Shown here one piece after another: positions 1 through 54,249 of a DNA stretch of 54,249 bases. Where the stretch lies: positions 1-54,249 of the IMG/VR virus record IMGVR_UViG_3300010398_000013; one strand, 5' to 3'. Position 1 is the stretch's first letter. Each line of letters begins with the position of its first letter. The notes below the pieces were generated by a model, which had not been told where the DNA came from, did no database searches, and worked only from the letters and a program-made list of their open reading frames with translations. The position numbers and the translations under genes are program-made. This DNA is from a virus. Lineage: Duplodnaviria; Caudoviricetes.

Positions 1-666
1 GGCGGCGTCCGTTCCGGTGAAGCACGACGGCAGCAGACCGCTCGACCAGCCGAAGCAAAGACGAAGCAGAGGGCCCGCGGAAATGAAGCACAAGCCGCTG
101 AAACAGCAAGCAAAACTGAAGCAAATGCGAAGCAAAGACGAAGCAAAGACGAAGCAAACCTGAAGCAAACGGGAAGCAAAGGCGAAGCAAACGCGAAGCA
201 AACGGGAAGCAAAAGCGAAGCAGAGGGCCAAGCAAACGGGAAGCAAAACGAAGCTCTGCAGTCTGCATCTGCTTCTGCATCTGCTTCTGCTTCCCCTAGA
301 CCTGTATTTAATTCTTTCCCTCGAGTGGGTGGTAGACCTGGACGCGGCCCGACCGACGCGCCAACGGAATTTGAAATCAGCGAGCAGATGCGGGAATGGG
401 CAAATGCGGAAGGCTTTGACAATCCCACCATCGCTCAGGAAACCGCCATGATGCTGGATCACTTCCGCGGCAAAGGCCAGCGCCGGACGGACTGGGTGGC
501 GACGTGGCGGAACTGGTTGAGACGCGAACGCAAATACGGAGGTTCCGGAAATGGAAAGCAACGGCAGTACGAATCCCCCGCTCAAGCGCGCATGCGACGA
601 CAAGACGAAGCGGAGGCACGTGTGCTTGCAAAATTTGAAGCGGATGGAGGCGGCGTTCCGCACTGA
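1..666 (+). CDS. Phage replication initiator (lambda O/YdaU-like, DnaT-like C-terminus), 5'-partial
   Basis: Frame 1 is open from base 1 (GGVRSGEARR...) through the iteron block to TGA 666; C-terminal DHFRGKG..DWVATWRNWLRR motif typical of phage initiators. Confidence 0.75.
   Translation, partial: GGVRSGEARRQQTARPAEAKTKQRARGNEAQAAETASKTEANAKQRRSKDEANLKQTGSKGEANAKQTGSKSEAEGQANGKQNEALQSASASASASASPRPVFNSFPRVGGRPGRGPTDAPTEFEISEQMREWANAEGFDNPTIAQETAMMLDHFRGKGQRRTDWVATWRNWLRRERKYGGSGNGKQRQYESPAQARMRRQDEAEARVLAKFEADGGGVPH
52..317 (+). repeat. Replication-origin iterons inside the initiator gene
   Basis: GAAGCAAA-core repeats at 11-bp period (118,129,140,151,162,173,184,195,206,217), then inverted TGC(A/T)TC hexamers at ~265-293 and an AT-rich patch at 303-317. 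Confidence 0.8.
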
Positions 667-1135
667 ACTGAACGAGCGGGAACTGGAGATCTACGTGGAT
701 GCGCTCGAGACGACGCCGACGCTGGATCTGGTCGAGGCAGTGGCGGACGTGATCCGGACCTGGCGGCCGCAGTTCGGGGTGAACTTTCCGCCCATCTACG
801 ACGTGCTGGACGCGATCCAGGTCGTGCACGGCAGACGTTTACTGGAGAAAAAAACAGCCGTGATTCTCGAGCGGAACGACAAGCCACCGACATGGGAAGC
901 GTTGCGGGAGAAGGCCGGCGTCAGCCACGAGCAAGTCCAGGCGTGGCGGGAAGCGGGCAAGCAGGCCCAGCGCCAGCATATCGCCGAGCTGGAACGGGAC
1001 CCGGAGTGGCAATTGCTGTACGTGAAATTCGCTCAAGCCCGACGGGGGCGGCCTCGATTATCGACGGTGCCCGAGGAAGGGGACGAGCGCTCCCAATGGG
1101 CGAAAGACCAAGCGGAAAAGCAGGGATGGCGGTGA
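551..1135 (+). CDS. Putative helicase loader/replication protein (P-like position)
   Basis: GGAGG 8 nt upstream of ATG; overlaps initiator end; L..MEAAF...L...ELEIYVDAL...FPPI pattern. Confidence 0.55.
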   Translation: MESNGSTNPPLKRACDDKTKRRHVCLQNLKRMEAAFRTELNERELEIYVDALETTPTLDLVEAVADVIRTWRPQFGVNFPPIYDVLDAIQVVHGRRLLEKKTAVILERNDKPPTWEALREKAGVSHEQVQAWREAGKQAQRQHIAELERDPEWQLLYVKFAQARRGRPRLSTVPEEGDERSQWAKDQAEKQGWR

Positions 1136-1353
1136 ATGTGGATTCGGCGATGACCCTCGCCCGACAGATGCGCCGGTGCGAAGTGTGTGGGAAGTTTTTC
1201 GACGTGCCCTTGCTGCGCTCGGATAGCCGCGGGGTGCCGATGGTGCGGATTTCCGGTCCATGGGTCTGTTCTCGAGTGCACGAGACGGGCGAAGCGCGGC
1301 AGCTCGAATGGTCGCTGTTGGGGAACGTGTTCGCGAAAGGGCTCCGGCGATGA
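1132..1353 (+). CDS. Small zinc-finger protein
   Basis: GTGA overlap with upstream stop; CEVCGKFF...CS motif; ATGA coupling to next gene. Confidence 0.55.
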   Translation: MNVDSAMTLARQMRRCEVCGKFFDVPLLRSDSRGVPMVRISGPWVCSRVHETGEARQLEWSLLGNVFAKGLRR

Positions 1354-1688
1354 ATCGCGGATTATGGCCCAGCAGGAATAAATACCACGCCAAGCGCACC
1401 GAAGTCGATGGGCACTGGTTCGATTCCGACCGGGAAGCGAAACGCTATGGGGAATTGAAGCTGCTCGTTCGGGCCGGCATCATCTCGAATCTGGAGTTGC
1501 AGAAAAGCTACACCCTCGAGGTTCATGGCGTCTTGATCGCGACATACAAAGCGGATTTTGTGTACAAAGACCTCGAGGGCCGCCAGGTCGTGGAAGACGT
1601 GAAATCGCCCGCGACCCGGACCCGGGATTATATCCTCAAAGCGAAACTGATGCTGGCCTGCCACAACATCCGGATCGTGGAAGTCTAA
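1350..1688 (+). CDS. DUF1064 family PD-(D/E)XK endonuclease
   Basis: NKYHAKRT..DG..FDS..EA.RY..L...YKADFVY....VVEDVKS signature. Confidence 0.9.
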   Translation: MNRGLWPSRNKYHAKRTEVDGHWFDSDREAKRYGELKLLVRAGIISNLELQKSYTLEVHGVLIATYKADFVYKDLEGRQVVEDVKSPATRTRDYILKAKLMLACHNIRIVEV

Positions 1689-2992
1689 GAAGCGGTCCAA
1701 TCCCAGCCTTGCTCCAGACAATGGCGGGTGAACGGGGAGAGTCCGACCGAGAGTTCGGGGCCGCCGGTTTCCACCGCATGATCCATGGTGATGGACTTCG
1801 GCGGGCGTCCTGAGCGGAAGACCTCGACAACACCGTGGATCTGGAGGTCTTCGACGATGCGCTGGACGAGGAATTGGCTGCGGCCCCACTGTTTCAAGTG
1901 GAAGGCGAGATCGCGCAGTCCCAGGACCTCGGCGGGCGGGGTCAACTGGTGGAGGACCCGGACCAGTTCCGCGGCAAGGCGCGGGGTGGAGTCGAGGGCG
2001 ACTTTGGCGACGAGGGGCCAGCGCTCGGCCTCGCCGAGGCCGATGGCTTCCAGGCCGAGCGCGAGTTGGCCTAAAACCGTCGCCAGGCGCTGGGGCCGTT
2101 CGGCCTCCATGGCCTCGGCGACGCCCTCTAGCGAGTGCCGGACGGGGGAGCGGAGCCGGACGCTCAATGAGGCCATGGCGGTGAACCGCCGCTCTTCGGT
2201 GGGGGTCCAGTCCCGTTTCGGGCGGGGCGCCAGGGTGCGGAAAAAACCCGCGACCCGGCCCCGGAGGATGCGGTTCACCTCCAGTGGATCCTTGTTCTGG
2301 AGGGCGCGGGCGGTTTCGCCAAGCGAGTCGGAAGCGGGAAAGCGGAAGTAGAGCCAGCGTTCGCCGAGTTCCCGATTCAAGCGCTGGTGTCGATCGATGG
2401 CGGGGGTGGCGGCGCCTAAAAACGTCAGGTGCCCGAACGGCTCCCCGGCTTTCTGCGGTCCCCAGATCAGACGCCGGCCGCCGCCGCCGGCGATGGGCCG
2501 GACCCAGCGGCCGCCATAAATATCGCGGAAGGCGGCCAGGACCTGCTGGAGGGAAATGGCCGGGAGGGCGAGCATGCCGGCCATATCGGTCATGAGCAAG
2601 ATGCCGTTTAAGCCCAGTTCGCGCAGCAGACCTCCGGAACCCCCGGGCGGGGCGTCCTTGCGGAAGGTGCCGCTGAGCAAAGCGGCGGGACTGGCGATGG
2701 TGGAGACGATGCGGGCCGAGGGCAGGCCCGCCAACAATTCGAGCATCTGGGTTTTGCCGCAGGCCGAGGGTCCGACGAGGATCAACCAGACGGGATTGCC
2801 GGGGAGGCGATTGGCGGCGACAGCGCCGAGCGTCACCAGCAGCGGCGAGGGATCGGGCAAATACAGGTAGCGCCGGATTTCCGAGAGCAACCGATCCAGC
2901 CCCTGGGGGAGCTCGGGGGAAGCCGAGATGCTTCGCACTTTAGCGCTGAGGCGACATGGGGGGAGGATAGCGTCGATTGTTTTGGCTGTCAA
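1685..2992 (-). CDS. P-loop AAA+ ATPase, MCM-like (putative helicase/DNA-processing), C-terminal wHTH
   Basis: PVWLILVGPSACGKT Walker A, ILLMTD Walker B region, GERWL arginine finger, ERPQRL..L..LA lid. Confidence 0.75.
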   Translation of the reverse strand: MTAKTIDAILPPCRLSAKVRSISASPELPQGLDRLLSEIRRYLYLPDPSPLLVTLGAVAANRLPGNPVWLILVGPSACGKTQMLELLAGLPSARIVSTIASPAALLSGTFRKDAPPGGSGGLLRELGLNGILLMTDMAGMLALPAISLQQVLAAFRDIYGGRWVRPIAGGGGRRLIWGPQKAGEPFGHLTFLGAATPAIDRHQRLNRELGERWLYFRFPASDSLGETARALQNKDPLEVNRILRGRVAGFFRTLAPRPKRDWTPTEERRFTAMASLSVRLRSPVRHSLEGVAEAMEAERPQRLATVLGQLALGLEAIGLGEAERWPLVAKVALDSTPRLAAELVRVLHQLTPPAEVLGLRDLAFHLKQWGRSQFLVQRIVEDLQIHGVVEVFRSGRPPKSITMDHAVETGGPELSVGLSPFTRHCLEQGWDWTAS

Positions 2993-2993
2993 A

Positions 2994-3425
2994 TCAGCGT
3001 GATGGTTTGCGGGGAAGCCCGCGGCGGACCAGTTCGACGATGGCGCGGGAAAAACTGAGGCCTTCGGCCTGGCGGAAGCGCTCGACGTCTTCGCGGGTTT
3101 CTAAGGGCAGGCTGACGCCGACGACGACGTAGCTATGGTCGCGGCTGGAGCGGCCGCAACCGCAATCTTTGAGTTTGCGTTTGCCGGGAAAGCGGGAGGC
3201 CCAGAGGGCGATGGTTTTGCCGCAGAGGCAGGTCAGTTCCATCCAATCCAGGCGGTCTTCAATGCCGTCTTGGGCAAAGAGGCGCTTGCCGCAGGAGGTG
3301 AGGGTCAAACAGCCGAAGCGGTCGCCCTTGCGGAGAACGACCGACCAGCCGCCGGCTTGGATGACGCGGACGGAGTCCTCGGGCCAGAATTCGGTACGCG
3401 GTTCGGGCTGATAAAGGCGGGACAT
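2994..3425 (-). CDS. Zn-binding domain fused to ribbon-helix-helix DNA-binding domain
   Basis: GDRFGCLT..CLCG..DCGC plus C-terminal VGVSLP....VERF....GLSFSRAIVELVRRGL. Confidence 0.6.
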   Translation of the reverse strand: MSRLYQPEPRTEFWPEDSVRVIQAGGWSVVLRKGDRFGCLTLTSCGKRLFAQDGIEDRLDWMELTCLCGKTIALWASRFPGKRKLKDCGCGRSSRDHSYVVVGVSLPLETREDVERFRQAEGLSFSRAIVELVRRGLPRKPSR

Positions 3426-3462
3426 TTTCAAATTTATACCGGCGATTTCAAATGATTTTCAA
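3424..3462 (+). repeat. 39-bp AT-rich direct repeat, copy 1 (copy 2 at 4560-4598)
   Basis: attttcaaatttatacYggcgatttcaaRtgattttcaa, 37/39 identical. Confidence 0.9.
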
Positions 3463-3463
3463 T

Positions 3464-3691
3464 TTATACGGCGCTTTCTATTTTCGCTTTTTTCCGCTCA
3501 CGGTAGAGACGTTGCCGTACGGCCGCGGGCTTCTCGCTGCGCCCGGGCCGGCTCGTCCAGCTGTTCTTCCCGCCCTTTTTCCCGCCCAAGCGCGCGATCG
3601 CGGAACGTTCTTCGGCAGACAAGGCGAGTGCCCGCGCCTTGCCTCCCAAAGAACCGAGTTCCTGTGCGGCCTTATTCTTCTTTGCCTTCAA
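3464..3691 (-). CDS. Small basic KGG-repeat-like protein
   Basis: KNKAAQELGSLGGKARA..LSAEERSAIARLGGKKGG; TTG start. Confidence 0.7.
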   Translation of the reverse strand: MKAKKNKAAQELGSLGGKARALALSAEERSAIARLGGKKGGKNSWTSRPGRSEKPAAVRQRLYRERKKAKIESAV

Positions 3692-3711
3692 TGTCTTTAT
3701 CTCTCATCGTA
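3670..3711 (+). repeat. ~40-bp direct repeat, copy 1 (copy 2 at 3882-3920)
   Basis: ccttattct(tc t)ttgccttcaatgtctKtatctctcatcgta; one 3-bp indel and one substitution. Confidence 0.9.
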
Positions 3712-3869
3712 TTTTCAGGAGCAGGGCCCGCATCGCCGGGGATGCTGAGGATCGAGATACGGGTATAGCCGAGTGCCCAGACCTGTTTTTCGTACTCCTC
3801 CAGCGTGATCTCGCCGTTGCTCATCTTCAGATTCAAGATCGTCACTGCATCCGCTGGATCGTTCGTCAT
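3672..3869 (-). CDS. Hypothetical protein (SHOCT-like GEITLEEYE motif)
   Basis: AAGGAGG RBS upstream; 65 aa. Confidence 0.55.
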   Translation of the reverse strand: MTNDPADAVTILNLKMSNGEITLEEYEKQVWALGYTRISILSIPGDAGPAPENTMRDKDIEGKEE

Positions 3870-3881
3870 GCGGGGATTCCT

Positions 3882-3920
3882 CCTTATTCTTTGCCTTCAA
3901 TGTCTGTATCTCTCATCGTA
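3882..3920 (+). repeat. ~40-bp direct repeat, copy 2
   Basis: Matches 3670-3711. Confidence 0.9.
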
Positions 3921-4260
3921 AAAGCTCCCGCGCGGCCTGATCTTCCGAACGCAAATAGGCATCGTAATCTTGCTGCTCGGCGGGCAAAGCCTGAAAGATC
4001 TCATCCCGTCGGCGCGCGAATTGTTCGTACAGATCATCGAACGCTTTCGATTCCGGACGGACGACGGGTGAACCGTCACGGTAGCGCCACGATTCCGCCT
4101 CGCGATTGCTCACGATCCGCTGTGGTAACAGGGAGGTGATTTGCTGGGTCTGTTCTAAGCGCGCCACGCGCTTAGAGAGCCAGGCCGCGCATTCGGAGCG
4201 GCTAGCGGGCCCGTAGTACTCAAAATGAAAGGAACCGGGAATATTGATTGTGGCAAACAT
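3913..4260 (-). CDS. Hypothetical early protein
   Basis: TAATG coupling to upstream gene; 115 aa from MFATINIPG. Confidence 0.65.
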   Translation of the reverse strand: MFATINIPGSFHFEYYGPASRSECAAWLSKRVARLEQTQQITSLLPQRIVSNREAESWRYRDGSPVVRPESKAFDDLYEQFARRRDEIFQALPAEQQDYDAYLRSEDQAARELLR

Positions 4261-4463
4261 TAGCGTTCCCCCCATCCGTTGCTGCAGGTGCAACCGGATT
4301 TCTTGGCGCACAGTTTCTCTGCCACCCTGGCCATGCGCCGCCGTGCTTGGGAATCGCCCGTATAGGCGCGATATTCGATGGCTTCCATTTCTTCCGGCGT
4401 TAAACGGACGTGTGTGGACGTATTGTGAAAGCTGTTCTTGAGTCGTGTTATCTTTCGAGTCAT
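4260..4463 (-). CDS. Hypothetical early protein with C-terminal CxxxxCxC
   Basis: GGAGG RBS; NSFHNT...LCAKKSGCTCS. Confidence 0.7.
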   Translation of the reverse strand: MTRKITRLKNSFHNTSTHVRLTPEEMEAIEYRAYTGDSQARRRMARVAEKLCAKKSGCTCSNGWGER

Positions 4464-4494
4464 GGGTCTTGCCTCCATCTCTTTGTCATTATCG

Positions 4495-4523
4495 GTTTTA
4501 ACTTACTGCTAAGCTTATGTCAA
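4495..4523 (-). promoter_or_regulatory. sigma70-like early promoter
   Basis: TTGACA-17 nt-TAAAAC on minus strand upstream of the 4463 gene; imperfect -10. Confidence 0.5.
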
Positions 4524-4559
4524 GCGGCTTGCCGCTATGTCGGTCGGATTTATACTCGG

Positions 4560-4605
4560 ATTTTCAAATTTATACTGGCGATTTCAAGTGATTTTCAAAT
4601 CACTT
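4560..4605 (+). repeat. 39-bp direct repeat copy 2 with overlapping 9-bp inverted repeat
   Basis: Matches 3424-3462; AAGTGATTT-TC-AAATCACTT at 4586-4605. Confidence 0.85.
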
Positions 4606-4631
4606 CGTCCCACATTTTCGAGTCTTCCTGG

Positions 4632-4673
4632 AAAAAACGGGCCCGTTGTTCCGACGGGCCCGTTTTGTTTTTT
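4632..4673. terminator. Bidirectional intrinsic terminator
   Basis: AAAACGGGCCCGT/ACGGGCCCGTTTT stem with A-run before and T-run after. Confidence 0.85.
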
Positions 4674-4823
4674 AATTCTCGTAATCGCTTTCCACCCCGT
4701 CATTGGGCGAAATACACTCGAATCCCAGTTTGGCGCGGAGTTCCCAGGCGATCCGTAATTTCATTTCCAAAAACCATTCTTCATAGCCAGTGAATCCGGT
4801 GAATACCATGCGTTCCCTCCTGA

Positions 4824-5267
4824 TTACTCGTCTTTTGCTAACGTGCATGTCGGTCTGTGATAATCGTTAGCCCCGCATTCGCGGCATGTGTTCTGACCGT
4901 CGCAGTGTTCGTTTTCCACGTAGTTGTGTCGTGTCATGTAAGCGGATTCCATTTCCGCTACCAAAGCGGCAAGCATGGTGTCCCAGTCTGCAAATGTGCG
5001 ACGCTCTACGATTTTGCCTTTGTTGCCAATCAGGACATAGCCCTCGTAATCGCCATTGTCCTCGACATACTCGTTCGTTGTCTGGATCGTTACGATTTCC
5101 GGTGTTGATTCTTCACTCACCCAGCCGCGGACAGCGTTGTACAACTCTTCTAAACTTCCGAATACGTGTACGCCGTGATCCAGATTACCTGCGCTTGTCT
5201 CGCTTCGATGCTTTCCTAACTTCAGTCCAGCTGGCTGTACTCGGTAAACGATCCTTTTGTTGATCAT
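4824..5267 (-). CDS. Hypothetical early protein, possible ADP-ribosyltransferase-like fold plus Zn finger
   Basis: AGGAG RBS; VYRVQ...GVHVF.SLEEL...DYEG; C-terminal CRECG...C. Confidence 0.6.
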   Translation of the reverse strand: MINKRIVYRVQPAGLKLGKHRSETSAGNLDHGVHVFGSLEELYNAVRGWVSEESTPEIVTIQTTNEYVEDNGDYEGYVLIGNKGKIVERRTFADWDTMLAALVAEMESAYMTRHNYVENEHCDGQNTCRECGANDYHRPTCTLAKDE

Positions 5268-5286
5268 TTCGTCTCCTATTGTTTGT

Positions 5287-6063
5287 TTAAAGTGTGATCA
5301 CAAAGCCGTTCTCTGCCCGACGTGCGGCGCCCTTTGCCTTTAACCCGACGACCACCCCGGCCGGATCCAAGAAACGCAAATCCGTTTCATCGCCGTTGAC
5401 CACCCTCCGATTGCGGTAGGAGCTCGGAAATTCGGCCGGCGATTTCACGCCAAATACGGCCGCGATGTTTTTGCCGTGCGCTTGCCAGATACCGGCGTCG
5501 CGCCGGTTTTTCAGAGTTTCTGCTAGCGAAAAGGTCAAGTGGTAATTCGGGATATCGTGTCGACGGAGGGTATAGGGTGCTTTCGTGTAGTCGTAAAATT
5601 GTTCGGTCGGAAATGCCGCGAAGATGTGCGGATAACGAACGCCAGCACGCTTCACAGGAATCTTTTCCCAGACCTGGTCACTGGTACCGTTCAACCGGAA
5701 TACGGGAGTCAAACGCTTGCGCAGTGCGTAGCGTATGCCTTTTTCGATATCGCGAACCAGCAAGGCTAAGAACGTCTCGCGATCGGTCCGGAATAAGCGT
5801 GTGCGTCGGATCCGTGCGTCTTGTACCGCGTTTGTTTCTTCGCCTGGCTTGAAAATCCCACCGTGCCCTGCGGTATTCAGACAGAGCGCTTCACATTCCG
5901 GAGTACTCCATGGGCACATGTTGTAGCCGGACCGTTTCGCCGGCGCCAAGTGCAGAATGAAGGTGAAATGCTGTTGTTTCTCCGACTTTGCCGTTTTGGG
6001 ATTACTAGAACCTAAGGTGAGTAACTGAAATGGTTTCTTCTGTGGTAAATTCTGAGTTGACAT
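5287..6063 (-). CDS. GP88-like phage protein (Cys-cluster, radical-SAM-like)
   Basis: LAPA..SG.N.CP.....C...CL.TAG.G, RLNGTSD, FYDYTK, NYHLTFS, NGD.TDLRF.DP..VVGL.AKG. Confidence 0.85.
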   Translation of the reverse strand: MSTQNLPQKKPFQLLTLGSSNPKTAKSEKQQHFTFILHLAPAKRSGYNMCPWSTPECEALCLNTAGHGGIFKPGEETNAVQDARIRRTRLFRTDRETFLALLVRDIEKGIRYALRKRLTPVFRLNGTSDQVWEKIPVKRAGVRYPHIFAAFPTEQFYDYTKAPYTLRRHDIPNYHLTFSLAETLKNRRDAGIWQAHGKNIAAVFGVKSPAEFPSSYRNRRVVNGDETDLRFLDPAGVVVGLKAKGAARRAENGFVITL

Positions 6064-6145
6064 TCGTTTCCTTTCGTGATGGTTAGGTTTCGAGTGATCA
6101 ATGGGCTCTCCTCGGGTGCAACCGACGAGAGCCCGCGTTATTTAC

Positions 6146-6343
6146 TCAAGTGATCGGCCACAATGCGCCGCTTGAAAGTTCTTTGTAGTCGCGATTCTCA
6201 CGAAATTGCCGCCGTAAGAACTTCAGAGCGATCCGTGCTCGTTGACAATGTCTCCGGTGTTCATGGTCCGAACGCAGTTTCCAAGGGCATGTGGATTCGT
6301 TGTAAATGTGGCAAAGTGTGCTGACGTCCCATTTCGTTTTCAT
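6146..6343 (-). CDS. Hypothetical early protein
   Basis: AGGAG RBS, 65 aa. Confidence 0.55.
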   Translation of the reverse strand: MKTKWDVSTLCHIYNESTCPWKLRSDHEHRRHCQRARIALKFLRRQFRENRDYKELSSGALWPIT

Positions 6344-6460
6344 TGAAGTCTCCTATCGGGTGTAGACCAGATACGCCAAAACCAAGTGTTGAATCATGGC
6401 CGCGATGATGAACGCATAAGCAAAGATCGGTCTGACTTTCATGTGTTTGTCCTTCCTTCT

Positions 6461-6688
6461 CTACCAGTCAAAATGCGTGCAGACACCATTGGCGGCTGCA
6501 CACGCGCTGAAATCATGTCGGCGTATCGCTTGCAGCTGCTGTGCCTCCATCTCGCGCTTCGCTTGGCCCCATCCCTGCCGTGGCGCTGCTCCTGCCTTCA
6601 ATTCACTACAGCGCGGGCAGCCCTCTTGTCGGCGCCCAAACACCACGGCATGGTTATGTTTCGTGTTCGTCTCTTGGGTTCTGTTCAT
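6461..6688 (-). CDS. Small Cys/His-rich early protein
   Basis: GAGGAG RBS; CPRC...HDFSAC....VCTHFDW. Confidence 0.7.
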   Translation of the reverse strand: MNRTQETNTKHNHAVVFGRRQEGCPRCSELKAGAAPRQGWGQAKREMEAQQLQAIRRHDFSACAAANGVCTHFDW

Positions 6689-6720
6689 GTCTCTATCTCC
6701 TCTACTTAAACTTGACGATA

Positions 6721-6749
6721 AGAATATGTCACGCGCCCGCAGATGTCAA
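6721..6749 (-). promoter_or_regulatory. Strong sigma70 early promoter
   Basis: TTGACA-17 nt-TATTCT with upstream A-rich UP-like tract (6752-6763). Confidence 0.8.
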
Positions 6750-7364
6750 GCTTTTTTATTATTAAGCTGGCAACCAGCGTAACGCGTTTATTCTCAGGCC
6801 TCCGGAAATGAGCGCATTTCCCACCTGGCGGACTCCGGTTGGCTACTCACTCTCTTGCAGCGCTTTTCCCTCGAGAGCTCCGCTACGATCGGGCCCAGCG
6901 CTTCACTTCCGGACTCCCTGGCCTGGCTGCCGGCTTCTCTCGCTTCGCTTGCGGGGACTCGCCAAGCACACGGACTCAAGCGTATCCTGCTGGCGAGGTA
7001 TCTTGCAGTATACTGCTGCTGCCGAATGTATCGTTGTGCGACATAGTGCGCTCGATTGTGCCATTGTTAACATAATACCCCAACTGGGAACTTCCGATTA
7101 TCAGCACTGTATCTTGTAGCCTCAAGCTGCACTCCATACTAGGCTACCTCGCTTGCCTATGTATCGGCGACCGATCGTTTCCGCGGTTCCCGTTGTCCCC
7201 ATCCCCGCCTCATTGTCCGAGGGGGGTGGGCGGGGAATGTGCGCGCTGGCTCGAACCAACGACGGATTATTTTTTCGTCGGCGGCTCCAGCCAACGGCGT
7301 GCGATTTTTGCTGGCGTCGCTTTTTTTGGGGAGGGTTTTTTTGGGGAGGGGAGGGGGTTGAGCC

Positions 7365-7529
7365 TCAGACGCGAGGGTCGAATCGGCGGCGGCGTTCGCG
7401 TTCGCGTCGGGTTTGGCGCTGCCACACGCGTCCAAAGATGCGGAGGAACAGGAGGGCATCGCGAATCCAGAGTCGCCAGAGGACGAGGACGGCCAGCATC
7501 GCGAAGGCGCCTTCAAGCAGACACTTCAT
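7365..7529 (-). CDS. Small membrane protein, 54 aa (not in ORF track)
   Basis: AAAGGA RBS; MKCLLEGAFAMLAVLVLWRLW...RRERERRRRFDPRV. Confidence 0.55.
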   Translation of the reverse strand: MKCLLEGAFAMLAVLVLWRLWIRDALLFLRIFGRVWQRQTRRERERRRRFDPRV

Positions 7530-7712
7530 GGGAGTTCCTTTTCATCGGGAGGCTCCCGTTCCCGGATGCTTAGGGAACCGGGATCAGGAGGCCGAAATCG
7601 GGGAGGAGGGGTCGTCAGTGACGTCGGTGAAGGGTAGCATACAAGGGAAGGGTTTCTCAAAGGGAAGCGGGTTCCGGGGGTCGAGGGAGAGGGGATCCGC
7701 ACCCGGGCGTGA

Positions 7713-7949
7713 CTAGAAGAGTTCCTTCGTCGTCGTGAAATTGTACTTATCGATCTTCACGACCTTCGCTAACTGCTCTTCTAAATCTCGAAGTGCTTCG
7801 ATAACACTCAGGCCACGGCCTTCCATAACCGTTCGAGCATCCTCAGTGTTGAACGTTGCAGAGTACCCATCGACGACATAGATGATCGTGATGTCCTGAT
7901 GCAGCCCAAGCAGTCGATCACAATTCGGTGTGACTCCAGGTGTTCTCAT
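7713..7949 (-). CDS. Hypothetical protein
   Basis: 78 aa ORF with globular composition. Confidence 0.5.
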   Translation of the reverse strand: MRTPGVTPNCDRLLGLHQDITIIYVVDGYSATFNTEDARTVMEGRGLSVIEALRDLEEQLAKVVKIDKYNFTTTKELF

Positions 7950-7974
7950 GCAAGAAGTATAGCGTAGTGCGGAC

Positions 7975-8003
7975 TTGCGCGGTGTATAGTTTTGCTATAC
8001 CAT
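7975..8003 (+). promoter_or_regulatory. Promoter with overlapping palindromic operator
   Basis: TTGCGC-17-TACCAT; GTATAG-N5-CTATAC at 7984-8000. Confidence 0.7.
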
Positions 8004-8029
8004 CGGTGCGGGGGGAAGAAGGATCCACG

Positions 8030-8476
8030 ATGAAGCACGATGGGGAGATGCGGGATGAGGGAGGGCACGACCGTCTTCACACCTGGAACGTGTTGGAACA
8101 GCTGCGTCGGGAAGCGGTGGAGGTCTTGATGGCGGCGGTGCGTCGCTTGGACGCCATTGAGGTCCTGGAGCGGTCCTTGGAACCGGGGGCGCGGGGGCGG
8201 CCCGCACCGCTGCCGGAAGCGGTGATGCCGGCCGGCTCGCTATCGGTGGTGCTGCGTCAGCTGTTGGACGGTCATCCGGAGGGGGAGACGGTCGCCCACT
8301 TGACCGAGGAACTGGTGTCGGCGGGTTTCCGCTTCCCGTCGCGGAAGCGCACGGCGGCGGCACAAGTGGCCGCCACCTTGGCGCAGTTGCGCCGGCAGGG
8401 CCACGCCCGCATCGAGCGCGGCTCAAACCCGCGCGCGCATCGGCACAAACCGGCCCGGGTGGCGAAGCCCCGATGA
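8030..8476 (+). CDS. Coiled-coil + winged-HTH DNA-binding protein
   Basis: LRQLLDGHPEGETVAHLTEELVSAGF...QVAATLAQL pattern. Confidence 0.65.
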   Translation: MKHDGEMRDEGGHDRLHTWNVLEQLRREAVEVLMAAVRRLDAIEVLERSLEPGARGRPAPLPEAVMPAGSLSVVLRQLLDGHPEGETVAHLTEELVSAGFRFPSRKRTAAAQVAATLAQLRRQGHARIERGSNPRAHRHKPARVAKPR

Positions 8477-8616
8477 GCGGCTTTTGGCTGGACCTGGGGC
8501 TGGGCATCGCCCTCATGCTCGCCCTCGCAGTGGTGGCGGTGGCCGTCGCCGTCTGGTGGGTGGGCCGCAGTCCCGATCCGGAAGTCCCCATCCTCCAGCG
8601 GAGGCCGCGGCCATGA
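8473..8616 (+). CDS. Small single-TM protein, 47 aa
   Basis: ATGA-coupled at both ends; LGIALMLALAVVAVAVAVWWV. Confidence 0.6.
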   Translation: MSGFWLDLGLGIALMLALAVVAVAVAVWWVGRSPDPEVPILQRRPRP

Positions 8617-9005
8617 AACGCCAGCGCTGGGTCGATCCGGAGGGTCGGGAGGCCCAGGCATCGCTCATCGCCTGGGCGCACCAGGCCGAACGCCTTGCGG
8701 GGGACCCGGACGTGGCCCTGTGGCTGAAGCAGTGTTTCTATCAAAGCGCCTTCGATGCGCGGCGCTTTGCCGCCCAACTCTCCCGAAACCGGGAAACGAA
8801 AACCGACAACGGGGACTGGGAGTGGGCCTTCCGACCCGATGCGGAAGCGGAAAAAGTCATGAGGATGGAGGAGGAAGAACTGCTGAAGATGCAGGAAGAA
8901 GAAGAAATGATAAAGAACCAAGCGAAAGCCATGCGGGGCAAAATGAGGGACAAATCGAAACGGGGTGCGACAGGCGGGTTCCCTGCGGGCAAGCCCGGAA
9001 TGTGA
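8613..9005 (+). CDS. Hypothetical protein
   Basis: GGAGG RBS, ATGA coupling. Confidence 0.55.
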   Translation: MKRQRWVDPEGREAQASLIAWAHQAERLAGDPDVALWLKQCFYQSAFDARRFAAQLSRNRETKTDNGDWEWAFRPDAEAEKVMRMEEEELLKMQEEEEMIKNQAKAMRGKMRDKSKRGATGGFPAGKPGM

Positions 9006-9007
9006 GA

Positions 9008-9241
9008 ATGATGAGCAATAGGATGTACAACATCGGTTTGAACCGCATCGGGCCGGACGATGAAGGCGAGCTGCTGCAGTTTCAGGTGCGGATCGAGGCG
9101 GGAAATGTAGTCATTCACTTCGACACGGAAGTCACCTGGTTCGGGATGCCTCCGCGTGTGGCGCGGATGGTGGCCCGGGCCCTGACGGGTGCGGCCGACC
9201 AGATCGATGGCAACATCGAGGTCAAGCATGACCCGCAGTGA
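9008..9241 (+). CDS. Phage hypothetical protein
   Basis: GPDDEG.L...V.I.F...V.WFGMPP..A...A..L pattern. Confidence 0.65.
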   Translation: MMSNRMYNIGLNRIGPDDEGELLQFQVRIEAGNVVIHFDTEVTWFGMPPRVARMVARALTGAADQIDGNIEVKHDPQ

Positions 9242-9302
9242 AATTTCTCCTGCCAGGTGAAATGGCTTCGAAATCTTAAAGAAACAGGGGGCAGTCCAGA
9301 CC

Positions 9303-9983
9303 ATGAAAATGAGCAGCATTTTGGGGGCATGGCTACTGATGGCCGTACCCATCCTGGGGCAGAATGCCAAGAGTGCCACGATGAAGGGTTTACCCGGTGT
9401 CGAACTCACGGGGGACCTGACGCGGCCCGTGATTCGGAACCATACTCCACGGAAAATCGTGGGATACACGATCAACTTCGACTACCTCAACGGAGGCGTC
9501 GCTCATGTGCGAACCGCCTTTGGTCCGCTGCGCAATGGCGATCGGAGTACCGTCCTTCCACCCGGAGGATCCCAACTCGTGATTCCCTCGTGGAATATCG
9601 TTGGTCCGGATGGGCCTCTTCACGATTTGACGGGAGTCGCTCTCGACGCAGTCATTTTTGACGACGGCGAAGTGGTCGGTCCCGATTCCAACCATACGGC
9701 GGATGCCGTTCAGGCTCAGCTTCAAGCCGAAAAGGATCTCGATCAGCAGTTCCTGGAACTGAAGAAGTCCCGTGGGAACGCGGATGCATGGAACTACGTC
9801 TACGATGTCCAAGACGGTCGGTTCCGCATACCGGATCATGTCCTGAACAAAGCGATTTATGCGGCCGAGATCAAGTCGCGGGCAACGGAATTGATCCGTG
9901 TCCTGCGCAAGCAGGATGAAAATGCGGCATTGGATTTGGCGGCTCGCAGTGCCCTCTATCCGACGCTGTGGAGGAAGAAATGA
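9303..9983 (+). CDS. Secreted/periplasmic protein with signal peptide
   Basis: Hydrophobic N-terminus; IRN.T.R.IVGY...LDAVIFDDGEVVGPD. Confidence 0.75.
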   Translation: MKMSSILGAWLLMAVPILGQNAKSATMKGLPGVELTGDLTRPVIRNHTPRKIVGYTINFDYLNGGVAHVRTAFGPLRNGDRSTVLPPGGSQLVIPSWNIVGPDGPLHDLTGVALDAVIFDDGEVVGPDSNHTADAVQAQLQAEKDLDQQFLELKKSRGNADAWNYVYDVQDGRFRIPDHVLNKAIYAAEIKSRATELIRVLRKQDENAALDLAARSALYPTLWRKK

Positions 9984-10519
9984 AACGATGCTTGTGGATT
10001 CTTGGGGTGTTTTGGCTGTCCGTGCCTCTGATGGCTCAGACATCGTTCCACGATTATACCGGGGACGATCACACCTGGGGGAATTTCACTCCGGGATGGA
10101 ATCCGGGTCCGCTCCACATGGGTCCGGCGGTTGCCGCCGGATACGCCGAGTGGGCGACGGGGTATCTGGCGGGCTTTGCGGTATGCAACTATCCCTATCC
10201 CTTCAAGTCGGTCGGCTTCGGGGTCGCGATCTACAACAATTGCGGATGGGTGGGAGGCCCATTTGCCATTGGTATCGGGGATGGAGACCTCCAGTGGCAT
10301 GCCGAATACGGATGGTCGATTGAAGCGCACTTGGCGCAGTATAACTTATGGAACGGCAAGATTCAGGATGAGGCGCTGGTCTATAACAACTGCGACGTCG
10401 AGTTGGTGGCGGGAACCAACCGGACGCGGGTGATTATCGTCGAGTGGATCCGGAATGATTGCTTCGGCGGTCCGCTGGATCTCAGTAGTGGCGATGACGG
10501 GCCGCCTCCCCTACCCTAA
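9980..10519 (+). CDS. Secreted Cys/Gly-rich protein with signal peptide
   Basis: GGAGG RBS, ATGA coupling; MKRCLWILGVFWLSVPLMA-QT signal. Confidence 0.7.
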   Translation: MKRCLWILGVFWLSVPLMAQTSFHDYTGDDHTWGNFTPGWNPGPLHMGPAVAAGYAEWATGYLAGFAVCNYPYPFKSVGFGVAIYNNCGWVGGPFAIGIGDGDLQWHAEYGWSIEAHLAQYNLWNGKIQDEALVYNNCDVELVAGTNRTRVIIVEWIRNDCFGGPLDLSSGDDGPPPLP

Positions 10520-10539
10520 GTCGGGGAGCGCGCCGCGCC

Positions 10540-10926
10540 ATGCACCTTGAACTCTTGCGTCAATGGATTCAGCAGCACCGGGAGGCACTCGATTGCCTGG
10601 AACGCATGCTGGAGCGGGAGATGCAGACAGCGGACCGAAAGACAACGACTGGCCGAAACACAACGACAACGAAAAGCGATATAACCGCGACGGCAGAGGG
10701 ACCGACAACGGTTGCCGGAGCATGCGAGGCGCTCCTCCAGGAACGAGGCACAATGCATATCGACACGATCCAAATCGAGCTGAAGCATCGTTTCGGGATC
10801 GATGTGACACGGAAGAATCTCGCGAATATCCTGAACCGCTGGATATGGCGCGGCGCGAAATTCGAGCGGCCTAAACCCCTCACGTATGGCCTGATACGAT
10901 CGAAAGGAACATCACGGGGGATCTGA
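10540..10926 (+). CDS. Coiled-coil + winged-HTH (HARE-HTH-like) protein
   Basis: ACEALLQERGTMHIDTI..EL......TRKNLANIL.R.....FERPKPLTYGL. Confidence 0.7.
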   Translation: MHLELLRQWIQQHREALDCLERMLEREMQTADRKTTTGRNTTTTKSDITATAEGPTTVAGACEALLQERGTMHIDTIQIELKHRFGIDVTRKNLANILNRWIWRGAKFERPKPLTYGLIRSKGTSRGI

Positions 10927-11124
10927 TGGCTCCCATGAGCAGGATGAACCCCGACGGGTTTTCGATTCGGGACCCGCTGGCCCATCGAGCCAGAGGACGA
11001 TCGGTCCATCCGCGCTGGTGTCGACGTGGGCAATCACCCAGAGTTGGCCCCGCGTATCCATCACCTGGACTTCACGGCCAGCGGGTTCGTCATCGAGCAG
11101 GGTCCCGAGTTCCTGGGCGGTCAT
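10912..11124 (-). CDS. Hypothetical protein
   Basis: ATGA-coupled; MTAQELGTLLDDEP..REVQV. Confidence 0.55.
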   Translation of the reverse strand: MTAQELGTLLDDEPAGREVQVMDTRGQLWVIAHVDTSADGPIVLWLDGPAGPESKTRRGSSCSWEPSDPP

Positions 11125-11312
11125 CCGTGGATCCGAAGGCCCAGATACGACCACACCCCGATCCGATCCAAGAGCCAGATCAAGATCATCACCACGACGA
11201 CCCAGTCCAAAAGCCTCTTCCATTGGGCGTCCATCGGCACATAGCGGTGGACCAGATGGAGGAGGGTGCCGGCGATGACGATGACGAGGATGACGGTGAG
11301 GATCGTCGTCAT
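11121..11312 (-). CDS. Two-TM small membrane protein (Thivi_2564-like)
   Basis: LVIVIAG.LL.LV.RYVPMD...KR.L..VVVV..LIWLL. Confidence 0.75.
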   Translation of the reverse strand: MTTILTVILVIVIAGTLLHLVHRYVPMDAQWKRLLDWVVVVMILIWLLDRIGVWSYLGLRIHG

Positions 11313-11339
11313 CGCCGAGCGTCTCCCGTCGGGCGGGGC

Positions 11340-11555
11340 TTATTCGCCATGGCAGGCAATGGCGGCATTGGCCGTCATGACCGCTTCCCGGATTTTCCGT
11401 ATCGCCTCGCTCTGGTCCACCGATGGCGGTGTACAGTCGACAACGACATTGGCAAAGGCTAAAGCGGCGGTACGGACCTTCGAATAGCGTTCCGGCTCAT
11501 CGCCCTGCGGTTCGTGGTAGCTGAACCAGTTGGCCAGTTGTTCTCCCGTTATCAT
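11340..11555 (-). CDS. Acb2/Tad1-hairpin-like small protein (candidate anti-defence nucleotide sponge)
   Basis: AAGGAGG RBS; NWFSYHEP.....Y..VR.AA..FA......PPS.D.S.A..K.REAVM.ANAAIA. Confidence 0.7.
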   Translation of the reverse strand: MITGEQLANWFSYHEPQGDEPERYSKVRTAALAFANVVVDCTPPSVDQSEAIRKIREAVMTANAAIACHGE

Positions 11556-11582
11556 CGCGTCGACCTCCTTTTTTCGGCCATC

Positions 11583-12314
11583 TTAAGTCCGTCGGCACAA
11601 ATAACCCATCCGGGGTCCGAACAGCATTTTGAATTCCGCCCACTTCTGGCTCCAGCCGTCGGGGAGCCCATAGCCATAGGCGCCGTTCCAGGGCGTTAAC
11701 CGGTAGTCGCTCCGGAAGCGTTCGATGTGAAAGCCGACGCGCTCTAAATCCCGCTTCAATTCCAGGGGACTGTACAAGTATTCATAGACAAAGTCCATCG
11801 TTCCGGCTTTTTGGCCTTCGGTCGATAAGCGCCGGTAGCGCCAGTTCCAGCGATTGGGCACGGTGATGGCGCAATACCCGTACTCTTTAGTCCATCGGTA
11901 AAGTCGAGCCAGCGCCAACTGCCGGTCGTAGCGATCCGGGATATGCTCGACGGTGGAGAACGAGAGGACCAGATCGAATTGCTGCGTCCCTAAAGGATTC
12001 GCCTGCCACGCGGCAGTCACACTGTGCTTGGCGAAGCGCACTTTCCGGGCGAGTTCCGCCGACGCATGCTGACAGAAGCGCATGGAGGCCATATCGATGA
12101 TGGCTTGATTGGCGTCCATCGCCAGCCACGAATCGGCTTGATCGGCCCACTGCAATTCGTCAATCGGCTCGGCACAGCCCACATTCAAGACATCCCCGCG
12201 GACCACTCCCTCGATCAGGCTCCAGTCCGAGAGGGCCTTGGATGCCAGATACTGCGCGTTGTGCTGATAGTCGGCTCGAGCGGCGTAAGTGGTGGATTTC
12301 TCCGTCGCGCTCAT
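11583..12314 (-). CDS. Class I SAM-dependent methyltransferase
   Basis: VLNVGCA motif I, MDAN, FDLVLSFSTVEHI, G..AITVPN. Confidence 0.9.
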   Translation of the reverse strand: MSATEKSTTYAARADYQHNAQYLASKALSDWSLIEGVVRGDVLNVGCAEPIDELQWADQADSWLAMDANQAIIDMASMRFCQHASAELARKVRFAKHSVTAAWQANPLGTQQFDLVLSFSTVEHIPDRYDRQLALARLYRWTKEYGYCAITVPNRWNWRYRRLSTEGQKAGTMDFVYEYLYSPLELKRDLERVGFHIERFRSDYRLTPWNGAYGYGLPDGWSQKWAEFKMLFGPRMGYLCRRT

Positions 12315-12568
12315 GGGATATCTTCCAGCTTGAGGACGATTTGTTGAGGAAATTGGCCTCTCGGCAATAACCGAAGCGTGCGCTGATGATCGCCGCGCTG
12401 GATGATCGCCGTCAGCGGCTCCGTCGTGTTATTGATGAGCGTCAAGGCGCTGGGGGAAATTCTTGGAAATAACGGCTTATACGCGATGCTCCGTGTGCGC
12501 TCTTGAAGGACGACGACCAGACTGAGGACGAGCGTGAGCATCCAGCCGAGATTACTCATTTTCATTAT
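12311..12568 (-). CDS. Membrane-anchored hypothetical protein
   Basis: N-terminal TM LGWMLTLVLSLVVVL; start uncertain. Confidence 0.5.
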   Translation of the reverse strand: MMKMSNLGWMLTLVLSLVVVLQERTRSIAYKPLFPRISPSALTLINNTTEPLTAIIQRGDHQRTLRLLPRGQFPQQIVLKLEDIP

Positions 12569-12710
12569 GGACTTTCCATAAGGTTTCATGGATATGGCCC
12601 CAGTCTTCACCGCTGACGAACTCGATCACGCCATGGAGCGCTTCGCCTAAAATCACGCCGCTGGAGGCAAGGACGAGCGTCAGGAGGGCGGCTTTAGCCC
12701 AAGCCCGCAT
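12552..12710 (-). CDS. Small membrane protein
   Basis: MRAWAKAALLTLVLASSGVILG. Confidence 0.45.
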   Translation of the reverse strand: MRAWAKAALLTLVLASSGVILGEALHGVIEFVSGEDWGHIHETLWKVHNENE

Positions 12711-13059
12711 CCGCTTTTCCCTTGGCCCGGTAGCGCCGGTTGGCCTCGCGCTGGCGTTTGCGCCGGGTATGGGCATTCAATTTCTCCAGATAGCGCCGGT
12801 TGGCTTCCAGACATCGTGCCGCGACATGCAACCGGTTATGGAAGACGCAGCGCTTCGCCCCCGCCGAGGGCTGACCGCATTCGACGCAGGTCACGCGTTT
12901 CGTGCCCCGGGCCCGTATCGGGATCGCGGCGCGCTCCAGCGCGTGATAGACCGTCCAGGTGCCGACCCGCAAGCGCTTGCAGATGGCCGGTATGCCGATC
13001 TGTCGCTGATAGAGCCGCACGATTTCATCCCGGACTTCCCGCTCGAGTTCCGGAGGCAT
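12694..13059 (-). CDS. HTH + zinc-finger protein
   Basis: EIVRLY..IGIPAICKRL.VG..TVY..L; CVECG....RC..H; duplicated EANRRY. Confidence 0.7.
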   Translation of the reverse strand: MPPELEREVRDEIVRLYQRQIGIPAICKRLRVGTWTVYHALERAAIPIRARGTKRVTCVECGQPSAGAKRCVFHNRLHVAARCLEANRRYLEKLNAHTRRKRQREANRRYRAKGKADAGLG

Positions 13060-13060
13060 T

Positions 13061-13153
13061 TTAGTGGCGTCCTCGGCGCCACCACATCCAGCCCGCCAGC
13101 CCGAGGACCAGAACGAACAACGCACTGCCGCCCATTCGCCCCCAATCGATCAT
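13061..13153 (-). CDS. 30-aa single-TM microprotein
   Basis: TGATG coupling; MIDWGRMGGSALFVLVLGLAGWMWWRRGRH. Confidence 0.5.
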   Translation of the reverse strand: MIDWGRMGGSALFVLVLGLAGWMWWRRGRH

Positions 13154-14283
13154 CAATATTGATCCTGGGGGATATTCAAGAAGTCGTAATCGGGATCATA
13201 CAGCAAGCGGATCAGCCGTTCCCCATAGCGCGTGTAATCGTAGTATTTGCGGGCCGCGCGGCACCAGCCGACGACAATCTTCATCCGGTAGCCCGAGGGT
13301 GAACCGTATTCGCGGTAGCGCAGGCACGAGATCGGTTCCAAAAACTGATGCTCGATCAAACTGGTGATGAAGGACGTGCGGTCCCGCCACGGCGAGTCGA
13401 CGAGGCGCACCAGCTTGGCGCGATCCGGCAGGGTTTCCAGGCGGGCCCCGCCTTTGCGATGCCGGATGCGCTTCGGCTCCCCGAGGGGCATCACCTCGTC
13501 CCAGTAGTAGCGGAGGATTTGGCGGTGCCAGCGCAGCACATAACTGGAGAGGATCCGCCGCACCATCGCCTGATCGGTGGAAGCGGTCGCCGCTCGACCG
13601 AAAAGGGCGGCCCGGTTGGCCTCGAGCCGGTGGATGTTGCGCAACAGGACGGGTCCATACTGCAAGTCTCGGTTCAAGTCTTCCAGATCCTTCAGCCACA
13701 CGGTGACGGCCGGGGGCCATTCCGCGATGGGGACCGCCGGCTGGCGATTCACCGGGTCCAGGACCAGTTTCATCTGCCGCAGCAATTCTTCCCTCGCCTC
13801 GCGGGAGGGCAGACGCTCAACCTCGACTTCGCCGTTCAAGCGGACCGTCTCTTGGCAAAGGATCCGGTAGGTTTCCGTTGTGGGCTCATCCATCTTGCGG
13901 TCGTTCATGTCGATGTCGATGAAGATCCGCCCTTTCAAATGGCGCTCCTTCAGCCACAGGTACGTCGACTGCTCGTAGAGGTCCAGGGCGAGCGGTTTTC
14001 GGGAGCGCATGGGTGCCAGATCTTCCAGCTTCGGCCACCCCAGCCGCTCCAGCACCCATCCGAGATCCTCCCAGAAGGGATGGCGTTTGGCATCAATCGC
14101 GAGCCAGACCGGCGCTTCCGGATACGCCAGAACCAGGGCCGCCAGGATCGTTTCCATCAGCTCTTCCGGGATCCCATACTCGGAGGCGGCGTACGCCTTG
14201 ACGTCGTGGAGCCGCGAGCGGCACTGCTCGCCGTAGCGTTCATCCGGTTCGCTCGAGCGGACGATGGAAAAAGGTCTTGACAC
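13153..14283 (-). CDS. Degenerate MCM-like AAA+ paralogue lacking Walker A
   Basis: PVWL, hhhhDM and lid-like RL.ANRAALFGR....D.AMVRRIL segments resemble the 1685-2992 protein. Confidence 0.6.
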   Translation of the reverse strand: MSRPFSIVRSSEPDERYGEQCRSRLHDVKAYAASEYGIPEELMETILAALVLAYPEAPVWLAIDAKRHPFWEDLGWVLERLGWPKLEDLAPMRSRKPLALDLYEQSTYLWLKERHLKGRIFIDIDMNDRKMDEPTTETYRILCQETVRLNGEVEVERLPSREAREELLRQMKLVLDPVNRQPAVPIAEWPPAVTVWLKDLEDLNRDLQYGPVLLRNIHRLEANRAALFGRAATASTDQAMVRRILSSYVLRWHRQILRYYWDEVMPLGEPKRIRHRKGGARLETLPDRAKLVRLVDSPWRDRTSFITSLIEHQFLEPISCLRYREYGSPSGYRMKIVVGWCRAARKYYDYTRYGERLIRLLYDPDYDFLNIPQDQY

Positions 14284-14306
14284 GCCAAAAAAACTAGCAT
14301 TACCGT
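14277..14306 (+). promoter_or_regulatory. Promoter for rightward (late) operon
   Basis: TTGACA-18 nt-TACCGT, same as 31936-31965. Confidence 0.7.
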
Positions 14307-14331
14307 GGTTTTTTTCCTAACGGAATTCGCG

Positions 14332-14706
14332 ATGACCCTGGCCGATTTCCTCCAGCGCCTGCGCTCGCCGAAAGAGACACTGAAAACGGCCTTGCTGACG
14401 ATTGTCCTGGCCACCATCTCCATCATCGGCACCCAGATCTCGACCGGCCTCTACAATATCCTTTACGCCCGCCTGGAATTCCCGATGGTCGTGGCGGGTG
14501 TGGAATCGCTCCGGCAGGATCTGCAAACGGTCCCCTGTACGGCGATCCCGATGATGGCCAATCAGGCCGTCGAGGTGAACCGCATTATCGATTACCGCAA
14601 GGAAGTGCGGCGCCACTGGTGGAGTTACTGGATGGTGCATCCGGACTGGTTAGCCGTCCGGCGCCTCCAGATCCCGTGCCGGCCGTTGCGGGAGATGGCC
14701 CCGTGA
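14332..14706 (+). CDS. Membrane-anchored hypothetical protein
   Basis: TM ALLTIVLATISIIGT; GTGA coupling to next gene. Confidence 0.6.
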   Translation: MTLADFLQRLRSPKETLKTALLTIVLATISIIGTQISTGLYNILYARLEFPMVVAGVESLRQDLQTVPCTAIPMMANQAVEVNRIIDYRKEVRRHWWSYWMVHPDWLAVRRLQIPCRPLREMAP

Positions 14707-15269
14707 TCATCGATCTTGTGCTCGGGGCCGTGGTCGTCGTCCTCTACTACCCGGCACTCCACGGCCCGTTTCTCTTCGACGATCTGGCGATCCTGAATGG
14801 GTTGCGCCAAGACCGTCGTCCCCCGTGGGTGGTGTTCTATACGCAACTGCGCAACACCCGCCTGGATCAGTGGCGCGCGTATGTGGAATCCCGTCCCCTG
14901 ACGTGGCTCTCCTACCGGCTGGACTTTTATCGCGCGGGCATGAATCCCAAAACCTTCCACCGGACCAACATCGCCCTGCACCTGGTGGCGGTGGTTCTGG
15001 CCTACCATTGGACGCGTCACTGGTTGCCGGACGCTCGAGCCGCCCTGGTCGCTTTATTGTTCGCCGTTCACCCGTTGGCGACGGGGGCAGTGGCCTACAT
15101 CTCGGGGCGGGCGTCGGTGTTGTGTGCCGTCTTCATGTTGGCCGCTCTGGTGGCGGCGGTTTCCCGATTCTGGCCGCTTGCCTTGCTCTTCGGGATCTTG
15201 GCGTTGATGTCGAAAGAAGAAGCGGTGCTGGTGCCGCTGTTTCTGGGAGCCGTCCTGTGGCTGAACTAA
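14703..15269 (+). CDS. TMTC-like GT-C glycosyltransferase, N-terminal half
   Basis: F.FDD, RPL..LSY.LD, FH.TN..LH, LFAVHP....VAYISGR, LMSKE motifs. Confidence 0.85.
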   Translation: MIIDLVLGAVVVVLYYPALHGPFLFDDLAILNGLRQDRRPPWVVFYTQLRNTRLDQWRAYVESRPLTWLSYRLDFYRAGMNPKTFHRTNIALHLVAVVLAYHWTRHWLPDARAALVALLFAVHPLATGAVAYISGRASVLCAVFMLAALVAAVSRFWPLALLFGILALMSKEEAVLVPLFLGAVLWLN

Positions 15270-16213
15270 GAGCGCTCCCGCCCCACCACCGCCTGGCTCT
15301 CTTGCTGGGCCATTATCTGACGGGTCCGCTCTTGGGCGTCCGCCAGAAACTGGTCGTGCTGGACCAGCGGCAATCGGAACCCGAGTTGTTCTGGGGCTAT
15401 CTGGTTCTGGCTTCGGCTCTCGGCCTGATCCTGACACCGCTCGGCTTCCCGTTCCGCTTCGGTCTTCTGGTGACGCTCGGACCCATCCTGATCTATATCG
15501 TTTCGCCCGTGGACAACGTCGTCATCGAGTACCGCGCCTACCTGTCCGCCTTCGGTGTCGCCCTGGTTTTGGCGCCGCTCGGATGGGGGATCGTGCCGCT
15601 GGCCGTGGCCTGGATGGTGCTCGGCCGCCGGCGTATCGGGGTCTATGGCTCCACTTCCCGGTTCTGGCTCCAGGCCAAAACCGACTGTCCCATTCCGGCC
15701 CTGCTCTTGCGCCATCTGGAAGCCGTTCACCAGGTTGATGACGAGTGTCAGACCCTGATCGGTATCGCCATGGTCCGCTTCGATGCCTCGAAATATCCAA
15801 CGGTGGACGAATTGGAAGAAGCCCGCTTTATCCTGGACGAAGTGACGACGAAATACCCCGACCAGGCGAGGGGCTGGGTGGAGTTGGCGGCGATCGAATA
15901 CCAGTTGAGCCACTTCAAAAAGGCGGTCGACGCCTATCGCATGGCGCTGGTCGTTGCGCCCGAAAGTGCCCGGGCGCACGCGGGTCTCGCCGAGGCGCTC
16001 GCTCGGAGCGGGGCGCTGGATCCGGCGGTGACGCATTTCCGGCGAGCCTGGGAACTGGAGCCGGGGAATGAGGCGCACCGCCTCCATTTCTTGGAAGCGT
16101 TGGAAAAAGCGAATCGGTGGCTGGAACTGGGGATGCATACGGCTATACTCGACAAAGAGCGCATGCTCTATGTGAGTCCGGATATGCTGCCGAAGGAGAT
16201 CACCCATGGCTGA
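15257..16213 (+). CDS. TMTC-like glycosyltransferase C-terminal TM half + TPR repeats
   Basis: GGGAG RBS + GTG; EYRAYL (ERYLYL-like), S..FW..A...P, then TPRs (AVDAYRMAL...P, A..HFRRA.EL.P). Confidence 0.8.
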   Translation: MAELRALPPHHRLALLLGHYLTGPLLGVRQKLVVLDQRQSEPELFWGYLVLASALGLILTPLGFPFRFGLLVTLGPILIYIVSPVDNVVIEYRAYLSAFGVALVLAPLGWGIVPLAVAWMVLGRRRIGVYGSTSRFWLQAKTDCPIPALLLRHLEAVHQVDDECQTLIGIAMVRFDASKYPTVDELEEARFILDEVTTKYPDQARGWVELAAIEYQLSHFKKAVDAYRMALVVAPESARAHAGLAEALARSGALDPAVTHFRRAWELEPGNEAHRLHFLEALEKANRWLELGMHTAILDKERMLYVSPDMLPKEITHG

Positions 16214-16520
16214 AGCCAAGACCGCAGCGCCGACCACCTCCCCTCCGGCCTTGCCGCGCTCCTGGTCCTCGCTCGCTTTTGAAGGACTGACGCCCGAGGA
16301 TGGTGGCGCGAGCCTGTTCCGCAAATGGCACGGTTCGATTGTCGCGCTGCGCTCGGATGGCGAGATGTTTTCCATCGCGTTGAACTTCCTGCAACAGGAC
16401 TCCCCGATGCACATGGGCCAGGTGCTGGCGGAAGCCATCGAACGGCTGGAGAGCTACCGGATCTGCGCCTGTACGGCGAAAGCGCTCTGTGCGCTGCACC
16501 GGGCGATGGAGAAGCCATGA
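16206..16520 (+). CDS. Hypothetical protein
   Basis: AAGGAG RBS; ATGA coupling. Confidence 0.6.
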   Translation: MAEAKTAAPTTSPPALPRSWSSLAFEGLTPEDGGASLFRKWHGSIVALRSDGEMFSIALNFLQQDSPMHMGQVLAEAIERLESYRICACTAKALCALHRAMEKP

Positions 16521-17341
16521 CCCAACTCCCGTCCAAAGTCGAATACCACGACATCAACGGCGAGGAAGCGCTGGAGATCCTGCACACGCGCTTCTGGGAT
16601 TTTATCCGGACCCTGCCCGAACTGGAGCGCCGCTTCGCCTTAACCCGTCTCATCTTGCGGCTGGAAATCACGCTGGATATCTACGGGGCGGCCAAGCAAG
16701 TCCATCCGCACTACTTTGAAGCCGTGGCTTCGGAAACGCCACCGCCGGAGTGGGAATCCGTCGGAGAGCACCACCAGGCCGATATCGTGGTGGACAGCCG
16801 CAGCAACGCCCCCGACGAGATCCGCGAAATGCACGGTTTGCCCTTGCCGGAGGCGCGGCGGCAGGCGATGGGTTTTCACGAAACCGTCTATGCCTCGCCC
16901 GTCGCCGAAGCCCGATTCCAGCGTCCGCCCCCGCTGCGTCCGGCCGCGCTGCTGCCGGCCAATCAAGCGAATCCGAACGCGAAGGAAGTCGGCAAGCGCT
17001 CCTACGCTGCCTGGATTGAGCAGGACTACGGCTCGTTGCAGCAGGGCGAGCGCACGGTGGAGGAAGCCCCGGTGGTGGGCGGTCCGAAAATCGTCGAATC
17101 CGGCGGCACCGCTTCCGGCGGTCACGCGCCGGTGCAGCCCGATTTCCGGGCGGCCGATCATCGCCAGGGGATGAGCGAAGCGAAAGGCCGCGACATTTTC
17201 CGTGACGCCCTGGAGCGGGGCCAGGCCATCGATGGCGAACAATCCGAAATGCCGAAGCCGCCGCCGCCACCGCCCTTGCCCAAGCCCAATCCGCCGCCCA
17301 AACCCGGGCCTCGACCGCCGAGGCCGCCGAGGCCACGATGA
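16517..17341 (+). CDS. Hypothetical protein with Pro-rich C-tail
   Basis: ATGA-coupled start MTQLPSK. Confidence 0.65.
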   Translation: MTQLPSKVEYHDINGEEALEILHTRFWDFIRTLPELERRFALTRLILRLEITLDIYGAAKQVHPHYFEAVASETPPPEWESVGEHHQADIVVDSRSNAPDEIREMHGLPLPEARRQAMGFHETVYASPVAEARFQRPPPLRPAALLPANQANPNAKEVGKRSYAAWIEQDYGSLQQGERTVEEAPVVGGPKIVESGGTASGGHAPVQPDFRAADHRQGMSEAKGRDIFRDALERGQAIDGEQSEMPKPPPPPPLPKPNPPPKPGPRPPRPPRPR

Positions 17342-17787
17342 CGTTAAAGGTGGTGTACCACAATCCCAACGCCTCGGGCGGCAATATCTACTTCCTCCAA
17401 GAGGTGCGCAAGTACATGACCAAAAATCGCGAGTTGCACATCTGGCTGAAGGATTCGCCCGAGCCCGAGCCGATCATCTTTGCCGTCGGTCAATGGATCT
17501 GTGCCGAGCCTCAAACCGTGGTCCAGCCCACCAGCGCCAACGGCCATCGCCGCCGGCAGTCGACTTTAAGCGATTTGACCTACCCGACGCCCGAAGCGCA
17601 CCAAGAGCGCCAGAATGCCCTGGCGGAATTCGCCGTCGGCAATCAAGTGGTCCCGTGGTCGGATCGGCATATGCAGGCCGTGCTCGAGTACGAAAAGCTG
17701 ATGGAGTCCGAATACGGTCCGGATGCTGTGAAAGAACTGCCCTGGAATAAGGTCGTTGCCCGGGCCAGCGATGGGCGGAGGCCTTAA
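17338..17787 (+). CDS. Hypothetical protein
   Basis: ATGA coupling, 149 aa. Confidence 0.6.
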   Translation: MTLKVVYHNPNASGGNIYFLQEVRKYMTKNRELHIWLKDSPEPEPIIFAVGQWICAEPQTVVQPTSANGHRRRQSTLSDLTYPTPEAHQERQNALAEFAVGNQVVPWSDRHMQAVLEYEKLMESEYGPDAVKELPWNKVVARASDGRRP

Positions 17788-18411
17788 ATGCCACGTCGTC
17801 CGACCGCCCGCGAACGCCAGGCCTTGAAAGCGCGGAAGGCCTCCAGGTCGTTCGCCAACGGTCTGGGCGCTCAACTCAAAATTCCGAAGACGCCGCTGGT
17901 CCTGGCGTTCCAGCACCTGGATCCGAACTGGCGCGCCTATTTGTACTATGTCGACCAGGCCGCCCAGGATGGGGACGCCGATATGCAGAAATTGGTCGAC
18001 ACGTTCAAAAAGATGACCCGCTACGAGCAGGATCATTATCTGTCTCCGGAATGGCTCTGCGAACATGCGGGCGTCGCGCCGCGGACGCTGTTGAAAGCGA
18101 TTGTCCCGTTTTTATACGACCACGGCCATTTCGAACACACCATTGTGCAATCGATTTACCGTCCCAAGGTCTACATCCACACGGCCAAACAAGCGCTGCG
18201 CTCCGGAGCGGACGGTTTCAAAGACCGCGAACTGTTTTTGAAAACGACCGGGGATGTCCCCATCCCGCGCCACCAGACGACGAATATCCAGGCGGTCGGC
18301 GGCACCCATTCCTTGATCGGCAAGCGCTCGCCCATCGCCGCCCTCCCCTCTCCCGGTGAGGAGATCATGGAATTGGAACTCGCCGATACCCTCGACGCCG
18401 ACGGCAGTTAA
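17788..18411 (+). CDS. Putative terminase small subunit
   Basis: Position upstream of TerL; HTH-like SPEWLCEHAGVAP and GFKDRELFL..TG; flexible C-tail. Confidence 0.45.
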   Translation: MPRRPTARERQALKARKASRSFANGLGAQLKIPKTPLVLAFQHLDPNWRAYLYYVDQAAQDGDADMQKLVDTFKKMTRYEQDHYLSPEWLCEHAGVAPRTLLKAIVPFLYDHGHFEHTIVQSIYRPKVYIHTAKQALRSGADGFKDRELFLKTTGDVPIPRHQTTNIQAVGGTHSLIGKRSPIAALPSPGEEIMELELADTLDADGS

Positions 18412-18426
18412 GGTAAACTCGAGCTC

Positions 18427-18678
18427 GTGAGCTACACCCTCCGTTACGCCTTCTTCGACAACTGGATCGTCTGGCGCGCCTATGACGGGAACGGGAATCC
18501 CGTGGATGAGCGGCCGGGCTCGCTCCTCGCCATCACGGTGAAAGACGCGCGCTCCGACTGCAAGCGCTGCGCGGGCACGGGTCTCATGTCGGGCTTTATG
18601 ATCTGCTACTGCGGCCTCCGCATCCGCTCCAATTGTGGCTCCGCGGACCATCATCATGTACCACCACCAGGTTATTGA
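18427..18678 (+). CDS. Small CxxCxGxG zinc-finger protein
   Basis: CKRCAGTG....CYC; TAAACT 7 nt upstream of GTG. Confidence 0.45.
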   Translation: MSYTLRYAFFDNWIVWRAYDGNGNPVDERPGSLLAITVKDARSDCKRCAGTGLMSGFMICYCGLRIRSNCGSADHHHVPPPGY

Positions 18679-20854
18679 CGAGCGCATCCAGAAGGTGATC
18701 GAGCGCAACCGGGAGCGTGCCAAACAAGTCTCCGCCGAGGAGCGCGCCCGCATCTACCCGCTGAAGCCGCCGGTCTACCATACCCGTTCGGAAGTCGAAT
18801 CCGGCCTCGGCCACCTGAAAACGCTCTGGCTCGAGGAGGAGCAGCGCTGGTCCCGGGCCCTCTTGGCCGAAGAGACGGAGTTCATCCGCAACTCGCGCTT
18901 CCTCTGCCGCTACGACTTCCATTACTGGAAAACCCGCTTCGTCTGGATCAAGGATCGCTCGGACCGCATCGTCCGCTATACCCCGTGGGTGTCTCAGCGC
19001 ATCTTGAACGACATCTATGCCGAAAACGAATACGAAGGCATTGGCATTGAACTGCAGTCGTTGAAAGCACGCCAGCTGGGGATCTCGCGCGAAGTCTCCT
19101 TGACCCAGCTGCACCGCGTGCAATTCTATTCGCACATCAATGCCGTGCTGGCGTCCTCGACTCCGGACAAAAGCGGCAAACTGGCCGACATGATGGAGAT
19201 CGTCATCCGCTACCAGCCGCCGTGGCTGGTGCCCGGCTTCACGGGCGGTCCCCGGGACGCGGCCAAGAAGCAGGGCGGGGAGTGGTTTGAATTCGACACG
19301 GGAGCGGCTGTGACCCTGCAGTCCGGCTCTCAAGTCTCGGGTATCGCCCGCGGCACGACGCCGACGGTGGTGCACATTTCCGAATTGGCGGAATTCGAGT
19401 ACCAGGGTCTCGGTCCGGAGGAACTGATCGATTCCTCGCTCTTTCGCGCGGTGCATCCGGACGCCCGTGTGTTCATGGTCCTGGAATCGACCGCTCTGGG
19501 CATGAACAACTGGTGGCACAAAACCTGGCTGAACTCGAAATCGGGCTGGCCCCAACGGCGCTCGCGCTTACGCCCGGTCTTTCTGCCGTGGTTCATCGGC
19601 TCTCCCGAGCACGGCTATGTCTATCCCGAGCCCGGGTTCATCAAACAATCGCCCGTGCCGGCTGACTACATTCCGGCCCATTGGGCCGAAGAGCACGCCA
19701 AACGGGCTCAACATTTTGTCCAGTCCAATGATTTACTGCGTAAGTATATGGGCGCGAACTGGCAAATGCCCAAAGAGCAGATCTGGTTCTATGAAGTCGA
19801 ACGCCAGCAAGCCATCAATAAAAACGCCTTGAACAAATTCTTCCAGGAGATGCCCAGCAGTGACGACGAGGCCTTTCAGTCCACCAACATCTCCATCTTT
19901 TCGACCGATACCATCGTCGCTCACCGCGACCGCATCCGCGCCCCCTTGGGCGTCTATGGCTTAGCGGGTCCCGACATGTCGCCGCGCACCATGCTGTACA
20001 GCCGCTCTCAGATCGAGCCCGCCAAAGCGATCGTCGATATCCACTACGAGTGGGGCCGCCAGCCCCGTCACTATCAATTGATCCCCCTGCGCTGGCAGGG
20101 CTACGCGACCGACGACGGACTCGATAAGATCTACATCTGGGAATGGCCCGAAGATGGCCACATCTACGGCGTGGGCGGGGATACCGCCGACGGCATCGGC
20201 AAAGACCGCTCGGTGCTGGAAGTGCTGCGTAAAGGCACACCCTATCAAACCGCACGCCAATGTGCGGAATTTGCCTCCGACAAGCTCAACGCCTTGGATT
20301 TAACGCCGTATGCGATGGCCTTATCGGCCTTATATTCGGTGCGCACCACGGAGGATTACGGCGGCTTCCGGCGCCAGTGCCGAACCGCGATTGAATGTAA
20401 GGGGAAGGGGGATCTGACGCAGTTGGGTATGCGTTTGGACGGCTGGTCGAATTTCCATCCCTGGATACGGCCCGACAACAAACGTCTGGATGTCAGCCAT
20501 TACCATAAAATCGGCATCTTCACCAACGAATGGTTTCGTCAATCCATTCAGGAGTACCTGACCAAAATGCTGAGAGATATGGAAGTGGAACTCTCCAGTC
20601 CGTATTTAGTCAATGAAATGCAGTCGCTGGAGGCCGACAGCGTGTCGCAGTCGTTTCATACGGCCTATGGCGGCCACGACGACCGCGTCATGTCTCTGGG
20701 CTTCATCATCATTTCGCTGTATCAGTGGGAGCCGAACCGCCCGGTGGCGACCGCGCCACCGAGCGCCCAGCAATTGGCGGATGCCGAAATGACACCCCGG
20801 GCGTATGCACGGTATACTCCGTCTTCTCAAGAACGTCCGTTGGAAGAACTGTAA
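18656..20854 (+). CDS. terL: Terminase large subunit
   Basis: LKARQLGIS, VHISELA Walker B, ESTA coupling motif, GGDTADG.G.DRS and HDDRVM nuclease motifs. Confidence 0.93.
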   Translation: MYHHQVIDERIQKVIERNRERAKQVSAEERARIYPLKPPVYHTRSEVESGLGHLKTLWLEEEQRWSRALLAEETEFIRNSRFLCRYDFHYWKTRFVWIKDRSDRIVRYTPWVSQRILNDIYAENEYEGIGIELQSLKARQLGISREVSLTQLHRVQFYSHINAVLASSTPDKSGKLADMMEIVIRYQPPWLVPGFTGGPRDAAKKQGGEWFEFDTGAAVTLQSGSQVSGIARGTTPTVVHISELAEFEYQGLGPEELIDSSLFRAVHPDARVFMVLESTALGMNNWWHKTWLNSKSGWPQRRSRLRPVFLPWFIGSPEHGYVYPEPGFIKQSPVPADYIPAHWAEEHAKRAQHFVQSNDLLRKYMGANWQMPKEQIWFYEVERQQAINKNALNKFFQEMPSSDDEAFQSTNISIFSTDTIVAHRDRIRAPLGVYGLAGPDMSPRTMLYSRSQIEPAKAIVDIHYEWGRQPRHYQLIPLRWQGYATDDGLDKIYIWEWPEDGHIYGVGGDTADGIGKDRSVLEVLRKGTPYQTARQCAEFASDKLNALDLTPYAMALSALYSVRTTEDYGGFRRQCRTAIECKGKGDLTQLGMRLDGWSNFHPWIRPDNKRLDVSHYHKIGIFTNEWFRQSIQEYLTKMLRDMEVELSSPYLVNEMQSLEADSVSQSFHTAYGGHDDRVMSLGFIIISLYQWEPNRPVATAPPSAQQLADAEMTPRAYARYTPSSQERPLEEL

Positions 20855-20857
20855 ATC

Positions 20858-22561
20858 ATGCAGCATATCCAAGGCTTCGTCGAAGAAGGCAATGTCCAGG
20901 TCGGTATCGGCGGTAGCAGCGTGAATCTGGCCACTCTGGGCCAGCCCATCGATACGCAGCAGTCGTTTCCCGGGGCATTGGTCACTGTCTTCAACGCCGG
21001 GACGACCACCCTGGCGACGATTCAGGCGGATAAGCTGGGGACGCCGAAACCCAACCCGTTCTTTGCGGATGCGTTTGGCTACTGGTCCTTCTACTCCGGC
21101 GGCGGCAACTTCGATGTCCAGTTCTCGGGTGTGGCGGGGCTGCAGACACCCTTTACGCTGACCGATATGACCATCCCCGGCAGTGTGGCCATTGGCGCGG
21201 GAGTGGCAGGAGCCAGCTCGGGATCGGTGCTGTTCGTGGACGCTTCCGGGAATCTGGCCCAGGACAATCCGAACTTCTTCTGGGATACGGGAACGCACAG
21301 CCTGCGCGTCGCCAGCCCAACGTTTGCCACTCCTGCATCGCACGGTTTATACATGCATAACGCGCTGGTGTTCGATAACCAGGCTGCAGCGGGCGGCGGT
21401 ATATCTCAGTTTGACTCGTCAGGCTCCAGACAGGGCATTCTCTGGCTGGACGGCGCAAACCCCGATGTTCTCCATATCCGTAATAATCAGCGAGGGGTCG
21501 GTGGCGCGATCAGCCTAGAGTCCGAAGGCGGCGGTAATATTTCGGTCTGGATCGATGCTCAAGGGCGCGCTGGCATTAATGTGATTCCCAATGACCGGCT
21601 CCAGGTGTTCGGCAATGTGACGGTCGCTGGAGTGGCCGGTGCCGGATTTTATCTTTACAACGTGGGGGATGCAGCCGCGACGAATAAGGAGTACATAAGC
21701 CTTATCACCGCGTCGGGACCGGTATTCTCTTTGCAATCGACCGCAGCTGGGACAGGCGTGGTGCGGGATATGGCGATCCAGACCGGAACCACGCCGGGAA
21801 CGGGCCTGTATTTCAGGGCATCGACGTCGACTGTGGGCATCGGCACCACCAATCCTCCGGTCAAGCTCACGGTGTCGAATGCCGGAGCGGAAGGCTTGGA
21901 AGTCAATCCTACGGGCGGAAATGTGAGCCTTCAGGCCTACAACCGGAGCGGGGTCGCCTATGCGCCGATGCTGCTCTCGGCATCGGTGCACCACATCCAG
22001 ATCGCGGGGACCGACGCGATGTTCATCAACGCGAGCAGTAACGTGGGTATCGGGACCGGAAACCCGCCGGTGAAACTGACGGTATCGAATGCGGGGGCGG
22101 AGGGGATGGAGGTGAACCCGACGGGAGGCAATGTCACCCTCCAAGCCTACAACCGCTCGACGTTTGCCTATGCACCGCTGCTGCTTTCCGGATCGAATGT
22201 TCGTTTCCAGGTTGCGGGAACGGATGCGATGGATGTGGATGTCAACAGCAACGTCATTGTACTGAATCGGCTCCAGACGGCTGTCGCCTATGGTGTAACT
22301 GCTGCAGCGACGATTACTCTTCCTAATAATGGAAATGTGTTCGTGATCAATGGAAATACGGCCATTTCCAATATTGCACTCACGAACTGGCAGGTGGGCT
22401 CGATCATCGTCCTGGTGTTTACGGGCACGCCCACACTGAACGAAGCGGCGGGAGGGTCCGGTCAGATTTTAATGAGAACGGGTGCCAATCTGGTAGTGGT
22501 AGCCGGGACCACGCATACGTTTGTACTCGTCAATGCGACATCCTGGTATCAGGTGAACTAA
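20858..22561 (+). CDS. Tail fibre protein
   Basis: N-terminal anchor (T.LATI.AD..GTP..NPF.AD..G.WSFY), VGIGT.NP repeats. Confidence 0.8.
   Translation: MQHIQGFVEEGNVQVGIGGSSVNLATLGQPIDTQQSFPGALVTVFNAGTTTLATIQADKLGTPKPNPFFADAFGYWSFYSGGGNFDVQFSGVAGLQTPFTLTDMTIPGSVAIGAGVAGASSGSVLFVDASGNLAQDNPNFFWDTGTHSLRVASPTFATPASHGLYMHNALVFDNQAAAGGGISQFDSSGSRQGILWLDGANPDVLHIRNNQRGVGGAISLESEGGGNISVWIDAQGRAGINVIPNDRLQVFGNVTVAGVAGAGFYLYNVGDAAATNKEYISLITASGPVFSLQSTAAGTGVVRDMAIQTGTTPGTGLYFRASTSTVGIGTTNPPVKLTVSNAGAEGLEVNPTGGNVSLQAYNRSGVAYAPMLLSASVHHIQIAGTDAMFINASSNVGIGTGNPPVKLTVSNAGAEGMEVNPTGGNVTLQAYNRSTFAYAPLLLSGSNVRFQVAGTDAMDVDVNSNVIVLNRLQTAVAYGVTAAATITLPNNGNVFVINGNTAISNIALTNWQVGSIIVLVFTGTPTLNEAAGGSGQILMRTGANLVVVAGTTHTFVLVNATSWYQVN
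21833..22252 (+). repeat. Tandem 210-bp (70 aa) intragenic duplication in tail fibre
   Basis: VGIGT.NPPVKLTVSNAGAEG.EVNPTGGNV.LQAYNRS..AYAP.LLS...Q.AGTDAM occurs twice. Confidence 0.9.
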
Positions 22562-22698
22562 TGGAACTGACAACTGAAGAGAAAGCCTTCCTAACCAATC
22601 TGCTCCAGCAGGTCAATATCCGGCCTGCGCAACCGGATGCGGAGCAAGTGGTGACTCTGGTGAAGTCGATCCTTATCAAACTGGACGGGAATAAATAG
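22561..22698 (+). CDS. 45-aa protein, possible fibre chaperone
   Basis: TAATG coupling; MELTTEEKAFLTNLLQQVNIRP... Confidence 0.6.
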   Translation: MELTTEEKAFLTNLLQQVNIRPAQPDAEQVVTLVKSILIKLDGNK

Positions 22699-22701
22699 GA
22701 C

Positions 22702-24951
22702 ATGGGCAAGCTTCAAGGTTGGGTCGAACAAGGTGGCGCGTTGGTGGTCGGTGGCAGTGTCACGATCCCGCCAGCCGTTCCGCCCACCAAGATTTCACAA
22801 CTCCTGGGTCCGGCGGTGGTCAGTGCCTGTGATTTTCCCGGAGCCGATGCCGGGCAGAGGATTGCCGCAGCGGCAGCCGGTCTTCCCACTTCAGGAGGAA
22901 CAATCGATGCTCGCTGTCTGACAGGAGGCCAAGTATTCAGTTCCGACCCGTTTGCCGGGATGAATGTCCGTGGGCCGATCACGGTCGTGATGGCCGCCGC
23001 GACATTCACGTCGAATGTGAATCTCAGTGTACCGGTCAATGTGAACCTGATGATGCTTCAGGGCGCGATCATCTCGATGAACACCGGGACGACGCTGACG
23101 ATCCACGGGGGTATGGTGGCGAGTTCCGTCACCACGCACTTCCTTGGAACCGGATCGGTGGTGTTCGCCTCGGCATTCCTCGCCGCCGTGTATCCGCAGT
23201 GGTGGGGTGCCGGACAAGGCATGGGGGATACGGCGGCGATCCAGGCGGCGGTGAATTCCCTCGTCACGACCGGCGGGGTCGTCTATTTCCCGAGTGGGCT
23301 GTACACGATCACGGGCACGATTCTCGTATCGAGTGTACAACCGATTCATCTCTTGGGCGATATGGGTGGCACGATTGCCGTCCCTTCCGCCACCAAAGCG
23401 GCACTCGTGCTGGGAGCGACGATCAGCGGGCCGATGATTCGCTACACGGCGACCGATCCCGCGAATCGCGGTACCACCTCGGGAGGGGGCCGGATTCAGG
23501 GTTTGGTCTTTGTCGATCTGACCAATCGCGGTTTCAGCTGCACGGCGGTGCTGGATCTGCACGATTGTGGTGTGTCCCTTCTAACCAATTGTGTCTTCCA
23601 GTGGATCAAAGGATCGGCGATTCTGGGGGAAAACCTCGTCCAGTCTGAGATTTCGAGCAACGTCATTCGGTATTGTGGGGATACCGGCCTTCCTGCTGTG
23701 AATCTTCCATCCACCACTTTCCCGTTTGTGGCGCAGTCGTTGCGGATTGCCGGGAACCGCATCGAGGTCAATTACAGTGCGCCCTATCTGCAGCTCGGAG
23801 CCAACGCGATTGATGTCAGCGTGATGGATAACCGATTTGAAGCCGATGACACCGGAACCCCGGCGAGTAATCAACTCTTTCTGACCTTAAGTGCGAGTGC
23901 GATTCGCGTGATCGGTAATAGTTTTAACCGGAACACGGGACAGTTGGTGGCCATCGGTGGACGGAATAATGTGGTTCAAGGAAATAGCTTCCGGGGTAAC
24001 GCCTATCCCACGACCAGCATGGAAGTGTCCGGGTCGAATAACGTGGTTTCCGGAAATACGTTTGTCTCCAGCCGGACCGGCATCGAGGTGCTGTTGTCGG
24101 GATTATCGAATTCCTTTACCGGCAACACCATGTTTACGTCGGGCTCGATCAAATCGATTCAGGTCGGTAACGTGATTGCCAATAATACGTTGGTCCAACT
24201 CACCGCGACCTCGGCCAATCTCGGGGTGGGCGAGGATTTCTGGATCGATGCCTCGAGCGCGGCGTCCTACAACGCGATAACGGGCAACCTGTTGGACAAT
24301 AACGGGGGGACGATCACCAATGTCGGCGCGATCCGTTCGGCGGCGGCGGGCTCGACCCTCACGGGCAATGTGACGCGCAGTTTTATGGGGACGGGCAGTG
24401 GCGCGATTGGTGTCAAGCTCGATGCCAATCTTCAAACCTTCACCGGCAATCAATCGGATTCCCCGTTCTCGACCACCTTTACCAATTCGGCGATCGGTGA
24501 CAATGTCATGAGCGGCGTGATCGGTCTGCAGATGCCCAATAACGTGGCGATCACCGGGACCAATGCGGCTAGCACGGCGCAGATTCCCATCGTGTCGGTG
24601 AGCTCGGGCAACACGATTCAGGTGGATGCCCAAAGCCACGGAACGGTATTTGGGGGACGTGTCCAGGAGTTTGAGGGTACGCCTGTGGCTTCCGCTTCGC
24701 TCGTGACCTTGGGTCAGGGCAATCTCTTCCAAATCACGGGAGCGACCACCATCAACAATATCGACCAGACGGGGTGGCAGTCCGGTTCGATGATCACCCT
24801 CTTCATCGGTAGCGGCACCACGCTGACACTGGCTCACGCCCAGGCGGGAAGTGGGGCGCTCTATAACCGCAGCGGCGCCAATCTCACCGTCACTGGACCC
24901 GTCACGGTCACCTATATCCAGGCGGGCACCTTTTGGGTTCAGGTGAACTAG
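22702..24951 (+). CDS. Tailspike with right-handed beta-helix (pectate-lyase-like depolymerase)
   Basis: PQWWGA...DTAAIQAAVN....GGVVYFPSGLY; many GN.F Asn-ladder repeats. Confidence 0.85.
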   Translation: MGKLQGWVEQGGALVVGGSVTIPPAVPPTKISQLLGPAVVSACDFPGADAGQRIAAAAAGLPTSGGTIDARCLTGGQVFSSDPFAGMNVRGPITVVMAAATFTSNVNLSVPVNVNLMMLQGAIISMNTGTTLTIHGGMVASSVTTHFLGTGSVVFASAFLAAVYPQWWGAGQGMGDTAAIQAAVNSLVTTGGVVYFPSGLYTITGTILVSSVQPIHLLGDMGGTIAVPSATKAALVLGATISGPMIRYTATDPANRGTTSGGGRIQGLVFVDLTNRGFSCTAVLDLHDCGVSLLTNCVFQWIKGSAILGENLVQSEISSNVIRYCGDTGLPAVNLPSTTFPFVAQSLRIAGNRIEVNYSAPYLQLGANAIDVSVMDNRFEADDTGTPASNQLFLTLSASAIRVIGNSFNRNTGQLVAIGGRNNVVQGNSFRGNAYPTTSMEVSGSNNVVSGNTFVSSRTGIEVLLSGLSNSFTGNTMFTSGSIKSIQVGNVIANNTLVQLTATSANLGVGEDFWIDASSAASYNAITGNLLDNNGGTITNVGAIRSAAAGSTLTGNVTRSFMGTGSGAIGVKLDANLQTFTGNQSDSPFSTTFTNSAIGDNVMSGVIGLQMPNNVAITGTNAASTAQIPIVSVSSGNTIQVDAQSHGTVFGGRVQEFEGTPVASASLVTLGQGNLFQITGATTINNIDQTGWQSGSMITLFIGSGTTLTLAHAQAGSGALYNRSGANLTVTGPVTVTYIQAGTFWVQVN

Positions 24952-24999
24952 ATGGCGGTTCAACTCTTCGCCCCACCCACTAGAGTCCAGGGCCGCTGA
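24952..24999 (+). pseudogene. 15-codon remnant duplicating the start of the next tailspike gene
   Basis: MAVQLFAPPTRVQGR* vs MAIQLIAPPTRVQGS, 12/15 aa identical. Confidence 0.7.
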
Positions 25000-25000
25000 T

Positions 25001-25798
25001 ATGGCGATTCAGTTGATTGCTCCACCCACTCGCGTACAAGGTTCGTTCCCGCTTGCGACCGTCACGGTGTATCTGGCCACAACGACAACTCTGGCAACCA
25101 TCTTTTCGGATAATCTCGGCACGGCTCTGGGTAATCCCTTCACCGCGCAGGCCGATGGGACATGGCAGTTCTGGGCCGCCAACGGTCTTTACGATGTTCA
25201 ATTCTCGGGCGGCGGCATCCCGACGCCCTTCACGATTTATGCTTTGGGCGATGGGGGAATCTCCCAATTGCTGGGTCCGGCGTATATTAATGTCTGTGAT
25301 TTCCCCGGCCCCGGCGTGGCCAATCAAATCATTCAGGCCGAAGCCGCGCTGCCGGTATCGGGTGGGACGATCGACTGTCGCTGTTTGACCGGAACGCAAG
25401 CGTTGACCGCCGACCCCTTTACCGGGATGACGAAGCCGACCAACCTGATCTTCGGTGGAGTGACTTTCATTGTAAGTGTCAGTTTGACGCTTCCGAACAA
25501 TATTAACCTGACCCTGCTGCCGGGCGCGACCTTCTCGATGAATGCGGGGCTGACCATGGATATCCAGTGCGCCATGGACGGCTCATCCATCACGCCGCAC
25601 TTTGCCGGGGCCGGTGTCGTGCAGCTGATTACCTCCAATCTGATCCCGTGGGTCTTTCCCCAGTGGTGGGGATTCACGACAGCGGCATCTGGAGCAGCGG
25701 TTGCGTCGGCATTTCGAGCGGCGGAAGGTTTTCATCCGGTGCGCTTACCGCATGGTATTTATACAATTACGTCCAGTCTTGTATTTGGGTCGGGCTAA
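25001..25798 (+). CDS. Tailspike N-terminal anchor/neck protein (stops at start of beta-helix)
   Basis: Shares anchor with 20858 protein and ISQLLGPA...PQWWG neck with 22702 protein. Confidence 0.75.
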   Translation: MAIQLIAPPTRVQGSFPLATVTVYLATTTTLATIFSDNLGTALGNPFTAQADGTWQFWAANGLYDVQFSGGGIPTPFTIYALGDGGISQLLGPAYINVCDFPGPGVANQIIQAEAALPVSGGTIDCRCLTGTQALTADPFTGMTKPTNLIFGGVTFIVSVSLTLPNNINLTLLPGATFSMNAGLTMDIQCAMDGSSITPHFAGAGVVQLITSNLIPWVFPQWWGFTTAASGAAVASAFRAAEGFHPVRLPHGIYTITSSLVFGSG

Positions 25799-27844
25799 AT
25801 GCTGGTATTCAACCGTCTGAGCGACATCATGGACCGGCAACGGGACGAGGAGCTGAAGCGTGGTCCGGAGGCGGCATGGAAAGCGGCGCGTCATGCCCGC
25901 GATCATGCCCGCTTCCGGGTCTGGGAGAGGAAACGCCGTGGCGTTCTCTCTCGGGCGTGCCTGGCTGTCGTTCAAGCCGTGGCTGCGGCGAAGCGCCTGT
26001 ATGCATCCGACGATAAGCAGATGATCGTCCCAGAGTGGTTTGGAAGGATTGCGCCAGGTAGGGATTGTTCGTCGGCCATCCAACAAGCCGTGGATGCGTC
26101 GATGGCCGCACCTTCCGTCCTTCCGGTCGTGTTCCAGCCACAGCCCTTCGCGCTTCAGGTGAATAGTCCGATTCTGCTTGTGAATCCGGTTGGGATTGCC
26201 GATTCGGGTGGACCGATTCTACTGGGAAGCGGAAGGAACGCGACCGTGTTCGACAATCAGGTTGCAGGCACATCGGGAGCACTAGCGGCAATGCTTGAAA
26301 TCCACTCGACCGCCGGACTGAACACGTTCCTGCGTGGGGGTCACCTCCGGGATTTTAGTATCACGACGACAACCAACCCGGCATTTTCCCACGGGATTCG
26401 GATGCGTGCATGGTGGCAAGCGCATATCGAGAATGTGCAGATCGTCGGGATGAGCGGTTCCGGCTTTGTCAGTGACTGCCAAGTTGGCGATCCGGATGGC
26501 TCGACGGAGACCCTCATCGACAACTGCTGGTTTGTCCAGAATGGCCGGTTTGGGATCGAGACGACGAACGGGACGCCTGCTGCGGTTGAAATAAGCTGGC
26601 CGGTCTTGCGAGGCACCTACTGCATGCAGAACGTGCTTGGCGGGATGAGTATCCGTGCGCTTGGTCTTCTCTGCGATAACAGCGCGTTTGTTCTGAATGG
26701 GCTTGCGGTGGGTGGGGTGATGAATCCCTTAGCGATTGGTGGAGTGCAGATGCGCGTCGATCATGATGCGACCGACACTTCTTTGAGGGATATGATTTTT
26801 AGAAGTTGTGATTTCGAAAACAATGGTGTCGGTGGTTTGGATATCCAAAGCTGTATTGAAGGATTGGTTGATGACACGAACTTCTTGTATACCCAAGCGT
26901 CGACGCCGACTGGCACAACCAATACTTTCGGAGTTCGGTTTGGCTCCATCACGTCGGGTCTACTGCAAAATGTTTTCGACATCGAGGTGAGTCACAGCTA
27001 TGTCCGCGTCGATGCCGCGAACTATACCCAATTTGTGTTCGGCAGGAACTCGCAGTATTGCGAGGTGCGGGACACGTTCTGGGGTCTGCTCTCTGGTGCG
27101 GGGGCGCAGCGGTTCAACTTCAACTTTAATGTTACCAACGACCCAAACAACTTCTCCCTGATCCCGCAGATCGAGGATGATGGGGTGCCTTGGCCACGGG
27201 TGGAATCGACGAACACCTATAACCCGTCGGCGAATCCCGTAACGAGTCCCTACACCCCGAACGCCATTAAGTTCACGAATCACCTACTTTACATCACGAC
27301 CCCCGGTAACTTCACGATCAACAACCCAGTGACGAGCAATAACACGTTTACGGGTGTGCGGATTTTATTCGAGATCATCAACGCAACCCCACTCATTGGT
27401 TCACCACCCACACCCCAGAATATTTTTATCCAGTGGGGAAGTGGCTATCAGCTCCGTGCGTACAGTGATCCGAACCCCTCCGGGATTGGGAACCAGGATC
27501 TCTATCGGATTGTGGAGTTCATGTTCGATAACGTGGTGGGGTGGAGACAGGTCGCGACCAGCCATGCGGTCGTGACGATGCTTATTACGGCACCGGTAAC
27601 CTACAGTGCGAGTCCGATCCCGGCGAACTCGACGGCCACCTGGACGGCAACATTTCAGGGGGTGGCCTTTAATGATGCCGTGCTGGCCACACCGATTGGC
27701 GGTTCACCGGGTATTGGAGCGGGCTTGACGTGGGCCACTTATGTGAGTGCGGCGAATACCGTTGTCGTTATTGTCGCCAACTGCACCACAGCTCCTATTA
27801 CTCCAGTTCAACTTAATTGGCGGTTGACGGTGGCGAAGCCCTAA
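25799..27844 (+). CDS. Tailspike beta-helix/receptor-binding protein
   Basis: PEWFG....D.S.AIQ.A.D entry, beta-helix repeats, C-terminal beta-sandwich. Confidence 0.8.
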   Translation: MLVFNRLSDIMDRQRDEELKRGPEAAWKAARHARDHARFRVWERKRRGVLSRACLAVVQAVAAAKRLYASDDKQMIVPEWFGRIAPGRDCSSAIQQAVDASMAAPSVLPVVFQPQPFALQVNSPILLVNPVGIADSGGPILLGSGRNATVFDNQVAGTSGALAAMLEIHSTAGLNTFLRGGHLRDFSITTTTNPAFSHGIRMRAWWQAHIENVQIVGMSGSGFVSDCQVGDPDGSTETLIDNCWFVQNGRFGIETTNGTPAAVEISWPVLRGTYCMQNVLGGMSIRALGLLCDNSAFVLNGLAVGGVMNPLAIGGVQMRVDHDATDTSLRDMIFRSCDFENNGVGGLDIQSCIEGLVDDTNFLYTQASTPTGTTNTFGVRFGSITSGLLQNVFDIEVSHSYVRVDAANYTQFVFGRNSQYCEVRDTFWGLLSGAGAQRFNFNFNVTNDPNNFSLIPQIEDDGVPWPRVESTNTYNPSANPVTSPYTPNAIKFTNHLLYITTPGNFTINNPVTSNNTFTGVRILFEIINATPLIGSPPTPQNIFIQWGSGYQLRAYSDPNPSGIGNQDLYRIVEFMFDNVVGWRQVATSHAVVTMLITAPVTYSASPIPANSTATWTATFQGVAFNDAVLATPIGGSPGIGAGLTWATYVSAANTVVVIVANCTTAPITPVQLNWRLTVAKP

Positions 27845-27847
27845 ATC

Positions 27848-28075
27848 ATGAAAGTCTTTCAATCGTCGAATTTGAATACGGGCCATTACAACCCGGAGAC
27901 GTCCCGGCTGACGATCGGCTTCGTCTCCGGCTACGCTTACGAGTACGACGTGCCGCCCGAGGTCTGGGACGCCTTGAGTACGGCTGTTGATCCCAATGCC
28001 TATTTCCAGGCGTATATCCGGCCGATCTACCGGGGCAAAATGATCCTGTCGCCCCAATCGGGGGAACGGGAATAG
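27848..28075 (+). CDS. KTSC domain protein
   Basis: SSN....Y......L.I.F.SG..YEY.VP..V...L..A.....YF...IR. Confidence 0.88.
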   Translation: MKVFQSSNLNTGHYNPETSRLTIGFVSGYAYEYDVPPEVWDALSTAVDPNAYFQAYIRPIYRGKMILSPQSGERE

Positions 28076-28077
28076 AG

Positions 28078-28788
28078 ATGCCCATCATCGATTACCGGTG
28101 TCGGGCGGGTCACCTGACCACGCACATGATACCGGCCTCGAAATGTGGCCAGGATCATCCGGAATCCGAGCACTGCCGCTGTCGTATTTGCAAGTGCCGG
28201 GCGGAACGCATCTATGACCAGGCGCCCACGATTGGCTTCACGGGCAAGTCGCAGTCGTCCATCGTCGTCGACCGGAATATCCAGACGGGCGAGTACTCCA
28301 TTCCGGGCCACCGTGAGGACGAGTTACCTGGCCCCGGCTACCAACGTATCGAGATCACGTCGATCCGCCAATACGAGAAAGTCCGTCGCGACATCGATCG
28401 GTCCTTGACGGAGGAAGCCCGGATCAAGGCCGATATCGAGAATCGCTATTTCGACCAGCGTGTTCAAGAGCACCGCCGCGCCGCCAAAGAACGTATCGAG
28501 CAGGCCATTGCCAAAGGGGGCCACTGGGTGGAGTCGACGGACGATCAGGGTGTTCGGCGCTCGCGTTGGGCCGTGATCACGCCGCGGGCCCGGAAGCTGT
28601 TCGATATGGCCTGCCGGCAGGCCGATCGAAAGCGGGCCCAGTTACGGGCCCAGCGCCAGCATCAATCGGCCAACTTCCATCATCGTCTGATCGAATACCG
28701 AAGTTCGGAACAATCCGTCGTCAGCGGTACGGCCAAACGGCCGGAACTGCCCGATCTCCGCGCGCTGCTGGAACGTTTCAAGCGCTAG
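28078..28788 (+). CDS. FmdB-like zinc-ribbon protein
   Basis: MPI.DY.C..GH......C.IC...AERI. Confidence 0.65.
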   Translation: MPIIDYRCRAGHLTTHMIPASKCGQDHPESEHCRCRICKCRAERIYDQAPTIGFTGKSQSSIVVDRNIQTGEYSIPGHREDELPGPGYQRIEITSIRQYEKVRRDIDRSLTEEARIKADIENRYFDQRVQEHRRAAKERIEQAIAKGGHWVESTDDQGVRRSRWAVITPRARKLFDMACRQADRKRAQLRAQRQHQSANFHHRLIEYRSSEQSVVSGTAKRPELPDLRALLERFKR

Positions 28789-28821
28789 ACGTGGCCCTCT
28801 ATCCATAGTAGGCTTCCGCCT

Positions 28822-30885
28822 ATGTCCTACCGGCGTGACGGCAACTACTACCTGATCCCGCCGCCGTTCGACCGTAAAACCGGACAGCCGGCCGATGCCG
28901 ACGCTCAATTCAGCTGGTCGCGAGAAATGGTTCAGGCCGGTAAAGCCTTTCTCAAGCTGCAACCGGCCCACAGCTTCATTCAGGACGGTCTGGACATCAT
29001 CAACGGCGAATTTGCCCGTTCGACCATTCAAGCCTTGTCGAATGTCAAGACGGAACTCGTGGTCCGCAACATGAAAGAGTTGAATGCATCGCAGTCGAAC
29101 CTCAATATCGTCCCGGCGATCACGACTGAAAACGAGCAGTTCCGCGCCCAAACGCAAGTCCTGAACAACTGCTATACGTACTGGTCGTCGAAGACCTTCA
29201 GCGATCGGGTGATCCGCAAAGGCTGGCAGTATGCGACGGGCCTCGGTACCGGCTACGTGTCGATCGGCTATGACCCGGACTACTATGGCATCCGCCAGGG
29301 CGAGATTGCGTTACGCGCGCATGGGCCGCTGGACGTGCTGCCCTTGGGGCTGCCCCATGATCACGACTTGCAAAAGACCTATGCGGTGGCCTTGCGCATC
29401 CCGACGCCCTACCACCAAGCGGTGCGCTACTTCCCCGAAATGGCCGACAAGATCCATCCGACCCGGGACCCGTTAAAGCAGCACGGCACCGTCATGGCGC
29501 AATCGGTCAAATTTGCCTCGGCCGTTCTGAAACGCTTTGGTCCTGGTGCCACTCAGGAACAGGAATCCTTATCCTGGGCCGAGACCGACCTCTACTACAT
29601 CTTCATCGACGACAGAACGGAGAATTGGGGTCCGGAACCCCTTTTGATGGGAGACCCGGGCACCTCTTGGGAATACGAAGTCCCGTATGTCGGCCAGATG
29701 ATCTACGAAGGGACCGACAGTCGCGGCCGCAAGCACTACCGCAAAGCCAAGCCCGAGGACTGTCTGGTCTACCCCTACCGCCGCATGATGGTCTGTACCG
29801 ACGATGCGGTACTCAATCCCGACCCCACCTTGCAAGTCAATCATGGCTGGCATGCGAAAGTACCGGTCGTGCAGTTCCGGGCCGACGACTGGCCCTGGAA
29901 TTTCCTGGGCTTCCCTTTATCGAAGGCCGGAATGCTTTTAGAGAAAGCCAACATTGAAATCTTGCGCGCCATGGTGGATGCCATGAATGTGCGACTCTCC
30001 CCGCCGACCGGCTACGACCGCAACACGATGGCCCGCTCCTTGGCGGAGACGATGAACCTGCGCATCCCCAACCAGCGCATTGGTTTGGATTACACCTTAG
30101 GGGGCGAGCAATTTCGGCCCCTCTTGCCGGTCGAATTTTACAACGTCCCGGCCAATGCCCAGGAAATGATCCAAGCCAACGAAGCCCGCATTACGCATCA
30201 AATGGGTGTTGCCGACGCGACGGCCTTGGCCCGGGCCCGGCAACTGCCCGCGGGCGATTCCACCGAACGCCTGCTGGACGCGTTAGGCCCGATCATCAAA
30301 GACCAGTCGCGCAACATGGAACTCTCCGTCACCCAGCTGGGCGACATGTGGGTACCGTTATGCTTCCAGTGGTGGAATGCCGCCCGGCGCTTCCGCATTT
30401 TTGGTGTGGATGGCCTGGTCGATGCGGACGTGGACTGGAATCCCGGCAACTTTGTGCCGCAGACCGAGCAGGACCGCCTCGGCAGCTATTTCGAAGCCGG
30501 TCGCCAGCACGCCTCCATTTTTCACTACGGCATCGAGCCGTATTCGCTGCATGAACTGAATTCGCTGACGCGCAAAATGGTTTACATGCAACTCGAACGG
30601 GGCGGCTTCCCGATCAGCTGGTGGACCCTGGCACGGATCTGGGGCATCAAAAATTTCGGACCCAAACCCCGGGATACGAATCCGGCGTCGCCGACCTTCA
30701 ATAAGGAGTACATTACGGAATTCGAGTTGTGGTTGGCCGAGCAGGAAATGAAAGCCCGATTTGCGCAGGCGGGAGCTCAAGCCGGGGGTCCGCGTCCGGG
30801 CCGTAAGCCGACCGGCCAGCAGCCGCCCACCCTCCAGTCCAAAGGCGGCGGGACACGCTCGACGGTTCGCGAATCGCCGCGCTAG
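28822..30885 (+). CDS. Portal protein
   Basis: 687 aa between TerL and scaffold/MCP; YATGLGTGY, H..VP.V.F....WPW.F.G.PL pattern of podovirus portals. Confidence 0.8.
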   Translation: MSYRRDGNYYLIPPPFDRKTGQPADADAQFSWSREMVQAGKAFLKLQPAHSFIQDGLDIINGEFARSTIQALSNVKTELVVRNMKELNASQSNLNIVPAITTENEQFRAQTQVLNNCYTYWSSKTFSDRVIRKGWQYATGLGTGYVSIGYDPDYYGIRQGEIALRAHGPLDVLPLGLPHDHDLQKTYAVALRIPTPYHQAVRYFPEMADKIHPTRDPLKQHGTVMAQSVKFASAVLKRFGPGATQEQESLSWAETDLYYIFIDDRTENWGPEPLLMGDPGTSWEYEVPYVGQMIYEGTDSRGRKHYRKAKPEDCLVYPYRRMMVCTDDAVLNPDPTLQVNHGWHAKVPVVQFRADDWPWNFLGFPLSKAGMLLEKANIEILRAMVDAMNVRLSPPTGYDRNTMARSLAETMNLRIPNQRIGLDYTLGGEQFRPLLPVEFYNVPANAQEMIQANEARITHQMGVADATALARARQLPAGDSTERLLDALGPIIKDQSRNMELSVTQLGDMWVPLCFQWWNAARRFRIFGVDGLVDADVDWNPGNFVPQTEQDRLGSYFEAGRQHASIFHYGIEPYSLHELNSLTRKMVYMQLERGGFPISWWTLARIWGIKNFGPKPRDTNPASPTFNKEYITEFELWLAEQEMKARFAQAGAQAGGPRPGRKPTGQQPPTLQSKGGGTRSTVRESPR

Positions 30886-30898
30886 AAAGGAGCATGCG

Positions 30899-31147
30899 AT
30901 GGGATTACTGTCGGATGTGATGGGTAATGAAACGCTATCGAGCGGTCTGGCCAATATGCTGCGCGGCAAAACCTTCGGCGGCAATACGCGCAAGCGGGAT
31001 CGGCGCCGAACCGTAACGCCGATGCAGGAATTCCGCCGCGGCGGCAAGGTCCGCCGTACCGGTTTGGCCAAAGTGCACAAAGGTGAGCATATCTTGACCC
31101 GGCGGCAAGCCCGAGCCCGGCGGCGGCCTCTCCGGCGGAGGCCCTGA
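30899..31147 (+). CDS. Arg-rich small virion-module protein
   Basis: AAAGGAG RBS; FRRGGKVRRTGLAKVHKGE..L motif. Confidence 0.7.
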   Translation: MGLLSDVMGNETLSSGLANMLRGKTFGGNTRKRDRRRTVTPMQEFRRGGKVRRTGLAKVHKGEHILTRRQARARRRPLRRRP

Positions 31148-31148
31148 A

Positions 31149-31340
31149 ATGGCCGAGCGCTTCATTCAACAAGCCACCGAACGCATGCGCGAGAAGGGTA
31201 CCTTGGGGGCGTTCGGCAAAGCCACGGCTAAAAAAATCGCCCGCGCCAAGAAAAAAGGCGGACTCCAAAAAAAGCGCGCGGTCTTCGCGGAAAACATGCG
31301 CCGGATCGCCCGGCGCCGGAAGCGGAGGTCCGACCGATGA
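31149..31340 (+). CDS. Lys/Arg-rich small protein
   Basis: FIQ.A....KGT.G.F......KRAVFAENM. Confidence 0.75.
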   Translation: MAERFIQQATERMREKGTLGAFGKATAKKIARAKKKGGLQKKRAVFAENMRRIARRRKRRSDR

Positions 31341-31558
31341 CGAAAGCCAATCCTGAAACCGTCATGGACGAGCTCAACATGATGGAACTGGCCGATGGCC
31401 TGATCGACATTGCCGGTCTCTTGTACTCGCCCGAAACCATGAACGACTTGTCCGCCTCCATCCGCTTACTGAAGCATGTGGCCGAGCGTCTGGAACATCT
31501 CGAAAAGGAGCGTCAGCATGCCCGCCGAACGGTTCACCCGCCGCGCCAATACGCCTAA
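31337..31558 (+). CDS. Hypothetical protein
   Basis: GGAGG RBS, ATGA coupling. Confidence 0.55.
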   Translation: MTKANPETVMDELNMMELADGLIDIAGLLYSPETMNDLSASIRLLKHVAERLEHLEKERQHARRTVHPPRQYA

Positions 31559-31718
31559 AAAGCGTCGGCAATGGCAGCATGTTTATGAATCGGCCCGAGC
31601 GCGGGGTGCCGAGGAAGGTTCCGCCATCGCTCAGGCGAGCGGGGTGATCAAGCAGGCCGATATCCGCCAGGGCCAGAAGCGGCGTCATTTCCGGAGGGGC
31701 CGTGGCCGCAAACGCTAA
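31518..31718 (+). CDS. ChaB-like Arg-rich small protein
   Basis: AAGGAG RBS; RQWQHVYESA...G..E.SA...A.GV. Confidence 0.65.
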   Translation: MPAERFTRRANTPKKRRQWQHVYESARARGAEEGSAIAQASGVIKQADIRQGQKRRHFRRGRGRKR

Positions 31719-31920
31719 CCCGACGCCGGTCCATCTCCAGGCGCCCGCCAGCTCGAAACCGCTGCCGACCCACGAAATCTATTCGCTGCAGTCGACGGAA
31801 CTGCATTTTGTCCTCGAAGTGATCCGGTCGGGCTCGAAAACCGGCTCCCTGACGATCCATTTTAGTCAGGGCACCCCGTCGGGCACTCTGGAATGGAAAG
31901 AGCGCGTCCGCCACGGCTAA
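31702..31920 (+). CDS. Small DUF2292/YezD-like protein
   Basis: GGAGG RBS + GTG; helix then TGSLTIHFSQG beta-hairpin. Confidence 0.5.
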   Translation: MAANANPTPVHLQAPASSKPLPTHEIYSLQSTELHFVLEVIRSGSKTGSLTIHFSQGTPSGTLEWKERVRHG

Positions 31921-31935
31921 GGCTGCGTATTTCTA

Positions 31936-31965
31936 TTGACATCCCGAAAGCCTTCATCTTACCGT
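31936..31965 (+). promoter_or_regulatory. Late promoter for head genes
   Basis: TTGACA-18 nt-TACCGT. Confidence 0.7.
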
Positions 31966-31971
31966 AAATCC

Positions 31972-32125
31972 GTCTGGGGTTTTGCCATCGTTGGTTGAGG
32001 CCGGTCCCAAGGACTTGAACTCCATCTCAAGTCACCAAAGGAGGCCGGAAGCGGAGAGCGGGCGCTCTTAGCTTCCGGCCTCTTTTTTTGTGTCCCGGCT
32101 TCAACCCGGTAGCTTCGCTCCAGAC
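31972..32125 (+). ncRNA. Candidate structured leader RNA/attenuator
   Basis: Nested complementary pairs 31972-80/32117-25, 31993-32004/32095-106, 32012-18/32027-33 and terminator stem. Confidence 0.55.
32041..32089 (+). terminator. Intrinsic terminator within late leader
   Basis: GAGGCCGGAAGC/GCTTCCGGCCTC 12-bp stem + T7. Confidence 0.88.
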
Positions 32126-32181
32126 TATGCCAAGTACCGATAGCCAGCCTCTTCCTGGTGGTCGGAGAAAGGATAGCTCCC

Positions 32182-32250
32182 ATGATCGGAGTATTTGAGA
32201 CAGCCGAACGTGGCCGCCGACGTGGCCGTGGCCGGAAAAAGCGCAGATAG
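32182..32250 (+). CDS. 22-aa protamine-like peptide
   Basis: AGAAAGGA RBS; MIGVFETAERGRRRGRGRKKRR. Confidence 0.6.
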   Translation: MIGVFETAERGRRRGRGRKKRR

Positions 32251-32319
32251 CGCCACCGGGGCTGAGGAGAACCTGAAATTCCGATCAGCCCGCTGTCTCC
32301 ATCCACGGGAGCCATTGGA

Positions 32320-32448
32320 ATGGCCAGACGACGTATCTCTATGCCGAAAGATGGACTGCGTGCTCCGGGCACGACCATGATCCGCACGCCCATGAAATCC
32401 TTTACGGGGCATCGGCGCGGCACCATGCGCCGGAGAGCCAAACGCTAG
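32320..32448 (+). CDS. 42-aa Arg-rich peptide
   Basis: GGGAG RBS; MARRRISMPKDGLRAPGTTMIRTPMKSFTGHRRGTMRRRAKR. Confidence 0.6.
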   Translation: MARRRISMPKDGLRAPGTTMIRTPMKSFTGHRRGTMRRRAKR

Positions 32449-32451
32449 TTT

Positions 32452-32772
32452 ATGTCCCGAGTCGCAACACCCATGCCGACCGATCCGGCGTCGACCGCCC
32501 AAAACTATGGCGGAACCTCGATGCAGCGGTTGGCCGGTGGCGCCGAAGACGTGACGACAGGGGCCCCTGGCGCTGAAGGTACCCCCGATCAGATGGCAAC
32601 GGTGACCAATACCTTACGGGAATGTTCGGACCGCATCATGTCCGTGGTCGGCCAGAATCCGAAGGTGGCCAAAGAAGCTCGCGAGGCTTTAGCCGCCATC
32701 CGCCGTTTAGCCGCCGCTTTTGTATCGAATCCGGGAGCCGGCCCCGAGCCGACGCCGCGGACGAATTATTAA
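32452..32772 (+). CDS. Hypothetical head-module protein
   Basis: 106 aa just upstream of scaffold; helical C-half. Confidence 0.65.
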   Translation: MSRVATPMPTDPASTAQNYGGTSMQRLAGGAEDVTTGAPGAEGTPDQMATVTNTLRECSDRIMSVVGQNPKVAKEAREALAAIRRLAAAFVSNPGAGPEPTPRTNY

Positions 32773-32844
32773 CCATGAAACCCTACCAACAACTCGCCAT
32801 GGACTCCTTTCGAGGAACAACCCGGAAGCGAACTGGAGGCGACC

Positions 32845-33846
32845 GTGCCGGTTGACGCTAACCGTGTGACCTCTTTAATCGATGAGCTGGGCTTACCGCA
32901 AGCCGACAAAGACTTCCTGACGAAATCTTTAACGGATCCGGCCAACGACGCCTCCGCCCAGCGCTTCATCTCCCAGCGGCAGCGTCACGACGAATTCACC
33001 CGCCGCACTCAAGATTGGTCCACGGAGCGGGCCAATTTGGAGCGGCGCGTCAACGACGAGACCGCTCGCTATGCTCAGGATCTCCAGGATGCCAACGGCA
33101 AGCTGGCCCAGGTGGCCCGCGATTTGGAAACCTCCCGCATCAACGAGTCCACCGCGCAGGCCCGTATCCAAAAAATCAAGACAATGTACAACCTGTCGGA
33201 TGACGATCTGCCGCCAGCGGAAGCGTCCGGGAATCGTCCGCTCCCCGAGCCCGTCCCGCACTTAACCGCCGACGCCGTGAACGGCATTTTGAAGAAGTTC
33301 CGCGACGACCTGATGAAGGAATTCCGGCCCGAGTTTGAAGCCTTTCCGCGTGTCGCCGCGTTAATGGACGATATCGACGCCCAGCACCGCGACCTGCTGG
33401 GCAAGCGCCTGACCTACGACGAAAAGCAGGAACTGATCAAAACCGCTCAGGTCGAAAACGGACCTTCTCTGTTGAAAGCGTGGCGGGACAAATACGATAT
33501 CGCCACGATTGAAAAGCAGCGCGAACGGGAGGAATGGACCCGGACGGAGCGCCAGAAGTGGGAAGACGAACGGCGCGCGAAGGATTCGGCCGATGCGTTA
33601 GCGGGCGTCCGGCGCCATTCGGCGAATCAGCCGGCGACGGTCAGTCCCGTCTTGAATCGTAAGTTTACCGAGCATCCCACGACCCTGGAGCGGCCGGGGA
33701 CGGCCCCGGTACCCTCGCCGCCGGCCCCGGTGCAAAGCGAAGCGCCCAAATTGACGGGGGCCGAGCGGGCGGCCGCTAAATTTCTCGAGCGCCGTGCCGC
33801 CAATATACCGATGGGCGAGCGGGCACCGCTACCGACGCGAACCTGA
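32845..33846 (+). CDS. Capsid scaffolding protein
   Basis: Charged coiled coil, directly upstream of MCP; GGAGG RBS + GTG. Confidence 0.7.
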   Translation: MPVDANRVTSLIDELGLPQADKDFLTKSLTDPANDASAQRFISQRQRHDEFTRRTQDWSTERANLERRVNDETARYAQDLQDANGKLAQVARDLETSRINESTAQARIQKIKTMYNLSDDDLPPAEASGNRPLPEPVPHLTADAVNGILKKFRDDLMKEFRPEFEAFPRVAALMDDIDAQHRDLLGKRLTYDEKQELIKTAQVENGPSLLKAWRDKYDIATIEKQREREEWTRTERQKWEDERRAKDSADALAGVRRHSANQPATVSPVLNRKFTEHPTTLERPGTAPVPSPPAPVQSEAPKLTGAERAAAKFLERRAANIPMGERAPLPTRT

Positions 33847-33865
33847 TGTTTAGGAGAGTATTTCC

Positions 33866-35017
33866 ATGGCCGATCCGATTTTGGACGAAATCAACCTGAC
33901 GACCCTTCCTGAAGTCAACGACTCGGCCATCGAGGACGTCTTCTTTTTAGGAAGCGTTCTCCAAGCCCATCTCCGCGCCAAGTGCTTGGTCCCCTTCACC
34001 GGTGGCGCTTTCATCCGCAACCTGCAGTTGTATGCCCCGCTCAATGGCGGTGCCTACCCGAAGTCGATCGGCGGCTTCAATCTGACCAAGCCGCAAACGC
34101 TCTCCGGTACGGTGTTCGACCCGCGCTACTACTGCGTGATGATTATCGAGTACCTGGAAGACATCGACGTGCTGAATACGGGCGATTTGAGCGTTTTCAG
34201 CCTGGTCGAAACCGATGTCGCCAACGGCTACCAGACCATCTCGGCATTGATGGCCTTGGACCTTCAGTTGAACGGCCAATTGGGAGCCCGCAGCGGCATC
34301 AATATGAACGGCTGGGTCGAGGCCTTCGACGATGGCATCCTACCGGCCTACGACGGCAACATCTATACCAACTACGGCACGGCCTTACGTAACGGTGCCG
34401 TCAAGCGCGGTTTGAATGGCAACGTCTACTGGGGCGGCAAAAGCGACGGGACGAACGGGGCGATCTCCTACCCCCAGTTGAATGCCATGTACAACCTGGC
34501 CAAGCGCGGACGCGACGAAGTCGATCTGATCTGCGGCAATAAGCCGATCATCTCGTTTGTGGAAAACCGCATTCAGCCGATGCAGCGCTTCGGCCAGGAC
34601 GCGCCGTCGGTACGCGATCCCTACTTCGGGGCCACGGGATTCCGGTTCAAAAATGCCGTCGTCATGATCGACGACTATTTCCCGTCGGCGTTCGGGGCAC
34701 CGTACTCCGATAGTTCGAATTTCGGCCTCGGCTCCAATTTAACCGCGCCCTTCACCAACACCTTGACGGGAACTCCGGCCAACAACTTCCCGAATTCGAC
34801 CGCGGCGCCGACCTTGACGCCGGGCGAAGTCCTGACCATGTTCAACACGACGCGGATGCGGTTCCGGGTCTCGAATTCGAAGGAGTTCGGTTTCAATCCC
34901 ACCGACTTCATCCGCACGCCCGACAACACCCGCGTGGCGTCGCAGTTGAAAGCGGCAGTGAATTTGGAAGTCACGGCCCCGTGGTCGGGCGTTCAGGGCT
35001 ACGGCTGGAACAGTTAA
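33866..35017 (+). CDS. Major capsid protein
   Basis: 383 aa after scaffold; AGGAG RBS; P..Y.......ED...N.G......L, DLI.G....F...IQP.QRF, TGF.F..A....D.Y.P pattern of HK97-fold MCPs. Confidence 0.85.
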   Translation: MADPILDEINLTTLPEVNDSAIEDVFFLGSVLQAHLRAKCLVPFTGGAFIRNLQLYAPLNGGAYPKSIGGFNLTKPQTLSGTVFDPRYYCVMIIEYLEDIDVLNTGDLSVFSLVETDVANGYQTISALMALDLQLNGQLGARSGINMNGWVEAFDDGILPAYDGNIYTNYGTALRNGAVKRGLNGNVYWGGKSDGTNGAISYPQLNAMYNLAKRGRDEVDLICGNKPIISFVENRIQPMQRFGQDAPSVRDPYFGATGFRFKNAVVMIDDYFPSAFGAPYSDSSNFGLGSNLTAPFTNTLTGTPANNFPNSTAAPTLTPGEVLTMFNTTRMRFRVSNSKEFGFNPTDFIRTPDNTRVASQLKAAVNLEVTAPWSGVQGYGWNS

Positions 35018-35064
35018 CTGGGGGCCACTGACGGCCCGACTTTTGTCAGAAAGGAACGACACGT

Positions 35065-35724
35065 ATGGCAGGCGTTCTTGACCCGGGCGATCACCGGTTG
35101 GTGGCACGCTTCCTCAACGACGTCAATGATGCCGGTCCCGGCAATATCGGCACGCTGACATCGATCTCTGGGACTCTGCTGCAGTCCTACTTCGGCATGG
35201 TCGGCAAGCGCTTGATCTGCACCTTTGCGATTGCCAACAAACTGACGGATCTGGTGGTCGGCCAGTTGTATGAAGGCATTTATCAGTACGTGCAGACGTT
35301 TGCGACTTCCGTCAATACTCCGGCCCGGGGCCAGCTCTGCTACTGGCGCGACTATGAGAACTACATTGTCACGCCCGACCCCTCGCCGACATCGAATTTC
35401 GGCGGCGACAATACGGGCCTGTTCGCGGGTGTCTATTTGAATGCCTTGACCAAGGGCAATTACGGCTTCATCCAGATTGCCGGTAAAGCGTCGGTCCAGT
35501 TCAAGGTATCGATCACCAAGACTCCGGCCGTCCAGGGCAACATCGCCGTCGCCGACCAGGCGGGCACCAATACGGCCGACGTCTTTGCCGACGCGACCGC
35601 CGTCAACTGGTCCAACCTCCGGCTCGTGCTGGGGGTGACCCTGCAGACGCCCATCAACAATTCCATCACGCTGGTGGATCTCTGGCATCTGCGTCAAGTG
35701 ATGGGCGGACTGGGAGGCTTCTGA
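35065..35724 (+). CDS. Putative capsid decoration/cement protein
   Basis: Follows MCP; G.YQYV...AGV....LT.GNYGFIQ.AG.A.V. Confidence 0.65.
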   Translation: MAGVLDPGDHRLVARFLNDVNDAGPGNIGTLTSISGTLLQSYFGMVGKRLICTFAIANKLTDLVVGQLYEGIYQYVQTFATSVNTPARGQLCYWRDYENYIVTPDPSPTSNFGGDNTGLFAGVYLNALTKGNYGFIQIAGKASVQFKVSITKTPAVQGNIAVADQAGTNTADVFADATAVNWSNLRLVLGVTLQTPINNSITLVDLWHLRQVMGGLGGF

Positions 35725-36080
35725 TGGCGGCACTGGTCGGATCGTATGCGTCCTATCCGGCGCCCCCCGGCGACAAGCGCTTCGGGATGTCCCAGATTAA
35801 CGGTCCGGCCAGCTATACGGCGATTACCGTCGGGACACCGCCGACCGGGGGCATCGCCGTGACGGCGGCGCAATTGGGTCTGGTCGAAATCGAGGCGGTC
35901 TTGTCGATCCCCACATCGAACAACGGCCAGTACCACCTGATCCCGTTTCCATCGCGCTCGCAGCTGGCGCCGCAAACGACGATGCTGTTCGCCGCCATCG
36001 TGACGGCCACGGGGGCGCAAGTGACGGCGGCTACCAATCTGTCGACTTTTACGTTTATCATTGTGGCGGTTGGTAACTGA
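35724..36080 (+). CDS. Virion structural protein
   Basis: GPASY......TGG..V.A..LGL..IE pattern; TGATG coupling. Confidence 0.65.
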   Translation: MAALVGSYASYPAPPGDKRFGMSQINGPASYTAITVGTPPTGGIAVTAAQLGLVEIEAVLSIPTSNNGQYHLIPFPSRSQLAPQTTMLFAAIVTATGAQVTAATNLSTFTFIIVAVGN

Positions 36081-36090
36081 GGAGGTTCCG

Positions 36091-36234
36091 ATGTACGGTA
36101 ATTATGGCCCGTCGATCGGTAAGCGGCGGAATCCGGCCAACTTCATGCAGGTGCGCACCCGGGGCGGCAAGGGCACTCGGGGCCGGACCCGGGTGCACGC
36201 CGTCAAAGGGCGCCATCGGCGGCTGAAGCGCTAG
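36091..36234 (+). CDS. 47-aa Arg/Gly-rich peptide
   Basis: GAGGAGG RBS; MYGNYGPSIGKRRNPANFMQVRTRGGKGTRGRTRVHAVKGRHRRLKR. Confidence 0.65.
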   Translation: MYGNYGPSIGKRRNPANFMQVRTRGGKGTRGRTRVHAVKGRHRRLKR

Positions 36235-36282
36235 CGGTTCTTCTTTGTTGGACTGTTCATTGCTCACTCAAATCAAACGACC

Positions 36283-36320
36283 GGGCCGTCATCCTGCACA
36301 CGCTGGCGGCCCCTTTTTTT
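36283..36320 (+). terminator. Intrinsic terminator after head operon
   Basis: GGGCCGTCA/TGGCGGCCC stem + T8. Confidence 0.85.
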
Positions 36321-36332
36321 GATGGATCGTCC

Positions 36333-37394
36333 ATGGCATTTCGGGACTATTGGGAAGACGTCGCCGACTCCATCCCGCGGCTGCCCCCGGCCCATGCGCA
36401 AACCTTAGTTAATCGCGCGTGGCACCGGCTTTGCGACTTCCGCCTTTGGAGCTGGAAAGTCGTCTACGGCTACATCACGACGCCGGCGGCGATTACCACC
36501 GGTACCTGCACCGTCACCTTGGGCAGTAATAAAGTCGTCTTTGACACCGCTGCCTCGGCCGCGTTGAATGCCGTGGCGGGGGCCAATCCGCCGCTGGCCT
36601 ATGCGCAAGTCGGCGTGGGCCGGCAGTTCCGCATCGGCTCCCAAGTCTCCGGTACCCCGGGCGCCCTCTACACCCTCATCGCCTGGGACGGCGCCTCGAC
36701 GGCAACGCTCGAGCGTGTCTTTGCCGAAGCCACGGCAGCGGGTCAGCCCTACATGGTGTACAAATGTTACTACCAGCCGCCGCCCTCCGACGGCACGTCG
36801 CCCCAAACCGAAGTCGACTTCCTGCGTTACTTCTCGATCGCTAACCCCGCGTCGGGCTACGCCATACGCAAACGCAAACTGTTCTATTTACAAGACCAGC
36901 TCAACTCGATCGATCCCCAACGTGGTGCCTCGGGCGATGCGTATATCCTGGCCAACTACACGATGGATCAGACGAACCCCAATATCGTGAGTGGCAATAC
37001 GATCCACGAATGGTATCCCCACCCGGTCAATCTGCGCGTCTACAAATGCCTGTACCAGAAGCGGGGCCTGGATCTCTCGGATACCTACGATATACCGTCG
37101 GAATTCCCCCAGGACTTATTAATCGACTATGCGTATTTGCTGGGTGCCAAGTGGGCCCTGCGGCAGGTTTCCGTCTACGCCGAATTGGCGAATACCAACT
37201 GGGTCGCCGTTATCAATGATATGAAATCGGCGTTATTCGATCCTCGGGAAGGTCGCCTGATTCGTGCCATCATGGCCGACGACGAGATCTCGCCCTTGAC
37301 GGCGTTCACGCAGTCCGGAACCTTCGACTTCCCCTTGGGCGGTCAGTTCCTCCAGAACCATGACGTGTCGCGATTGGTAGGCGGTTTAGACTAA
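36333..37394 (+). CDS. Head-tail adaptor-like virion protein
   Basis: LVNRAW..L.D.R.WSW N-terminus, TGT.TVT.GS insert, EWYPHP. Confidence 0.65.
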   Translation: MAFRDYWEDVADSIPRLPPAHAQTLVNRAWHRLCDFRLWSWKVVYGYITTPAAITTGTCTVTLGSNKVVFDTAASAALNAVAGANPPLAYAQVGVGRQFRIGSQVSGTPGALYTLIAWDGASTATLERVFAEATAAGQPYMVYKCYYQPPPSDGTSPQTEVDFLRYFSIANPASGYAIRKRKLFYLQDQLNSIDPQRGASGDAYILANYTMDQTNPNIVSGNTIHEWYPHPVNLRVYKCLYQKRGLDLSDTYDIPSEFPQDLLIDYAYLLGAKWALRQVSVYAELANTNWVAVINDMKSALFDPREGRLIRAIMADDEISPLTAFTQSGTFDFPLGGQFLQNHDVSRLVGGLD

Positions 37395-37436
37395 ACTTTC
37401 CCAGTGGAAGTCCGTTCGATAGAAAGGAAGTCGCGT

Positions 37437-37637
37437 ATGAGTGAGAAGAGCGAAAAGGACGGGTCCCCGATCTGTCAGGGCATCCGAAGTCCGATGAATC
37501 CTTATGAGCAGCAGATGACGCAGCGCATGCCGGAGCTGGGCACGACCGAAGTGATCCGCGGCTCGGCGCCCGACAAGGTCACCCATATCAATTCGCCGAC
37601 CAAGTCGCGGGCAACCGGCGACGCGAGCAATCAGTAG
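37437..37637 (+). CDS. Small virion-module protein
   Basis: AGAAAGGA RBS; 66 aa. Confidence 0.6.
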   Translation: MSEKSEKDGSPICQGIRSPMNPYEQQMTQRMPELGTTEVIRGSAPDKVTHINSPTKSRATGDASNQ

Positions 37638-37649
37638 TCGCGGTGGCCG

Positions 37650-39008
37650 ATGCCGCAGTACCAGACCATCACCCTGACATCGGCTATCGCCCAACTGGGG
37701 TCCCGTTTAAACGACAGCGCCAATATTTACTTCACGCAGATTGAATTACAGAATGCCATTAGCGAAGCGCTGCGCTGGCTGCAAGCGTTGACGGGATTTT
37801 ACCGCGAACGGGAACGGTTCACGATCGTTTCTAACCAGGTCTTCTACGATCTGCGCTATGTGCTGGATACGCCGGCAGGGTCCACGTATCCCTATGCGTT
37901 TTCGATTACGGATAATCAACTCTTAGCCGAGATTCAATATCATTTCATCGAGCAGGTCGCCAACCCCCAGACGATTCTCTTGCAGTATCCGGTCTCCGTC
38001 ATTGCCCAGGCCTTACAACGGAATCGGGATCAATTTTTAACCGACACGGGCATTTACATCACCCAGTCCATACCGGCAGGCCCCATCAACGGGGATGGCC
38101 GGATCAATCTGGCCCAGACCGTGCTGGACGTGCGGCGGGCGGCTTGGCAGGATGCCGCCTCGCTCCAGAACCGGCGCCTGCGCCGGACGGATGAGTATGC
38201 CGCTCTGGGCTACAGCCGCTTGTGGCCGCAGACGGCGGATCTGCCCTACAGTTATTCCGTGTCCCTCACGCCGCCCATCCAACTGCAATTGATCCCGATA
38301 CCGCTGAACACGGGCAACCTGGATATCTGCTCCCTGGACAGCGGTCCGGCATTGCCGTGCACGCCAGCCAGTCCTGTGGTGTTAGGGATTCCGGACGATT
38401 ACGTCTGGGGCGTGAAGTACGGCGCCATGGCCGATCTTCTCGGTCAGGACGGCCCCAATACCGATGTGGAGCGCAGCCAGTATTGCCGGACCCTCTACCA
38501 GCTGGCGATGACGGAAGCGCGTAAAGTGGTGACCGTGCTTCTGGGCCGCATTGAGGACCTGGAGACGTTTATCTCCGGCATCGCGAGCTTTGACGCTTAC
38601 CGGAACGGCTGGCAGACGATTCCACCGCAAACGCCGACGGATCTGCTGATTGTCAGTCCCAACCTGTTGGCTGTGAGTCCCACGCCGGACAAGACCTACC
38701 GGCTGACGCTGGATATGGTGCGGTCGATGCCCATACCGGTACTGGGTACCGATTTTTTGCAGATCGACTCCTCGATGCTGGAGCCCGTTCTGGATTTGTC
38801 CCAGCACATTGCCTCGTTCAAGATGGCCAGCGCCGAGTTTATGGTCACCACGACGCTGCGGAACAACTTCTTACGGATGGCCGCCTTGATGAACAGCCGC
38901 CTCCAAGCCAACACCTTCTTTAAACTCTTACTGGAGGCTCCGGCCCAGCGGCCCGAACTCGATGTGCCGCGGCTGACCCCGTCGATGCGGGAGACGGTGA
39001 ATGCCTAA
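37650..39008 (+). CDS. Tail adaptor/tubular protein-like
   Basis: RLND....FT..EL..AI.EA; two L.P.P adaptor-like modules. Confidence 0.6.
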   Translation: MPQYQTITLTSAIAQLGSRLNDSANIYFTQIELQNAISEALRWLQALTGFYRERERFTIVSNQVFYDLRYVLDTPAGSTYPYAFSITDNQLLAEIQYHFIEQVANPQTILLQYPVSVIAQALQRNRDQFLTDTGIYITQSIPAGPINGDGRINLAQTVLDVRRAAWQDAASLQNRRLRRTDEYAALGYSRLWPQTADLPYSYSVSLTPPIQLQLIPIPLNTGNLDICSLDSGPALPCTPASPVVLGIPDDYVWGVKYGAMADLLGQDGPNTDVERSQYCRTLYQLAMTEARKVVTVLLGRIEDLETFISGIASFDAYRNGWQTIPPQTPTDLLIVSPNLLAVSPTPDKTYRLTLDMVRSMPIPVLGTDFLQIDSSMLEPVLDLSQHIASFKMASAEFMVTTTLRNNFLRMAALMNSRLQANTFFKLLLEAPAQRPELDVPRLTPSMRETVNA

Positions 39009-42000
39009 CTACATCCGCAAGCCGTATAAACTGGTAGCGCGGGGCGTGGGCCTGCGCCATCCGCCCGATTTACTGCCCGATGGCCTCTATCCGGTAGTCA
39101 ACAACATGACGGCCCGTATCCTGGGCGGTCTTCAAGTCCGTGCGGGAATTACCCCGCTCAATACGCTCAACTACGGCGCTCCGGTCCACTCCATCCGCCG
39201 CTTGAACGATGAGACCAACAACTCGTTCATGCAGTTGATTGGGGCGGGGACATCGATCTTTGATACCACCTCCACGACGGCCATCGACAGCGGCTACAGC
39301 GGCAATCCGTTATCGATGGTGCCGTTTCGGCCGAATCAATCGCCCCGGTCGTGGATGTATTTAAGCGATGGTACCCGGTCGCGGAAAGTCCGCACCGACC
39401 GCACGAACTACGTTCAAGGGATTGCGCCAGCCGCGCAGCCGCCCGTAGTGACCCGGGGCGTGCCGCAATTCAATATCGTGGAGATGTTCAATGCGGTGGG
39501 CACCTGGACGAATTCGGGAACGGCCGGTGCGATCTCCACCCCCAACCGCTTCGCCACGACGATCAACCAGATTCTTTACGATTCGGGAACGACCGGGTGG
39601 GCTTCGGTCAATCCGGTGGTTGCCGACAAGAACCTGCAGCCCGGTGCCTTGATCATCTTCAATGCCGTCGAGACGGCGAAAGTACGCCAAGTCTTCGAGC
39701 CGGTCGTCAACACGACGATCCAATCGATCATGTACGACTTCGGCATTGCCGGACTTTGCTCGCTGGTTCTGACGGATCAGACGACGGGTCTGCAGCCCGA
39801 TGCGATGTTGCAGATTACCGGCGCGGGTCCCCCGGCTTCCGAGTACATCCGCGTTCTCAGCGCCTCCCGGGGGGTGGACGGGACGGTGTCGATCCGCTGC
39901 TCGACGGTGGGGACCCGGCATCCCGGCGACACGGTGACGGGCGTGGCCTCGTTTCGGGTCTATACGGTCGGTGCCTTTGTGAATGGCCAATCGCTGACGG
40001 GGGCCGTCTTTCAAACGAGTGTGACTTCGGGTCTGGGCTATCTCTCGAGAGATCTGCACCTGGCCCCGATCAATGAAGCCATGGCTTGGCCCAATGGTAC
40101 GGGGACGGGGGCTTCCCGGCCCATCCAGCCGGAAGACTACGTTCATCTTTCACTGCAGGTGGATAATCCGGTGGCGATCACCAATATCCGCGTGATCTTG
40201 AATGTGGACCCGGTCTTCCCCGCCGACTTCACCAAAATCCAGAACGCCTACTACAAAGACATCAGTCCCAGCGTGTTTCAGCCCGTCATCAATTCGACGT
40301 TGACGGTCTTTGCGGCCCAGCAGTCGGCGGTCCAGCAAAGCATTATCAATTCCAGTTCCGGAAGTCTCAGTGGCCCGGATACGTCCGGTTTCCGGGCGGT
40401 CCCCGCCGCGATTCCGGCCGGCAACCCGACCGGAGGCATCATCACGGTGCCCTCGGCGACTCCCAACATCGACTACACGGTGCCCGGCGACAATGCCTGG
40501 ACGGAATTTCAATTCAAGGTCGGCGAGATGTCGCCCATCGGTAGCGCCCAGACGACGACGTTGGCGCAAGTCACGGGCCTGATCCTCGTGATTCAAGCGA
40601 CGTCGACGGTCGTTGTCCTGGTCTCGTCCTGGTGGATCGGCGGCACCTACGGCCTGGATAGTCAGGGCAATGTTCCTTATATCTTTTATCAACGCTACCG
40701 GAGTTCGGCGACGGGAGCCCGCAGTAATCCGTCGCCGATCCAACGCGCGCCGATCGATATCCAGCGGGAACGGGCCGTGATCACGACGGCGGCATCCACC
40801 GATCCCCAGGTCGATAAGATCGATCTCTTCGCCTTGGGCGGCACCCTGGATCAACCGCGTCTGGCCTTAACGGCGGGGAATGCCTCGGCCAACGTCAATA
40901 TCGACGTCAAGGACCTGGCCATCCGCGTGAACGAGATCCTGTCGTTCAAGAATTTCCAGCCCTTTCCGATCGCCGACACCCCGCACTCCGGCTTGGTCAA
41001 TGTGGCCGGAACGTCGGTCACCTTGCTGTCGGGGGACCTCTTCAATATCAATTGGCAGACCGGCTCACAGATTGTGATCAATAATGCCGTCTACACGCTC
41101 TATGGGCCGCCTGCCGCCCAATCGCGCTTGGAACTGATCGAGAATGCCGGTTCGGGCTCCAGCGTGACGGTCTTCATTCCCGAAGCCACCATTGGCGGCG
41201 TTCCCTTACCGGCCATGTTTGGGCCGGATCCCCAGACGGGCTGTCTGCTGGGGGTCGGCACGGGCAAGGATGCCGGAACGCTGTACTGGACCAATCCCAA
41301 TGATCCGGACGCGGCTGCCGACGGCAATACTTTGGAAATTACCAGTCCGTCCGAGCCGTTGCAGACCGGCTTTATTTACGATGGCCGTGCTTACGTCTAC
41401 TCGGTGGAGCGGCTGTTCAACGTTTACGCCACATCGCGAACCGATGCGGCGACCGGCTTAACGGTCATTGCGTATACGGCGCAGGAGGTGCCCAACAGCA
41501 AAGGCAGCTACGGTATTTATTCGATGACGGTCACGCAGAATTTCTATTCGGTCGCGAGAGATGGCGTTTGGGAAGTCGGCGATACCGGCCTGGGCAACGT
41601 GACCGACGAACAGCTTTACCCGCTGTTTCCGCACAAAGGCCAGATCGGCACCTTGACCAACGGCTATTATCCCATCGATTTCACCCAGCCGAATGCGATC
41701 CGGCTGTTTGCGACCAAGGCCGCCATCTTTCTCACGTATTTCGACACCAACGGCAACTATCAAGTCATCGCCTACGACCGGTCGATCCCGCAGCCCGGCT
41801 GGTTTCCCCTCAAATACACGCCGGCGCCGCGCGTCATTTATGAAGAAGAGGGTCCAAGCTTGACGTCGGTGTTGATGGGCGGCCAGGATGGCGCCGTCTA
41901 CCAAGTGGGCAAGGGCACGACCGACAATGGTGTCCCGATTGCATTCGATTTCTACACACCGGCTTCCGACTTAGGGGACAGCCGCTTACAAAAGTTGTGG

Positions 42001-42591
42001 TCCGACTACATGCTGGACGCCGACTTGCAATTGACGACGGTGACCCTGACGCCCGTCATGAACAATCTCTTGATACCGCTGGCCCCGGTCACGGTCTCCG
42101 GTCTCACGGGCCGCCAGCAGATTCCAGAAACATTGATCACCAATCCTTTGGCGCTGTACTTGAACTTTTCATTGCATGTCCAGGGTTCCAGCAGCAGCTC
42201 GCCGCCCGTGTTCTATGAAATTCAGCCCAACGGGGTGATCCAGCCGTATCTGGCCACGCAACGCACGTCGCCCAATTTTGTCAGCCACGGATTTCAAACC
42301 TACGGCCACCTGCATGACGGCTGGCTGACCTATATCTCCACGGCGCCCTTGACGCTGACGATCACGACCGATGCCGGGCTGAGCTACACGGTGACCGTGC
42401 CGTCATCGGGCGGGGTGATGGCGAAGAAATACATTACGATTGCGGCCATCAAAGGCTTATTGTTCTTTTACTCGGTGACGTCGCCCTCGCCGTATGCGCT
42501 CTTTGACGATGAAACCATCATCCACGCCAAGGAGTGGGGTTCCGCGGGGGCGTATGTGCCGTTTCGGCCGTTTGCCGGACAGGCGGCCTAG
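39001..42591 (+). CDS. Tail nozzle/stabilisation protein (P22 gp10/T7 gp12-like with insertions)
   Basis: 1196 aa beta-rich; G.LYW.NP.DPD, T...D.GD.R.QK. Confidence 0.65.
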   Translation: MPNYIRKPYKLVARGVGLRHPPDLLPDGLYPVVNNMTARILGGLQVRAGITPLNTLNYGAPVHSIRRLNDETNNSFMQLIGAGTSIFDTTSTTAIDSGYSGNPLSMVPFRPNQSPRSWMYLSDGTRSRKVRTDRTNYVQGIAPAAQPPVVTRGVPQFNIVEMFNAVGTWTNSGTAGAISTPNRFATTINQILYDSGTTGWASVNPVVADKNLQPGALIIFNAVETAKVRQVFEPVVNTTIQSIMYDFGIAGLCSLVLTDQTTGLQPDAMLQITGAGPPASEYIRVLSASRGVDGTVSIRCSTVGTRHPGDTVTGVASFRVYTVGAFVNGQSLTGAVFQTSVTSGLGYLSRDLHLAPINEAMAWPNGTGTGASRPIQPEDYVHLSLQVDNPVAITNIRVILNVDPVFPADFTKIQNAYYKDISPSVFQPVINSTLTVFAAQQSAVQQSIINSSSGSLSGPDTSGFRAVPAAIPAGNPTGGIITVPSATPNIDYTVPGDNAWTEFQFKVGEMSPIGSAQTTTLAQVTGLILVIQATSTVVVLVSSWWIGGTYGLDSQGNVPYIFYQRYRSSATGARSNPSPIQRAPIDIQRERAVITTAASTDPQVDKIDLFALGGTLDQPRLALTAGNASANVNIDVKDLAIRVNEILSFKNFQPFPIADTPHSGLVNVAGTSVTLLSGDLFNINWQTGSQIVINNAVYTLYGPPAAQSRLELIENAGSGSSVTVFIPEATIGGVPLPAMFGPDPQTGCLLGVGTGKDAGTLYWTNPNDPDAAADGNTLEITSPSEPLQTGFIYDGRAYVYSVERLFNVYATSRTDAATGLTVIAYTAQEVPNSKGSYGIYSMTVTQNFYSVARDGVWEVGDTGLGNVTDEQLYPLFPHKGQIGTLTNGYYPIDFTQPNAIRLFATKAAIFLTYFDTNGNYQVIAYDRSIPQPGWFPLKYTPAPRVIYEEEGPSLTSVLMGGQDGAVYQVGKGTTDNGVPIAFDFYTPASDLGDSRLQKLWSDYMLDADLQLTTVTLTPVMNNLLIPLAPVTVSGLTGRQQIPETLITNPLALYLNFSLHVQGSSSSSPPVFYEIQPNGVIQPYLATQRTSPNFVSHGFQTYGHLHDGWLTYISTAPLTLTITTDAGLSYTVTVPSSGGVMAKKYITIAAIKGLLFFYSVTSPSPYALFDDETIIHAKEWGSAGAYVPFRPFAGQAA

Positions 42592-42602
42592 GAGAAAAAG
42601 CC

Positions 42603-42968
42603 ATGCCTCAAGATCCACTGGCCATCTTGCCCTATTACGCCACGGCTGTCGTCTTGTCGGCGACCAAGCAAAGCATCCTGACGCTGTTGATCAATGCGTA
42701 TGCGGCGATACCGAATGCCGTGATTCCGCCCAATCTCTGCGCCTCGGAATTGCACCTGAAAGCCGATTCGGGCAATGCCGCCAACCAGTGTTTGATTGGG
42801 GATATCAATATCACCAGCACCAATTATGGCGATCAGCTGACGTCCTCGGCTGCCGACCGCACCCTGGTCTATGGTCCCTTCGACCGGGCCGTCATTCCCT
42901 TAAGCGATATCTATGCGCTCGCGTCCGGCGGCAGTCCCCGGCTCTTGATCACCGTTCTGGTGGTTTAA
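42603..42968 (+). CDS. Virion structural protein
   Basis: AGGAG RBS; L.AD..N......IGD pattern. Confidence 0.6.
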   Translation: MPQDPLAILPYYATAVVLSATKQSILTLLINAYAAIPNAVIPPNLCASELHLKADSGNAANQCLIGDINITSTNYGDQLTSSAADRTLVYGPFDRAVIPLSDIYALASGGSPRLLITVLVV

Positions 42969-43784
42969 ATGCTAAGGCCACCGCCTGCGACCTTGCCGTC
43001 GGATATCCGGCAGTGGCTGGACGAACTCTACAACCACGTCATGCCCCTCACGCTGTCCACAGCCGCGACCTTGGCTCCACCGGGGGTGACCACGGTGACG
43101 GCGGGGCCGGGCTCGGCCCCCGTCCAGACGACGACCACCCAGCCGCTTCCCCCCGCTCAACCGCTCTTGAACCCATTCCGGGGCATCACGCCGGTCGAGT
43201 TATTGGCCTTTTCGACACCGTCGGCCATCAATGTCGCGATCGGTGCCGGGGTGATCACGCTGACATCGCCGTCCTTGGGATTGAACAACTTCGTTCTCGG
43301 CTCCGGCGGTACGGGCCTGCACGATTCCGGCTTCAGTGTCATCCCCATTGCCGACGGCGGGACCGGCTCGGCTTCCGGTTTTGCCGAAGGCCTGTGGACA
43401 CCCGGCATTGCCTTCGGCGGCGCTGCGGTCGGGGTTACCTATGCGGCCCAAGTCGGACGCTGGCTTCAGATCACCACCAGCCTGGGCTCCTGGGTGTGGG
43501 CCACCGGGACGATCATCCTGACCAATGAAGGGACCTCGGTCGGCAACCTCACGATTACAGGGCTGCCGGTCGCCGCGCAGAATTTAACGAACAGTTTTAT
43601 ACCGGCAACCTTGCACGTTGAGAATTTCCAAACGGTGGCGGGTGGCATTATCGGCAAGCTGGCCCCGGCCGGAACCACGATTGCGCTCTACCAGACGGCC
43701 AACGGTGCCTCCACGCCCCTGAATCAGACCGACACCACCAATACGTCTATCGTCATTGTGTCGATTTTCTATAAAGTGAGTTAG
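42969..43784 (+). CDS. Tail fibre/needle-like protein
   Basis: PIADGGTG; EG.WTP.......TY....GRW..I...V......ITGLP C-terminal fibre-tip domain. Confidence 0.7.
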   Translation: MLRPPPATLPSDIRQWLDELYNHVMPLTLSTAATLAPPGVTTVTAGPGSAPVQTTTTQPLPPAQPLLNPFRGITPVELLAFSTPSAINVAIGAGVITLTSPSLGLNNFVLGSGGTGLHDSGFSVIPIADGGTGSASGFAEGLWTPGIAFGGAAVGVTYAAQVGRWLQITTSLGSWVWATGTIILTNEGTSVGNLTITGLPVAAQNLTNSFIPATLHVENFQTVAGGIIGKLAPAGTTIALYQTANGASTPLNQTDTTNTSIVIVSIFYKVS

Positions 43785-43828
43785 GCATAGAATAGGAATC
43801 CATGCCCGATGACCGAAAGGAGTTGTAG

Positions 43829-44371
43829 TTGCCGGATTACAGGCACGATCCCATCATCAACTACGGGGCGAACCTGCTCAAGCAAGCCGGAGGTGAAGAG
43901 TACACCTTAGGCCGCAACACGGCCACCCAAGGCATCGAAAACTTACAGCCCGTCTACGACTACTTCAAAAAAGCGCTGTCGGGCGACACGACGGAACTGG
44001 CGAAATTGATCCAGCCCGAAACCGACATCATCGGCCAGCAATTTGATCAGGTCCGCTCCATGATTGCCGACCAACCCCGTTCGGGGGGGAAGGCCTCGAC
44101 GTTGGCCGAATTGCCGGTCGAGCAGATCCGGGCCATCTCCAATTTGATGCAGCAGGCGCGTACCGGAGCGGCCGGCGGCGCCGCGGGCGTGGCCGGGGCC
44201 CAAACGCAGGCCGGCCTCGGGCTGGCCGGTCAAGGCCTCAGTGCAGCGGGCCAGGCCGCGAATATCGCCATGGGCGGCCGGGCCCAGGATATCGGCTCCA
44301 GTTTCCGTGCCAACTTCTTGTCCAATCTCGGCTCCACTCTGGGCCAATCGATTGGCAATCTCTTGATCTAA
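43829..44371 (+). CDS. Putative DNA ejection (internal virion) protein
   Basis: AAGGAG RBS + TTG; Gly/Ala/Gln-rich. Confidence 0.6.
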   Translation: MPDYRHDPIINYGANLLKQAGGEEYTLGRNTATQGIENLQPVYDYFKKALSGDTTELAKLIQPETDIIGQQFDQVRSMIADQPRSGGKASTLAELPVEQIRAISNLMQQARTGAAGGAAGVAGAQTQAGLGLAGQGLSAAGQAANIAMGGRAQDIGSSFRANFLSNLGSTLGQSIGNLLI

Positions 44372-44374
44372 GCC

Positions 44375-46348
44375 ATGGGCCTTTTAACCGATCTGATCAA
44401 CGAAAGACATGAAAAGAAACGGGCGGAACAGCAAAATAAGATTGCCGGTCTCAAGGCGCTTTTGACCAGTCCGGATGCGCAACCGGCCCAGCGCGAGTGG
44501 GCCTTACAGCAGATGCTGGGCGAGACGGGCACGCCCAAAGGCGGCCACGGTCCCTTGCTGCGGATCTTTCAAACGATGCTCGGTATTGGCCGAGGCCCAG
44601 CCGAACCGCCTGGCGAAGCCCCACCCCCGCAAGCACCGACCCCGCCGACGGATGCCGGAGTGACCGAAGGCACCACCGGCGGCATACCGGAATCCGGTGG
44701 ACTCCCGCAAGCAGGTCCATCGGCAGGTGGGCCTCCTCCCCCACCAGGCGCTCCGCCTCGAGGGGGCCCGCCCGGAAGACCGGGTCAGCGGCCTTCGGGA
44801 CCGACTTTCCTGACGCCGGAAGAACTCCGTCAGCAGGCTGTCGCCGATCAGCAGGCTTTGGATGAGCAAACCCTGAACCTGGAACGCCAGCGCATTCCCA
44901 TCGATATCCAGAGGACGAGCCAGACCGAATCCGCAAGGCAGGCTCAGGTGCGGGCGGATGATATCATCCGCGCCAACCGCGCCCGTTTATTGATCGAGTC
45001 CGGCGTGCCGCCCGATCAAGCGTATGCCGAAGCGGGTGTGGCCTACCGTCCGCCCGCTGTTGGCCGGATGGGCGTTTTGGCCAAAGGCATACCCGCCTCT
45101 GCCATCACCGAGGACGACCCGATACCGGGCAAGCAGCCGGGCTTTACCGGTACCTACCAACTGCTCCACGACGAGAGGGGTCTGCGCTACATTCCCGAGG
45201 CGCCGAAGCAGGAGAAGCTGCCAGCGGATCTCAATTCCTGGTATCAATCCATCCGGGTGCAGTGGGAACAGCAAAAAGGTTCGCCCTTGACCGAGGACGA
45301 GAACCGTCAAGCCTTGGCGGCGGCCGGCCGGTTGAACACGCGGGCACGGGCCGGGGCGATCGAAGCCCGCGAAATGACGGCGGCCATCAATGAGGAATTG
45401 AGTGGTATCCGGCGGGGCGTCGCGATACCCAGCTATCCGGCTCGAGGGGCAGCCCAACCGACGACGGCTCCCACCGCGCCCTCCACCGCCCCGCCCGAAC
45501 GGGCAGCGCCAACCGCCCCCACAACGCCACCGGCACGGCCCGGCCCCATCAGCTACACCCGTCCGGACGGGCAGAAGGTGACCATCACTCCGGCCGAACA
45601 AGAACTGCTGGACCGGTTCCAGTACCTCGCCGCCACCTCGACCTCCACGACCGGTCGCTCGGGCGCCGTCCAAGTCGGCTTCAAAAAAGCTCAAGCCATT
45701 TTGCAGAAAGTGACCGGCTTGAACCCGTTCCAACTGGCGGCGGCCTTCGCTGAAAAACGGGGCACGTTGACCGCGATTGTCGATAATGTCAAGCGGCTGA
45801 ATTCGCTGGAACGGATATCGACCACGCTGGACAAACAGGGTGAGGTGCTGATGCGGGCCGCCCGGCTGGTCGACGATACGGGCTCACCCGTTTTGAATTC
45901 CCTGGTCCGTGGCGTGGAATCGAATGTTCAGGGTGCCCCGACGGTGGCGTCCTTCCGCCTCGCTCTGAACGCCGTGGCCCGGGATTATGCGGCCGCCCAA
46001 TCCTCGGGTGGTATTTCGAATGCGACCATTCCGGTGCATAGCCAGCAAGAATCGGAAACGATTTTCGGCCAGCGGGCCACCGAAGGCCAACTCGAGGCGG
46101 ATTTGGCTACGATCCGGCAGGAAGTCCAAGCGAGCGTGTCGGCTCAAAAAGAAAATCAGGCCAACCGGATGGCGGAGCTGGGAGCTCCCATCGCCACTCC
46201 AGACTCGGCCGACCCGTTTGCCAATCTGCCCAAACCCTCCCGGCCCGGCCAGCGCATTCCGGACAACGTGATCGAACAATACAAGCGAGCCGCTGGCGGT
46301 AATGCCCAGAGGGCTTTAGAAGCAGCCCAGAAAGCCGGGTGGCAGTAA
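44375..46348 (+). CDS. Putative DNA ejection protein
   Basis: 657 aa helical/Pro-rich, podovirus ejectosome position. Confidence 0.6.
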   Translation: MGLLTDLINERHEKKRAEQQNKIAGLKALLTSPDAQPAQREWALQQMLGETGTPKGGHGPLLRIFQTMLGIGRGPAEPPGEAPPPQAPTPPTDAGVTEGTTGGIPESGGLPQAGPSAGGPPPPPGAPPRGGPPGRPGQRPSGPTFLTPEELRQQAVADQQALDEQTLNLERQRIPIDIQRTSQTESARQAQVRADDIIRANRARLLIESGVPPDQAYAEAGVAYRPPAVGRMGVLAKGIPASAITEDDPIPGKQPGFTGTYQLLHDERGLRYIPEAPKQEKLPADLNSWYQSIRVQWEQQKGSPLTEDENRQALAAAGRLNTRARAGAIEAREMTAAINEELSGIRRGVAIPSYPARGAAQPTTAPTAPSTAPPERAAPTAPTTPPARPGPISYTRPDGQKVTITPAEQELLDRFQYLAATSTSTTGRSGAVQVGFKKAQAILQKVTGLNPFQLAAAFAEKRGTLTAIVDNVKRLNSLERISTTLDKQGEVLMRAARLVDDTGSPVLNSLVRGVESNVQGAPTVASFRLALNAVARDYAAAQSSGGISNATIPVHSQQESETIFGQRATEGQLEADLATIRQEVQASVSAQKENQANRMAELGAPIATPDSADPFANLPKPSRPGQRIPDNVIEQYKRAAGGNAQRALEAAQKAGWQ

Positions 46349-48049
46349 ATGCCCCCCCAAACCGCGGACTATAGCCACCTGAATACGCCAATCACGCCGG
46401 CCGAAGAGCCTGCTTTTCAGTTATGGAAGCAGAAGAACGCCCCGAAAGATAGCGGCTTCGATTACGATCTCGCTGGTGCCTTTAAAGCCGGGGTGGTCCG
46501 CGATCCCAAGACCGGCCACATGCCCGATACCTTCAAGAAGCCGAATCACCCCACCTTCAGCAATCAGTCGAAGTTCTACGCGATCGCTCCGGAGAAGGCG
46601 GGACGCTGGGAGGGCGACCGGTTTATTCCGCCGGCACCCGCCTCGGATATGGCTCAGCGCTTTGGCGTCACCCCGGATGACGACATGGCTCGCCGGTTCG
46701 GGGTCGGGGGGCCACCCCCAGCGCCAAAGGGGCCCGAGAAGGGACCCGCTCGGCCAACCACCTTCCGGGACATCCCATTGACCTTTATGGGGTCCCGCTT
46801 TACCGTCGGCGATGTTCTCGGTCGAGCCAAGCAAGTTCTGCCCTCGCCGCGGACGGCCACGGGTATGGCCGGTGCCGCTTTGGGCGGTGCGGCGACGCTA
46901 CCGGCGTATGTCACTGGCCCGGGGGGACTGGCTGGGACGGCTCTCGGGGCCGGTGCCGGCTATACCGGCGGCACGCATCTCTACGACATCCTCACCGGGA
47001 CCCGGCCTGAAAAAGAGGACATTACCGGCGAAATGGTCACCGGGGCCCTGCAGGAAGTGGGTGGACCCCAGATGGCCAAGGGACTCGGTATGCGCCTGGA
47101 GCAGGGTGTTCCCAAGGCGATTGAACGGGCCATCAAGCCCAAAGGCGGGAAGGAAATCTTAGCGATCCAGGAGGCGGCACCCATCATCGCCGAGGACTTT
47201 TCGATGGGTCTGACCCGTTCGCAATTACGGTCGCAGGCATTGGAGAATGTGAACCGATACAGTCAGCAACTGGAGCAGGCCTGGAACCGGATTCCCTACA
47301 CGCGGAAACTACCCACCGCTCCGGCACGACTGGCTCTGATGAAAGAGCGGGCCGGACTGTTCAACGAGCGCGGTCAATTGATCCCGAATAATGAAAACAA
47401 ATACCGGGAGTTGACGCATTTGATCGATTACTTCGTCCAGAACCCCTATCTCTCGCCCGGAGATATCCGCAATCACCGGGCCATCTGGGATGCCATGATC
47501 AACTGGCCCAAGCAGTTGATGGAAGGGCGGACGCTCCTGCCGATCACCGAACCCGACCGGGTGTATGCCTCCGAAGTGGCTGCCAATGCATTGCGCGACA
47601 CCATCAATACCAGTCTTCCGGAGGTGGCCCGGCTGAACAGCAAGGTCTCGGCATGGATCAATACGGCCAAAGTCCTGGGTGCCCGCACGCTGGCCGATGA
47701 GCAAGCGGGCCAGCCCTACTTCTACCGGCTGGTACCGGAAGCCGGCGGTGCCGGGGGCGGTGCCTTGTTGGCGAAGACTCTGGGCTTGAGCGCGGAAACC
47801 GGAGCCGTCGCGGGGGGTGGCGTGATGCTGGCGGATCAGATCCGGCGCTCGACCGCATTCCAGTCGGCCTCGGTGCCGGCACGCCGGGAAATCTCCCGCT
47901 TATTGAATGCCGGGATGACCCAGCGGGCCGTCGGCGTCCTCTTGAGCCAGTTGCCTCGGGACCAGCGTGGGGACTTCCTGAAGTCGTTGCTCACGAGGGG
48001 CCACCGGCAAGCCGAAGCCCAGCGGCAGGGTCCAGGCCGCAGACCATGA
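46349..48049 (+). CDS. Putative DNA ejection protein with N-terminal globular domain
   Basis: DYDL.GAFKAG..GH.PDTFKKPNHPTFS domain; Gly/Ala hydrophobic segments. Confidence 0.6.
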   Translation: MPPQTADYSHLNTPITPAEEPAFQLWKQKNAPKDSGFDYDLAGAFKAGVVRDPKTGHMPDTFKKPNHPTFSNQSKFYAIAPEKAGRWEGDRFIPPAPASDMAQRFGVTPDDDMARRFGVGGPPPAPKGPEKGPARPTTFRDIPLTFMGSRFTVGDVLGRAKQVLPSPRTATGMAGAALGGAATLPAYVTGPGGLAGTALGAGAGYTGGTHLYDILTGTRPEKEDITGEMVTGALQEVGGPQMAKGLGMRLEQGVPKAIERAIKPKGGKEILAIQEAAPIIAEDFSMGLTRSQLRSQALENVNRYSQQLEQAWNRIPYTRKLPTAPARLALMKERAGLFNERGQLIPNNENKYRELTHLIDYFVQNPYLSPGDIRNHRAIWDAMINWPKQLMEGRTLLPITEPDRVYASEVAANALRDTINTSLPEVARLNSKVSAWINTAKVLGARTLADEQAGQPYFYRLVPEAGGAGGGALLAKTLGLSAETGAVAGGGVMLADQIRRSTAFQSASVPARREISRLLNAGMTQRAVGVLLSQLPRDQRGDFLKSLLTRGHRQAEAQRQGPGRRP

Positions 48050-48064
48050 AGTCGATCTTTCTTC
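48047..48064 (+). repeat. 18-bp perfect direct repeat, copy 1
   Basis: TGAAGTCGATCTTTCTTC also at 48434-48451. Confidence 0.9.
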
Positions 48065-48141
48065 ATTGGTCCTGATCCTCGTTGATGTTCTTGAAGCAGG
48101 TCGCAGAGGAACTCGATATCACGCCGGGAAAACGTCCTAAG

Positions 48142-48426
48142 CTAGACAGAAGGCAGTTCCCTTGTATCACACGGAACTGTGACTGAAACTGGATCGTCAG
48201 GTCGACCCACAGAAGTAATGGCGATAGAAGTTTTACAAACTCGACACCGGAGTAGATAGTGACCACATTCTGGTGCGGGGTAGGGCAACTTCACGAGGCA
48301 AGATGGAGATTTACCCAGATCGACTTCGATGCCATTGGGGTAATCGGGATCGGGTGGACATTGGGCCTTACCTCTGCCTGACGGTACAAACTTAACGTCA
48401 AAATGGTGATTGAGATATTTATTCAT
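48142..48426 (-). CDS. Cys-rich (Zn-binding) hypothetical protein
   Basis: CLVKLPYPAPECG....CRVC....PC; lies between the 18-bp repeats. Confidence 0.65.
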   Translation of the reverse strand: MNKYLNHHFDVKFVPSGRGKAQCPPDPDYPNGIEVDLGKSPSCLVKLPYPAPECGHYLLRCRVCKTSIAITSVGRPDDPVSVTVPCDTRELPSV

Positions 48427-48433
48427 GGTTTGC

Positions 48434-48451
48434 TGAAGTCGATCTTTCTTC
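48434..48451 (+). repeat. 18-bp perfect direct repeat, copy 2
   Basis: Matches 48047-48064. Confidence 0.9.
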
Positions 48452-48455
48452 GCCT

Positions 48456-48860
48456 TTACGCCCGCGCTTTCATAAAGCCTGGCATGATGCCGGCGTCCAT
48501 GCGCTCCTTCGCTACACGCTTCGCCACCTTGCGCCGCGTGGTCTTCGATAGTTGATCATGCTGCCGGGCGATCGCCGCAGCGACCTTGGTCGGGATCGCC
48601 AGGCGTATGGTGCCTGATGCCGAGGCATGCTCCAGGAAGATGGTGTCGCCCACCTCCCTCTGGCGGAAGGTCTGCACCGTGAAGGTCTCCACCCCACCCA
48701 CACCAAGAGGCGGGATATGCCGGATGGTTGCGGGCCGGGTTTGCTCGACGTCGGGCAGCCCATCGAGGTTCGCCATCAGGCGGGAATAGTTGTCGGGCAT
48801 AGCGACAGCCTGGATGTGGCGGCCGCCGCAGGTATCGTTATCTTCATCGTGTGATCTCAT
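48456..48860 (-). CDS. Hypothetical protein
   Basis: GAAAGGA RBS; basic C-terminus. Confidence 0.65.
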   Translation of the reverse strand: MRSHDEDNDTCGGRHIQAVAMPDNYSRLMANLDGLPDVEQTRPATIRHIPPLGVGGVETFTVQTFRQREVGDTIFLEHASASGTIRLAIPTKVAAAIARQHDQLSKTTRRKVAKRVAKERMDAGIMPGFMKARA

Positions 48861-48965
48861 GTCGTGTGTCCTTTCCGTGCAAGCTTAAACTTTAAACCTA
48901 CACTACATAGTATAACACAGCGTGCAATAGCACGTTAGGTTTCGCTAACGCCAGGTTGGCGTCAG

Positions 48966-49133
48966 TTAGAGGTCATCGTAGTCCGATGGACCGACCAGGC
49001 GGCGGGCGCGTTCCAAAACATCGGCGTTATGCTTCTCGGACTTGTCGCTACGGGTTATCCCGTCGGCGATGGAACCGAAGATCCATCGGAGGAGTTCCAG
49101 CACCAGGACGACCACGAGGATGATTTCAATCAT
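48966..49133 (-). CDS. 55-aa single-TM protein
   Basis: MIEIILVVVLVLELLRWIFG...; overlaps upstream stop. Confidence 0.5.
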   Translation of the reverse strand: MIEIILVVVLVLELLRWIFGSIADGITRSDKSEKHNADVLERARRLVGPSDYDDL

Positions 49134-49302
49134 TTCTGTTCACCTGTGTCTGAGGGATGGGGGACCATCCCGACTTGCTTCGGCAGCGGTGCACCCGCCA
49201 CACGACAGTATGGACGATGCGGCACATGTCGGCGAAGGCCATACCGACGACGAGGCCCACCAGCCCCCAGAGCCAGCACTCGAGAATGTCCAGGATATCC
49301 AT
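49126..49302 (-). CDS. 58-aa single-TM protein
   Basis: MDILDILECWLWGLVGLVVGMAFA... Confidence 0.45.
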   Translation of the reverse strand: MDILDILECWLWGLVGLVVGMAFADMCRIVHTVVWRVHRCRSKSGWSPIPQTQVNRND

Positions 49303-49367
49303 GCTTCATCCCTCAGGGTATGCGCCGAGGATACCACAGCACAAGCGTGGGCCGTCGTCCATTCGCC

Positions 49368-49562
49368 TCACCGCTTGAATAGAATTTCGGCAAGAACCAT
49401 GCCATGTTCCGCACTGTCCAGCAAGATCACCCGCAGGTTCTCGGTCGGCGCCAAGTCCGGTAAGAGGAACTCGGCATAATGGTTCGGATCTTCCGCCTCG
49501 ACGCGCTTGCGTCGCCGGACGTGGCCTGTGAATAGATCTTCCCAGCGGAATTCAACAACCAT
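49368..49562 (-). CDS. Hypothetical protein
   Basis: GAAGGA RBS; MVVEFRWEDL. Confidence 0.5.
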   Translation of the reverse strand: MVVEFRWEDLFTGHVRRRKRVEAEDPNHYAEFLLPDLAPTENLRVILLDSAEHGMVLAEILFKR

Positions 49563-49683
49563 CGATCCGCTTCCTTCGACGGTAAGGCGCGGGCAGTAAG
49601 GGGATTTCGTTAGCTCTGTCCGTTCTTGCCATCTGCGCTCTTGTTGTGATGCCCTGAAGTTACAGGGGTCTTCGTTCCGGTTG

Positions 49684-49740
49684 TGGCGCTTGTTCGCCCG
49701 CCTCCCAAGTGGGCGAACAAGCGCCATCCCGAGTCGGGAT
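49684..49740. repeat. Two adjacent hairpins after OMP gene
   Basis: 16-bp perfect inverted repeat TGGCGCTTGTTCGCCC/GGGCGAACAAGCGCCA and ATCCCGA-G-TCGGGAT. Confidence 0.8.
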
Positions 49741-50306
49741 TAGAATCGCACGACGAGGCCTGTCGAGATCCGGACACCATTCGATGATATGCCGAAGTCA
49801 CTCGCCTTGACATACGAGTAATCGACCTGGGCCGCCCGGATGGCCAAATGTTGGCCGACCGGAATATCCAGCCCTCCCCCAATGGCGGCGGAGAATCCGG
49901 TTGTCGAGGTGGACAAGCTCAATGCGCCGACGCTTCCGCTCACCATCGTCTGTGCGAGGCCGAACAACGCATGCACGTAGGGCGTGACCTTCTCTGCTCG
50001 AAACGCAAACTTCGGCCCGCCCTGAAACGATAACAAGCGGACGTTGGCTTGGACGGGTACGACCACAAACCCATTCGTGACGAGCACACTCTGACCCCAG
50101 TAATGGCCGCTGAAGTCGCCCTCGATCCCAAACCACGTGTTCACGTAGCCTGTCCCCGATACATCGAATCCTTTTCCCATGTTCGCGCCTTCGTGTCTTG
50201 CGAACGAATATCCACCGAACACTTCGGCACGATCCTGGCCGAAGGCGGCCACGGCAGAAATCAGAATCACCATCACCACAAAGCTGAGTCTTGTTGCATA
50301 TTGCAT
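49740..50306 (-). CDS. Outer-membrane beta-barrel protein (8-strand, Lom/Ail/OmpA-like)
   Basis: Signal peptide; EVFGGYS, GIEGDFSGHY, PYVHALFG, GGGLD, terminal RF. Confidence 0.9.
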   Translation of the reverse strand: MQYATRLSFVVMVILISAVAAFGQDRAEVFGGYSFARHEGANMGKGFDVSGTGYVNTWFGIEGDFSGHYWGQSVLVTNGFVVVPVQANVRLLSFQGGPKFAFRAEKVTPYVHALFGLAQTMVSGSVGALSLSTSTTGFSAAIGGGLDIPVGQHLAIRAAQVDYSYVKASDFGISSNGVRISTGLVVRF

Positions 50307-50411
50307 TTGTATTCTCCTGTTGGTTTCGGTCGTTGGCGGTTTAACGTCACGCCGGACGGTAAGGTGTGTTATGTGAACGGGTGGACTAGGTTAAAAGGGG
50401 TGCCTCAACTG

Positions 50412-50732
50412 TTATCGTTCTTTAGTGCCGAGATCGTCTCCATCCTTTAAGGCACTGACATACATTTCTAGCAGGCGGATCTGCTCGGCCTGGAGGTCGA
50501 TCCGATAGTCTAGCGCGAAGACGATGGCCCCTCGCCGGTGCAGATCCTCATGATGCTTCCGGCATAAGGGCAAAGCGCGATAATCGCTGCCCCCCGCGCC
50601 TCGCGTTTTGGTGTGGTGCGGATCCACGGATGCGGAGGGACAGAGCAGGCAGGGTTGGCGCTTGATATACCGGAGATAGTCCGGATCGGTCAAGCGAACG
50701 GGCTTCGGAAACGCCGGAACGTATTTGCTCAT
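50412..50732 (-). CDS. DUF968/Ref-like HNH-type zinc protein
   Basis: YLRYIK.QPC..C.....DPHH......SDY.ALPLCR.HH..LH. Confidence 0.85.
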   Translation of the reverse strand: MSKYVPAFPKPVRLTDPDYLRYIKRQPCLLCPSASVDPHHTKTRGAGGSDYRALPLCRKHHEDLHRRGAIVFALDYRIDLQAEQIRLLEMYVSALKDGDDLGTKER

Positions 50733-51373
50733 ACCGCCACTCCCATTTGCTTGCGCAGATAATCCTCCAATCCTTTCGTGTGCAGATACTGGCAAAACTC
50801 GTGGACAAGTTCCCGGCAATCCCCTTCCAGTCCTGCATAGGGAAAGACGTTCATACTCTCGATACCTTTGAGGCGGACCATATCGTCTTCGTCGTCTTCG
50901 GCGAGCGTGGCGACGTGATAGCCGACGGACGACGCCTCAAACAACCAGGCCATGACCCGCCATTGGACGCTGGCCAGGTATCTGTCCGCGTCGAAGCGAT
51001 CGGACGTTTTGAATTCGTCGATGTGGCTGCCAACAATGTGATCGCACTTACACACCAAGGTTACATCGTCCGCTTCGATCGACAGCGTCTTCGTCGTTTT
51101 GACCTCGAAGAGGCCCCCTGGAAGAATCCGTGTGCGCATTTCATCGATCGCTTTTGGCTCGAAACGGAAACCATCCCGTTCATAGAAACCGGCGAGGGAC
51201 AACTGCGGTTGTTCGACACACGAGTGATAGGCGCGGCCCAGTCGGATGGCCGGCGTCGGTAGAAATTCGCCCTTAATGGACGCGATCAATTCCGACTCAT
51301 CGAACCATTCGGTTTGGCGATAGAGCCGGAAACTTTCCAGCAGCGTGGCGTTAATTCTTAGTGGTCGGTTCAT
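50729..51373 (-). CDS. PD-(D/E)XK (Cas4/RecB-like) exonuclease
   Basis: S/AT.LESF, G.A.H, K.D.....I.EFKT, Y..S.QWR. Confidence 0.8.
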   Translation of the reverse strand: MNRPLRINATLLESFRLYRQTEWFDESELIASIKGEFLPTPAIRLGRAYHSCVEQPQLSLAGFYERDGFRFEPKAIDEMRTRILPGGLFEVKTTKTLSIEADDVTLVCKCDHIVGSHIDEFKTSDRFDADRYLASVQWRVMAWLFEASSVGYHVATLAEDDEDDMVRLKGIESMNVFPYAGLEGDCRELVHEFCQYLHTKGLEDYLRKQMGVAV

Positions 51374-52434
51374 AACGTCACTGTTTGCTCGAGCTGGGGC
51401 GCGGTGAACAGTTGCTTCTCCTTATCGTAGCGGAAACCCAGCGCTTTGGATTTATCCATCAGGATTTTGGCGACCTGCGGATAGATTGTGGCACTCAACT
51501 GCTTGATCGCGGGAACGGCTTCGGTGAATTCCGCGGCTAGGGTGAAATCCGCGATCTTGACCTTCCAGGCCTCGACCTGAGCCGCTACGGTCGCGCTCGC
51601 CTCGCTCGCCTTCGACAAGGCCTCGCGGCCCTTCTCAAACAGTTGCGCCATGAAGGTGCGTGCCTGCTCAGGAGCGGGCACATTCCAGGCTGGCCACTGT
51701 GCCGGATTCTTGCCGAACCATCCCTCGCTTGGACTAAAGTCGAGCACGCGCTGTCGGCCGTTCATGTACAGGAAGCCGACGAAGTCCGCCAGACGCATCA
51801 CCTCATCCTTCGAGGAGCCGGTGATGTCGGGCCGGTTGAACTTGTTATTTCCGTCGATCTCTTCTTTGTTGTGGGCGATGAACAAAATGTTTTTCCGCTG
51901 CGCCCGCAGGCGCGTGATCCAGGATTTGAAGTCCGCCTTCAATTGCCCGAATCCTTGCAGCGTCAGTGAACCGTTCTTGCCGTACCGGGGTGTGGAATCC
52001 ATGACCAGCTCCCCCATGAGGTTCACACAGCTGCCGACCGGGTCGATGACGATGGTTGAGAATGGCTTGAAGATCTCCGCAGCGTGCGTCTGCAGTTCGC
52101 GCTGCTGTTCGATGTCCAACACGTTCATGCTGCGGCCGCGGTTCACCGCCCGGGCCAGGGCCGATTCGGTGTCGTAGTTCAGCACGATCGCATTGTCGGC
52201 AGAAAAACCCAGTGACGTCTTACCGAGGCCGGGCTGGCCGAACACCAGAAAAATGGGGGTTTCGACGACAATGGTTTCCGTTGCCTCGATGATGCGTAAT
52301 CGCGATCCATTGACCGTGGACATGGGCTTTGGTTCCTTTCTGTCTTGGATTCCTAAACTGGCTTCCAATTGTTCCTTCAATCGTTGCCGCTGGGCGTCAT
52401 CGCTCGCGAAGGATTCGATGGGCGTGCGGATCAT
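51370..52434 (-). CDS. Sak4-like ssDNA-annealing ATPase (AAA_24)
   Basis: FGQPGLGKTSL, TIVID, FIAH.KE, AD.VGF; second strong start at 52323. Confidence 0.85.
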   Translation of the reverse strand: MIRTPIESFASDDAQRQRLKEQLEASLGIQDRKEPKPMSTVNGSRLRIIEATETIVVETPIFLVFGQPGLGKTSLGFSADNAIVLNYDTESALARAVNRGRSMNVLDIEQQRELQTHAAEIFKPFSTIVIDPVGSCVNLMGELVMDSTPRYGKNGSLTLQGFGQLKADFKSWITRLRAQRKNILFIAHNKEEIDGNNKFNRPDITGSSKDEVMRLADFVGFLYMNGRQRVLDFSPSEGWFGKNPAQWPAWNVPAPEQARTFMAQLFEKGREALSKASEASATVAAQVEAWKVKIADFTLAAEFTEAVPAIKQLSATIYPQVAKILMDKSKALGFRYDKEKQLFTAPQLEQTVTL

Positions 52435-52793
52435 TTTCCCCTCCCTGCAAAATGCCGTTTCTCGCATTGCGGGCAGGGCAGCCAGGCGAGAGGGTTCTCG
52501 CGATTGGCGCAGATGCAGCAGAACACCGCGCGATCCGGATTGCCCGAAGGTTCAGCGCAAGCTTCATTGCAGCTATCGCAATAGGTGAGATCCTCCGCGA
52601 CCCGGTGGCCCGCGTCATCGACATTCGCGAAGGGATTGGCGTGCGTGTGGCTCTGAAACCATCCGAGATCGCCGGATCCCCCGCAATACGCGCAGTGAAT
52701 GGTTTCGCGGTCCTCCAGCCGAGCCGGGGTAACCGGATCGGTGCGGATACCGCCATTAAAGGACTGGGAATAAAACCAGGTTCTCGCTTTCAT
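52431..52793 (-). CDS. Multi-CxxC zinc-finger protein
   Basis: GAAAGGA RBS; four CxxC pairs. Confidence 0.65.
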   Translation of the reverse strand: MKARTWFYSQSFNGGIRTDPVTPARLEDRETIHCAYCGGSGDLGWFQSHTHANPFANVDDAGHRVAEDLTYCDSCNEACAEPSGNPDRAVFCCICANRENPLAWLPCPQCEKRHFAGRGK

Positions 52794-52825
52794 CGGAATT
52801 CCTTTCGTTGACTTTCATGGGGTGT

Positions 52826-52855
52826 ATGGTATAGCTAGACTATACTGAAGTGCAA
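52826..52855 (-). promoter_or_regulatory. Leftward promoter with palindromic operator
   Basis: TTGCAC-18-TACCAT; GTATAG-N5-CTATAC at 52829-52845. Confidence 0.7.
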
Positions 52856-52947
52856 GCGAAAAATAACAAACACAGATTTTTTATTTTTGTAGCCATGCGG
52901 TGGTAGTCTCAGTGGCGTATACCCCACGCATAGCAGGAGCTAGTGGA

Positions 52948-53349
52948 ATGTCTGCAGTATTCTCATCAGCGCAACGCCAAAACTGGAAGCACCTTTTGGG
53001 CATCCGACTGCGCGAATTGCGCACCCAAGCTCATGGCGGGAAGGGCTATTCCCAGCAGAAAGCGGCCGCCACGATCCAGCGCACCGAGGCCTACCTCAAT
53101 CGACTGGAAACGCGGATGGAAAGCGAGAATCCGACCATTGGGATGTTGCAGCAGCTCTGCGATCTTTACGGGGTCGATATCGGGGAACTGTTTCGGCCAC
53201 TAGTGCGGGATACCCGCGAGGACAATCCTGAAGCGAAAGCGAAACTGGATTTCATCTTCGCTTCCGGCACCGAACGTCAACGCATCACGATTATGGAAAT
53301 CCTCAATGCGATGTACGAACGGGTGAAAAAAGTAAAGAAAGAGATGTGA
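52948..53349 (+). CDS. XRE-family HTH repressor (CI-like)
   Basis: LG.RLRELR....YSQ..AA......AYL.RLE....NPT...L..L...YGV...ELF. Confidence 0.88.
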   Translation: MSAVFSSAQRQNWKHLLGIRLRELRTQAHGGKGYSQQKAAATIQRTEAYLNRLETRMESENPTIGMLQQLCDLYGVDIGELFRPLVRDTREDNPEAKAKLDFIFASGTERQRITIMEILNAMYERVKKVKKEM

Positions 53350-53377
53350 ATTTTCCGTAAAGATCCTAAACACAGGC

Positions 53378-53887
53378 ATGGCGGTGTGGTATATGTTGTC
53401 GCAATCGCTCCATCAGCTTCTGCCACACACTGCCGGAATCGGTTCGTGCCTGGAGGTATTCTTGTCCGCACCGATGGATCTGCATGCCAAGCTCGATGCG
53501 ATCTTCCGTTCTGGCGAAGAAGACACGAATCATACCATCGCCGTCAGTGAAACCATCGATACGTTCTTCGATCGGATGGAAGCGAACGGCAAACGCGGCA
53601 ACCCGGTGCCTCAACCGGACGTCGAATCCACGGTGGTGGCCACTCTCAACCCCATCCTGTCCGCTATGGGTTCGCCGAGACTTGCGGAGTGGTTGCTTGA
53701 AGACCATCCGCCGGACCTGATGTTCTGGTTCGGTCTCGGTCAATACGCCGCGCAACTCATCGAATCGGGGGATTGCCGTCTGGCTCAATTCGTCCGTTTC
53801 GCCGGGACGGGCTTGAACCGCATCTGTGCGGAAACAATCCTGAGAGAGATGAAGTCCATCGCATCGGTTCGCTCGAACGGCGAATGA
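53378..53887 (+). CDS. Hypothetical protein
   Basis: 169 aa ORF between two HTH genes; start uncertain. Confidence 0.5.
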   Translation: MAVWYMLSQSLHQLLPHTAGIGSCLEVFLSAPMDLHAKLDAIFRSGEEDTNHTIAVSETIDTFFDRMEANGKRGNPVPQPDVESTVVATLNPILSAMGSPRLAEWLLEDHPPDLMFWFGLGQYAAQLIESGDCRLAQFVRFAGTGLNRICAETILREMKSIASVRSNGE

Positions 53888-53889
53888 AC

Positions 53890-53918
53890 TTGACCTGAGA
53901 TCAGGGTGGCTATACCCT
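53890..53918 (+). promoter_or_regulatory. Promoter for leaderless Cro-like gene
   Basis: TTGACC-17-TACCCT, ATG 7 nt downstream, no SD. Confidence 0.7.
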
Positions 53919-53925
53919 AATCGGC

Positions 53926-54192
53926 ATGCCCAGTCCGCCGAATGCCCCCAATCCCTACAACTGGCACCGGCTGCGCGAAGCCTATGAGCGGTTGAATACG
54001 CCGCAAATGCCGGCGACGCTCATTGCCGAGCGGATCGGCAAGAGTTGTGTGTTTGTGTGGAAGGTCATGACGGGCAAAAAGTGGGGATCCTTGGAGACGA
54101 TGCTCCGGATTGCGGATTGTCTGGGCGTGCCGCATCACGAACTGGTCGGCGTTACCGGGCGCAAGAACGGCAAAAGGAGGAAGACGGCATGA
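53926..54192 (+). CDS. Cro/XRE-like HTH protein
   Basis: IAERIGKS...V.KV.TG....SLETMLRIADCLGVP..EL. Confidence 0.82.
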   Translation: MPSPPNAPNPYNWHRLREAYERLNTPQMPATLIAERIGKSCVFVWKVMTGKKWGSLETMLRIADCLGVPHHELVGVTGRKNGKRRKTA

Positions 54193-54249
54193 GCGAATCG
54201 CCATTTTTGACCATCATTCAATGTGCCCAACGCGCCCATGTGGGCCGCA
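54189..54249 (+). CDS. Excisionase-like HTH protein, 3'-partial
   Basis: AGGAGG RBS, ATGA coupling; MSESPFLTIIQCAQRAHVGR. Confidence 0.5.
   Translation, partial: MSESPFLTIIQCAQRAHVGR

Follow-up and report, generated by a model that had tools for sequence, protein, structure and literature searches.

How the expression of virion genes is timed in phages outside the model systems is little known, and the locus described here poses the question directly: how are capsid genes transcribed when the strongest terminator of the genome stands in front of them? The window, i.e., the whole stretch of 54,249 nucleotides that we analyzed, belongs to an uncultured soil phage lineage, and its entire virion block lies behind this terminator, downstream of a host-type promoter.

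A predicted promoter and a strong terminator precede the head genes

The features of the locus, in the order in which they occur, are the following:

31702..31920, + strand: 72-aa ORF of an orphan phage family, the last gene ahead of the promoter (ORF list)
31936..31965, + strand: sigma70-like promoter TTGACA-18-TACCGT (sequence), predicted start ~31971-31973
31972..32125, + strand: structured leader of ~155 nt, nested stems around an enclosed terminator (MFE, flank duplex)
32037..32092, + strand: intrinsic terminator, a GC-rich hairpin of ~20 bp and then seven U (inverted repeat I14)
32133..32165, + strand: box hairpin (AGUA, an invariant CCGAU:GUCGG base, an unpaired A and a variable apical stem-loop)
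32164..32250, + strand: Shine-Dalgarno site GGAGAAAGGA and a 22-codon Arg/Lys-rich micro-ORF (ATG at 32182, stop ending at 32250)
32320-32448, + strand: 42-aa basic ORF (ORF list)
32452-32772, + strand: 106-aa ORF (ORF list)
32845-33846, + strand: 333-aa ORF in the scaffold position (position and size)
33866-35017, + strand: 383-aa ORF, putative major capsid protein, MCP (position and size)

A sequence-only reading of this DNA had placed a promoter and a strong terminator in a leader ahead of the scaffold and capsid genes, and had seen no other promoter for them; each of these points held. The -35 hexamer TTGACA occupies 31936-31941 and, after an 18-nt spacer, the -10 hexamer TACCGT occupies 31960-31965 (sequence check), from which the start of transcription is predicted. 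A generic promoter scan omitted this site because its -10 matches at only 3/6 positions. In 34 of the 37 distinct relatives the corresponding position is taken by a TTGAC(A/T/C) promoter with a spacing of 16-18 nt and an nAnnnT -10, and the phage appears to rely on the host RNA polymerase. A second, identical TTGACA-18-TACCGT, the only other one in the genome, opens the rightward gene block at 14277.

The terminator stem spans 32041-32082, can be extended to 32037-32086 and is followed by TTTTTTT, with an energy of -35.0 kcal/mol; the next best terminator in the whole window reaches -20.9 kcal/mol. A GC-rich hairpin with a U-tract directly behind it on the transcribed strand is what defines an intrinsic terminator; here the tract is UUUUUUU, and the reverse strand of the hairpin would have none. 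From the predicted start to the end of the terminator is a distance of ~120 nt. When we scanned the + strand from 32090 to 34814 for promoter-like sites (at least 5/6 positions in the -35 and nAnnnT in the -10), none was found. The terminator also lies within the 34-kb rightward gene block (14.3-48 kb), and thus transcripts from either the 14277 or the 31936 promoter must cross it to get to the virion genes. The ORFs in the scaffold and capsid positions have no match in Pfam or PHROGs, and their names rest on position and size. Four public sequencing runs are listed as containing this stretch, all of soil DNA and none on record as RNA; one of them may be the source sample.

The layout of the module is conserved among relatives

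The module was recognized in 37 distinct uncultured phage contigs in the same order: sigma70-like promoter, structured leader, box hairpin, strong Shine-Dalgarno site, Arg-rich micro-ORF, and scaffold and capsid genes. These 37 modules derive from 55 true loci, i.e., 59 pattern loci (the window included) minus four chance matches; the chance matches, L169, L171, L174 and L183, were dropped from among 30 metagenome loci. A looser pattern, AGTACCGATAG N3-33 GTCGG, had returned at least 119 stretches, mostly by chance in coding DNA, and was replaced by a tighter one. Searching genome contigs for a host gave two matches, both by chance in coding sequence, and no host was identified.

A terminator is present in the leader of 32 of the 37 relatives. 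Of the 34 leaders whose promoter was mapped, 29 have a detected terminator, and one is visible by eye in L149, L192 and L196, where the promoter is unmapped. The five relatives that have no terminator at all (L140, L150, L155, L189 and L191) have leaders of 56-84 nt, in which the promoter leads directly to the box and the ORF, which argues that the promoter serves the downstream genes; their existence also suggests that gating is dispensable in some lineages.

The leader sequence is another matter. The 383-aa ORF retrieves 17 related phage loci (45-91% identity), and when 31921-32200 and 30800-33900 were compared by blastn with these 17 MCP-defined loci, matches were confined to the box region and the coding flanks, leaving 31921-32126 unmatched. 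Even between phages with 87-91% identical capsid proteins the leaders cannot be aligned, and only the layout is conserved. One group of leaders, class I, shares the 5' segment CUGAAGGRCGUUC...CCCCGGAAGC and carries two hairpins ahead of the terminator. The sequence-only reading had looked to homologous regions for conservation and covariation: the former was borne out for the layout and the latter for the box hairpin, whereas the leader sequence is not conserved and the covariation of a class-I helix is not significant.

The box hairpin, AGUACCGAUAG...GUCGG, lies directly 5' of the Shine-Dalgarno site. Its exact 11-mer occurs in 12 of the 17 MCP-defined relatives, and all 33 distinct box versions (33/33) fold with the same base. 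Aligned with a covariance model, the box versions are paired in 99.7% of 327 cells, and both sides are altered in 30 cells, vs 6.6 ± 2.1 in shuffles (0/500). Rfam gave no match for the hairpin (E ≤ 10, 31700-32500). Located in the 5' UTR of the head operon, the box is a novel RNA hairpin motif with statistical support. The first cistron past the leader is the micro-ORF: 23 of 24 distinct viral modules have a micro-ORF of 13-25 codons after the box, ending in an Arg/Lys run (22 called by script, plus L146, in which a 13-codon ORF was re-read from an internal ATG; L154 has none), and it is likewise present in metagenome modules. A minus-strand ORF at 31959-32441 (160 aa) was set aside; it was not chosen by a composition-based gene pick and it overlaps the conserved + strand micro-ORFs.

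The leader is predicted to fold around its terminator, and a switch is not supported

The nested stems that the sequence-only reading had drawn around the terminator all hold at their coordinates: an outer stem (31972-80/32117-25; 9 bp, 2 G-U pairs included), an inner stem (31993-32004/32095-32106; 12 bp, 1 G-U pair included) and a hairpin (32012-18/32027-33; 7 bp). RNAfold, applied to 31965-32130, returned exactly this nested fold at -92.3 kcal/mol, far beyond the -54.9 ± 4.3 kcal/mol of 200 dinucleotide shuffles (z -8.62; 0/200 as stable). The G-U pairs of the stems are compatible with the + strand only. In the nascent RNA, two adjacent stem-loops (31975-32009 and 32012-32033) precede the terminator. 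In line with the earlier view that the RNA belongs to no recognized family, Rfam at its gathering thresholds gave 0 matches in the whole window and 0 in 16 related loci; at E ≤ 10, matches within 31700-32500 were miRNA-like and fell on the bare terminator hairpin only (at most 28.8 bits vs gathering thresholds of 35-97). A search for tRNA and tmRNA genes found none.

It had further been suggested that the leader alternates between mutually exclusive terminator and antiterminator folds, on the strength of a repeat, GAGGCCGG. Both copies are indeed in the sequence, one upstream of the terminator (31997-32004) and one in its 5' arm (32041-32048), with CCGGCCTC at 32075-32082 and CCGGCTTC at 32096-32103. 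The switch itself did not stand up. With the 5' arm blocked, the best nascent fold (GAGGCCGG:CCGGCCTC) reaches -28.7 kcal/mol vs -54.9 kcal/mol with the terminator, so that the alternative is less stable by 26 kcal/mol; nor do relatives conserve its pairing. The upstream region shows no enrichment of complementarity to the terminator 3' arm (z < -2 in 2/29 relatives; the window has z -1.5) and no complementarity to its 5' arm (z < -2 in 0/29 leaders), and the GAGGCCGG duplication is peculiar to the window. A riboswitch or attenuator would be expected to have an alternative fold of comparable stability and conserved pairing, neither of which was found.

A further property of the leader is the pairing of the terminator's flanks, which close a helix around it. 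In the window this pairing amounts to -48.0 kcal/mol vs -24.1 ± 4.1 for shuffled flanks (z -5.9, 0/200), and ranks 0/20 against non-native flanks. Flank pairing beats shuffles (z < 0) in 29/29 leaders, with z ≤ -1.9 in 16/29 and with at most 2/200 shuffles reaching the observed energy in 11/29. Compared with non-native flanks, the native ones ranked first only in the window, L145 and 6 class-I leaders, and L152, L151, L143, L157 and L141 were unremarkable. Taken across 10 independent classes of leaders, the effect was marginal (t-test p 0.076, Wilcoxon p 0.084). Not all lineages share the closing helix; in some it is weak or absent. The class-I helix, CCCCGGAAGC:GUUUCUGGGG, is 81% paired, with slid registers still at 66-72%, and its covariation is no higher than that of shuffles (93/500 reach it), in an alignment whose MAFFT register is off by one column in L142, L144 and L187 and which omits L148, the 17th class-I leader.

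In read-through RNA, the segment past the U-tract would pair with the transcript's 5' end through the 12-bp and 9-bp stems, closing the leader into a long imperfect helix. These long-range stems can form only in read-through RNA. The closing helix cannot influence the termination decision; we infer that it probably marks the read-through mRNA, either for 5'-end protection or for RNase III-type maturation.

The 72-aa protein encoded ahead of the promoter

The 72-aa gene ends the preceding gene block rather than opening the operon. Its product has a predicted beta-alpha-beta-beta core (AF2 model, pLDDT 80), no match in Pfam or PHROGs, and 92 database relatives, of which 0/92 carry a precomputed Pfam domain. 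It had been labeled DUF2292-like, a label that HMMs do not support: the DUF2292 profile (PF10055) gave no match at E ≤ 1 with the protein or with any of 21 family members, and a six-frame search of the window found nothing at E ≤ 10, while the controls were detected. A language-model score (Atlas feature) of 0.79 to DUF2292-named clusters, under the 0.9 bar, is the only hint in that direction. The best match in a PDB profile search was to an unnamed chain (E 0.0013), and Foldseek searches of the model against the PDB returned none at E ≤ 0.001, the top rows being PII/ACT-like and NusG/RfaH-like with TM of at most 0.51. The model has no recognizable RNA-binding fold.

Homologues (family identity 21-48%) are found directly upstream of the module in 22 of the 37 distinct relatives. 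In 3/3 terminator-bearing phages without an adjacent copy the gene is located 4-6 kb upstream, with other genes between, and it is missing from 3/3 records with terminator-less leaders, one of them a 100%-complete genome and two of them fragments of 10% and 32%. The gene is syntenic and co-occurs with terminator-bearing leaders, a pattern with one complete negative genome and confounded by phylogeny.

A possible termination checkpoint and competing explanations

We propose that the leader acts as a premature-termination checkpoint similar to lambda PR'-tR', in which read-through, by leak or by a candidate factor, licenses the virion genes, and we give this reading an even chance of being correct. 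The sigma70-like promoter would fire ~10 nt ahead of the structured RNA, and polymerase would by default stop at the terminator, at ~32089-32092, releasing a structured RNA of ~120 nt. The box hairpin, the Shine-Dalgarno site, the Arg-rich micro-ORF and the scaffold and capsid genes would be transcribed only when polymerase reads through. It may do so by leakage or, with greater likelihood, because a trans-acting factor modifies it; the efficiency of termination and the existence and identity of such a factor are what we infer here. Capsid production probably depends on overriding the stop signal. An antitermination step or a finely tuned leak is what this layout leads one to expect, without a recognizable antiterminator; candidates are the orphan protein of 72 aa, the products of the small basic ORFs at 31149-31340, 31476-31718 and 32320-32448, the micro-peptide, and the leader RNA. 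Among 75 window ORFs (16 + 34 + 25) compared with Pfam, no Q-family or other antiterminator was found, although Q proteins are diverse and the lack of a Pfam match is weak evidence.

A promoter, ~120 nt of RNA and a strong terminator are also the architecture of a small RNA gene. The leader may accordingly be a constitutive attenuator with a leaky terminator, which yields a stable ~120-nt 5'UTR RNA with a function in trans and sets a fixed read-through with no dedicated antiterminator. The missing antiterminator gene and the conserved 5' segment of class I would suit this explanation, as would the 5'UTR sRNAs that arise by premature termination in phage 201phi2-1 (in the cited part of PMC11512511) and StxS, which derives from PR'-tR' (likewise, PMC7547250). 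We consider it unlikely, however, because little leakage is expected from a hairpin of 20 bp and -35 kcal/mol with seven U, and yet every virion gene lies behind it; leaders that cannot be aligned between phages of near-identical capsids are odd for a trans-acting seed; and the selected pairing of the post-terminator segment is possible in read-through RNA only. The model of the sequence-only reading, whereby the 72-aa protein binds the leader and flips the terminator into an antiterminator fold, in a pairing of protein gene and adjacent RNA that would resemble conAn, gains from the position of the gene, whether adjacent to the module or 4-6 kb away, from its absence in the terminator-less records, and from the precedent of pLS20, where conAn combines a protein with an RNA element encoded just downstream of its gene (in the cited part of PMC8191782). 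We nevertheless find it improbable: the alternative fold is far less stable and its pairing unconserved, no sequence or motif runs across leader classes for so divergent a protein family to recognize, the small predicted fold has no counterpart in the PDB at E ≤ 0.001, and the co-occurrence, confounded by phylogeny, depends on a single complete genome that lacks the gene, the other two being the 10% and 32% fragments.

The put RNA of HK022 consists of two stem-loops. The two adjacent stem-loops ahead of the terminator here, matched by two hairpins in class-I leaders, could in principle form a put- or canT-like element, an RNA that acts alone in cis as a processive antiterminator and makes polymerase ignore this and later terminators; canT of Tn916 is described, in the cited part of PMC11658703, as a cis-acting RNA downstream of the main promoter with which transcription passes T1 and others. 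Such constitutive action would make the embedded terminator pointless, for transcripts from 14277 too, and the pre-terminator hairpins have neither a conserved sequence or shape across classes nor an Rfam match, making this explanation very unlikely. That the stems are incidental, a product of GC-rich sequence or local duplication in an operon-end terminator region without a leader function, would agree with the weakness or absence of the closing helix in some lineages and with the window-specific GAGGCCGG duplication; against it stand the z scores of the fold (-8.6) and the flank duplex (-5.9), G-U pairs that fit the + strand only, and an order of promoter, terminator and box conserved in dozens of phages, and we give it hardly any credence. 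There is also a small chance that the module encodes a new antitermination or licensing system made of lineage-specific parts, either the box hairpin with the Arg-rich micro-peptide (like lambda N and boxB in the N leader) or the 72-aa protein with the terminator-bearing leader (conAn-like). If the former were true, an arginine-rich-motif peptide and its RNA partner would target the polymerase or the translation of the whole virion operon; in either version, a protein/RNA pair without known relatives would control capsid expression in a widespread group of soil phages.

Comparison with known systems

In the lambda sib/tI element, the terminator hairpin grows into a longer duplex only upon read-through, which makes it a substrate for RNase III; the element is located 3' of the gene that it regulates and destabilizes. 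What we propose for the 12-bp and 9-bp stems follows the same logic of a helix extended in read-through RNA alone, but the present element is located in a 5' UTR, and its cleavage by RNase III is putative.

A close likeness is to the lambdoid PR'-tR'/Q arrangement, where, according to the cited part of PMC7547250, PR' is always active and transcription is terminated just downstream, yielding the small RNA StxS. Both have a promoter ahead of late or virion genes and an intrinsic terminator within ~200 nt, and in both a short structured RNA would be the default product (here by prediction), with late genes needing read-through. The present lineage is unrelated to the lambdoid phages, with head proteins that have no PHROGs match; no Q-family protein was found among the 75 scanned window ORFs, and the terminator is nested in long-range helices and followed by a conserved hairpin and a micro-ORF.

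Structured RNA just past the main promoter of a long, terminator-containing operon is a trait shared with conAn, canT and put (cited parts of PMC8191782 and PMC11658703), and in conAn a protein gene is located immediately upstream of the RNA element (PMC8191782, same part); here the 72-aa gene has that position in 22/37 modules, but as the end of the preceding block. In those systems, however, the RNA defeats terminators, whereas here no other feature of the RNA is as stable or as well conserved as the terminator, and the leader classes have no conserved pre-terminator domain in common.

The Pseudomonas jumbo phage 201phi2-1 has terminators that were mapped right after promoters upstream of its major capsid gene, and eight sRNAs of 5'UTR origin that are produced by premature termination; the authors of that study connect these, in the cited part of PMC11512511, with control of timing and a hint of antitermination. 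The promoter-proximal terminator ahead of structural genes is common to both phages; unlike that mapped case, ours is predicted from sequence, and the two have no relation in sequence or structure. The terminator-in-leader design recently mapped in jumbo phages recurs in unrelated phages, which suggests that it is a general theme and not a lambdoid speciality.

A strong terminator between the leader promoter and the virion genes

The window is the whole IMG/VR virus record (54,249 bp, ~91% complete, 59% G+C), and its rightward genes run from ~14.3 kb to 48 kb. The region around the structured leader is laid out as follows:

28822-30885, 687-aa ORF in the portal position, then several small ORFs
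31702-31920 (+), ORF of the 72-aa protein
31936-31965, leader promoter
31972-32125 (+), leader, enclosing the terminator hairpin 32041-32082
32133-32165, box hairpin
32182-32250, micro-ORF of 22 codons
32845-33846, 333-aa ORF downstream of the leader, in the scaffold position (named from position and size)
33866-35017, 383-aa ORF downstream of the leader, taken as the major capsid protein (MCP; named from position and size)

The head proteins are not recognized by PHROGs or Pfam, and no RNA polymerase, integrase or antiterminator family was found among the 75 window ORFs scanned. Close to its left end, at 51-244, the record has ~17 tandem 11-nt units (GAAGCAAAnnn).

Every leader element listed in the sequence-only reading was recovered at its coordinates, and folding of 31965-32130 reproduced the nested structure it had described, at -92.3 kcal/mol as compared with -54.9 ± 4.3 for dinucleotide shuffles (z -8.62, 0/200 shuffles as good). 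With -35.0 kcal/mol and seven U, the terminator hairpin outranks every other terminator-like element of the genome, whichever strand is considered; next comes a bidirectional hairpin at 4638-4662 (-20.9 and -17.8 kcal/mol). This perfect hairpin, with U-runs on both strands, lies in the leftward region and is the genome's only other strong terminator.

The leader promoter was not listed by a generic promoter scan, because its -10 matches only 3/6 positions. Its sequence, TTGACA-18-TACCGT, has one further identical copy, at 14277, directly before the first gene of the rightward block. This copy (14277-14335) sits at the divergent junction opening the 34-kb rightward block; a short 5' UTR leads from it to the ATG at 14333, and no structured leader follows it (fold z -0.8). 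The sequence-only reading saw no other clear promoter for the head genes, and the + strand of 32090-34814 contains 0 promoter-like sites (at least 5/6 matches in the -35 plus an nAnnnT -10). Transcripts from either 14277 or 31936 must therefore pass the terminator to reach the virion genes.

The leader belongs to a conserved module

Searching with the capsid protein yielded 17 related loci (45-91% identity). No DNA similarity was detectable in the leaders of these 17 MCP-defined loci, even where capsid identity was 87-91%. An 11-mer just 3' of the leader (32133-32143) was exact in 12/17 of them, with close variants in two more. The 11-mer plus the following GTCGGRGAARG (the module pattern) matched 28 viral and 30 metagenome loci, four of the latter being dropped as chance matches in coding DNA, and removal of duplicates left 37 distinct modules, window included. 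The order of parts was constant in all modules.

Parts of the module, in order
1, homologue of the 72-aa gene, often present
2, TTGAC(A/T/C) promoter with 16-18 nt spacing and nAnnnT -10, in 34/37 (two of the remaining three truncated)
3, leader
4, box hairpin
5, strong Shine-Dalgarno site
6, micro-ORF of 13-25 codons with an Arg/Lys run at its end
7, head genes

A GTDB scan gave only 2 matches, both by chance, and identified no host. The window encodes an outer-membrane beta-barrel protein at 49740-50306 (-) (Pfam OMP_b-brl, 1.8e-9), which hints at a Gram-negative (diderm) host.

Among leaders whose promoter was mapped, 29/34 had an intrinsic terminator, with hairpin energies from -14 to -40 kcal/mol; the other five (L140, L150, L155, L189, L191) are short, at 56-84 nt, and have none. 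These five terminator-less leaders show that it is the downstream genes that the promoter serves, and that the RNA with the terminator is an optional 5' UTR insert. Leader sequences fall into unrelated classes, comprising a large class I, a class centred on L145, L146, L154 and L176 and singletons such as those of the window, L162 and L152.

In eight of the 37 modules (L139, L140, L148, L161, L164, L167, L185, L186) the -35 of the leader promoter is preceded, at a distance of 13-78 nt, by the near-perfect palindrome GTAGAnTCTAC (often TGTAGAnTCTACA). This palindrome, which the window lacks, could be the operator of a dimeric DNA-binding regulator.

The box hairpin is directly followed by the micro-ORF's Shine-Dalgarno site. 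The same CCGAU:GUCGG base forms in all 33 distinct versions, together with an unpaired A and an apical stem-loop whose length varies; the invariance of the base is partly by construction, since pattern matching was how most loci had been gathered. With 5 versions as input, a covariance model found the element in 36/40 sources searched, including 11/15 MCP-defined loci (L004 and L005, identical to L003, were omitted). In the resulting alignment, which is fitted to the model, 99.7% of 327 cells were paired and 30 cells had changed on both sides vs 6.6 ± 2.1 in shuffles (0/500); slid registers paired at 22-52%. No Rfam family matched the box hairpin. A short way 5' of its box hairpin, L148 (from the same phage as L011) has a second, degenerate copy with a compensated change in the stem base (CCGACAG...CUGUCG) and its own GGAAGG stretch; the part read showed no ORF following it.

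Small, very basic ORFs form a series between the portal-position and scaffold-position genes (30761-31718 and 32320-32448). The first is a possible ORF of 128 aa, followed by ones of 63, 80 and 42 aa, and several of them have a terminal Arg/Lys run like that of the micro-ORF. In relatives, an ORF starting MARR... likewise comes after the micro-ORF. One guess is that they are packaged DNA-binding peptides.

Predicted termination by default and helices that span the terminator

The sequence-only reading had proposed mutually exclusive terminator and antiterminator folds. Folding did not support this: with the terminator 5' arm blocked, the best nascent fold reached -28.7 vs -54.9 kcal/mol with the terminator, a gap of 26. 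The duplicated GAGGCCGG could pair with the terminator 3' arm. Upstream complementarity to the terminator 3' arm fell below z -2 in only 2/29 leaders (window -1.5); for pairing with the 5' arm, as in classical antiterminators, this was so in 0/29. By itself the leader is no two-state switch, and termination is the predicted default. The rival models have precedents in RNA-based systems, among them canT (PMC11658703) and conAn (PMC8191782).

Sequences before and after the terminator formed a better duplex than shuffled controls in 29/29 leaders, with z at or below -1.9 in 16/29 and at most 2/200 shuffles reaching the observed value in 11/29; the window's was the most extreme of the 29 (z -5.9). 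As a stricter control, each upstream flank was paired with downstream flanks from unrelated classes. The window and L145 ranked 0/20 and six class-I leaders 0/9, while L152, L151, L143, L157 and L141 were unremarkable; over 10 independent classes the effect was marginal (p 0.076 and 0.084). The class-I helix, CCCCGGAAGC:GUUUCUGGGG, shares bases with the distal U-tract; 81% of it is paired, and its covariation did not exceed that of shuffles (93/500 reach it), because both strands are too conserved. Terminator-spanning helices are thus frequent, very strong in the window, and not universal. Their G-U pairs suit the + strand. Because RNA polymerase reaches their 3' strands only once termination has been decided, they are possible only in read-through RNA. 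The window's closing helix (31993-32004/32095-32106 and 31972-31980/32117-32125) probably serves in 5'-end protection or as an RNase III-type site, the latter resembling lambda sib.

The 72-aa protein

The 72-aa protein, like 21 members of its family, had no Pfam or PHROGs match, even at E<=1. Its earlier label, DUF2292-like, was not borne out: the DUF2292 HMM found nothing in the window at E<=10, although the positive controls were detected, and a language-model search placed DUF2292-named viral clusters at 0.79, under the tool's bar. Its 92 database relatives include 0 with a Pfam domain, all being unnamed or 'hypothetical protein'. An AF2 model (pLDDT 80) consists of a beta-alpha-beta-beta unit; no structure in the PDB matched it at E<=0.001.

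A homologue is found immediately 5' of the module in 22/37 cases. In 3/3 terminator-bearing phages without an adjacent copy, the gene is 4-6 kb upstream, with other genes inserted; it is absent in 3/3 records with terminator-less leaders, one a complete genome and the others 10% and 32% fragments. This co-occurrence with terminator-bearing leaders is suggestive, and confounded by phylogeny. The KTSC-domain protein, also put forward earlier as a possible binder of the leader RNA, is present at 27848-28075 (Pfam 7.6e-14), 3.9 kb upstream of the leader, and nothing ties it to the leader.

Comparison with known systems

The most economical reading is that the leader would act as a premature-termination checkpoint in the style of lambdoid PR'-tR', with read-through occurring by leak or via some factor; leader start, stop and read-through are all predictions, as none of the listed sequencing runs that contain this DNA is recorded as RNA. 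At lambdoid PR', the promoter is always active and termination occurs just downstream, with the short RNA StxS as a by-product (PMC7547250). The jumbo phage 201phi2-1 offers a second parallel to such a checkpoint: there, terminators were mapped immediately behind promoters that precede the capsid gene (PMC11512511).
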